DNA of 35,260 bases, taken from the NCBI GenBank assembly GCA_003136475.1, contig PLEQ01000307.1, positions 1 through 35,260 on the forward strand. Direction: 5' to 3'. Below the pieces are notes generated by a model, which saw nothing but the letters and a program-made list of their open reading frames with translations, was not told where the DNA came from and searched no databases. This document shows, piece after piece, positions 1-35,260 of the stretch. Origin of the DNA: Deltaproteobacteria bacterium (GTDB taxonomy: Bacteria > Bdellovibrionota_B > Oligoflexia > Oligoflexales > Bog-1112). The translations under genes and the position numbers were made by a program. How positions within the stretch are numbered: the first letter of the stretch is position 1; every line of letters starts with the position of its first letter.

Positions 1-633
1 CTTAAAGCCCCCTCCATCTCAAAGTTCACTACTGGCACCTCAGCTACCTACACCACGCCCACATCTCCATCGCCTCTATGGTTGGAGATTATCGTCGTAG
101 GAGGCGGTGCCGGCGGCGCTGGTTCGGGATCAAGCGGCGCGGGTGTTAACGGAAACGCCTCTTCCGTTGTCGGCAACAATACAACGACCGCTAACGGCGG
201 CAGCGGGCCTGCTAACCAGTATACTGGCGGCGTAGGGGGTACCTTCTCCATCGGTGCTGAATGCACCGATATCGATTCTGCTGCCGGAGGCAACGGCGGA
301 GGCGTCTCTGGTGTGGCGGCTGCTTCAGCAAACGGCGGCATGGGCGGTTCTAGCGCTCTTGGTGGTGCGGGTAGTGGCGGAGCTACGAGTAACGTCGGTG
401 GCGGTGCATCCACAAACTCAGGTGGTGGTGGTGGTGGAGCCGGTGGTGGATCTTCGGCTGCTCCCGGTTCTGGCGGTGGGGCCGGAGCGTATGTCCATTG
501 CGCGATTACGGGAACACTCAAGTCTACCTACACTTATACTGTCGGAGCTTCGGTAAGCGGGTCGACCGGAAGTTCAGCAGCTGGCGGCGCGGGCGCGGCC
601 GGTATGGTCGTTTTCATCGCGCACTACCAATAA
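1..633 (+). CDS. Glycine-rich domain protein, C-terminal part (tail-fibre or receptor-binding-like). The 5' end lies upstream of the window.
   Basis: The frame is open from base 1 (LKAPSISKFTTGTSATYTTPTSPSPLWLEIIVVGGGAGG...), and the track start at 82 is an internal TTG. Long GGxGG runs end in ...AGMVVFIAHYQ*. The segment is strongly GC-rich relative to the rest of the window and is the only sizeable plus-strand gene. Confidence 0.6.
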   Translation, partial: LKAPSISKFTTGTSATYTTPTSPSPLWLEIIVVGGGAGGAGSGSSGAGVNGNASSVVGNNTTTANGGSGPANQYTGGVGGTFSIGAECTDIDSAAGGNGGGVSGVAAASANGGMGGSSALGGAGSGGATSNVGGGASTNSGGGGGGAGGGSSAAPGSGGGAGAYVHCAITGTLKSTYTYTVGASVSGSTGSSAAGGAGAAGMVVFIAHYQ

Positions 634-642
634 GGAGACGTT

Positions 643-777
643 GTGAGTATCCAAGACGATTTTCAAGCATACACCAACGCTTTAGGGTTTGTTTCCAATA
701 AACCTGCAGGTACTTCGGGACAAACTGGGGGAAATGGCGGTCCCGGTTACATTGTTGTTACGGAGTATTACCAGTAA
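643..777 (+). CDS. 44-aa mini-ORF repeating the C-terminal motif of the upstream glycine-rich protein
   Basis: GTG at 643 lies 5 nt after a perfect AAGGAG (632-637). It encodes VSIQDDFQAYTNALGFVSNKPAGTSGQTGGNGGPGYIVVTEYYQ*. It is in the same frame as the upstream ORF and is followed by the terminator at 789-832. Confidence 0.4.
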   Translation: MSIQDDFQAYTNALGFVSNKPAGTSGQTGGNGGPGYIVVTEYYQ

Positions 778-788
778 TATATGAAGTC

Positions 789-832
789 AAGGACGGCTAT
801 TATAGCTTTAGGGCTCGTAGCCGTCCTTTTTT
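789..832 (+). terminator. Rho-independent terminator closing the plus-strand module
   Basis: The arm aaggacggcta (789-799) pairs with tagccgtcctt (818-828), giving an 11-bp stem followed by a T-run through 832. Confidence 0.75.
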
Positions 833-884
833 ATCTAGAAATTTTTGCTCTAGTAAAATATATCTTTGACGCTCTAGGAATTCG

Positions 885-1133
885 TTAAAACCCATCTGAT
901 TCCGGATAAGCTTCTAACTTTAATTCTTCAATCTCTTCTCGCAATTCCTCAATGGTCTGATTAGCCTCTACCAACTTAACCTTATAGCATTTCTCCATAT
1001 CAAGATAGCCCTTTTTCCACGATTTCGCGGCTAATTCAAAATCCAGAAGATGCTGTTGATATTGAGCCAACTCCTCTTCGAGCTTGGCTACTTGTTTCTG
1101 TAAATCATAGATAAGTTGTTCTGGAGTGATCAT
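885..1133 (-). CDS. Hypothetical coiled-coil protein
   Basis: ATG start with an ATGA overlap on the stop of the upstream gene. The sequence is heptad-like and rich in E, K, L and Q. No motif recognised. Confidence 0.5.
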   Translation of the reverse strand: MITPEQLIYDLQKQVAKLEEELAQYQQHLLDFELAAKSWKKGYLDMEKCYKVKLVEANQTIEELREEIEELKLEAYPESDGF

Positions 1134-2089
1134 TTTAGTGCCGCCTTTACTGCCGCTTTGGTTATCTCTCTCGTTTGACCAAGACTAAGTCTCGCCCAGT
1201 TATCATCTTCTCCCCAAGCGCTTCCGGGCGTCCATTTAATGTTGGCCTTATCCAAGGCTTTCTTCTCAGGTTTACCAAGTTGCAACACACAAAACATTCC
1301 CCTTAATGGAACTTCACTTTGTCCAAATCGACTTAGGAGTTTTTGCATTTGCTGTCTGTTGTCGTCTAGGTATCCTGAAGAACGAGTCTCAAATCGATCC
1401 ATGTCTAGACTCTGCAGAACTTCTTCTGCAATATTCTGTGACACGCTAGATAATCCAATATAATTGGCGGTGACCCAAATGCCTAAACTTTTAGCCAATT
1501 CATCATCGTCGGTGGAAACCCATCCAATTCGTAGTCCCGATAGCCCTAAAGTCTTAGAAAGGCTACCGCACATAATTTTATAGCTAGAGGGAACATGTCC
1601 TCCCGAACTATACGATCCAGTAGCATAAGCTGCATCCCAGATATCGACATTCCCAAAAGGGGCTATTAACCCCTCAGGATTACTTGGACTATCTACTAAC
1701 CTTATAAAGTTTCTCTCGGTACATCCATTTTGGAGATTAGACAGATCCCTCATCTTTTGCCAATCGATATGGTTCATATCCGATAAAGAAATGATTTGAG
1801 GGTATATGGGAAAGTATCGTCTATTAGTGACAACCCAATCAGTCCATGGAGCCTTAAGGGCATACAATGCCGCATGAATGGCCCCCGTAGCGCCGTGTGA
1901 AATAAAAAGGTGCTTAGGTCTATGCCCAGATTGTCTTTTAGCTAGATCCTTGCATTGTTCGATTAAATGGGGATAACCAAGATGCGGAGTGTACCCCATA
2001 GACTCTAGAAGTTTTGGGGCCATGCCAAATTTATGGCCTAGGGTCTCAATAAGAGCCTGGCGAACTATTACGGGATCTCCCCACGCCAT
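1130..2089 (-). CDS. PLP-dependent aminotransferase, class I/II fold
   Basis: Motifs SPSNPEG, IWDAAYA and SLSKTLGLSGLRIGW (the PLP-lysine motif SxSKxxGxxGxRxG). The track start at 2158 overlaps the HNH gene by 59 nt, whereas the ATG at 2089 (MAWGDP...) lies just after the HNH stop. Confidence 0.75.
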   Translation of the reverse strand: MAWGDPVIVRQALIETLGHKFGMAPKLLESMGYTPHLGYPHLIEQCKDLAKRQSGHRPKHLFISHGATGAIHAALYALKAPWTDWVVTNRRYFPIYPQIISLSDMNHIDWQKMRDLSNLQNGCTERNFIRLVDSPSNPEGLIAPFGNVDIWDAAYATGSYSSGGHVPSSYKIMCGSLSKTLGLSGLRIGWVSTDDDELAKSLGIWVTANYIGLSSVSQNIAEEVLQSLDMDRFETRSSGYLDDNRQQMQKLLSRFGQSEVPLRGMFCVLQLGKPEKKALDKANIKWTPGSAWGEDDNWARLSLGQTREITKAAVKAALK

Positions 2090-2099
2090 ATTAAATTCT

Positions 2100-2612
2100 T
2101 TATTCGAAATTGAGTTTGCCACAAAATTCTCCATAGATTTCTTTAGCCGCTTTATCAAAAGATTTTGCTGCCAATTCTGCTGTAGGAAAACGTCCTAAAA
2201 TTATTCTTTTCCCGTGAGAGTCTCTTATGTAGGCATACCAAGAATTAATTTTTAAACCTTTTTGTTTATGAATTCCTCTAAATCCAGAAGTGTTATCGGA
2301 TCTTTTTTTATTTTGATTAGTCACGTTTTGTCTATCTGTAACCGTTCTGAGATTACGTCGTCTACAATCTAGCGTGTTTCCATTTATGTGATCCACCTTA
2401 ATTTGTGAGTTTTCCATATTTAATAAAAATCTATGTAAAAATACTCTCTTTTTTAGCTCTTTTCCATTGTCCATTCCTATATGGAAATCATGTCTGGCAT
2501 AAAATCTGCCATTTTTACTATCATGAGCATACCATTTTAATTGGGATACTTTTTCAAAATCTTCATCATCAACTAATGCCACTTTTCCTTGAGTAAGAAG
2601 TATTTCTTTCAT
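2100..2612 (-). CDS. HNH homing endonuclease with a C-terminal AP2 DNA-binding domain (copy 1)
   Basis: VDHINGNTLDCRRRNLR (HNH) is followed by GFRGIHKQ..WYAYI..GKRIILGRFPTAELAAKSFDKAAKEIYGEF (AP2-like). The junction with the upstream gene is a TAATG overlap. Confidence 0.85.
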   Translation of the reverse strand: MKEILLTQGKVALVDDEDFEKVSQLKWYAHDSKNGRFYARHDFHIGMDNGKELKKRVFLHRFLLNMENSQIKVDHINGNTLDCRRRNLRTVTDRQNVTNQNKKRSDNTSGFRGIHKQKGLKINSWYAYIRDSHGKRIILGRFPTAELAAKSFDKAAKEIYGEFCGKLNFE

Positions 2613-2884
2613 TAGGGTACGTCGCCATTCTCTTTAATCTTCTGTTCTTCATATGGGACAGCGGTCCTACGATAGAGTTCTAGTTTAGCGCCTTCTAACG
2701 CTCCAATAGCATCGTTTATATTTTGGTAGTTTAGACCTTTACGAAGCAAGTAATTCTTTATAATTACCGTGAAGGTAAAGTTGAGATCTCCAGCACAATC
2801 TATTTCTTCAATATCTACGACGTTGTCTCCTGGGATTTCGCAGGGTCTAATATTTTCTCTTCGTTCTTGTTTGATATATGGCAT
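2612..2884 (-). CDS. Small conserved phage protein. Possibly N4 gp49/Sf6 gp66 family, which I recall as the family containing the Acb2 cyclic-oligonucleotide sponge. Function unverified.
   Basis: 90 aa with GDLNFTFT..NY...GLNYQNINDAIGALEGAKLELYRRTAVPYEEQKIKENGDV. The family assignment rests on my memory of the motif. A GAGGT SD lies 9 nt upstream, and the start is 1 nt after the CYTH stop. Confidence 0.45.
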   Translation of the reverse strand: MPYIKQERRENIRPCEIPGDNVVDIEEIDCAGDLNFTFTVIIKNYLLRKGLNYQNINDAIGALEGAKLELYRRTAVPYEEQKIKENGDVP

Positions 2885-2885
2885 A

Positions 2886-3482
2886 TTATTTTACCTCTTT
2901 TACGTACATTTCAAATAAGCTTAATTTCTTACGTTTCTGCGGCGTAATTCCTAATGGTGCAAGAAGCTTCTCATATTTTTGAACCACTTCCCAGGCTTGT
3001 TCCTGGGTCATTTCTAGGCTCTCATCGGCTTCAATTTCAACGAATGTAGCGTATTTGCCATCTTCGCCTTTGACGGTATAATAGACCAGATCGGCATCAT
3101 CGTAAAAGTAAATATCGCAGCTTTTCTGGATGGAGAAGTTTTTCTTATACCCAAGACCTTCACAGAAAGCATGAATTAGAAATGGGTCATTTTTATCAAC
3201 CCTAAGATTTACTTCAGTACGGACCCAATTATTTTTATCCATACTCTTTTTCTTAAAAGTAAGTTCAGAACGATTTTCCTCATCCCCACCAAGCCTGTTT
3301 TCGCTTGGCATTCTATAACGTAGAAATTCATTTTCGGCACGAAGATAGTAAACATCAGTAGATTCAACGTAAAGAAAACTCTTAGGTCCTAGGCTTTTAG
3401 CCAAGTCTTTGAATTTAATACGATCAATGTCATCAGCATTGTATTTTGCTTCTACTTCGAGGTATTTCTTTTCTTCGCTCAT
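2886..3482 (-). CDS. CYTH-domain (triphosphate tunnel metalloenzyme / class IV adenylate cyclase-like) protein
   Basis: N-terminal ExExK signature (LEVEAKY), then FLRYRM, SELTFKKK, RTEVNLRV and a C-terminal FVEIEAD. This is the alternating charged beta-strand pattern of CYTH tunnels. Confidence 0.75.
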   Translation of the reverse strand: MSEEKKYLEVEAKYNADDIDRIKFKDLAKSLGPKSFLYVESTDVYYLRAENEFLRYRMPSENRLGGDEENRSELTFKKKSMDKNNWVRTEVNLRVDKNDPFLIHAFCEGLGYKKNFSIQKSCDIYFYDDADLVYYTVKGEDGKYATFVEIEADESLEMTQEQAWEVVQKYEKLLAPLGITPQKRKKLSLFEMYVKEVK

Positions 3483-3934
3483 TTAAACGTCCATTCTAGC
3501 CCTATACTACCATTAGTTTGGGATAGGGTCAAGTGGGTACTAACTGAATGCACTTTAGGACCGTCTAAACTTAAGGACCTATCTTTTACAACTTTAGTTA
3601 TGCCCAAAAGAGTGCCTACCTGACCATCTGTAATGCCTACAGAATGCATAACATTTCTAGCAGTTCCTTCAGCTTTTGACGTAATTTTGTCTTGAAAAGC
3701 TTGTCCACCAGATTGAATGTAAGCGGCTTTGCTCGCCTGGGATATGGCGTTCGAGTATGTTGGATTAATAGAGTTATCGTATTGAAATACTGATAGAACC
3801 ATCAAGATTCCTAGAGTAGATCCACTCAGAGGCTCTTGGAATGTAGGAGTATGGGTATGAACCAAAAATGAGCTATTATCGGATATACCGATAGTAGAAT
3901 TTAGCGGAATTTGGGGTCCTACAAAATCATTCAC
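3479..3934 (-). CDS. Hypothetical protein with one hydrophobic segment
   Basis: GTG start with a GTGAATGA overlap on the upstream stop and an AAGGA SD about 9 nt upstream. Contains GSTLGILMVLSVF. No motif recognised. Confidence 0.5.
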   Translation of the reverse strand: MNDFVGPQIPLNSTIGISDNSSFLVHTHTPTFQEPLSGSTLGILMVLSVFQYDNSINPTYSNAISQASKAAYIQSGGQAFQDKITSKAEGTARNVMHSVGITDGQVGTLLGITKVVKDRSLSLDGPKVHSVSTHLTLSQTNGSIGLEWTFK

Positions 3935-4427
3935 TTTCTTTTTCCTTGCTCATTAGATAACGACACATTCCCATTTGACGATGAAGGGTCATGATTTTAT
4001 TATAGTCCTCAGTCCTACTAGTGCGAGCACCGTCTGCACATTCAGCTTCTATCCAAAAATCGTCACCGGTCAAGCCATATCTTTGGCCTAGAGATTCATA
4101 TTCTTTTTTAAAATATTTATAAGCCTCTTGATTGGTTTGAAATCGAGCTTTAGTTTCCATAAATTTCTCCATAAAAGACTGTGGCTCTTCCTTTGGGGTA
4201 GCCAATTTAAGAATATTTCTGGACATGGTTTCTTGACTAAAAATTAAATTTTTCAATTCATTCTTAAAAGGTTCTGGAATCTTATTGGCACAATCGTGTA
4301 GGTCTTTTAAATTTAGGGCATGAGCATTAACAATATAGAGCCCTGATTGAGTGAGACCAAGATCTTCCATGGCTATTAGGTTCTTTATACGACCAGCTAT
4401 GGCATAAATATCATCACTTCTGGACAT
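3927..4427 (-). CDS. Hypothetical protein
   Basis: 166-aa ORF with an ATG start that overlaps the end of the 58-aa ORF by 14 nt. Confidence 0.55.
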   Translation of the reverse strand: MSRSDDIYAIAGRIKNLIAMEDLGLTQSGLYIVNAHALNLKDLHDCANKIPEPFKNELKNLIFSQETMSRNILKLATPKEEPQSFMEKFMETKARFQTNQEAYKYFKKEYESLGQRYGLTGDDFWIEAECADGARTSRTEDYNKIMTLHRQMGMCRYLMSKEKESE

Positions 4428-4590
4428 TTGTTTTTACTAACTTTTTCTTTTTATCATAAAACTTTAGGATAATCGTCTTGTCCTTATTTAACTTGACCGT
4501 ATAGGAATCGATCTTGGTGATATCCATTATGTCTTCAAGTTCCTTGAGCGGAAATCTACCCTTGTTATCCAATTTAATGATTTTAGACAT
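4414..4590 (-). CDS. Unlisted 58-aa ORF, SpoVT/AbrB/MraZ-like
   Basis: I translated it by hand as MSKIIKLDNKGRFPLKELEDIMDITKIDSYTVKLNKDKTIILKFYDKKKKLVKTNVQK*. The LDxKGRFPLP-like motif is present. Its ATG overlaps the upstream stop (ATGTCTAA) and its own stop overlaps the next start. It falls below the track length cutoff. Confidence 0.5.
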   Translation of the reverse strand: MSKIIKLDNKGRFPLKELEDIMDITKIDSYTVKLNKDKTIILKFYDKKKKLVKTNVQK

Positions 4591-5110
4591 TTGCTTTCCT
4601 ATATTTTTTAGTTAACTCTTTGTGCTTCTTTCGACGCTCTTTGTATTTTGGATAAGATCCGGTTTCATAGAAAACCTCATATTGCCATACATCGTATTCT
4701 TTGGCAAGATCCAATTTCCACATTGGAAACTTCATATTAGTTTCATGATAAATCTCATTCCAATACTTTGTTCCGCCGATCTCATGATTTAGCAAAACTT
4801 TTCTTTGCTTTTTCTTACTATCCTGTTCTAATTCTTCGGCCTTGTCTACGTGGTCAATTGCATTTTCTAAAGTTGGATCAATTTCCCTATTCTTTTCCCA
4901 TAGATTATGTTTGGCATGACCAATTTCATGGATCAAAGTTAATACGGTATCAATTTTAGATTTATTTCTCTGTTTATTAATCATTATACCGGTATTGTCT
5001 AAATACCAGGCTGCGGAATCATCTTCTTCTTTAGAAGTACAAAAAGTGACCGTGAGTCCAAGCCCTTTCACATAACTGATTAGTCTGCTAATTTCTTCGT
5101 CTCTTACCAA
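4583..5110 (-). CDS. HExxH zinc-metallopeptidase-like protein (ImmA/IrrE-like)
   Basis: Motif TLIHEIGHAKHNLW. TTG start with a GGAG SD 5-6 nt upstream, overlapping the HNH-AP2 stop by 7 nt. Confidence 0.55.
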   Translation of the reverse strand: MVRDEEISRLISYVKGLGLTVTFCTSKEEDDSAAWYLDNTGIMINKQRNKSKIDTVLTLIHEIGHAKHNLWEKNREIDPTLENAIDHVDKAEELEQDSKKKQRKVLLNHEIGGTKYWNEIYHETNMKFPMWKLDLAKEYDVWQYEVFYETGSYPKYKERRKKHKELTKKYRKANV

Positions 5111-5622
5111 GAGGTCTCCCGTTTAAATTTCCCAAAGTGTTCTTTAGCGGCCCTTTCGTATGCGTTAATGGCGTCTTCCTTAGAGGGAAATGTGCCCAAC
5201 CAAATTCTCTTGTTATTGATTTGTATTTGAGCGGCCCATTTTTTACTAGATTTATGCCAAGTAATACCCTTGATTCCAGTTTTGCTATTTTTTCTATCAG
5301 ATTTGATGTTCCTAGCATTCTCTCCAGGAGAACAGGTTCTTAAATTCTCTTTTGTATTGTCTAGAACATCCCCATTTTTATGGTCTATAAGTATTTTAGG
5401 ATCTGTTATGTTTAAAACAAATCTGTGTAATTTAGTCCAAGGATCTGAAGTTTTTAATCCCGTTATACGATTTTCTTTTGTATTATAGGTAACACACCAC
5501 CGATATCGACTAATTTTATACCAATCTGATTCGTCTACTTTAGCAACATAGATCTTATTTCTATGATAAACATAAAAATAAACTATACTATTTTTTATTT
5601 CTACAATTTCATTGGATTTCAT
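5104..5622 (-). CDS. HNH homing endonuclease with a C-terminal AP2 domain (copy 2)
   Basis: IDHKNGDVLDNTKENLR (HNH) plus GIKGITWHKSSKKWAAQIQINNKRIWLGTFPSKEDAINAYERAAKEHFGKF (AP2). ATGA overlap with the upstream stop. Confidence 0.85.
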   Translation of the reverse strand: MKSNEIVEIKNSIVYFYVYHRNKIYVAKVDESDWYKISRYRWCVTYNTKENRITGLKTSDPWTKLHRFVLNITDPKILIDHKNGDVLDNTKENLRTCSPGENARNIKSDRKNSKTGIKGITWHKSSKKWAAQIQINNKRIWLGTFPSKEDAINAYERAAKEHFGKFKRETSW

Positions 5623-6599
5623 ATCAATCTAATAAATTCAACACACTCTTGAAATGATTTAATGTCTATTCCACCACCATAAGTAATTCCAGACCTAAGT
5701 GCTCCTTGCCACGTTTCTAACATTTGTACAACGGGTTTTCCAACGTCTAGATAACGAACCCCACCTTCTGCGCATGTACCCGACTTTAAACCCCCTTTCC
5801 ATTTATTTTGGACGTATTCAGAAGCCATACCGGCATAAATTTTTTTAGTGGCTATAGCATCTTCATAAAAAAAATCTGCCGCACTCTCAGGACAGGCAGC
5901 AAAAATACTTCCAGCCATGGCACTATTAGCCCCTGCAGCGATACTTTTTACTAAATCTGCAGGTTCTCTAAGGGCCCCATCACTAATAATAGGTAACCCC
6001 ATTTTTTTGGATAATTCTTTAAATTTTAGAACAGCACTGAACTGTTTTTCAGTACATCCAGCTGTATTCTTGGTTTCGCAGGCGAATCCTTGGGCAATAC
6101 CCACCTTTACAGCATCTGCAAAGTCTTCCACTTCATACATCATGTCTGGATTTACCGTATTTCCCACAACCATTTTGATGTGTGGAAAATCTGTTTTTAG
6201 TTTTTTGCCAAGATCAATTACTGTATCACTATAACCGTGGGCAATATCGATCACAATCACGTTAGCCCCATTCTTGATTAGGGTTTGGGCTAAATTGTAT
6301 TGATCATTTCCCACGCCAATAGAAACTGGTACCCATTGACAATTTTTAGTAACTTTTAGGACTTCAGATACATAATCTGCTTCCTGAAGGGCTCTGTGTA
6401 AAAAGCCAAATGCGCCAAGTTCTGATAATTTTATATAAAAATCTGCGTTTATGACTGTGGACATATTAGCAGCAATAAGTGGAATCTGCACTTTAATGCC
6501 ACGTATGATTTCTGATTTGGTATCAGCATCTAGTCTCGATGAGCAACGATTTTTCTTTTGCTTAATGGATATTGATTCAAAACCTAGAGATTGTTCCAT
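5619..6599 (-). CDS. IMPDH/GMP reductase-family enzyme without a CBS pair (GMP reductase-like)
   Basis: Motifs IPLIAANMSTV, VIVIDIAHGYS, VVGNTVNP and GLPIISDGALREPADLVKSIAAGANSAMAGSIFA. At 326 aa there is no room for a CBS insert. Confidence 0.75.
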   Translation of the reverse strand: MEQSLGFESISIKQKKNRCSSRLDADTKSEIIRGIKVQIPLIAANMSTVINADFYIKLSELGAFGFLHRALQEADYVSEVLKVTKNCQWVPVSIGVGNDQYNLAQTLIKNGANVIVIDIAHGYSDTVIDLGKKLKTDFPHIKMVVGNTVNPDMMYEVEDFADAVKVGIAQGFACETKNTAGCTEKQFSAVLKFKELSKKMGLPIISDGALREPADLVKSIAAGANSAMAGSIFAACPESAADFFYEDAIATKKIYAGMASEYVQNKWKGGLKSGTCAEGGVRYLDVGKPVVQMLETWQGALRSGITYGGGIDIKSFQECVEFIRLI

Positions 6600-6961
6600 T
6601 ACAATAATACCTCTTCTTTGTAAGAACCGTAGTCCGTATAATATACGCGTTTAATGCCAACATCTCTCAAAAGCTTATTACACCAAACGCATGGCTTGCT
6701 CATCGCGACATCACCACTTTTATTCTCCCTGTAAAGATATATAGTGCAATCTTTAAGAGACCCTTCTTCGACTCCCAAAATACAATCCAGTTCGCAATGG
6801 ATATGCTGGAATGGGTGGTTGCTTTTGGCATGAGTTTTGTATTTATTGAATCCCAGTGATACTACTTTAGATTTATTAACAATAACCCCACCAATTTTGT
6901 GGTACGGATGCGTACTTTTTTTAGATATTTTTCTTGCTAGATCAAAGAATTTCATCTTCAT
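6599..6961 (-). CDS. dCMP/cytidine deaminase, zinc-binding
   Basis: HCELDCI (H-x-E) and PCVWCNKLL (PCxxC). Its stop overlaps the reductase ATG (TAATG). Confidence 0.8.
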   Translation of the reverse strand: MKMKFFDLARKISKKSTHPYHKIGGVIVNKSKVVSLGFNKYKTHAKSNHPFQHIHCELDCILGVEEGSLKDCTIYLYRENKSGDVAMSKPCVWCNKLLRDVGIKRVYYTDYGSYKEEVLL

Positions 6962-6967
6962 CTAGTG

Positions 6968-6996
6968 ACTATATATGAATAATAGGGATAGGTCAA
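6968..6996 (-). promoter_or_regulatory. Sigma70-like promoter directly abutting the deaminase ATG
   Basis: The minus strand reads TTGACC (6996-6991), 17 nt, TATAGT (6973-6968), cactag, then ATG (6961). There is no SD. Confidence 0.35.
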
Positions 6997-7865
6997 CTCT
7001 TATTTTTTTCATTGGCGACGTATTTAAATGCACTTCCAACAGTAATTAACCATTCTTTTTCTTTAAAATCGTGCTCTTCTAAGAATTTAGGGCTTAATAG
7101 TTCGATTGTCTGATCTTCAGTAAATCCGGCCAAGGCAAAATCTACAGCCAGTGCAAACCAGGTTTGATTCCGACCGTTCCTAAATGTTATGCCACTACTC
7201 ATCATTCGTTTGGCCCATCCTGAAAGCCTGCTATAATCGGCTTCTCCATTATAGGGCTTTCTTTGTTTAGGCATAGGTCTTAATTGGGGCCATTGATTTA
7301 GCCACTTATAGAAGTCTTCTAATTTGATTCTTCCTTTTAGGCTTATGAGTCTCTGCTTCTTTCCTGGTTCTCGATATGCTCCAGGAATTCTAACCGAACG
7401 ACTAGGGTTTTTACAGTTTTGATCGCAAAACGTTAATATTTTAAGTGCCCAAAGATACAGATGGCGGTAGGTCTTTTCGTCTGGCAATTCTTTGTCTTCC
7501 AGTACAGTTACAGCATGTACTGACTTATTACCGGAAAATACTTGAGCAGAAATTGGAAGGCCAGTTTTTTTGAAAGAATTTAGCTGTTCTTGAATTGAAC
7601 CAGTATCGCATTCCCATAAGAACGTCCGAAACTTAGACACATTAGAGTCTTTTCTGAATCCTTCGATAGGATTTATAGACACCAAAATGAGTTCTGAAGA
7701 ATCACATTGTGTTACAGAAAAATCATTTGTGGATAGTAGTGAAATCTGTCCGGATAGAGCTTTTTCTAAAGGAATAGAATGGTATGCAAATTGGTTATTG
7801 CTTACAGAGATATTCTCTCCAGGATCGAAGAGAAGTTTCAATAATGATTCACCGGTAGAATCCAT
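6993..7865 (-). CDS. Archaeo-eukaryotic primase (prim-pol)-like protein with a PriCT-like C-terminus
   Basis: FLWECD (acidic motif), SGNKSVHA (sGxxxH motif), SRSVRIPGAYR and C-terminal RNQTWFALAVDFALAGFTEDQTIELL. The track start at 7922 is a TTG inside the upstream gene, whereas the ATG at 7865 follows that gene's stop. Confidence 0.45.
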   Translation of the reverse strand: MDSTGESLLKLLFDPGENISVSNNQFAYHSIPLEKALSGQISLLSTNDFSVTQCDSSELILVSINPIEGFRKDSNVSKFRTFLWECDTGSIQEQLNSFKKTGLPISAQVFSGNKSVHAVTVLEDKELPDEKTYRHLYLWALKILTFCDQNCKNPSRSVRIPGAYREPGKKQRLISLKGRIKLEDFYKWLNQWPQLRPMPKQRKPYNGEADYSRLSGWAKRMMSSGITFRNGRNQTWFALAVDFALAGFTEDQTIELLSPKFLEEHDFKEKEWLITVGSAFKYVANEKNKS

Positions 7866-7869
7866 ATGT

Positions 7870-8280
7870 CTATAGTTTGGTCCAAAGCTGGGCGGTCCAC
7901 TGCCATTCCTTAGGCTCAACAACTTTTCCGTTATATACGTAATAGTGTGTTAGCGGAAGAGTATTTTTCTCCAACATTTGACGTATCCTTGGATGGTCAT
8001 TTAATTTTGCTATATAGGCTAAAGCCAGTTCATTTTCTGTAGGATGGGTCCTTTTTAGGGTAGCCTTTTTACCCAATTCCTTGCATTCCCATCCTGGGAG
8101 ACGCCTTAGCTCCTCAAGACCCGTCATTAGCCAGTACCAGAAGCCTTCTACGGTCCTAAAACGACCATAATCAGGGTGATGAAAGGGCGTATCGGCAAAG
8201 TTCGACAGAAGTCGTCCTAGAGGCGTCTTACCCTTGGAATAAACGTTGATATGGTCTATTCCATCCATTTCAGGATTCAT
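7870..8280 (-). CDS. Conserved phage protein, possibly NADAR/YbiA-like
   Basis: INVYSKGKTPLGRLLSNFADTPFHHPDYGRFRTVEGFWYWL resembles the NADAR core (..Y....LSNF....F...G..F.S.E). The similarity is weak and judged by eye only. Confidence 0.35.
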   Translation of the reverse strand: MNPEMDGIDHINVYSKGKTPLGRLLSNFADTPFHHPDYGRFRTVEGFWYWLMTGLEELRRLPGWECKELGKKATLKRTHPTENELALAYIAKLNDHPRIRQMLEKNTLPLTHYYVYNGKVVEPKEWQWTAQLWTKL

Positions 8281-8587
8281 TTAGTCCTAGCTTTTCGGTT
8301 TCTTGGGCAAGATCATCAAGAGCCTTATTGGCGACCCTCTTTTGGCGTTCATCAAGCTCATCTTGCATAAGCTTACGGACTTCTTCTACGGAATACCGTT
8401 TCTTAACATGTTTGGTATCCGTAAAAGTCTTCTTGAGGAGATTTCCATTGGCTCCAGGAACCATAACTTCACGTTCTCGCTGATATGGCTCAGCAACGCC
8501 TTTATTAACAAGCTTTTGCCACTTTGACGTAGTTCCAAAAACTTTTTTCGACATTTCATTCAATTCTTCACGGGCCTTACGATCCAT
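8270..8587 (-). CDS. Hypothetical protein
   Basis: The ATG at 8587 is preceded by AGGAG 8 nt upstream. The track start at 8617 is a TTG. Confidence 0.5.
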   Translation of the reverse strand: MDRKAREELNEMSKKVFGTTSKWQKLVNKGVAEPYQREREVMVPGANGNLLKKTFTDTKHVKKRYSVEEVRKLMQDELDERQKRVANKALDDLAQETEKLGLNES

Positions 8588-8888
8588 TTTCAATTCTCCT
8601 GGGTTGTACAGATTCAATTATTAAAAGTGCGTTTTCTAGACTATCTTCGTCTGGATTACTTATTACCTTCCTTAAGGCTATCTCTAATTTATCGGCCTTG
8701 CAACTATAAAAATCTTTAGTTTTGCCTAGGTACTCATTGCTGTCAGTTAAGTATTTGACATAATTCTCTAAACTCTCATTATCCTCTAATAAAGATTCTA
8801 ATGCTTTGACCGGGACCGATACACTTTGGAACATACTTGTTCTATCTAGTTCCGAATATGACTTGTCTAGCCAACCTTCATATTTCAT
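8577..8888 (-). CDS. Hypothetical acidic protein
   Basis: ATG start with an ATGA overlap on the helicase stop. Confidence 0.5.
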   Translation of the reverse strand: MKYEGWLDKSYSELDRTSMFQSVSVPVKALESLLEDNESLENYVKYLTDSNEYLGKTKDFYSCKADKLEIALRKVISNPDEDSLENALLIIESVQPRRIENGS

Positions 8889-10027
8889 TCGTTTTCCTTT
8901 TTCTTGTCTTTATGGATTCCTACTTTTTTGTCATTTTCTTCTTCCAAATTCTTGATTACTCTATCCCGTATACTTTCTTGGAAAGCGGCTGAATATGGCA
9001 CGAACTTTCCCCTATCGAATCCTGTATAAATAAATTCCCCTACGGCTTCATTAAATCGACTCTTCCACACAAACCATTTGCTTCTGTACAGCTTTCGTTC
9101 TGGGATAAGCTCACAGATAAAAGTGGCTTTATCGCAAATTGTTTTACTGCCCTTTAACCTAACATTGAAAGGGGTGCTATCATCTTCATCTACACGCTTT
9201 TTCATTTGGGCCATAACTACTATGGCTCCGGGATATTGAAGTTTCATTAAATCCAAGAAACTAGAGAGTTTTGCTTGAACTTCCCAATCTAATAGTTTCG
9301 GGTTTATTTTTGAACGTTTAACGTTTTGGTAATAGTCAATAATAACTGTGTCATAAGTATGACCGTCTCTCAATAGATTATTGAAAATCGTTTCAATACC
9401 CTCTATTGTAGTAGTCCATCCAGATACTCCTTCATAAGTATCTCCAATAATGGTTAAACGACCCTCTTCAGCCCATATGGGAATATAGTTATTGAAGGTC
9501 TCTCTTTGCTCGTCAGTAAACTTGTTGTGATTGATATAGGCTAAGCCCGTATATAAACAGGTAATTCGATTGTAGAAGTCTTCAGGAGCTTCTTCGTTGG
9601 ATAGAACTAAAACTCTTCCCTTTTTGCCAGTAGCCGGATTAATTCTATTAATGGTGTCGTAGATTATGTTTGCTACGGTTGTGGATTTTCCGTCGCCTGT
9701 ATCTCCAGCTATTAGAATTAAATTTTTTCGAAAGTAAGGTACCAACTTATCAAATTCCTCGTTTATAAAAAGCATGGAATTTTTAGCGGATCTCATGTAC
9801 TCGTCATTTGATGCTACCATTGCTTGAATGGTCTCTTGGCTCATCGGTCCAAAATTGATTTTTTTTGCCTTCTCAAGTTCGGTATTGTTTTGAACTAGTT
9901 CCTTAAGATCTCTATCAACCCTATGTTCTTTAAGGAATAAGTCCTTCTCTTGGAATTCTTCTTTCCTTCTCTGAAGATCTTTGTCTTTTTCAATCTCGGC
10001 TTCGATTTTTTCTAGAATGTCGCTCAT
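8885..10027 (-). CDS. Replicative DNA helicase, DnaB C-terminal/RecA-fold type
   Basis: Walker A LILIAGDTGDGKSTT, Walker B VIIDYYQ and a later MAQMKKR segment. At 380 aa it lacks a long DnaB N-terminal domain. Confidence 0.7.
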   Translation of the reverse strand: MSDILEKIEAEIEKDKDLQRRKEEFQEKDLFLKEHRVDRDLKELVQNNTELEKAKKINFGPMSQETIQAMVASNDEYMRSAKNSMLFINEEFDKLVPYFRKNLILIAGDTGDGKSTTVANIIYDTINRINPATGKKGRVLVLSNEEAPEDFYNRITCLYTGLAYINHNKFTDEQRETFNNYIPIWAEEGRLTIIGDTYEGVSGWTTTIEGIETIFNNLLRDGHTYDTVIIDYYQNVKRSKINPKLLDWEVQAKLSSFLDLMKLQYPGAIVVMAQMKKRVDEDDSTPFNVRLKGSKTICDKATFICELIPERKLYRSKWFVWKSRFNEAVGEFIYTGFDRGKFVPYSAAFQESIRDRVIKNLEEENDKKVGIHKDKKKENE

Positions 10028-10566
10028 TTCTTTTTTTCTTTCAGCATCTTATCGACAGCGGCCAATTTTGCAAATAACTCTTCGTCTAGTGCGGGCATCA
10101 CTCTACCAAAAGGCTCGATTTTGATACGACCTTTGGGATTAAAAATATCTTCTAAAATTTCTTCCTTGTCATTTTCCGATTTCTTATCAATATCATCAGA
10201 CTCTGGAATATTATCTTTTTCCGGCTCTACATACTGAGAAATTACAACGTCTGAAAATTTATCTACAATGCTCGTCCATTGTCTACGGACGATGTCTTTG
10301 GAGATTTTTAAATCCTTGTCTGTCATATTAACAATCAAATCTGGCCAACATTCGTCTATGATTTTTTTTAATACTGCAGGGGATGATATTTCTATCTTAG
10401 AATATCCTAAATCAATCATGGTTTGAAATAAGTCTTTAAAATTTTTAAGGCGTTGTCCATCCATGGGGATACCGATGAATTCAGTTCCACCACGACCCTT
10501 CATTTCTACACCAATTTTGTTTTTCCAGATTTCTACAAGCCTAAGGATGGATGGCCTTTCGCTCAT
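10024..10566 (-). CDS. Hypothetical protein
   Basis: The ATG at 10566 (MSERPSIL) is preceded by GGAG 6 nt upstream and lies 1 nt after the upstream stop. The track start at 10578 is a TTG. Confidence 0.5.
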   Translation of the reverse strand: MSERPSILRLVEIWKNKIGVEMKGRGGTEFIGIPMDGQRLKNFKDLFQTMIDLGYSKIEISSPAVLKKIIDECWPDLIVNMTDKDLKISKDIVRRQWTSIVDKFSDVVISQYVEPEKDNIPESDDIDKKSENDKEEILEDIFNPKGRIKIEPFGRVMPALDEELFAKLAAVDKMLKEKKK

Positions 10567-10567
10567 A

Positions 10568-11470
10568 TCATTCTCCAAGAGACCTTAATAGCTTTTTAGC
10601 TGTCTGAATTTCTTCTTGATACGACTTTCGTTTCTTATTTTTCGAAATAAACTTCTTTAAGGTCATAACTTTACGAGCTTTTGATTTTTTATAAAATAGT
10701 ATGTCAAAACTCTTCATTTCTTCTATTTCGTAAGCCTTATCTGGACTTAAATTGTGTGCATTCTCATAAGGATCATATCCTGAACTTACAATATCTTCAA
10801 GATCTAAATCTCTATTGTCTGAAATAATTGCAATATACCAAAGATCGCCAAATTTGAACATAGTGGCATCACTGTTAACATTGGCTTTTTTGCGTATTGA
10901 TTTAAAAACTGAGAAATCCACTTTTTTATACCCCAACTTTTCATAATCCGACAGCAGCTTCCTTGGTTCTTTAAGTGGCTTTCCAGGGCCAGAAAAGACC
11001 TGGTACTCATCAGAAGATTTTCCCTTTACATTACGACATTTCTGTCTGCATACTCTTACCAAATCTTCCATCCTTTGTTTAAAGAACATGGTAAAATTAG
11101 CCTTATTTTTTTGATCAAAATCTACTTGAGTAGCCTCTTTATAATTATACCTTAAAAAATTCTCAGAAAATACTTTCTTTTTTTCGTCCATTCTTTCTAG
11201 TGTATATAAGCCTAGAAATGATACTAAATGAACTCTTCCTATGTTAAGGATGTCTTCCTGATACATACCAACAGCCTTGAATAGGTTGTAATAGGTATAA
11301 AATGTACTATTTGTATGGTTTTCTACAATGCCCATATAGGGCTGCATTTCTTCTTGGGAAGGATTAAATTTGGCTCTTCGAAAGTACTGATGACGAAGAA
11401 AACAAAGTTCAAAATCGTCCTTAGTATTGATCTTAAATTCACTTGCTGCTGGTCTATGAACTTCAATCAT
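10568..11470 (-). CDS. Hypothetical protein
   Basis: 300-aa ORF with an ATG start. No motif recognised. Confidence 0.55.
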   Translation of the reverse strand: MIEVHRPAASEFKINTKDDFELCFLRHQYFRRAKFNPSQEEMQPYMGIVENHTNSTFYTYYNLFKAVGMYQEDILNIGRVHLVSFLGLYTLERMDEKKKVFSENFLRYNYKEATQVDFDQKNKANFTMFFKQRMEDLVRVCRQKCRNVKGKSSDEYQVFSGPGKPLKEPRKLLSDYEKLGYKKVDFSVFKSIRKKANVNSDATMFKFGDLWYIAIISDNRDLDLEDIVSSGYDPYENAHNLSPDKAYEIEEMKSFDILFYKKSKARKVMTLKKFISKNKKRKSYQEEIQTAKKLLRSLGE

Positions 11471-11556
11471 TTTGTTCCCACATTCTGTCCAGGAAGTCTT
11501 AATTTCTTAATCAGGTCCCAATTATCTCTTAATGCTTGAATTCGGCAGACACTCAT
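11467..11556 (-). CDS. Possible 29-aa micro-ORF
   Basis: I translated it by hand as MSVCRIQALRDNWDLIKKLRLPGQNVGTK*. GGAG lies 7 nt upstream, and its stop overlaps the next ATG (ATGA). Confidence 0.3.
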   Translation of the reverse strand: MSVCRIQALRDNWDLIKKLRLPGQNVGTK

Positions 11557-11632
11557 TCTAGTTCTCCAAGGACAACAGTCGCAAGGAGGGTGCTTCCACA
11601 TTCTTATATTTACGAAGTACCATTTTTTTAGT

Positions 11633-12190
11633 TTACTTATCATCTGTGTCCATTACCTGTTTAACAATATCGTCTTCGGCTTTGTCATCACAAGAAATAA
11701 ACTTATAATTTATAGGATATTCATCTAAAAAATTTAAAATTTTAGCGTCATATTCTTTTGCAGTGGACTCGTCTTGATACCGACCAACTGGATTATAAGG
11801 TTTTGTACGGAGCAAAAAGAAATGATCAACTTTGTATCCCAGATCTTTACATATCATGTGGTGCTGCTTTACAATTGCTTTACAGGCTGCTCCCTCACGT
11901 TCATATTTATCGTAAATATTGCCATAAAAAGTTGTGAGAGCTAAGGGGCTGTCTGTAACAATCACGTCCATATTTTTACGCATGTAAATTACTTCTTTAC
12001 GAGCCTGTTTTGCTGTAATGTAAACTTGATCTCCAGCTATAATTTCTCGACCTTCCCAAACCCAATCCTTAATGTATTCACGATTCATTTCTACATTTAG
12101 GCCTAAAATTTTAAATTTCTTAAATAGGCCTGAGCAAGTCGTACTTTTGCCAGCTCCTGGACCACCCCACAAACAAACGATCTTTTTCAT
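11633..12190 (-). CDS. P-loop NTPase, nucleoside/nucleotide kinase-like
   Basis: N-terminal Walker A LWGGPGAGKSTT at residue 7 and a DSPL segment. The size is typical of a kinase (185 aa). Confidence 0.6.
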   Translation of the reverse strand: MKKIVCLWGGPGAGKSTTCSGLFKKFKILGLNVEMNREYIKDWVWEGREIIAGDQVYITAKQARKEVIYMRKNMDVIVTDSPLALTTFYGNIYDKYEREGAACKAIVKQHHMICKDLGYKVDHFFLLRTKPYNPVGRYQDESTAKEYDAKILNFLDEYPINYKFISCDDKAEDDIVKQVMDTDDK

Positions 12191-12369
12191 GTGAATCCCT
12201 CTGATAATAACTTAACACGATTTTTCCCACTTGTATAGGTCGCAATTGCAACTTCGCCAAGTTTTGCTTCGGATTGACCAAATCTATTTTCTATGAGTAA
12301 ATCTATTTGGCAATTTCCATATTTGAAATAAGCTTTGAATAGAATCCAAAGTAATCGTGAGATTTTCAT
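12187..12369 (-). CDS. Hypothetical small protein
   Basis: ATG start with AAGGA 5 nt upstream. Its stop overlaps the kinase ATG. Confidence 0.4.
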   Translation of the reverse strand: MKISRLLWILFKAYFKYGNCQIDLLIENRFGQSEAKLGEVAIATYTSGKNRVKLLSEGFT

Positions 12370-12667
12370 ATTGGTCCTTGAAGTGGTCGAGAGTGACGTA
12401 CTTGCACCGTCTTATAGCTTCCTTGTCCTAGAGGCGCGACCTCTAGCCATTACTATATATGGTAACTCTCGAATTTGTTGGCGGGTGAGGCGCCACCCTC
12501 ACTCTGGCGTACTAACGGAATCTATATTTCAGAGTTATACCCTAAGTAGTTCCGAATTTCCCCAGCCTTACTAGATAGACACGTCTATCGTGGTCGTTCA
12601 GGATTTCACTGACAGCGTTATGACTCCAATATTGTCACCACAGGCTTCTCGTGCTGCCGCCAAACTT
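12370..12667. other. 298-nt ORF-free, GC-enriched, hairpin-dense intergenic island. Could be a structured RNA, an origin or a regulatory region. Identity unknown.
   Basis: This is the longest noncoding gap in the window. Hairpins are ctagagg/cctctag (12428-12446), gtgagg/cctcac (12485-12502) with a competing gggtg/caccc pairing, and gataga/tctatc (12574-12589). An AT core, attactatatatggtaa, sits between them. Confidence 0.4.
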
Positions 12668-12949
12668 TTAACAATTGACTTTAACATTACCGGTATCTAT
12701 TTTGCCCATAGCATCGGCAAGATCTTTAATGGCCTTGTCTCTATAACTATGAACGTCACTTAATTTATCTTGATGGGCTTTATCTCCATGAGAGGGATCA
12801 ATTTCATGCTTAAAAACCATCGCTAAGTGATTTTTGATGCATTGAATTTGTTCTGAATTTAGGTTAGGAGACCATTCTGCGGGACGTGGCTGATTTTGCC
12901 CAATTTCAAAATATCCCTGTAACCAGTAACAAAAATCCCTGGAGGTCAT
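12668..12949 (-). CDS. Hypothetical protein
   Basis: ATG start with an ATGA overlap on the recombinase stop. Confidence 0.5.
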   Translation of the reverse strand: MTSRDFCYWLQGYFEIGQNQPRPAEWSPNLNSEQIQCIKNHLAMVFKHEIDPSHGDKAHQDKLSDVHSYRDKAIKDLADAMGKIDTGNVKVNC

Positions 12950-13848
12950 AATTCGCCCCTTAGGCTTTTCTGATATTTCTCAAGATCTTCGGCGGTCTCA
13001 AGGATACCAATATCTACTACATTAACATCCTTGACGATCGTACGACCATGGAAATGGCCTTTGTGAACCGTGAACCTGGTTACTCGACCAATCTGTTGTT
13101 TTTCACCAAGAACTGTACGTTCAATTTTGGCCCCTTGTTTGGTCTTGAGAATCAGTGTTGACATAAAAGAAAGCTCTTCGCCGCCCTTAATGATCAATTC
13201 TGGTTGTTCGTATTTGGTCTTGGGATTTGTCATATAGTAATGGTTAATAAATACGCAAGCAACTTCTGACTTATCAATAGATTGACGAAGCCTACGAACA
13301 TTCTTATTATTCAATTTAGCTTCAAGAGCAAAGTGCGCGTCTCCAGACTCACCTTCAAGCATAGATTCAGGAACGCTTGCAGCAACTGAGTCCCAAACCA
13401 TCATGATTGGGTTCTTAAAACCCTCTTCACGAAGGGTCTGAACTTCAGCCAAAATCTTTTCAATTGCATCCCAGGCTTCTTCTAAGGTGTCTGTAGGAGT
13501 AACCAATACTTCCTTTGGTTTACCCCCCATTAGAGCGAGACGACTCATAGAAAATTTATGCTCAGAATCGATTAAAAACACCACTCCACCAAGTTTTTGA
13601 CAGCTTACGATACCTTCCATAGCAAGAGTGGATTTTCCAGAGTCTGGCTTGCCAATGATCTGTGTAATGTGGCCGCAAGGAAATCCGTCTCCACCAGTAC
13701 CAAGCTTAAAGAATGGTTTGAGGGGGATCCATGACCTAACTTGTAAAAGGCTGTCTCCTTCTGCAAAGGTCTTAATCAACTCCTTACCGGCATTATCGTT
13801 CAAACGATTCCTAATCCTATCTATCAAAGATACTTCTTCTTTAGCCAT
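12946..13848 (-). CDS. RecA-family recombinase (RecA/UvsX-like)
   Basis: Walker A IIGKPDSGKSTLA, Walker B IMMVWDSVAA, and a RecA-like core length. Confidence 0.75.
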   Translation of the reverse strand: MAKEEVSLIDRIRNRLNDNAGKELIKTFAEGDSLLQVRSWIPLKPFFKLGTGGDGFPCGHITQIIGKPDSGKSTLAMEGIVSCQKLGGVVFLIDSEHKFSMSRLALMGGKPKEVLVTPTDTLEEAWDAIEKILAEVQTLREEGFKNPIMMVWDSVAASVPESMLEGESGDAHFALEAKLNNKNVRRLRQSIDKSEVACVFINHYYMTNPKTKYEQPELIIKGGEELSFMSTLILKTKQGAKIERTVLGEKQQIGRVTRFTVHKGHFHGRTIVKDVNVVDIGILETAEDLEKYQKSLRGEL

Positions 13849-13850
13849 AT

Positions 13851-14228
13851 TTAAGACACTTCTTTCCTACGATCACTGTTGAGCTGAATTAACATGTCCT
13901 TTTTAGCCTTCATAGAATCTACCGCTCCACTCCAAGTTGTGGCGTCGTGTTCTGTTCGGATCACTCTTCGTTGAGCTGTCATAACAGTTGGATCGGTATC
14001 AATTTCGGCTTCAAGGCTTTTTTCGGTATGTTTTACTTTGAGATCACTTTTTATTCGTTTGTATGCCTCTGCTTTGGTTTCTTTTAGAATGGCTTTTGCC
14101 ATATCTCTTTCTGATTCTACTTTGGCCTTATGTTGATAATAACGATAAAGCTTTACAGAAAGATTTCTAATTTCAGAAGATAAATTGTTAATATCAATAG
14201 ATAAATCTACTTCCGGATTTAGTTCCAT
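13851..14228 (-). CDS. Hypothetical helical protein. Possibly a UvsY-like recombination mediator, judged by position only.
   Basis: 125 aa, lying between the recombinase and the SSB. No diagnostic motif. Confidence 0.35.
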   Translation of the reverse strand: MELNPEVDLSIDINNLSSEIRNLSVKLYRYYQHKAKVESERDMAKAILKETKAEAYKRIKSDLKVKHTEKSLEAEIDTDPTVMTAQRRVIRTEHDATTWSGAVDSMKAKKDMLIQLNSDRRKEVS

Positions 14229-14240
14229 ACATTATCCCAA

Positions 14241-15344
14241 TTATGCAGATGTTTTAATGCCGGCAATACGAAAGAATTCCTCATCGCTCAGTTCTCCATC
14301 CGTAGTCGCAGTAGCTGTAGCACTCTGAACAGTCACTGGAGGGGTTCCTACAGGTGCCGTAATAGCATTATTCGGTGTTGCTGGACCGGTAGTGCTAGTT
14401 ACAGAAGTAGCAGTGGTCGTTGGAGCAGTATCGTCGTTATCATTATCGTCGTCAGCGTACTGTTCTGGTTCAACTTGAGACTTCTTGGCGGTACGCTCAG
14501 CCTTCCAACGAGCATCAAAAATACGATCACAAGCAGGACTCTTACCGCTCATGAGATCCACTTCAGCTACGATCTGAGCACATTCCTCAGAAGTAACCTT
14601 AGAATGGATATTGTTCAGATCATATCCTTCAACCTCAAGTTTGGCTAGGATCTCTGGAGTGATAACATGAACTAGATCCTTATCAACCTTCCCATGGCCC
14701 GGAACATCGATTTTTTCCTTGTAAATTTCCACATCAAAAGTGGTATCCTTACCAGTATTACTCCTGGTCATGATGAAAAAACGACCATTATTGAATGAAA
14801 GTGGATCAAAGCCAAGTTCGTTTGGGGCTCCCTTACGGATCTTATCGATTTTGGCCTTGAGACTTAGAAAAGCCTTATAGCGAAGCTGAAGCTCTCCGAT
14901 TTGGCCGTCTAAAAGGACCACATTCATGTGTTGGTTATTGTTCGTATTGTAAACGCCCTTCTGTCCAACAAGTTGGTTTAACTTACTTTGAACTGCAGAA
15001 TTGCCAGAAATACGAGCCTCTTCAAGCTTAGCCTTCAGATTATTAATGAAATCAGTAGCAGCGCAAGGAACTTCTACAACTTTATTTTTCTTAACAAGTG
15101 GGCTCTCATATACACGGAGTTTGCCTTCCGTGTTCTTGAATCCAAAAATGGTTGAAATATATCGATGCCAAGTTCCGTCAAAGGGAGTATTATTGTATTC
15201 TACGCTACCATATTTATATCCCTTTGGTTGCGGTAGAACGCGAAAAACAAGCGTGTTCGTATCCTTATTGAATCCAAAGTGCTTCTTCTTGACAAATTGT
15301 GTATTTCCGCCGTAATTTGGTGCCCAGTCATTATTATTGCTCAT
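14241..15344 (-). CDS. Single-stranded DNA-binding protein, T4 gp32-like
   Basis: TLVFRVLPQ resembles VIRFLPS of gp32, and LRYKAFLSLKAKIDKI resembles FKYRFGKKIWDKI. It has an acidic stretch, a T/P/A-rich linker and a ...SDEEFF tail. AAGGAAA SD. Confidence 0.55.
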   Translation of the reverse strand: MSNNNDWAPNYGGNTQFVKKKHFGFNKDTNTLVFRVLPQPKGYKYGSVEYNNTPFDGTWHRYISTIFGFKNTEGKLRVYESPLVKKNKVVEVPCAATDFINNLKAKLEEARISGNSAVQSKLNQLVGQKGVYNTNNNQHMNVVLLDGQIGELQLRYKAFLSLKAKIDKIRKGAPNELGFDPLSFNNGRFFIMTRSNTGKDTTFDVEIYKEKIDVPGHGKVDKDLVHVITPEILAKLEVEGYDLNNIHSKVTSEECAQIVAEVDLMSGKSPACDRIFDARWKAERTAKKSQVEPEQYADDDNDNDDTAPTTTATSVTSTTGPATPNNAITAPVGTPPVTVQSATATATTDGELSDEEFFRIAGIKTSA

Positions 15345-15361
15345 ATTATTTTCCTTTATAT

Positions 15362-15553
15362 TTATTTAGATACATCTACGAATACTTTTTTCGCTCTATT
15401 CAACAATTTTTCTGCTTTGCTTGATCCTTCTATTTCATAGGTTAGCAGAAATAATTCCTTAAACAAGTCCCAAGTTCTTTGAGTTTCTTTGTCCAAAGAC
15501 TTACGGATGGTACTAATTTCCTTTTTTGACTGTTTTAAGGTTTTTGTACTCAT
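15362..15553 (-). CDS. Hypothetical small protein
   Basis: The ATG at 15553 (MSTKTLKQ) lies 1 nt after the upstream stop. The longer track start would overlap by 50 nt. Confidence 0.4.
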   Translation of the reverse strand: MSTKTLKQSKKEISTIRKSLDKETQRTWDLFKELFLLTYEIEGSSKAEKLLNRAKKVFVDVSK

Positions 15554-15554
15554 C

Positions 15555-16319
15555 TTATAGCTTACCACCAATAGCGGCAAGAGCTTCTCCAACAGATTCT
15601 TCATTTACGTTCTTGACTACAACAGCGTCCTTTACGTTAAGGGTCTTTGAAGGCTTTCCCGCTACTACTAAAAAGGTCTTGGTCTTAAGACGACTTAGAT
15701 TCTGTAGTAGATCCAGAGCGAACTTTTCATCCGGAGTATTCAGCAAAACTGGAGTTACCCGTGCAGAATGGCCATTTTCAATGGCCTTATCAACCAAGGA
15801 ATACACTGCGTTAAGGCCAACGATCTCTGAACCAACCTGGTCATTCATGGCCGCCTTAAGAAGGGATGCAAAGTCGTTTGCATTCTTAACACCCATATTA
15901 TACTTCTCACTGAACTGAAGCATGTTATGTGAGTCGATATTTAGCTCCATAGCCTTATCATATAAGGCATTTGAGGCAATGCCAAAAAGATGGCGTGTAC
16001 CTTCGCGACCGTATAGAGTTGGCTCTACCTTTGAAGCCAGTTCCTTATAGAGGGATTCTGGGTCCGAACAAAAACACTCAAAAGCAGGATTAGACGCTAA
16101 TTGAGCAAATTGTTCTTGTGCCGGACCAGTAACCACGATAAAAAATGTTGAGGATAGAAGCTCTTTACGATAATCGTTTTTAAGTCTACTTACAGTCTCA
16201 ATAGCTGCTTTCTTTAGGCCAACTCGCCCACGGTAGGTGGTTCCTGGCTCGCTGTCTACGATGGACTCCGCAAGTGGTAGATTCTTCTTGATTTCACTTA
16301 AAATATTTACTAATGACAT
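15555..16319 (-). CDS. Hypothetical protein (254 aa)
   Basis: GAGGA SD. Its GC content is above the local average. No motif recognised. Confidence 0.6.
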   Translation of the reverse strand: MSLVNILSEIKKNLPLAESIVDSEPGTTYRGRVGLKKAAIETVSRLKNDYRKELLSSTFFIVVTGPAQEQFAQLASNPAFECFCSDPESLYKELASKVEPTLYGREGTRHLFGIASNALYDKAMELNIDSHNMLQFSEKYNMGVKNANDFASLLKAAMNDQVGSEIVGLNAVYSLVDKAIENGHSARVTPVLLNTPDEKFALDLLQNLSRLKTKTFLVVAGKPSKTLNVKDAVVVKNVNEESVGEALAAIGGKL

Positions 16320-16330
16320 ATTTATTCCTC

Positions 16331-16576
16331 TTAAAGTTCCTTATCCGTTACTAAAATTTCATCTTCTCTAAAAAACTGTACTACTGTACCGTTAATCAAT
16401 TGTGCAAATCCATAGGGACTGGAATCTGTGCTAAAACCTTTAAAATTAGACAACTTAGTATTTTCAGTATAATAATGAATATTGTCAATAGGACCATTTA
16501 ATTGAATTGACCGTGGATCTTTGAGTCTAATAATTTCATAAAAGAATTTTCCATCGTATAAATCTTTATTTTTCAT
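16331..16576 (-). CDS. Hypothetical protein
   Basis: ATG-initiated ORF packed between its neighbours. Confidence 0.5.
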   Translation of the reverse strand: MKNKDLYDGKFFYEIIRLKDPRSIQLNGPIDNIHYYTENTKLSNFKGFSTDSSPYGFAQLINGTVVQFFREDEILVTDKEL

Positions 16577-16578
16577 AC

Positions 16579-16899
16579 TTACCTCTTAATTTTTTCTAGG
16601 AACTCCCTAGCTAGTTGTTGGTTAATAAAATAGTGATTAGCCAAAATTTCATTATTCTCTTCTTTAGAATTGCATATTTCTGTCCCATAAGAATTTTGTG
16701 CAATCATTCGCAATACTTCGATAGCTTTTTCTAGATTATAGAGAGTATCTCGTCTTTCATTACGAAGTTCATATAAATCCATAGCGATTTGAAAATTATC
16801 GGCTAGTTCTTTGGCGAAAGCGCCACCTTTTTCAAGTGGAATTTCACAGGAACGACTCCAAGAGGCGTCTGGACAATTTACTTTAAAGCTTGCTTTCAT
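16579..16899 (-). CDS. Hypothetical protein
   Basis: ATG-initiated ORF with a 17-nt overlap on the upstream gene. Confidence 0.5.
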   Translation of the reverse strand: MKASFKVNCPDASWSRSCEIPLEKGGAFAKELADNFQIAMDLYELRNERRDTLYNLEKAIEVLRMIAQNSYGTEICNSKEENNEILANHYFINQQLAREFLEKIKR

Positions 16900-17131
16900 T
16901 TTCTAATTCCTCAATTCGATCTAAAAGCTCTAAAACTTGCTTAGGATTAAATACGGCAACGAACAGTCCGTCTTGGTGTCTCCAATAAGTTGGCCTGTCA
17001 CTATCATGTTTAGACAGAGATCGAGCAGGTTTCCGTACGTCCACATAGAATGGATAATTACTAGAAAAAGAGTTTTCCCACGATCCTGGAGTAGCTTCTT
17101 CTGCAATTTTACGTAATTTCTTAATGTCCAT
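16883..17131 (-). CDS. Ead/Ea22-like protein
   Basis: EEATPGSWEN (the ATPGxW motif) and a C-terminal LELLDRIEELENE. Confidence 0.5.
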   Translation of the reverse strand: MDIKKLRKIAEEATPGSWENSFSSNYPFYVDVRKPARSLSKHDSDRPTYWRHQDGLFVAVFNPKQVLELLDRIEELENESKL

Positions 17132-17380
17132 TTATATCTTTTTCTTTATACCAAAATACTCGCGCAATTGTTCTGTATTTTTAATACTCTTAGAGAATTC
17201 TTCAGATTCTTGTTTACCGTTTAAAGAGTCCTGGAAATTTTTCTGAAGAACAATTTTAGGATTGATACAATTGAATTCTACAAAAATACGTCCACTCATC
17301 CTATTCTTGGTGATTTTTAAGGTAGTTTCTTCGTCTAATTTCTTTTCTTTTATGAGCTTAAAATCACTATTAGTTGACAT
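17132..17380 (-). CDS. Hypothetical protein
   Basis: ATG-initiated ORF. Confidence 0.5.
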   Translation of the reverse strand: MSTNSDFKLIKEKKLDEETTLKITKNRMSGRIFVEFNCINPKIVLQKNFQDSLNGKQESEEFSKSIKNTEQLREYFGIKKKI

Positions 17381-17382
17381 CT

Positions 17383-18108
17383 TTATTGACCATATCCTAC
17401 ATTTTGTTTATTTGCAAGTCTTTTTCCTGAAAAAGTTGCAGCGGATTGAGAAGATCCGGTCATGTACCCTTGGCAGTATGTATCATGAAACTTACAGGGA
17501 ATGGTGGAAAGAACATTAACCCCTTTTTCCCATGCTACTTTTTTGCCCCAATTAGAGGAATTGGCCTTATGACCATAGCTGTCGATATTGCCAACCACTA
17601 CCTCATTTGGTAGCCAATAAGAAGCTGGGTAGTATTCATTGCCTCTAATGTCTAGATCCTTGGACTCATTACCAGCAGCCACTACAAAAGTTATATCCGA
17701 ATTTTGATCAATTAGATCATACTCTTCTTCGTTGAATGTTGAGCCACCACTAGAAAAATTAATTATTTTTGCACCATTTTTAATGGCTTCTTTAATTGCG
17801 TTGATTTCATTGTTCATATTCTGAATTCCCGTAGCGGTTTCAGAATAGTATTTGTAAATTAACATGCAATAATTAGAGTTTTCTGCATATTTCTGGATAA
17901 GACCAACAATATGGCTACCATGCCCATTAGTGTCTTTGATTCCAGTTCCAGTGAAGTCCTTGTGCCCATATTTACATAGATGGTCTTTGAAGCGTGGATC
18001 GTTTAGATCAAGACCGGTGTCTATAACACCCACCTTTATTTGATCATGATTAGGTGAAATTCCTAATAAGACAGGCAAAACAAGAAGTATTAGGATCTTA
18101 GACTTCAT
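17383..18108 (-). CDS. Secreted subtilisin-like serine protease (peptidase S8)
   Basis: Signal peptide MKSKILILLVLPVLLGISP. Catalytic Asp in VGVIDTGLD, His in NGHGSHIVG, AAGNES, and Ser in MTGSSQSAATFSG. Confidence 0.8.
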   Translation of the reverse strand: MKSKILILLVLPVLLGISPNHDQIKVGVIDTGLDLNDPRFKDHLCKYGHKDFTGTGIKDTNGHGSHIVGLIQKYAENSNYCMLIYKYYSETATGIQNMNNEINAIKEAIKNGAKIINFSSGGSTFNEEEYDLIDQNSDITFVVAAGNESKDLDIRGNEYYPASYWLPNEVVVGNIDSYGHKANSSNWGKKVAWEKGVNVLSTIPCKFHDTYCQGYMTGSSQSAATFSGKRLANKQNVGYGQ

Positions 18109-18114
18109 ATTGCC

Positions 18115-18143
18115 ATCCTACTCTCAAAATGTACGTGTGTCAA
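18115..18143 (-). promoter_or_regulatory. Sigma70-like promoter abutting the S8 protease ATG
   Basis: TTGACA (18143-18138), 17 nt, TAGGAT (18120-18115), ggcaat, then ATG (18108). The AGGA could instead be an SD. Confidence 0.3.
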
Positions 18144-18853
18144 GACCCATTTTTCTTATTATGATGTTTGTAAATTTTTGAAATTATTGATAGAAATATA
18201 TTATCGTCATGTTCCTGTTTCATAAAATTACAAATAGGGCAACAGGGAACACAATTGTTTTTAATATATCCAGTATTATGCTTCAATCTATCTATGCCAT
18301 TAATAAGGATAAAAGAATATTTAAGGGCAGAACTTTCCCTCATATGTTGAGAATACATCATTTTATGAGGAGGTTCGTCACAATAATAACATTTTTGTGA
18401 TACTATTTCCATAAAAAAATCAAAAGATATATTAAAAGATAGATTACGATTTTTGGCGTTTTTTATGTAGCTTCTATAAACTCTTCCATATTGACTTATT
18501 TTCCAATTTTCTCTGCGCTTACATCCACAAGAAACGGTATTCCCTGTAATGAGTGCTTTATACGTACAAATTCTTATAGATCCACAATCGCATACGACTT
18601 TATAGCATGGTCTGCTTTCTCTATTCATTCCTATAAATTCTACGATTTTAAGTTTCCCGAATTTTTGTCCTATAGCCAATTTTCTTAATTTTGAATTTCT
18701 ATTCAGTTTAAGAAACGCCATACGTTTATTGATAGAGTGTATTCCTCTAGATAAATGACGCCCCATTTCTTTATTGGACATACTCATAAAATTATTTTTT
18801 AAAAATTCAAATTCTTCTTTTATCCAAGGTTTTTGTTTATTGATTTTACTCAT
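18140..18853 (-). CDS. HNH-type endonuclease, Cys-rich (third homing-endonuclease-like gene)
   Basis: GIDRLKHNTGYIKNNCVPCCPICNFMK (an HNH-like IDRxD..GY...N..PCC..CN..K pattern) plus CDCGS....SCGC. Confidence 0.55.
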   Translation of the reverse strand: MSKINKQKPWIKEEFEFLKNNFMSMSNKEMGRHLSRGIHSINKRMAFLKLNRNSKLRKLAIGQKFGKLKIVEFIGMNRESRPCYKVVCDCGSIRICTYKALITGNTVSCGCKRRENWKISQYGRVYRSYIKNAKNRNLSFNISFDFFMEIVSQKCYYCDEPPHKMMYSQHMRESSALKYSFILINGIDRLKHNTGYIKNNCVPCCPICNFMKQEHDDNIFLSIISKIYKHHNKKNGS

Positions 18854-18860
18854 AATTCCT

Positions 18861-21800
18861 TCATACTTCTATTACAATATCTGTAATGGAACAAGGATCT
18901 GACTTACCAGCTCTTTTTTTGAGAAAAAGCGTAACTATATTACCTTTAGTAAGTTCTGGCGGATAATTCAACTCTCCAGTAAAATAATTTGGCCATAGGA
19001 CTTTTTCGCTAACATAAGAATCGCAATCTATGATTAACTTTAACGCTTGTTTTGTATTTTTCTTATAATCAAATACCTTTACGTCCACTATAAATGCCAT
19101 TACGGCAATATGGGCATCTTCTGCTAGAACTTCTCCGTCCGATTCGTCTAATCGTCTAAGACCCTCTCCTGTCATTAAAAAATAGAGATCGTTATCTGAT
19201 ATGATCGTACCAGGACTATCTTTTAGTTGATATCGTTGTTGAGGCGAAAATATTTTAGGATATCCCTTTTCTTTTAAACAGCTCGAATGTTTCAGGCCCA
19301 AATCTCTAAGACCAACCAACAAACTGGGCAAAATTGATTTTTTGATTTTAGCATTTTTTAATGGATTGTTTTCAACGGTCAAATATTCTTTAGGAATTTC
19401 GCCTTTATTGGGTTGTAACTGTTTAAGTAATTTACCAGACTCTTTCGATTTTTGTATCTTATTGTTAAACTTTTTTATTTCAACAGCGTCTTCAAATAAT
19501 TGCAATTTATCCAACAAAGGTAGTTTTGGTGGGAATAGGGAATCAAGAACCCCCACATGTATCAATTTTCGAGATAGCGATGGACCCGCAACGTCTTTAT
19601 TTACAAAATCTTGAATGTCCCTATATGGCCTATTTTGAACTATAGGATCGATTGATTTATCTCCTAATCCCCTAATAATACTAAATTTAGCCCTAATTTT
19701 ATGGTTGGCGTAATCTATTTCCATTTCATCTGTAGATAGGTTGATATCCGGAGGAGCTACTAGATCCTTAACGTGTGGCCAAAGCTTGCCTGTAATTTCT
19801 TTTTCTTTAGCGTTAGTTAAGATCGCCGCCCAAAATTCCAGATTATAGTGGTGTTTTAGAAACATACAGGCATATGTTATATAGCTATAAGAAATGCCAT
19901 GCGATTTATTAAAAGCATAACGACCGAAGGTTACAATACGATCCCAAAGTTGTTGCGCTTCTTCTTCGTTGACTTTTCCGGAAGCTATACACCCATTAAT
20001 AAAATCGGGCTTAATCTTTAGGATGGCGGCCCTTTTCTTTTTACCGATGGCTTCTCGGAGATTCTCGGCGGCACTTCCTGAGAATCCAGCAAGCTCTTTG
20101 GCAATTTTGGTAACTTGTTCTTGATAAACTAGGACTGAATGGGTTTGTGGAATAAGGTCTTTGAGAACTGGAATATCTTCATAACTATTCCCATTACGAC
20201 GGTATACATATTCTTCAGCCATGTTTCGGCCGGTCTCTTGGATTACGTAATCTAGAGGGCCTGGTCGAACCAGAGATAGAATGATGGATAGATCTTCCAT
20301 ATTCCTAGGCATAATGTCCTTAACGAAAGGAGTCATTGTCGTGGTATTAATCTGGAAACAGGACTCTGTAGCACCGTCCCATACGCTCTTATATGCATTT
20401 TCATCTTCTGGTAGATCCCAAATGTACGTTAATTCCCCATTATGAGTAAAATAACCTACCCTATTTTTTTCATTATTCTTCTTATTTATCAAATCAATAC
20501 AGACTCGGATATCTTTTAATTGGTTGATGACCAAGAAATCGTATTTTACTAAACCGGCCTCTTCTGTGGCGGAAGCCTCGTATTGTACAACATTTCCTTC
20601 TTTGATAGGAACAAAATCTGAAATAGGACTATCTGCAATGACGAACGCACAGGCATGCCTTGAAAAAGAACGAGTAATACCCAAAGCTTGTCTAACTACG
20701 GCCCACTCGTTTGGTTTGGATTCTGCATATTTTTGAAGAACGTCAGATGTTTCAATTAGTCCATCGATATGATTTCCATCTTCATCTTCCATACCAAAGA
20801 TAAACTGCTCATCTGTAATTCCTTGACCAGCATCTGGGAGTTTTTTACAGAGTTGTTCAATTTCTTTCTCGACAGATCCATTAAAGTATCGATTAGTATC
20901 TTTAATGGCAGACTTTAGTCGGATTTTACCTCTAGTGCTAATCTGAGCTGCTTTATTTCCCCAGCGCTTATATAAATATCCGCTTTTACCATCATCTCCT
21001 ACTAATAGATCGCGTGATTCAAGATCTGAATCGATATCAGCAAGCTTTAAAGCATTAATACGATCTTCCGAATAGAAACGGTTAAAGCTCAAATCATATT
21101 TAAATGGATTGACCTTCGTAATGCCCATTAGATAGGCTATAAGGCTTCCAGCGCTCGATCCACGTCCTGGTCCTGTGAGCCTACCGTTCTCCTCGTAATA
21201 GTCAATTACGTCGTGAATAGGAAGGAAATAGGGGGACAGGTCCTTAACCTTATTTTTGGCAATGACTTGAATCTCTTCCCTGAGGCGTGCAGTCCAAATA
21301 GGATCTTTCCACCGCATTAAGCCTTTTTTGTTAATGATATCAATACACTTTTGCAAAGCATTTCCGTCACTGTCAGCCAGTCGCCATTGGTACTTTAATT
21401 CAAAATTATTGAATAATTCCGCAAATTTATCATTATTGGCCAAAATACTTTCCGCTTGCGTGTTAACTAAACCAAGCGTGTTAACCAAATAGTTAACAAC
21501 ATCTTCATGGGATTTCATGTAAAGATCTGATTTTAGTTGGTTCTGACCTTCTAGAACCATAGTCTGCACGATATGATCTTCTTTTACACTATAAAAGGCA
21601 TAATCAGACACTAATACTGTGATTTGGTGTTTTTTGGACATTTCTAGAAAAAATTTATTAATTTCCAGAGTAACATCACAAGGAAGAGGCAAAAAACCTT
21701 TATGTTCAGTAACCTTTTCGATATTTTTATTTATTTCGAAATGAGTAGAATTGGTAACAAAAGACTTAATTTCTTTATGTCCCGGTCTAGAAATAAGATC

Positions 21801-22457
21801 TGAAGCCTTAATTTTTCGAGCCTTATCTGTCGTAACTACATCTGAATCCAGTAGAGAAGAGTGTGTGCCATCCGCATAATCAATTTTAATAACCGTAGCA
21901 TGTTTCTTAGCCCAAGGCTCACATACTAGAGATAAATACAATCTATTCCCAAAAATGGATTTGGATTTTAAAATAATCTTTTCGGCTGCTTCAGGACCAT
22001 AAGCCAACAATACTTTACCGGCCATGTCATGAGGTCCGCCCATAACTAAAAAAGTATCGAATTTACTAAGACGTTCTAATTCAGTCCATGACCACAGAGA
22101 GTACGTCTCTTCCTGGATTTCAATTTGGGGCATGTCTGTTTTAGAAACTACTCGACACAATTCTTGATAAGAATTTTGATTTTGACAAAACAGAGTAGAA
22201 GTAAAGTACTTACAACGATCTGCTGGAGTGCCGGATACGATCTCGCATTTATGGTCTTTAAAATAAAATTCAATTCCTAGAACCGGCTTTAAGCCGGCTT
22301 TCTTAGCAAGGCCATACGTTTTAAGGGCAGAACTAAGATGTCCAAGATCTGTATATGTAAAGTGAGTTCGACCAAGATCTGATGCCCTCTTGATCATTGA
22401 GGAAATTGGAGATCCTGTAAGAGAACTTTCACAATGTTGATGTACTGATATTTTCAT
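18861..22457 (-). CDS. dnaE: DNA polymerase III alpha subunit (DnaE-type) with an N-terminal PHP domain
   Basis: 1198 aa. PHP start ISVHQHCESS, GPGRGSSAGSLIAYLMGITKVNP, FNKSHGISYSYITYACMFLKHHY and other family-C polymerase blocks. Confidence 0.95.
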   Translation of the reverse strand: MKISVHQHCESSLTGSPISSMIKRASDLGRTHFTYTDLGHLSSALKTYGLAKKAGLKPVLGIEFYFKDHKCEIVSGTPADRCKYFTSTLFCQNQNSYQELCRVVSKTDMPQIEIQEETYSLWSWTELERLSKFDTFLVMGGPHDMAGKVLLAYGPEAAEKIILKSKSIFGNRLYLSLVCEPWAKKHATVIKIDYADGTHSSLLDSDVVTTDKARKIKASDLISRPGHKEIKSFVTNSTHFEINKNIEKVTEHKGFLPLPCDVTLEINKFFLEMSKKHQITVLVSDYAFYSVKEDHIVQTMVLEGQNQLKSDLYMKSHEDVVNYLVNTLGLVNTQAESILANNDKFAELFNNFELKYQWRLADSDGNALQKCIDIINKKGLMRWKDPIWTARLREEIQVIAKNKVKDLSPYFLPIHDVIDYYEENGRLTGPGRGSSAGSLIAYLMGITKVNPFKYDLSFNRFYSEDRINALKLADIDSDLESRDLLVGDDGKSGYLYKRWGNKAAQISTRGKIRLKSAIKDTNRYFNGSVEKEIEQLCKKLPDAGQGITDEQFIFGMEDEDGNHIDGLIETSDVLQKYAESKPNEWAVVRQALGITRSFSRHACAFVIADSPISDFVPIKEGNVVQYEASATEEAGLVKYDFLVINQLKDIRVCIDLINKKNNEKNRVGYFTHNGELTYIWDLPEDENAYKSVWDGATESCFQINTTTMTPFVKDIMPRNMEDLSIILSLVRPGPLDYVIQETGRNMAEEYVYRRNGNSYEDIPVLKDLIPQTHSVLVYQEQVTKIAKELAGFSGSAAENLREAIGKKKRAAILKIKPDFINGCIASGKVNEEEAQQLWDRIVTFGRYAFNKSHGISYSYITYACMFLKHHYNLEFWAAILTNAKEKEITGKLWPHVKDLVAPPDINLSTDEMEIDYANHKIRAKFSIIRGLGDKSIDPIVQNRPYRDIQDFVNKDVAGPSLSRKLIHVGVLDSLFPPKLPLLDKLQLFEDAVEIKKFNNKIQKSKESGKLLKQLQPNKGEIPKEYLTVENNPLKNAKIKKSILPSLLVGLRDLGLKHSSCLKEKGYPKIFSPQQRYQLKDSPGTIISDNDLYFLMTGEGLRRLDESDGEVLAEDAHIAVMAFIVDVKVFDYKKNTKQALKLIIDCDSYVSEKVLWPNYFTGELNYPPELTKGNIVTLFLKKRAGKSDPCSITDIVIEV

Positions 22458-23089
22458 GGATATCTCTTATAAATCTCTTCGAGTTCTTCTTGGGCTTTAG
22501 GCAAGCTTTTTGACCATAGCTTTTCTGCTGCTAAGTAACTTTTCTCACAAAGTACATAGGCATGTATTTCGTCCATTATGACCTTTAGATGATAACCCAT
22601 CTCTCGAAGATGGTCTGCCAATTTAATAGATTCTTCGTCTGAAATACATTTACCAAGCGCATGAAGAACTTCCGTTCTATATGAGGGATAAATATGAAAT
22701 TTTGCGTGTGCCATTTCATGTTTTAGTGTCCCACGAGAATTCTTCTTATATCCTATGATGTAATATCTTTCAGCTGTCTTGTGGAATTTCTTAATCTGGT
22801 TCACTAGCCAGCGTTCTTGTCTAGTTAGAGGATTGAATCGTCCATTAATGAATTTATCAACGATTGTTCCCGGAACATTGAATCCAACCCAATCATAGTA
22901 GTACGTGAAACTAGTAGAGTTAGTAAATTCTTTATAATATTCCTTGAATTCTTTTAAAGTAAAAATCTTATCTCGAAATTTTGGAGATTCATAACATTCT
23001 TGAAATCTTAAGAAAAGCCTTGCCACTTCTGATGAAGTGGTTCCTTCCACAGCGTATATATTGGGGGCTAGAGTCTTAAATTTGAGCAT
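22454..23089 (-). CDS. HExxH protein (SprT-like or other metallopeptidase-like)
   Basis: TLKHEMAHAKFHIY. Its stop overlaps the dnaE ATG (ATGA). Confidence 0.45.
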   Translation of the reverse strand: MLKFKTLAPNIYAVEGTTSSEVARLFLRFQECYESPKFRDKIFTLKEFKEYYKEFTNSTSFTYYYDWVGFNVPGTIVDKFINGRFNPLTRQERWLVNQIKKFHKTAERYYIIGYKKNSRGTLKHEMAHAKFHIYPSYRTEVLHALGKCISDEESIKLADHLREMGYHLKVIMDEIHAYVLCEKSYLAAEKLWSKSLPKAQEELEEIYKRYP

Positions 23090-23316
23090 TACGTTTCCAG
23101 CTTTTTTCCATGCCTATAATTTGACCTAGTTTGGTGAGCCTTATAGTCCTTAATCCAGGTTATGCTCACGTACCATTTGATAAGGTTGAAAGATAGGCAA
23201 AATCCTCCCGAACCTGGCAGTTTAGACCCAATCACGGGATAGAACTTGTACCAGTTCATGCCCAGTTTACATTCGGTATCGTCCCACAATATGCAATGAT
23301 CAAGTAATATTTTCAT
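23089..23316 (-). CDS. Hypothetical small protein
   Basis: ATG start with coupled junctions on both sides. Confidence 0.45.
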   Translation of the reverse strand: MKILLDHCILWDDTECKLGMNWYKFYPVIGSKLPGSGGFCLSFNLIKWYVSITWIKDYKAHQTRSNYRHGKKLET

Positions 23317-23615
23317 ACAGCACCGCTGCCGTGGGGATTAAAATATTCCCATCCCTCAGAAACGAATTCTTCTGCCACAATGTCAATATCGTTGAATACC
23401 CGAAAAGAACCTTTTCCAATCATTTGAAGGTCTTCATTATATTCATTACCCCAAGACTCATAGGCCCTAAAACCTCTGTGGAAGGTTTCACTTCCATCTA
23501 AACCTATTACGATCCATTCAGAATTATTATCTCCTATGGCATGTAGACCAATAATTTCGGTTCCTTTACGAAGATAAACATTTTTATAATCCATACCTTC
23601 AAATATGTTAGTCAT
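23313..23615 (-). CDS. Hypothetical protein
   Basis: The ATG at 23615 forms ATGA with the upstream stop and has GGGAGG 4 nt upstream. The track start at 23627 is less likely. Confidence 0.5.
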   Translation of the reverse strand: MTNIFEGMDYKNVYLRKGTEIIGLHAIGDNNSEWIVIGLDGSETFHRGFRAYESWGNEYNEDLQMIGKGSFRVFNDIDIVAEEFVSEGWEYFNPHGSGAV

Positions 23616-23833
23616 TCTGCCTCCCATTGATAGCCAGTTCCGCCATCACGCCATACCTTGTAGTATATCTCAGAACAGAATGGCGGAGGCATTCCTTCAA
23701 GTTCAATGCGATCCAGAATAAGTTCTGCTACTTTATAGGTGTCCCAAGTACCATCTGGCTCTACATAGCTTTCAAAAACAGCCCTATGACAAAGCTCGTT
23801 GTCTATCGCTGCAATCATTTCGGATCTTTTCAT
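23612..23833 (-). CDS. Small protein, MKRSE paralogue A
   Basis: ATGA-coupled ATG at 23833. MKRSEMIAAIDNEL...LDRIELEGMPPP...GYQWEAE. Confidence 0.5.
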   Translation of the reverse strand: MKRSEMIAAIDNELCHRAVFESYVEPDGTWDTYKVAELILDRIELEGMPPPFCSEIYYKVWRDGGTGYQWEAE

Positions 23834-24093
23834 TCTGGTTCCCATCCATCCGTTTCCAGAGCATGTTGCGCAGTTCCATCAGGAAGATCGTCTAAACGAT
23901 GCCAATCTCCGTCTCTTGAAAAAGTTCTTTCTGATTGACTAGGATTTGGATTTAGCCACTTGGGCGGAGTAAACCCCACATCTTCTAATGCATAAAGTAT
24001 ATCTGAACACTCATCCCGATACCCATTAGATGGGTGTGCAAATAATTTTTCTATTTGATCTGCAATGATGGTAATGGCTTCCGAACGTTTCAT
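23830..24093 (-). CDS. Small protein, MKRSE paralogue B
   Basis: ATGA-coupled ATG at 24093. MKRSEAITIIADQIEKL...LYALEDVGFTPPKW...TDGWEPE. Confidence 0.5.
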   Translation of the reverse strand: MKRSEAITIIADQIEKLFAHPSNGYRDECSDILYALEDVGFTPPKWLNPNPSQSERTFSRDGDWHRLDDLPDGTAQHALETDGWEPE

Positions 24094-24287
24094 ATCCAAA
24101 TGGCCCAACTATCGTATTCGTCGCTAACAAACCATCCCAAAGATTCTAGTTCGATCCTATCTTCCCCAGTTACATTCTTTGAATCACCTGGGCCAGCAAA
24201 TAGGATATCGTGTTCGCAAGCAATATCGGTATTGGGATACTTATCTAAAATAGAAAGGCCTTTTGATACGCTATTTAGTCTACTCAT
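24090..24287 (-). CDS. Hypothetical small protein (shortened model)
   Basis: The ATG at 24287 (MSRLNSVS) overlaps the stop of the unlisted ORF 24280-24450. The N-terminal 24 aa of the track ORF look like out-of-frame noise. Confidence 0.4.
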   Translation of the reverse strand: MSRLNSVSKGLSILDKYPNTDIACEHDILFAGPGDSKNVTGEDRIELESLGWFVSDEYDSWAIWI

Positions 24288-24450
24288 CGGATTCCCTTTC
24301 TTCATCATCAAATTTATCTTGTAAAGCATGAAGTCGGTGAAAATATTCATTTTCATCAATTAGAAGATTTTGTGGCCTGGCACATGACAAGAGATTTAGG
24401 GCTTCATTGAGACCATCGACGATTTCCTGAACTGTATATGTTTTATTCAT
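24280..24450 (-). CDS. Unlisted 56-aa acidic ORF
   Basis: I translated it by hand as MNKTYTVQEIVDGLNEALNLLSCARPQNLLIDENEYFHRLHALQDKFDDEERESDE*. ATGA overlap with the exonuclease stop. Confidence 0.4.
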   Translation of the reverse strand: MNKTYTVQEIVDGLNEALNLLSCARPQNLLIDENEYFHRLHALQDKFDDEERESDE

Positions 24451-25082
24451 TCTGCCTCCAAAAGAGAAATGAGATCTTGATTAGATCCACCGTTTTTCTT
24501 ACTCTTCATTAGGTCTACCATGTGACGATAGACATCTATAGTCATTAACACGTCTCCACGAGCTTCGTGGGCTTCACGCTTAGGAATATTAAAATACTCA
24601 ACTAAACTCTTCAGGGTACCGATATCACGCGGTAACCACCCACACCTTTTCAAAAACAAAGATGCAGTCTTCGTATCTTCCACATTATAGCTAAAAAGAG
24701 ATTCCCAAGTCTCTTTATCCATAACGTGTTCCCAGATAAATCCCAAATCGAACATGACGTTTTGGCCAAGGGGGATCAAATTAGAATATCGACCGCGTTT
24801 CTTCAAATATTTCTTTACAAAGGCGGTAATTTTAAGTTTCGCCTCAGCATAAGTGACAGTATTTGGATCGGCCAAATGTTTATGTAGATCGATTTTATTA
24901 ACATCGAGGGCGCCTTGATCAGCAATAGGTAGTCGATCGTTAGGCTTTAACTTCAAATCTAGTTCTTCTAAAACCTTAAAATCTTCATCAACAACAGACA
25001 TAAATAATGTAAGAATGTCGGCCTGTTTTGGATTAAGGCCCCCGGTTTCTGAGTCCATGGCAACAAAATAGGATTCGCTCAT
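24447..25082 (-). CDS. DEDDh 3'-5' exonuclease (DnaQ/epsilon-like)
   Basis: Exo I VAMDSETGGL, Exo II GQNVMFDLGF, Exo III HEARGDV. Confidence 0.8.
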   Translation of the reverse strand: MSESYFVAMDSETGGLNPKQADILTLFMSVVDEDFKVLEELDLKLKPNDRLPIADQGALDVNKIDLHKHLADPNTVTYAEAKLKITAFVKKYLKKRGRYSNLIPLGQNVMFDLGFIWEHVMDKETWESLFSYNVEDTKTASLFLKRCGWLPRDIGTLKSLVEYFNIPKREAHEARGDVLMTIDVYRHMVDLMKSKKNGGSNQDLISLLEAE

Positions 25083-25315
25083 TTTTTATCCTCTGACACC
25101 ATAAAAATAGTATTATTGGTATGATCTTCTAACCATGTCACTCTAATCCCATCTTTGTCTGTATGAAAAATCCTAAGCTGAGAATTTTCCGGCAGCGATT
25201 TTAGCCAACTTTCTAGAGTGGAAGCCTTAAACTGTATATTGTCTATATTAAATTCTGGGAATGTCACGTTTGCCTCAAAAATTCTGGAGAATGAATGTAG
25301 GGACCCTTTTCCCAT
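25079..25315 (-). CDS. Hypothetical small protein (start uncertain)
   Basis: The ATG at 25315 overlaps the upstream gene by 52 nt. An alternative GTG at 25267 forms a GTGA junction with the upstream stop. Confidence 0.4.
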   Translation of the reverse strand: MGKGSLHSFSRIFEANVTFPEFNIDNIQFKASTLESWLKSLPENSQLRIFHTDKDGIRVTWLEDHTNNTIFMVSEDKK

Positions 25316-25515
25316 TCAATAAGCTGTTTTGAAAGGCCTATTACCGTGTAATTATCAAAAAGAGCAGCTTCTCGTTCGTCCCTTTCCATAGAATTACAAA
25401 TTTTTTTCACGCCATCGCTGAATTCTTTTTCAGGATTTGTGAGATTTTCACCAAAAGGATCTCTGAGGGGATTGTAATATACGGGAATCTCAACAAGATC
25501 ATAGACCATTTTCAT
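25264..25515 (-). CDS. Hypothetical protein
   Basis: ATGA overlap with the RNase H stop. Confidence 0.5.
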   Translation of the reverse strand: MKMVYDLVEIPVYYNPLRDPFGENLTNPEKEFSDGVKKICNSMERDEREAALFDNYTVIGLSKQLIEWEKGPYIHSPEFLRQT

Positions 25516-26153
25516 CGATCCTTACTCTCTCTAATTTCAATTACGCTGCCACGTTTACCATGTGCGTCCCTATTGTAGGTTTCTACGATGCCTTGTTCGA
25601 AATCTACCAACCGTAGTATTCCTTGGTACCACAAAGATACTACTCCGATCTTTTTGCTTCCAATTCTAGTATCTACGGTATTTGGTGTTTTGTCAACATT
25701 TAGATTTAAACGTGCTTGATTTGCAAGTTTATCACAACGCTCGTTCCAAATTACTCCGGAATGTCCTTTAATCCATTTAGTTTGCGCATACATTCTATCC
25801 ATAAGCATTTTAAGTTGCCTATACTTCTCCATTTTATTTTCTTGTTTGAATCGGTATTCTCCAGATGCCCAACCAAGAATGAGCTGGGAGTCCGAACATA
25901 ATGTTACTTGGGGAGGTATAAGATCAACGGGATCGTACTTGCCTAGAATTTCTACTGGGGGATATACAAGTTTTATAGCGACAGTAAGTCCTTCAATGGC
26001 TGCTTGAAGCTCCATGTCGTTATTAGTGGCATTTTCACAACGCCCAAAACCTTCTGAATGGAACCTGTCGTCTACTACCAATACCCAACCATAGCCACCG
26101 GGCTTATCGGCTGTAGTGGCCGATCCATCCGTCCAAACTTCGATTTTTTGCAT
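25512..26153 (-). CDS. Ribonuclease HI with a C-terminal extension of about 70 aa
   Basis: IEVWTDGS, NNDMELQAAIEGL, LCSDSQ, WIKGHSG..NERCDKLAN. The ATG at 26153 (MQKIEVW) follows the stop of 26155-26352. The track start at 26222 adds a non-homologous leader. Confidence 0.85.
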   Translation of the reverse strand: MQKIEVWTDGSATTADKPGGYGWVLVVDDRFHSEGFGRCENATNNDMELQAAIEGLTVAIKLVYPPVEILGKYDPVDLIPPQVTLCSDSQLILGWASGEYRFKQENKMEKYRQLKMLMDRMYAQTKWIKGHSGVIWNERCDKLANQARLNLNVDKTPNTVDTRIGSKKIGVVSLWYQGILRLVDFEQGIVETYNRDAHGKRGSVIEIRESKDR

Positions 26154-26154
26154 A

Positions 26155-26352
26155 TCAGAATTGATCCGGTGGGGGATTGGAAGATTCGGGAGCAAGAAGT
26201 TTTTGTAGGGCAGAAAGCACAAATTGGGCTTCTTCGGTATAAAGACCGATATATTGGCAGCAACTTTCTATCCTTATAATACTTATACTGCAGTCCCTGA
26301 GAATGTATTTCTTGCTTACCTTGATATCATCATTAGTCAGCGTCTTCTCCAT
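26155..26352 (-). CDS. Hypothetical small protein
   Basis: Fills the gap exactly. Its stop is 1 nt before the RNase H ATG and its ATG is 20 nt inside the upstream gene. Confidence 0.4.
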   Translation of the reverse strand: MEKTLTNDDIKVSKKYILRDCSISIIRIESCCQYIGLYTEEAQFVLSALQKLLAPESSNPPPDQF

Positions 26353-26545
26353 CTACCATCTCCTTGCGTAGTTCCGCAATTGACTTTTGATAGAGTTCCT
26401 CTACTTCCGTTTCTGGTATTAGAAGAAGCCTACCTATAGCTCCATTCTCCAGGATATTATCTGTTTTTGCAAGTAGTTTATTCAAACTATTTTGATGTTT
26501 TGGAGAATGGATAAAGTCTTCATCTTCCTTTATCTTACGAATCAT
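26333..26545 (-). CDS. Hypothetical small protein
   Basis: The ATG at 26545 (MIRKIKED) lies 1 nt after the upstream stop. The track start is a TTG. Confidence 0.45.
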   Translation of the reverse strand: MIRKIKEDEDFIHSPKHQNSLNKLLAKTDNILENGAIGRLLLIPETEVEELYQKSIAELRKEMVDGEDAD

Positions 26546-26546
26546 T

Positions 26547-26936
26547 TCATCTCTTTCCACGGGAACCACCAAAATTGGGAGTTAAAATATTATTTTCACC
26601 AGTTTTTAAGAGTTGGATATAGTCACTCCTGAATTTGGCTATAATTTCTTCAATATCTTTACATGCTTGGATTGCTTTTTTTTGATCAGAAGTGATCAGA
26701 ATAAGCCTAGCCTTAGTTTTAGACAATTCGGCTTTGGCTTTTTTGTATTCCTGTGCGATTGGAACGATTTCGGCTTTTTTATGAAATTCTATATTTTGTT
26801 CTAATTCATTCTTACGTGGGCTTAAGATACTGATTTCTTTATCTAATTGATCAATAGCAGTACGAATAGATTTTAGCCTGACTTCACAGTCCTTAATGGC
26901 CTTATCGAGTTTATCTAATTCATCCATCTTGCTCAC
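26547..26936 (-). CDS. Hypothetical coiled-coil protein
   Basis: GTG at 26936 lies 8 nt after AAGGATGG. An alternative ATG is at 26927. Heptad-rich sequence. Confidence 0.5.
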   Translation of the reverse strand: MSKMDELDKLDKAIKDCEVRLKSIRTAIDQLDKEISILSPRKNELEQNIEFHKKAEIVPIAQEYKKAKAELSKTKARLILITSDQKKAIQACKDIEEIIAKFRSDYIQLLKTGENNILTPNFGGSRGKR

Positions 26937-27037
26937 ATGTTAGTCCATCCTTAGACTACATATATCATGTGACGAATAGTTAAGAAAAATTGCTTTCTAA
27001 AAATACCTTAGGTTTAAGCATCTTGCCATATTCCAGC

Positions 27038-28678
27038 TCATGTTAAATGCCAATCGCCCTCGAAAGAGTTAACTAACTGTCTCATACCATTTGGATAAAT
27101 GACAGTTGAAGAATGGACCCAATCAGATGGTCCTTGATTGTATGAGAGTTTGAGATAGCTTAAAGTACCATTCTGCCAAGCTCCACGCAGAATCTCTGGA
27201 CCGTGAGAGTGTCCCGTAACAGATAGGCCATAGGCCTTCTCCATGCCTCGTAGCGTCCCTCTAGAGCCCTTTGGACCCTTATGACCATGAGCACCGCACT
27301 GGATTCGTGCAATGAAGTAGTCCTCATCCATATCTAACCATTTGATCTTATTTTTGGACTTTAGATCAAACATATGGGCAGCATATTGTAAAGGATTGTG
27401 TCCATGTGACATAGCCCTGGCAAGCTCTACGCCAATATGGTAGTTATGGGGATCGTCTACATATTCACCAGAATCAAGCCAACGATCTAAAAAGATATCG
27501 TGATTTGATTTTACAACTACTACTTCCTGTACATGATTCCAAGAAGCAAGATTATCAAGATCTTCAGTAAATACCTTAAGTTCCGATTCTAGATTTAATA
27601 ATCCTTGTTTAGCTAGGATGGCTCTACGAATTTGTCTTTCACGTTCATGATGGTTAATGCTAAGTCCGTTAAATCCATCATGAATAAATAGTTTTTTAGC
27701 TCGTACTACATCGTTTAATTCTTTGAATGCCTTTATCGCTGTAGGATCCGTTTCTCCAGAATGCCAATCTCCTAAGGAAATGGCTTCAGCATACAACTTA
27801 GTAATTTTATTGCCTTTATAGAAATCAGCAAGATCTACAAAGTTTCCGTCCTTATCGGCTTGAATTTGACGAAAGTGATATTTGCCATTCTCACCAATCT
27901 CTACAATAATGGCACCAATTACATGGTCATAATTGGCAATATAGGCCGTACGCTCACTCATATAAGGGCTGTGAATTGAGTCACTAATTTGGAAATATCG
28001 TGGTAAGGTAATAGCGCCAGTAGTCATTTCCGCATGAGGATGCTTGATGTTGCTTACTGGCATGAACTTTAGTCGTTGTTTTGGAGAAGCGTAAATAAAA
28101 CTACCATTACGTTGACCAATGCGATCCAGTCCAGTGGTAGGATCAATCTGCTTAGCAGATAATTTAATGGAGCATAGAAATACATTATCGTTTAGGGCGA
28201 CATCACTAAATACGATAGAATCTGCGCCCAGGGAAGGATCCAAGTTCCATTTGGCAATATCTCCACCAGTAGAAGCTGGATCTGCCGCTGGTAATACTAG
28301 AAGCATAGCATTCTTATCTTTACAATAAGTACGAATACTTTTTAAAAATCCTTGATGAACTGGGGCTCCAACCACTGCAGTAGTGACTACGAAACGCTTG
28401 AATTTTTTTACATTTTCTTCTAGTTGAGAAAGGCGTTCCGAAGTAAATATACTTTCATCAATAATATTATCAAATACTGTAGGATCGTTTTCTTCTGCCC
28501 AAATTTTGGCAGTAGATTTAAGTTTATTCAGATTGGTAAAATAATGCCTAATCTTATCACGATTATATCCAGCTGCATCCAATTCAGCCCTGCCTGGGTA
28601 CATCCCAGTTTTTTTAACTAACTTCAAATATATTTTAATCAGCTTGATATGATTCTTAGTTAGTTCCATAATTTCCAT
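27038..28678 (-). CDS. Calcineurin-like metallophosphoesterase with an N-terminal domain of about 300 aa of unknown function
   Basis: LGDWHSG (DxH), FIHDGFNG, KSNHDIF (GNHD-type), CGAHGHKG and VTGHSHGP, all in the C-terminal half. Confidence 0.75.
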   Translation of the reverse strand: MEIMELTKNHIKLIKIYLKLVKKTGMYPGRAELDAAGYNRDKIRHYFTNLNKLKSTAKIWAEENDPTVFDNIIDESIFTSERLSQLEENVKKFKRFVVTTAVVGAPVHQGFLKSIRTYCKDKNAMLLVLPAADPASTGGDIAKWNLDPSLGADSIVFSDVALNDNVFLCSIKLSAKQIDPTTGLDRIGQRNGSFIYASPKQRLKFMPVSNIKHPHAEMTTGAITLPRYFQISDSIHSPYMSERTAYIANYDHVIGAIIVEIGENGKYHFRQIQADKDGNFVDLADFYKGNKITKLYAEAISLGDWHSGETDPTAIKAFKELNDVVRAKKLFIHDGFNGLSINHHERERQIRRAILAKQGLLNLESELKVFTEDLDNLASWNHVQEVVVVKSNHDIFLDRWLDSGEYVDDPHNYHIGVELARAMSHGHNPLQYAAHMFDLKSKNKIKWLDMDEDYFIARIQCGAHGHKGPKGSRGTLRGMEKAYGLSVTGHSHGPEILRGAWQNGTLSYLKLSYNQGPSDWVHSSTVIYPNGMRQLVNSFEGDWHLT

Positions 28679-28843
28679 TTCTTTAAAAAGACGGTGGGCC
28701 GCGCCTTTCGGCTTGCCGAGCGTTTACCCAGGCATCGGACTACGAGGATCATGATCACCTTGCGTCCTGGGCACCCACCGTTCTGTCTCGCTACGTAGGA
28801 CGATAAGTCCGGGACTTATCGTCGAGACATCTTTATTATAAGA
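28679..28843 (-). other. 165-nt GC-rich nested-helix element between two genes. Either a structured RNA or a complex terminator.
   Basis: Minus-strand helices are described under finding 28679-28843. No ORF. The composition contrasts sharply with the flanks. Confidence 0.45.
28685..28781 (-). terminator. Long branched stem closed by acggtggg/cccaccgt and followed by CUUUUU (intrinsic-terminator-like)
   Basis: The 8-bp closing helix (28774-28781 with 28691-28698) is followed on the minus strand by a U-tract (28689-28685). Confidence 0.45.
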
Positions 28844-29575
28844 TTACGCCGTAGCCGCTGGAGTCGTTACAGAACCAGCATCAGAAACAAAGGTCTCAAC
28901 TGGAGTCTCCGCTGGAGGAGAGGTAAAGTTGTCGTTTGACGGACCAGTTTGAGTAGCCGTTGGAGTTTCCTGAGCAGTTGGCTGTGAAGTATCCTCCGCA
29001 GTTTCAGCCGCAGCAGGAGCTGCCTCGGTAGTTGTGGCTGCATCTGGAGATGGTGCAGGCGGTAGTGCATACACTTCCAATACCTTGACACTAAAAGTAT
29101 TGTCCCCAAAAGTCACGACATCGCCGGGCTTCTTTCCAAGAAGAGCGTCGACCGTTTCCTTCTTTTGTGAATCGAGACGGAATTGTACTCGTGGATCCGT
29201 AACGGAACCATCCGTACCATACTCTTCACATACACAGAAACCATTGGCAGTAATCTCAGCAGCTTCAACTAGTTCGCCATTCTTGAGATGGTTGGCTACC
29301 TGTTCCTTGAGTTCCTTAATGGAAGCATCAATCATAAAAGCCTTAACGCTTTCCAAACTGATTCCGGATGTTGATGAAGCGGAATTAATAACCGCATCGA
29401 CCTTGCGATCAATGAGCTTAGCACTATGCTTAAGAAGGCCAACATCGCTCTGAAGCTGAGTTAGAGCCTTGTTTGCATTCTGTAGTTGAAAAACAGATTG
29501 ACAAACCATGGTTACGACCTTTTCTAGGTCTTCAATTCGCTGAGTAGCAGTACGCTTATCTGTATTATCTGACAT
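28844..29575 (-). CDS. Coiled-coil protein with a GreA/GreB C-terminal-like domain and a P/A/T-rich tail
   Basis: VDALLGKKPGDVVTFGDNTFSVKVLEVY resembles the Gre C-terminal domain pattern ALLGKxVGDxVxV....Y.IL.I. It has an N-terminal long helical region and a strong AAGGAG SD. Confidence 0.4.
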   Translation of the reverse strand: MSDNTDKRTATQRIEDLEKVVTMVCQSVFQLQNANKALTQLQSDVGLLKHSAKLIDRKVDAVINSASSTSGISLESVKAFMIDASIKELKEQVANHLKNGELVEAAEITANGFCVCEEYGTDGSVTDPRVQFRLDSQKKETVDALLGKKPGDVVTFGDNTFSVKVLEVYALPPAPSPDAATTTEAAPAAAETAEDTSQPTAQETPTATQTGPSNDNFTSPPAETPVETFVSDAGSVTTPAATA

Positions 29576-29586
29576 ATTTATCTCCT

Positions 29587-29799
29587 TTAGTATTTAGTGA
29601 TTTCAGTGTGATTTTCAGTTTTAGAAGCAATCGCCTTGGTGCCAAAAAACATAGCTTCCTCTAGTTTAGTGACAAAGATGGACTTTTCTCTACTATCTGG
29701 CAGCAATAACAGTGCTTCAACGACTGCTGTAGACATTAGACTTTTGAATTTCTTAACTTCTTCAAACCCATTTTCGTTTAATTTATGTGTATCGAACAT
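29587..29799 (-). CDS. Small conserved-looking hypothetical protein
   Basis: Strong AAGGAG SD. 70 aa, helical. Confidence 0.55.
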   Translation of the reverse strand: MFDTHKLNENGFEEVKKFKSLMSTAVVEALLLLPDSREKSIFVTKLEEAMFFGTKAIASKTENHTEITKY

Positions 29800-29811
29800 T
29801 ATATCTCCTTA

Positions 29812-30645
29812 TTAAGAACTCGATGGTACTAATTTAACACCCATATTAGCAGCCATTCCCGTATACAACATCTCCAATTGTTGGGGGTTCGGATGCGGGA
29901 TCAGATTGGCAGGAGTAACTGCACGCTTTCTAGCGGAGCGTTCTTCAGCTGCCTTATTATATGTAGCTAACTCTTCCGGAGTCATTTGGTCAATGGGCTT
30001 AACCAATGCCGACTCCTCGTCTTTATTGATAGCTGATTTAGCCTGAAGTTTTTGTACAGGCTTTGATTCAGCTTTCTTTGATGTGGGAGTTGGGGTAGCT
30101 TTAGGCTTATTTATCGGAGTAGGGGTGGAATTAGCTCGTAAGTTACCGCTAATGGCCGTAATCCCATCCTTCTTTGGTTGAATCGGTGCTTGAACTACAA
30201 GAGTTGGAGCTTCTTCGGTTTTTCCACCAGTAACTTTAGAGGCAATCATCTTCAGTGCCGTAACTTCCAAATCGTTAAATGGAGAAGAAATAACAGGGGT
30301 CTGTAAAACTTGTTCTTGCCTAATCCCAAGCATTACTTCCATACGTTCTCGAACAAATTTACGAATTTCTCGTTGAACATTTCGGATAGCCTTGGGATCC
30401 GCATCCGTATCTCCGAAAATGTCATTGGCCAAGACCATCTGATAAAGACGCCCTTGTTCCAAGCGAAGGTTTGCGTCGAACATCAATTCTGATGTGTCTT
30501 GTTCTTCTTCCTCGAAGATATCCTGTGGAGTTTCGCCAGTAATTTCAGAAACTGCTTGTTCATCAAGAACCATTTCTGACTGAGGTGAATGTCCTGGTTG
30601 TTCCCAGGGTTTTGGTGGTGCTTTATTTTTTTCCCAGAAACTCAT
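29812..30645 (-). CDS. Hypothetical protein with a T/P/K-rich central region
   Basis: ATGA overlap with the RuvC-like stop. No motif recognised. Confidence 0.55.
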   Translation of the reverse strand: MSFWEKNKAPPKPWEQPGHSPQSEMVLDEQAVSEITGETPQDIFEEEEQDTSELMFDANLRLEQGRLYQMVLANDIFGDTDADPKAIRNVQREIRKFVRERMEVMLGIRQEQVLQTPVISSPFNDLEVTALKMIASKVTGGKTEEAPTLVVQAPIQPKKDGITAISGNLRANSTPTPINKPKATPTPTSKKAESKPVQKLQAKSAINKDEESALVKPIDQMTPEELATYNKAAEERSARKRAVTPANLIPHPNPQQLEMLYTGMAANMGVKLVPSSS

Positions 30646-31307
30646 ACTTTTCCCTCAAATAAATCTGCCATATCAATCTCTTCGCCTCTGGCAGGACCTT
30701 TCATGCGCCTAAAATGGTAACAAGATAAAAGTCCAAGCCCATCTGCTAAATCTTCATCTTTGCGTTTAAGAGGTTCTTTTAATTGACCTTCAAAAATCTC
30801 ACTGACCCTACGAATATTGACATGTTTTCTGCCAATAAGTCCCGTTCTTTTACCATTTATATCATATGCGACTATGGTCTTATTTTTCTTTTTATACTCT
30901 CTAACTTCCTTATTTCTCTTTTTTTCTTCCTTAGTCATTTGGCATCCAATTTCACGACGCCATTGTTCTGTCATTAAATACACACACTTAATCTTACTGG
31001 ACGTAATATATTGAGCCAATAAAAATTGGGTCCATTCCAGAATCTTCTGGCTCATAGCATTTTTGCTACCCTTACTAGTTTCTTCTATGACTAAAACTTC
31101 GGGCGAATATTTTTCAATAAGTCTAATAATTTCCGTATAACACTTATATGCCCACATGACATAGTTTGATGGATATTCACCACTAGGTTCATGAATTTGA
31201 GTAACAACCCCGTAATCAACCAATTGAATACCGGAATCTGAACTAGTAGCAAAGGCCCATCCCGTCTTAGTAGAAATATCTAAACTTAGGACCTTTTCGA
31301 TATTCAC
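30642..31307 (-). CDS. RuvC-like Holliday junction resolvase
   Basis: VLSLDISTKTGWAF (Asp), VLVIEETS (Glu), EDLADGLGLL (Asp pair). GTG start forming GTGA with the upstream stop. Confidence 0.65.
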   Translation of the reverse strand: MNIEKVLSLDISTKTGWAFATSSDSGIQLVDYGVVTQIHEPSGEYPSNYVMWAYKCYTEIIRLIEKYSPEVLVIEETSKGSKNAMSQKILEWTQFLLAQYITSSKIKCVYLMTEQWRREIGCQMTKEEKKRNKEVREYKKKNKTIVAYDINGKRTGLIGRKHVNIRRVSEIFEGQLKEPLKRKDEDLADGLGLLSCYHFRRMKGPARGEEIDMADLFEGKV

Positions 31308-31693
31308 TTAGATGCCTTAAGCCACTTTTCACTTATTGAAAATTGAGGAGCATTAGTACTTGGATGAATATTGTTGCTATCATCAATCCAAGTTTGACTA
31401 TCGAACTCAATCATATACTTAAAAGACTTATCGTACCAATCCACACTTAAAATGGTTGCCTTGGATCCAGCCTTAAATAAGTGCCTATATGACATCCAAC
31501 CCCAAGAATCTTGGGCATTTACGGGATATGTAGCAGCCATTTTTACTTTATCTCCAACTTTAAACTTGGCGAATGAAAATAGGCCCCCTACACATTCCTG
31601 TACTCGTTGCAGTTCCCACTCGGAGGGAAGTACTGCCTTACTCAGGGCTTCCGTGCCCGTTTTCCATTTTTGTAAGTATTCCAAACTAGACAT
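31304..31693 (-). CDS. Hypothetical protein
   Basis: TAATG junction upstream. Confidence 0.5.
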   Translation of the reverse strand: MSSLEYLQKWKTGTEALSKAVLPSEWELQRVQECVGGLFSFAKFKVGDKVKMAATYPVNAQDSWGWMSYRHLFKAGSKATILSVDWYDKSFKYMIEFDSQTWIDDSNNIHPSTNAPQFSISEKWLKASK

Positions 31694-32013
31694 TAAGCGG
31701 CACCCTTCTCCTGACGAAGCTTAATAGAAACTGCAATAATAGCATTCTGACGTTTTTTAGTTGCACGAAAATCAGAACTATATTCCTTAGCAGCTTCCTT
31801 AGCCTTGAGATAAGGACTCTTGTCCCCATTAGGTTGATCAGCTTCTAGAGCTTCCTTACTTTCCTGAATAGCTTGTGAAGCCTGGGCTATTTGCTTATTT
31901 AGCTCTTCTACTGAAAGAGTCTCCAAATTTGCCAATACGTCGCTTCCGTCTTCACCGATCTTTTGAGCTAACTGTTGCAATTCGCTGAGAGGCTCTTTAC
32001 GTGGACGACCCAT
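31693..32013 (-). CDS. Small helical protein with an N-terminal AT-hook-like MGRPRK
   Basis: MGRPRKEP... then a helical region rich in E, K, A and Q. Confidence 0.45.
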   Translation of the reverse strand: MGRPRKEPLSELQQLAQKIGEDGSDVLANLETLSVEELNKQIAQASQAIQESKEALEADQPNGDKSPYLKAKEAAKEYSSDFRATKKRQNAIIAVSIKLRQEKGAA

Positions 32014-32014
32014 A

Positions 32015-32212
32015 TCATTCTCCCTTAAATTCTTCTATGACGTTTTTGACAAATCCGTCTTTTAGACGTGCTTCAAATTCAATCTTGTGTTCTACAGAAA
32101 GATTTGAAAGACTATTTTGTAGATTTTCAATATTCTTCGCAGAATCTACCGAATTGGCGAGCTTTTCCTTTTCTAGCGTCTTCTTATTCTTACTTCCCTT
32201 TGGACGACCCAT
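32015..32212 (-). CDS. Small protein with an N-terminal AT-hook-like MGRPKGSKNKK
   Basis: MGRPKGSKNKK.... AAGGAG SD inside the end of the upstream micro-gene. Confidence 0.45.
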   Translation of the reverse strand: MGRPKGSKNKKTLEKEKLANSVDSAKNIENLQNSLSNLSVEHKIEFEARLKDGFVKNVIEEFKGE

Positions 32213-32213
32213 C

Positions 32214-32387
32214 TTAATTCTCCTTATTTTCTAAGTTATACACTTCAGTCAGCTTATCAATCTTTTCGATCCATGTCAAGCATGCTTTTTTATTATGTTC
32301 CCAATTTTCTACAAAGTTATCTTTTACACTATCTAGCCATTCTTTTGTATCTCGATCGTAAATTTCAAGCCATTTATTTTTGGTCAT
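32214..32387 (-). CDS. Unlisted 57-aa ORF
   Basis: I translated it by hand as MTKNKWLEIYDRDTKEWLDSVKDNFVENWEHNKKACLTWIEKIDKLTEVYNLENKEN*. ATGA overlap upstream, and its stop is 1 nt before the next ATG. Confidence 0.45.
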   Translation of the reverse strand: MTKNKWLEIYDRDTKEWLDSVKDNFVENWEHNKKACLTWIEKIDKLTEVYNLENKEN

Positions 32388-32737
32388 AACGCTCCCTCTT
32401 CAAGATCATATTGTCCTACTTGTTTCCAGTCTTGTGGTCTGTAACCATTAAATGATACAGTACTAGAGAAAGTTTCGCCGGTCGGTCCACAATATTCTTC
32501 TGCAATGATTTTCCCATTATTTCCCCAATCGCAGTTCGAGCATTTTTTGGAAAATGTAATATTTAATCTATGTCCATTAGAGCACGACATAGAAGTAGAA
32601 CTGGTATTAGAATCATGGTTATGTAATTTCCCATCTTCATCATAATAAGAAGGACAATGCATAACCGTGGAGCTGTATGTGGAGCTATTATAGATCGTAC
32701 TCTTTTGGCCTAGTTCTTTACACCTAGGACAGACCAT
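32384..32737 (-). CDS. Cys/His-rich putative zinc-binding protein
   Basis: CPRC...HCPS...SCSNGH...CSNC. The ATG at 32737 is preferred over the GTG at 32761. Confidence 0.5.
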   Translation of the reverse strand: MVCPRCKELGQKSTIYNSSTYSSTVMHCPSYYDEDGKLHNHDSNTSSTSMSCSNGHRLNITFSKKCSNCDWGNNGKIIAEEYCGPTGETFSSTVSFNGYRPQDWKQVGQYDLEEGAL

Positions 32738-33002
32738 TTTCAGTACCTTCACGCTTTCCACAGTTACAGTCGGAACAATAATTTTGTTGTGGTTTTTCTC
32801 GAACTATAGTAAAAGCTACTTCGTCATTTCCTCTAAGTCCAATTACTACGACCTTATTTTGGTCAAAAGTTTCCCGCATAAGATTAGCGAAAGGTGTCAA
32901 ACTATCTAAACTATTTTTATCGGATTTTACCGTAACCACTAAAGTATCTTGTTCGGTTAAAGCAAGTTTGGCCACATCTACTTGATTCAATGTAATTTCC
33001 AT
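32724..33002 (-). CDS. Hypothetical protein
   Basis: TAATG junction upstream. Confidence 0.5.
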   Translation of the reverse strand: MEITLNQVDVAKLALTEQDTLVVTVKSDKNSLDSLTPFANLMRETFDQNKVVVIGLRGNDEVAFTIVREKPQQNYCSDCNCGKREGTENGLS

Positions 33003-33442
33003 TATTCTTTCGTTTTCTCGGTAACGATTACGTATTCCGTTTTAGGAGGATAGCCCGGTAAATCAAAATGAACCCTACTGTCTATACTAGTATAGTAGCT
33101 TTTGCCACCATCATCCGAAAATGCCTTACCTTCAATAGTGTAAGGTTTTTCTGATTTACCTTTATCAATAAAAACGTTAGACACCCGATTACTTTGAAAA
33201 GTATTAGGTGAAACTTCCATCCATTCAGATGGATCATTCGTTAGCGGACTTAGCGGTTCACCCTTTATTAATTTATAAAAAATAGAGGCGGTAAGTTGAG
33301 CTGAATAGCCAGAGTGTCCCTGTTTTTGAAACGTCAATAGGAGTTCTTTTATGGATTCTCCTATCATTCCGTTATAATCACTATCCTTATCAAAAAGGCC
33401 AGCCTTATTCAATTCCAAGATAGCTGTGTCAGTCGCGGTCAT
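33002..33442 (-). CDS. Hypothetical protein
   Basis: ATGA junction upstream. 146 aa. Confidence 0.55.
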   Translation of the reverse strand: MTATDTAILELNKAGLFDKDSDYNGMIGESIKELLLTFQKQGHSGYSAQLTASIFYKLIKGEPLSPLTNDPSEWMEVSPNTFQSNRVSNVFIDKGKSEKPYTIEGKAFSDDGGKSYYTSIDSRVHFDLPGYPPKTEYVIVTEKTKE

Positions 33443-33858
33443 TCTTCTGTCTCCTCATACTGAGCTGAAGTATCTGTAAAGTCGAACTTTACTAAATTCT
33501 TTAGTACCTTCTTCTCATTCAACCACATGATTAGGGCGTTTGCAAGGGCAATATGTTTAAAATCGTTCTCTTCTACTCTCTTATTCGAGATATATAGGTC
33601 TGCTCTCAAATGACCGTATTCATTTTTGGCTGAAGATATTAGATAAAACAGGTCCTTGGCAGAAATAAGAACTTCGGGCCTCGTCTGTGCACAACTGTCC
33701 AGCTTCGCCTTTACAGAATCGCAAACTTCATTAACAGCATCCCTAAAGCCGTTACTCACATCGGTTCGATCTACCCAAGAATCCTGTTCTTTGGCAAGTC
33801 CTTGTTTTAGGACTTCGAGTTCTTTTTCTGTAAGTTCTAGGAGAATCATTTGTTTCAA
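33439..33858 (-). CDS. Hypothetical protein (start either TTG 33858 or ATG 33849)
   Basis: The TTG at 33858 has GAGG 5 nt upstream. The ATG at 33849 sits 7 nt after a candidate -10. Confidence 0.5.
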   Translation of the reverse strand: MKQMILLELTEKELEVLKQGLAKEQDSWVDRTDVSNGFRDAVNEVCDSVKAKLDSCAQTRPEVLISAKDLFYLISSAKNEYGHLRADLYISNKRVEENDFKHIALANALIMWLNEKKVLKNLVKFDFTDTSAQYEETEE

Positions 33859-33885
33859 TATCCCTCAAAATTGATTGGAAGTCAA
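33857..33885 (-). promoter_or_regulatory. Sigma70-like promoter candidate
   Basis: TTGACT (33885-33880), 17 nt, GATATT (33862-33857), 7 nt, then ATG (33849). Confidence 0.3.
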
Positions 33886-33904
33886 GAAGTCTTTTTTAGA
33901 AAAT

Positions 33905-34387
33905 CTAAGCAGGATGCGCTAATTCCATATGTGAGCAAAATTCGTCCAATAGGTCCCTAAGCCATGCTACGTTGTAGGCCTTTCTGCTGTTATATTGAAA
34001 TTCGCCCCTAGTCCTATACTTAAGGGCCTCTTTAGCTAATTCTTCGTTTGTCCATAAATGTAAGTTGTTCTCCATATGGGAACAGATTTTGTTTAAAATG
34101 TCAATTTGTCGCGCTCTCTTATAGGCGCCAGACGATTTAAGTCTAAACTCTTTCTTGGTCTTATATTTCAAGGCTTCCGCTATAAGAAGGGCTTCCGTCC
34201 ATTTAAAATTAGGCGGTAATTTCCCTATAGAAGCGTTTTGAGGCATATGTATGCAAACCTCGCCTAAGATGCTCAATTTAATCGCTGCTCTATATGAAGA
34301 GCCATTAGATTTTTTGAACTCATTACGTGTCTTATATTTAAGAGCCTCTTTTTTTATTGCTTCTTTAGTCCACTTTATTCTTTTCAT
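33905..34387 (-). CDS. Protein built from three tandem 44-aa repeats
   Basis: (K/L)WT.E....EALKY(K/R)T..EF...S..AY..A.....L...C(I/S)HM occurs three times. Confidence 0.6.
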   Translation of the reverse strand: MKRIKWTKEAIKKEALKYKTRNEFKKSNGSSYRAAIKLSILGEVCIHMPQNASIGKLPPNFKWTEALLIAEALKYKTKKEFRLKSSGAYKRARQIDILNKICSHMENNLHLWTNEELAKEALKYRTRGEFQYNSRKAYNVAWLRDLLDEFCSHMELAHPA

Positions 34388-34395
34388 ACAATTTC

Positions 34396-35260
34396 CTACA
34401 ATACTCTACTATATGAACCATCTCTCACTACCGTTATTTTATTATTCGTAAATTCTTTAATGAGGGGATTGTGGTCTACTAGCAATATGGTCTTATTGAC
34501 ATTAATTTCTTTTAGCAGTGTTAATATTTGTTCAATATTTTCAGCGTCTAGTCCATTGAAGGGTTCGTCCATAACATAAAGATTGGTTCCGCTGCCTGTC
34601 CTTTCTTCGATTAATTGTAATATTGCGATATCTAAAGATAATCCAAGACTAGTTCCTTCTCCTCCAGAGAACGATTTTATTGGTATGTTAATGTCGCCAT
34701 CAGTGTCGACATATACTGTAACGCTTTCTTTTATTGTTCCCGAATTAGTTTCCCTAATTCCTTCAATACGAATGGTCCAAGTAGACGTGTTAGGTATTTT
34801 TCTTAAGATATTGGTTGCGGTCTGACTAATGCTATCTAGGGCATCCTCGAAACTACATGAAATATATGACTTAATAGCCTTCTTAGCAATTTGAGCCAAT
34901 TCGATCTCTTCTTGAACTAAAGCTAGTTCTGCTTCCTTGGACTTGAACTGTCCGGAATATCCGGATAGTTGCTCGTTGAGTTTATTTAGAGATTCTTCAA
35001 AGCGCTTTTTGTTCTCTTCAAACGATTCAAACTTATGTTTTGCGTGCTGATAACTAGCTAGGGCCTGGTTTTCTGCATCTTGGACAAATTTGATAGTATT
35101 TTCATGCTGTTTTCTAAGTTCGGTTTGCTTTAGGGCGTAATTGTCAACTATAAGTTGTTTTCTAGCATTTTCTTTAAACTGGTGATCTTTTTCAAGATTT
35201 CTCTCAACAAGGAGTTGATTATTTAGATCTCCGATTTTTTCAGAGATCTGCATAACTTCT
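34396..35260 (-). CDS. Rad50/SbcC-like (T4 gp46-like) ATPase, C-terminal part. The 5' end lies beyond the window.
   Basis: A coiled-coil is followed by the signature FSGGEGTSLG, Walker B LYVMDEPFNGLD and TILLVDHNP. The frame stays open to base 35260. Confidence 0.75.
   Translation of the reverse strand, partial: EVMQISEKIGDLNNQLLVERNLEKDHQFKENARKQLIVDNYALKQTELRKQHENTIKFVQDAENQALASYQHAKHKFESFEENKKRFEESLNKLNEQLSGYSGQFKSKEAELALVQEEIELAQIAKKAIKSYISCSFEDALDSISQTATNILRKIPNTSTWTIRIEGIRETNSGTIKESVTVYVDTDGDINIPIKSFSGGEGTSLGLSLDIAILQLIEERTGSGTNLYVMDEPFNGLDAENIEQILTLLKEINVNKTILLVDHNPLIKEFTNNKITVVRDGSYSRVL

Follow-up and report, generated by a model that had tools for sequence, protein, structure and literature searches.

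The two abutting genes at positions 2612-3482 of the window, the whole 35,260-nucleotide stretch analyzed here, probably encode a triphosphate-hydrolysing CYTH enzyme and an unrelated DUF6899 protein that is carried as cargo in a variable slot, and do not form a dedicated pair. The window is part of the ~165-kb genome of an uncultured phage. Its closest cultured relative is Myxococcus phage Mx1, with 34% identity in Pol III alpha, and megablast found no near-identical or annotated relatives among GenBank phages. A preliminary description of this DNA had proposed that a CYTH enzyme is expressed together with a nucleotide-binding sponge of the Acb2 family. The CYTH identity in that interpretation was retained, and Acb2 membership, cyclic-nucleotide production and the gene pairing were not. 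A sponge combined with a signal-modifying enzyme would, had it held, have represented a new anti-defence architecture, and the evidence does not support it. The features on which the analysis centers are as follows.

2886-3482, minus strand: CYTH / triphosphate-tunnel metalloenzyme, predicted hydrolase type, 198 aa (PF01928, AF2, Foldseek and motifs)
2612-2884, minus strand: DUF6899 (PF21840) member, 90 aa (full-length PF21840 match)
2885-2898, minus strand: CYTH/DUF6899 junction, read from the sequence (TAA at 2888-2886, a single spacer base at 2885, next ATG at 2884-2882)

Both ORFs start with ATG, and the coordinates and the sequence read confirmed that they abut on the minus strand with 1 nt between them. 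A Shine-Dalgarno-like element, AGAGG at 2898-2894 (GAGG at 2897-2894), lies 9 nt 5' of the DUF6899 ATG. The promoter and terminator scan detected no minus-strand terminator-like site between the two genes, and promoter-like sites were no more frequent than in shuffled sequence. This arrangement is consistent with co-transcription and coupled translation. Rfam gave no match at gathering thresholds, and a search of the window, including its six frames with the DUF6899 HMM, found no second copy of either gene. The motifs quoted in the preliminary description were all found in the CYTH and 90-aa ORFs. Judged by the profile scores and the numbers of homologues (261 for CYTH and 762 for DUF6899), both ORFs are far beyond a chance origin.

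The assignment of the upstream gene to the CYTH family was well founded. The protein matched PF01928 with 31.7 bits (gathering score 23.2), and the match spans its residues 9-166 and positions 3-159 of the 179-position profile. Its AF2 model (pLDDT 90.1) showed the eight-stranded beta-barrel tunnel and the C-terminal plug helix, and Foldseek against the PDB returned 75 matches at E<=1e-3, led by 1yem, 2dc4 and SaTTM 7nsf. The motif map comprises ExExK (9-13), DxY (43-45), FxRxR (53-57), KxK (77-79), ExE (149-151) and the plug-helix Y170, and the previously quoted motifs were located at E9-V-E11-A-K13, R55-Y-R57, T75-F-K77, R88-T-E90 and E149-I-E151. In an alignment of 41 sequences, E9, E11, K13, R55, R57, K77, K79, E90, E149 and E151 were invariant; all residues of the quoted motifs were likewise invariant except T75, which was conserved in >=90%, as was F53. 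A basic, family-specific C-terminal tail (residues 174-193, ~25 residues; LAPLGITPQKRKKLSLFEMY / PLGITPQKRKKLSLFEMY) was almost invariant and lies outside the Pfam CYTH match. Identity of the CYTH protein across phage contigs was unusually high at 57-80%; where it was compared with its neighbors, it stood at 57-78%, against 28-65% for the aminotransferase. A tblastn search of 50,697 GenBank phage records with the CYTH protein gave no match.

The SaTTM and Pyrococcus CYTH structures (PDB 7NS8-7NSF, 1YEM, 2DC4, 2EEN) have an eight-stranded tunnel fold in common with it (Foldseek E 1e-9 to 1e-7; target-normalised TM-score 0.70-0.80) and were also the best PDB sequence match. They share with the phage protein the ExExK, DxY, RxR, KxK and ExE motifs, the beta-8 F-x-E and the plug-helix Tyr, and they belong to cluster 3 of the CYTH sequence-similarity network (PMC8233210). 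The phage CYTH differs from them in that identity is only 18-24%, F53 takes the place of the small or aliphatic residue that they have two positions ahead of the first Arg, and it is phage-encoded and unusually conserved, with an almost invariant basic C-terminal tail.

The preliminary description had also allowed for an enzyme that makes a cyclic nucleotide. Class IV cyclases are distinguished by the HFxxxxExExK motif, by replacement of the first xxRxR Arg with a small neutral residue, and by the change of the beta-8 ExE to ExA (PMC8233210). The phage CYTH lacks an HF motif 5-6 residues ahead of ExExK and has E-E at positions 3-4 (N-terminus MSEEKKYLEVEAK, a region that varies among family members). 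It keeps the first Arg of xxRxR as R55, and the beta-8 ExE is intact as E149-I-E151 with both Glu invariant in the 41 sequences; the motif register was checked by alignment to 1yem. Because all three signatures are absent, the cyclase option is disfavoured, and it is very unlikely that the protein is a class IV (CyaB-type) adenylate or other nucleotidyl cyclase through which the phage would reprogram its host with cAMP or another cNMP. Such a role would agree with the labels given to its homologues by JGI ('adenylate cyclase class IV' or 'predicted adenylyl cyclase CyaB'), with TIGR00318 cyaB as its sole NCBIfam match, and with the appearance of YpAC-IV structures in the Foldseek list. CyaB (YpAC-IV, PDB 2FJT/3N0Y; TIGR00318) belongs to the same superfamily, falls with SaTTM-type enzymes into one parental cluster of the network, and shares DxY and aromatic pocket residues with the phage CYTH; DxY, F147 and Y170 are common to both SaTTM and YpCyaB. 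However, besides lacking the HF motif and keeping the gate-keeper Arg and the second Glu of ExE, the phage protein scored 39.6 bits on TIGR00318, well under the cutoff of 57.95. It is also matched more closely by SaTTM-type structures, and SaTTM is a triphosphatase by experiment that yields no cyclic nucleotide, while many 'CyaB' labels on CYTH proteins are wrong (PMC8233210).

The phage CYTH most likely hydrolyses a triphosphate by the two-metal TTM mechanism, as its intact motifs suggest. Relative to the W/YxRxR motif of ThTPases, the sequence reads F53-L-R55-Y-R57, aromatic but with Phe and not Trp or Tyr, in a register taken from the motif definition (PMC8233210) and the alignment to LLRIR of 1yem. 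ThTPase structures appeared only at ranks 40-47 of the Foldseek list. The substrate could be inorganic triphosphate or an organic triphosphate (NTP/dNTP), and the latter is considered because the near-invariant aromatic F53 occupies the position that defines ThTPase specificity. The family is a phage-specific and strongly conserved clade of predicted CYTH hydrolases that is routinely mis-annotated as adenylate cyclase. Its substrate, once found, could reveal a new phage route to reshaping nucleotide or polyphosphate pools.

The 90-aa protein is a DUF6899 member, matching PF21840 with 86.6 bits (gathering score 27) over residues 1-89 and all profile positions (1-85 of 85). The motif GDLNF...GALEGAKLELYRR..PYE..K..NGDV, quoted in the preliminary description, is present and represents the conserved core of this family. 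Its AF2 model (pLDDT 88.8) has helices at 6-12, 31-49 and 53-86, that is, a short N-terminal helix followed by a long antiparallel helical hairpin, and the invariant residues include Tyr, Lys and Arg. The search recovered 762 homologues, and the family comprises 6,302 clusters at 50% identity. Only 5 matches were in cellular genomes, every one on MAG contigs; DUF6899 is phage-restricted and is among the larger uncharacterised phage-only families. PHROG, PADLOC, NCBIfam and PDB gave no match for the 90-aa protein, and the literature search found no paper mentioning DUF6899 or PF21840. In the top 150 of the 6,302 representative hits, long members carried only tandem DUF6899 duplications and low-complexity tails, and no fusion to another domain or enzyme was seen in the 10 long members scanned.

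On the basis of this motif, the protein had tentatively been placed in the N4 gp49/Sf6 gp66 family, which was taken to include Acb2, with PF13876 as the profile to search. In the literature, PF13876 (Phage_gp49_66) corresponds to Acb4, a family founded by SPO1 Acb4. Acb2 (T4 Vs.4, PDB 7UQ2) belongs to Pfam PF24729 Acb2_Tad1_hairpin, which the control T4 Vs.4 matched at 7.1e-20; this corrects a family mix-up that might otherwise spread. The 90-aa protein and 40 of its homologues, 41 aligned sequences in all, matched PF21840, the only family found by hmmscan at E<=10, and none (0/41) matched PF24729 or PF13876. The DUF6899 family profile matched no PDB sequence at E<=10, and hhalign against T4 Vs.4 gave a probability of 0.06%. 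Foldseek of the model against 350,542 PDB chains, a search of low sensitivity for a monomeric 90-aa helical hairpin that could miss a distant structural relation to a sponge, returned no Acb2 chain at E<=10 and a best overall E of 2.9; Tad1, the only PDB sponge in the list, matched at the level of noise (E 9.5, probability 0.03). No sponge was found by Foldseek against BFVD. With both the PF13876 search and the Acb2 fold comparison negative, DUF6899 was rejected as an Acb2 or Acb4 member, and by all these sequence, profile and model comparisons it is unrelated to either family.

The resemblance to Acb2 is limited to general features. The Acb2 protomer consists of a short N-terminal helix and two long antiparallel helices, a gross topology that the DUF6899 model resembles, and T4 Vs.4 and PaMx33 Acb2 are likewise phage proteins of ~90 aa. 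In contrast, sequence, profile and Foldseek similarity were lacking, the conserved motifs differ, and DUF6899 is found in surroundings of replication and nucleotide metabolism. Acb4, the family to which the Pfam number and the names N4 gp49/Sf6 gp66 in the preliminary description actually refer, is also a small phage protein like DUF6899 but is separated from it by the PF13876 result. We considered whether DUF6899 might nevertheless be an Acb2-like or other immune-signal sponge that forms an anti-defence pair with a signal-making or signal-destroying CYTH. The protein is short, phage-restricted and predicted to be helical, has invariant Tyr, Lys and Arg, and occurs in tandem DUF6899-DUF6899 fusions that hint at a homo-oligomer, traits that are common to known sponges (10.1101/2025.07.12.664507). 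It also appears translationally coupled to CYTH in the window. However, known sponge families are often fused with each other, and the 10 long DUF6899 members showed no fusion with the Tad2, Acb4 or Sequestin families; DUF6899 strings were also missing from the supplements of the same sponge-prediction preprint (10.1101/2025.07.12.664507). The DUF6899 neighbors are usually dNTP/dNMP enzymes in replication modules, and not anti-defence islands. Together with the negative profile and fold searches above and the rare co-occurrence with CYTH given below, these results make a sponge pair hardly credible.

Co-occurrence was counted within +-10 kb of each locus. A CYTH gene lay within 10 kb of DUF6899 at 1 of 80 DUF6899 loci, and DUF6899 was near CYTH at 1 of 21 IMG/VR CYTH loci, so the dedicated two-gene pair was not borne out. 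Although the junction suggests that they are co-transcribed here, CYTH and DUF6899 are not, from these counts, a dedicated two-gene system. The neighboring genes are listed below.

885-1133, minus strand: coiled-coil protein of cluster K8, 82 aa (14 loci)
1130-2158, minus strand: PLP-dependent fold-type I enzyme, TAA1/alliinase-like aminotransferase (PF00155, 82.5 bits; PF04864 Alliinase_C, 62.7 bits)
2100-2612, minus strand: HNH-AP2 homing endonuclease, 170 aa (PF13392 HNH_3 and PF00847 AP2; phrog_99, E 2.8e-32)
3479-3934, minus strand: 151-aa ORF without a family match, its stop overlapping the CYTH start
3927-4427, minus strand: 166-aa protein of cluster K7 (14 loci; no family match)
4583-5110, minus strand: 175-aa protein of cluster K5 with a HEIGH motif, a conserved neighbor upstream of CYTH (16 loci)
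31304-31693, minus strand: slot B ORF, 129 aa, unrelated to DUF6899 (tblastn with the slot-B proteins of L112; no Pfam match)

CYTH belongs to a conserved block that ends the replication module and runs through a helicase, a 309-aa protein, K5, CYTH, the PLP aminotransferase and K8. K8 follows the aminotransferase wherever both occur and is the last gene of the block; oppositely oriented tail-fibre genes come next. The contents of the interval between CYTH and the aminotransferase vary among genomes, and this interval is a hypervariable slot with 0 to 5 small cargo genes; DUF6899 is one of its many alternative inserts and the HNH endonuclease another item of cargo. We attribute the CYTH/DUF6899 adjacency to the DUF6899 gene occupying this variable slot of an uncultured phage family. 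The HNH-AP2 gene, which shares 1 nt of its ATG with the stop of DUF6899, is a mobile insert separating DUF6899 from the aminotransferase. In genome L113 there is no HNH gene at that position and the DUF6899 stop overlaps the aminotransferase start, leaving DUF6899 translationally coupled on both sides.

In L003, L111 and L112, DUF6899 occupies slot B, upstream of Pol III alpha, and CYTH is elsewhere on the same contigs. The window has the 129-aa ORF in slot B where these sibling genomes have DUF6899, and its flanks at 31693-32013 and 30642-31307 are each ~55% identical to the DUF6899-flanking genes of L112. In a neighbor-joining tree of DUF6899, slot-A sequences were polyphyletic and the window copy grouped with slot-B copies. 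DUF6899 directly follows CYTH with a spacing of 1-7 nt in the window and four other genomes, all in one CYTH sub-clade. Because of this tight adjacency in five genomes of the sub-clade, a local functional link between the two is possible. Homologues of the 151-aa ORF were found only in L001, L113 and L114, which are genomes with DUF6899 adjoining CYTH.

The genes surrounding DUF6899 in other phages point to the nucleotide pool. Immediately downstream of DUF6899, 24 of 69 loci carry a PF18909/DUF5664 gene that mostly overlaps it by 1-4 nt, and partner identity drops to as little as 32%. Immediately upstream, 19 loci have an NDT-like gene, and at least one of PF18909, NDT or DUF4406 occurs within 6 genes in 50/69 loci; these associations were drawn from those 80 IMG/VR loci that most resemble the query and lack phylogenetic independence. 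Stand-alone DUF5664 is by experiment a pyrophosphohydrolase converting dATP, dUTP and dGTP to dNMPs, and phage NDT-like enzymes work on dNMPs (PMC12884076). Since DUF6899 is in most other phages wedged between NDT-like and DUF5664 genes, it may have an accessory role in managing the phage (d)NTP pool, which is the best-supported working model. DUF6899 is habitually placed in this way within the phage nucleotide-pool sets (NDT-like DmtZ, DUF5664 PF18909, DUF550/MazZ; PMC12884076), and in the window it adjoins another predicted triphosphate hydrolase. It differs in that it is homologous to none of the NDT-like, DUF5664 or DUF550 enzymes, and the window phage carries none of these. Remote homology to DUF5664, NDT-like, DUF4406 and one unknown family was rejected (local hhalign, probability 0.2% each). 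Because DUF6899 is so tightly and deeply associated with dNTP/dNMP enzymes of the NDT-like and DUF5664 kinds, its function can be tested directly.

Here as well as in other phages, DUF6899 adjoins an enzyme that cleaves an NTP-type substrate, which might not be accidental. It might be a regulatory, specificity or nucleotide-binding subunit for triphosphate-cleaving enzymes, namely DUF5664 in most phages and CYTH here, in which case the adjacency in the window would be meaningful though not universal. The overlap with DUF5664 starts, recurring with such divergent partners, the 1-7 nt spacing after CYTH in five genomes, and the lack of any DUF5664, NDT or DUF4406 gene in the window agree with such a subunit. 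However, the gene order is reversed, with DUF6899 upstream of DUF5664 and downstream of CYTH, and in slot-B genomes it lies far from CYTH, flanked by unrelated genes without known function. The homologue in the cultured Roseobacter phage CRP-7 is situated between DNA polymerase and glutaredoxin genes, 19/69 loci had none of the above neighbor families within 6 genes, and the 10 long members scanned included no DUF6899-enzyme fusion. We therefore hold a common subunit to be rather doubtful. A more specific proposal, that DUF6899 is a new and very large family (at least 6,300 clusters at 50% identity) of small oligomeric nucleotide-binding phage proteins acting with a triphosphate-cleaving DUF5664 or, in this lineage, with CYTH, seems quite unlikely. 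If true, DUF6899 might determine which (d)NTPs are broken down, or it might bind up a nucleotide that its partner makes or uses, perhaps an immune signal. The CYTH/DUF6899 adjacency would then be a re-pairing specific to this lineage, within a general two-component logic of nucleotide interference.

For CYTH itself, the more regular neighbor is the aminotransferase. This protein carries an SLSK lysine motif, has 3bwn (TAA1) and alliinases as its best PDB matches, and gave no tblastn match in GenBank phages. It lies downstream of CYTH in 15 of 21 IMG/VR CYTH loci by tblastn, as well as in the window, L113 and L114, linking the CYTH clade to a TAA1/alliinase-like PLP enzyme. The two, with K7, K8 and sometimes DUF6899, might form a phage biosynthetic or modification pathway; one example would be a phosphorylated precursor that is activated or de-activated and then transaminated. 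Apart from this linkage, the much higher conservation of CYTH than of its neighbors and the GMP-reductase-like and dCMP deaminase genes 2.1-3.5 kb upstream of it in the window speak for such a pathway. However, all these loci come from one phage lineage with conserved synteny, where linkage may reflect shared ancestry only, and the aminotransferase is missing in L001 and in the most divergent CYTH loci (L097, L103, L104). Up to five unrelated genes can separate it from CYTH, and we know of no pathway joining a TTM with a class I/II aminotransferase. A joint pathway is thus unlikely. Among the other block genes, K7 occurs with CYTH in many genomes, on either the upstream or the downstream side, and K5 gave only sub-threshold Pfam matches to Peptidase_M78 and Reprolysin_3. 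The true start of the aminotransferase is probably the ATG at ~2089 (MAWGDP...), immediately past the HNH stop.

Both open reading frames from which a nucleotide-signal interference pair had been proposed are present in the window, at 2886-3482 (198 aa, CYTH) and 2612-2884 (90 aa) in the same direction on the minus strand, and every motif quoted for them in the preliminary description was found in the sequence. The junction between the two genes was read from the sequence as follows:

2898-2894, minus strand: AGAGG ahead of the ATG of the 90-aa gene
2888-2886, minus strand: TAA stop codon of the CYTH gene
2885, minus strand: single spacer base between the CYTH stop and the next start
2884-2882, minus strand: ATG start codon of the 90-aa gene

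No minus-strand terminator-like site was found between the genes, and the minus strand is the transcribed strand for the entire region around them. The window (G+C about 37%) encodes a DnaE-type Pol III alpha, a DnaB-like helicase, a RecA-like protein, an SbcC-like fragment and an RNase T-like exonuclease, together with two HNH-AP2 endonucleases, a GMP-reductase/IMPDH-like protein and a dCMP deaminase; it therefore belongs to a phage replication and nucleotide-metabolism module. No close relative was found among 50,697 GenBank phage records. The nearest cultured phage, judged by Pol III alpha, is Myxococcus phage Mx1 (169.6 kb, 34% identity), and related metagenomic contigs reach up to 150-177 kb.

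The 90-aa protein had been placed in the N4 gp49/Sf6 gp66/Acb2 family, and every test of this placement was negative. The placement also mixed up two families: PF13876 (Phage_gp49_66), taken there as Acb2, is the Acb4 family founded on SPO1 Acb4, and Acb2, represented by T4 Vs.4 (PDB 7UQ2), belongs to PF24729, the 'Acb2/Tad1 hairpin'. The protein is a full-length member of PF21840 (DUF6899; 86.6 bits), and none of 41 DUF6899 members matched PF13876 or PF24729 at E ≤ 10. The DUF6899 profile had no sequence match in the PDB, and hhalign against Vs.4 gave a probability of 0.06%. In Foldseek, no PDB chain scored below E 2.9 with the monomer, a search of low sensitivity for helical proteins this small, and the sole match in BFVD was another uncharacterised phage protein. 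As the family, profile and fold searches were all negative, the Acb2 assignment is wrong.

No mention of DUF6899 was found in the literature searched. The family is very large: an indexed search gave 762 matches and an exhaustive one 6,302 clusters (50% identity), nearly always as stand-alone proteins of 80-110 aa, and is essentially confined to phage contigs (478 IMG/VR loci versus 5 MAG contigs among 185,579 species genomes). It is strikingly conserved, and its invariant or near-invariant residues include M1-P2-Y3-I4-K5, R9, G32, N35 and Y45 in the first half and Y53, N57, D58, G61, E64, K67, E69, R72, Y78, E79, K82 and N86-G87-D88 in the second. The AF2 model (pLDDT 88.8) has a short helix at the N-terminus and then a long hairpin of helices. 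Some relatives (P0241, P0246, P0270, P0301 and P0335) are tandem DUF6899-DUF6899 fusions of 149-185 aa, the second repeat lacking the N-terminal MPYIK segment, which suggests that the functional unit is dimeric; among the best 150 of 6,302 representative matches, no fusion with any other domain was found.

The assignment of the upstream gene to the CYTH family proved correct. The protein matched PF01928 with 31.7 bits against a gathering score of 23.2, and its AF2 model, built from 41 homologues (mean pLDDT 90.1), retrieved Pyrococcus CYTH proteins (1yem and 2dc4, E about 1e-9) and SaTTM (7nsf and others) in Foldseek, with Yersinia AC-IV ranking behind them. SaTTM was shown experimentally to be a triphosphatase that makes no cyclic nucleotide, and the same paper (PMC8233210) sets out three sequence rules by which genuine class IV cyclases can be told from hydrolases. 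A class IV cyclase is very unlikely for the phage CYTH family, which fails all three cyclase rules. With the motif register checked against 1yem, the HF motif upstream of ExExK is absent from the family, R55, the first Arg of xxRxR, is retained and invariant, and E149-x-E151 is intact. The cyaB equivalog HMM scored 39.6, below its cutoff of 57.95. The JGI name 'adenylate cyclase class IV' carried by the homologues is therefore probably wrong, and the family call can be refined to a hydrolase, not a cyclase. We infer that the protein hydrolyses triphosphates by a two-metal mechanism and that its substrate may be an organic triphosphate. A feature peculiar to the phage clade is a near-invariant Phe, F53, at the place where the organic moiety is stacked on a Trp or Tyr in thiamine triphosphatases (PMC8233210). 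The clade is strongly conserved: most related contigs show 57-80% identity to the window protein, and the two loci that diverge most show about 50%. It was absent from GenBank phages by tblastn.

Also peculiar to this clade is an almost invariant basic C-terminal tail, PLGITPQKRKKLSLFEMY, past the canonical domain. It lies within residues 174-198, LAPLGITPQKRKKLSLFEMY (window 2886-2960, minus strand), outside the Pfam CYTH match, and forms a basic patch. Across the 41 homologues, 12 residues in L174-E191 do not vary at all, and L177 and K183 hardly do. Partner binding, nucleic-acid binding and extra phosphate binding are possible roles.

The genomic distribution showed that the CYTH and DUF6899 genes do not form a module. 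Only one of 80 IMG/VR DUF6899 loci carried a CYTH homologue within ±10 kb, and only one of 21 IMG/VR CYTH loci carried DUF6899, on that same contig. Gene-cluster maps gave a CYTH block ordered as helicase (cluster K0), a 309-aa protein (K3), an optional GMP-reductase-like gene, a protein with a HEIGH motif (K5) and CYTH, followed by a PLP aminotransferase (K9), a coiled-coil protein (K8) and then opposite-strand tail-fibre genes. Between CYTH and the aminotransferase, 0 to 5 small genes from many unrelated clusters are inserted: DUF6899 in the window and in related loci L001/L002, L034/L090, L113 and L114, and HNH endonucleases in the window and L100/L101. In three sibling genomes (L003, L111 and L112), DUF6899 sits upstream of Pol III alpha, flanked by 100-aa and 211-aa genes, and CYTH lies elsewhere on the same contigs, as their matching lengths of 160,794, 73,889 and 47,185 bp show. 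The window keeps both flanking genes (31693-32013 and 30642-31307) with an unrelated ORF between them; this position is a second variable slot of the phage family. From the variable slot contents and the alternative placement, DUF6899 behaves as movable cargo, its adjacency to CYTH being one of at least two placements, and the apparent pair arises where this lineage has brought the two genes together in a hypervariable slot. In quick neighbour-joining trees, a single CYTH sub-clade contains all genomes with the adjacent pair, mixed with genomes that lack it; the DUF6899 sequences of the former are scattered, the window copy grouping with those from upstream of Pol III alpha; this evidence is weak because the DUF6899 protein is short.

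In the window, the position upstream of Pol III alpha is filled by an unrelated 129-aa ORF (31304-31693, minus strand) with no Pfam match. A 151-aa ORF without a family match (3479-3934, minus strand), whose stop overlaps the CYTH start, has homologues only in L001, L113 and L114, all with DUF6899 directly after CYTH.

The usual neighbours of DUF6899 were clustered across 69 loci and identified by Pfam. Of these, 24 have a PF18909 gene (DUF5664, 'dGTP_diPhyd_N') immediately downstream of DUF6899, usually overlapping it by 1-4 nt and with partner identities down to 32%. In 19, the gene immediately upstream is NDT-like (PF05014); 16 have both neighbours and 14 have DUF4406; at least one of the three occurs within six genes in 50 of the 69. 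The stand-alone DUF5664 protein of Arthrobacter phage Wayne converts dATP, dUTP and dGTP by hydrolysis to dNMPs, on which phage NDT-like enzymes act (PMC12884076). The cultured Roseobacter phage CRP-7 carries its DUF6899 homologue, gp25, between the genes for DNA polymerase and glutaredoxin. No homology of DUF6899 to these three neighbours was found, nor any of their genes in the window. The neighbours of this very large phage-only family point to dNTP-pool biology, and on the simplest reading DUF6899 would be an accessory part of phage modules for replication or the nucleotide pool. It is noteworthy that a probable triphosphate-cleaving enzyme stands directly beside it both here and elsewhere.

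The gene shared with CYTH across most of its loci is the aminotransferase:

1130-2158: fold-type I PLP aminotransferase with SxSK lysine

Its true start is probably the ATG near 2089, and its closest solved relatives are the plant tryptophan aminotransferase TAA1 and alliinases. By tblastn, a match was present downstream of CYTH in 15 of 21 IMG/VR loci, besides the window, L113 and L114; it is missing from L001 and from those CYTH loci that diverge the most, and absent from GenBank phages. The linkage may be functional or may reflect shared ancestry alone. The residual interest of the locus is modest and lies in a probably mis-annotated, phage-specific TTM clade tied to a PLP enzyme and in the large DUF6899 family.

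Several other features were observed. Two paralogous HNH_3 and AP2-domain homing endonuclease genes (minus strand; 170 and 172 aa) are inserted at 2100-2612, between DUF6899 and the aminotransferase with a 1-nt overlap of the DUF6899 stop, and at 5104-5622, between the GMP-reductase-like gene and K5; their family (K19) occupies other positions in related genomes. The GMP-reductase/IMPDH-family protein (5619-6599, minus strand, 326 aa) lacks a CBS insert and matches PF00478 at 200 bits, far under every NCBIfam equivalog cutoff. Its gene is directly preceded in transcription order by a dCMP/cytidine deaminase gene (6599-6961, minus strand). The GMP-reductase-like gene, which only a subset of the CYTH genomes has (28-31% identity), could be a sign of purine-pool remodelling or of a non-canonical base.

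The 309-aa K3 protein (6993-7922, minus strand) occurs in 20 related loci and has no Pfam match; by eye, its ECD, SGNKSVH and RIPG motifs appear reminiscent of archaeo-eukaryotic primases, and in transcription order its gene closely follows that of the DnaB-like helicase (8885-10027). In L112 (1-184 and 16991-20324), precomputed Pfam matches place inteins with LAGLIDADG endonuclease domains in the helicase and Pol III alpha; the Pol III alpha of the window (1198 aa) has none. ARAGORN called an 88-nt tRNA-Ala(CGC) at 12384-12471 (minus strand), long for tRNA-Ala, and the call is doubtful because Rfam at gathering thresholds found no tRNA or other family in the whole window. Window positions 1-800 are G+C-rich (48% versus about 37% elsewhere), and plus-strand ORFs 82-633 and 643-777, split by a stop in one frame, encode Gly-rich repeats ending '...VVFIAHYQ' and '...YIVVTEYYQ' that resemble modules of the tail-fibre-like cluster K16 (e.g. 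an 801-aa protein in L087). On the minus strand, the long, Pro-rich ORF 48-521 probably does no more than shadow these repeats.
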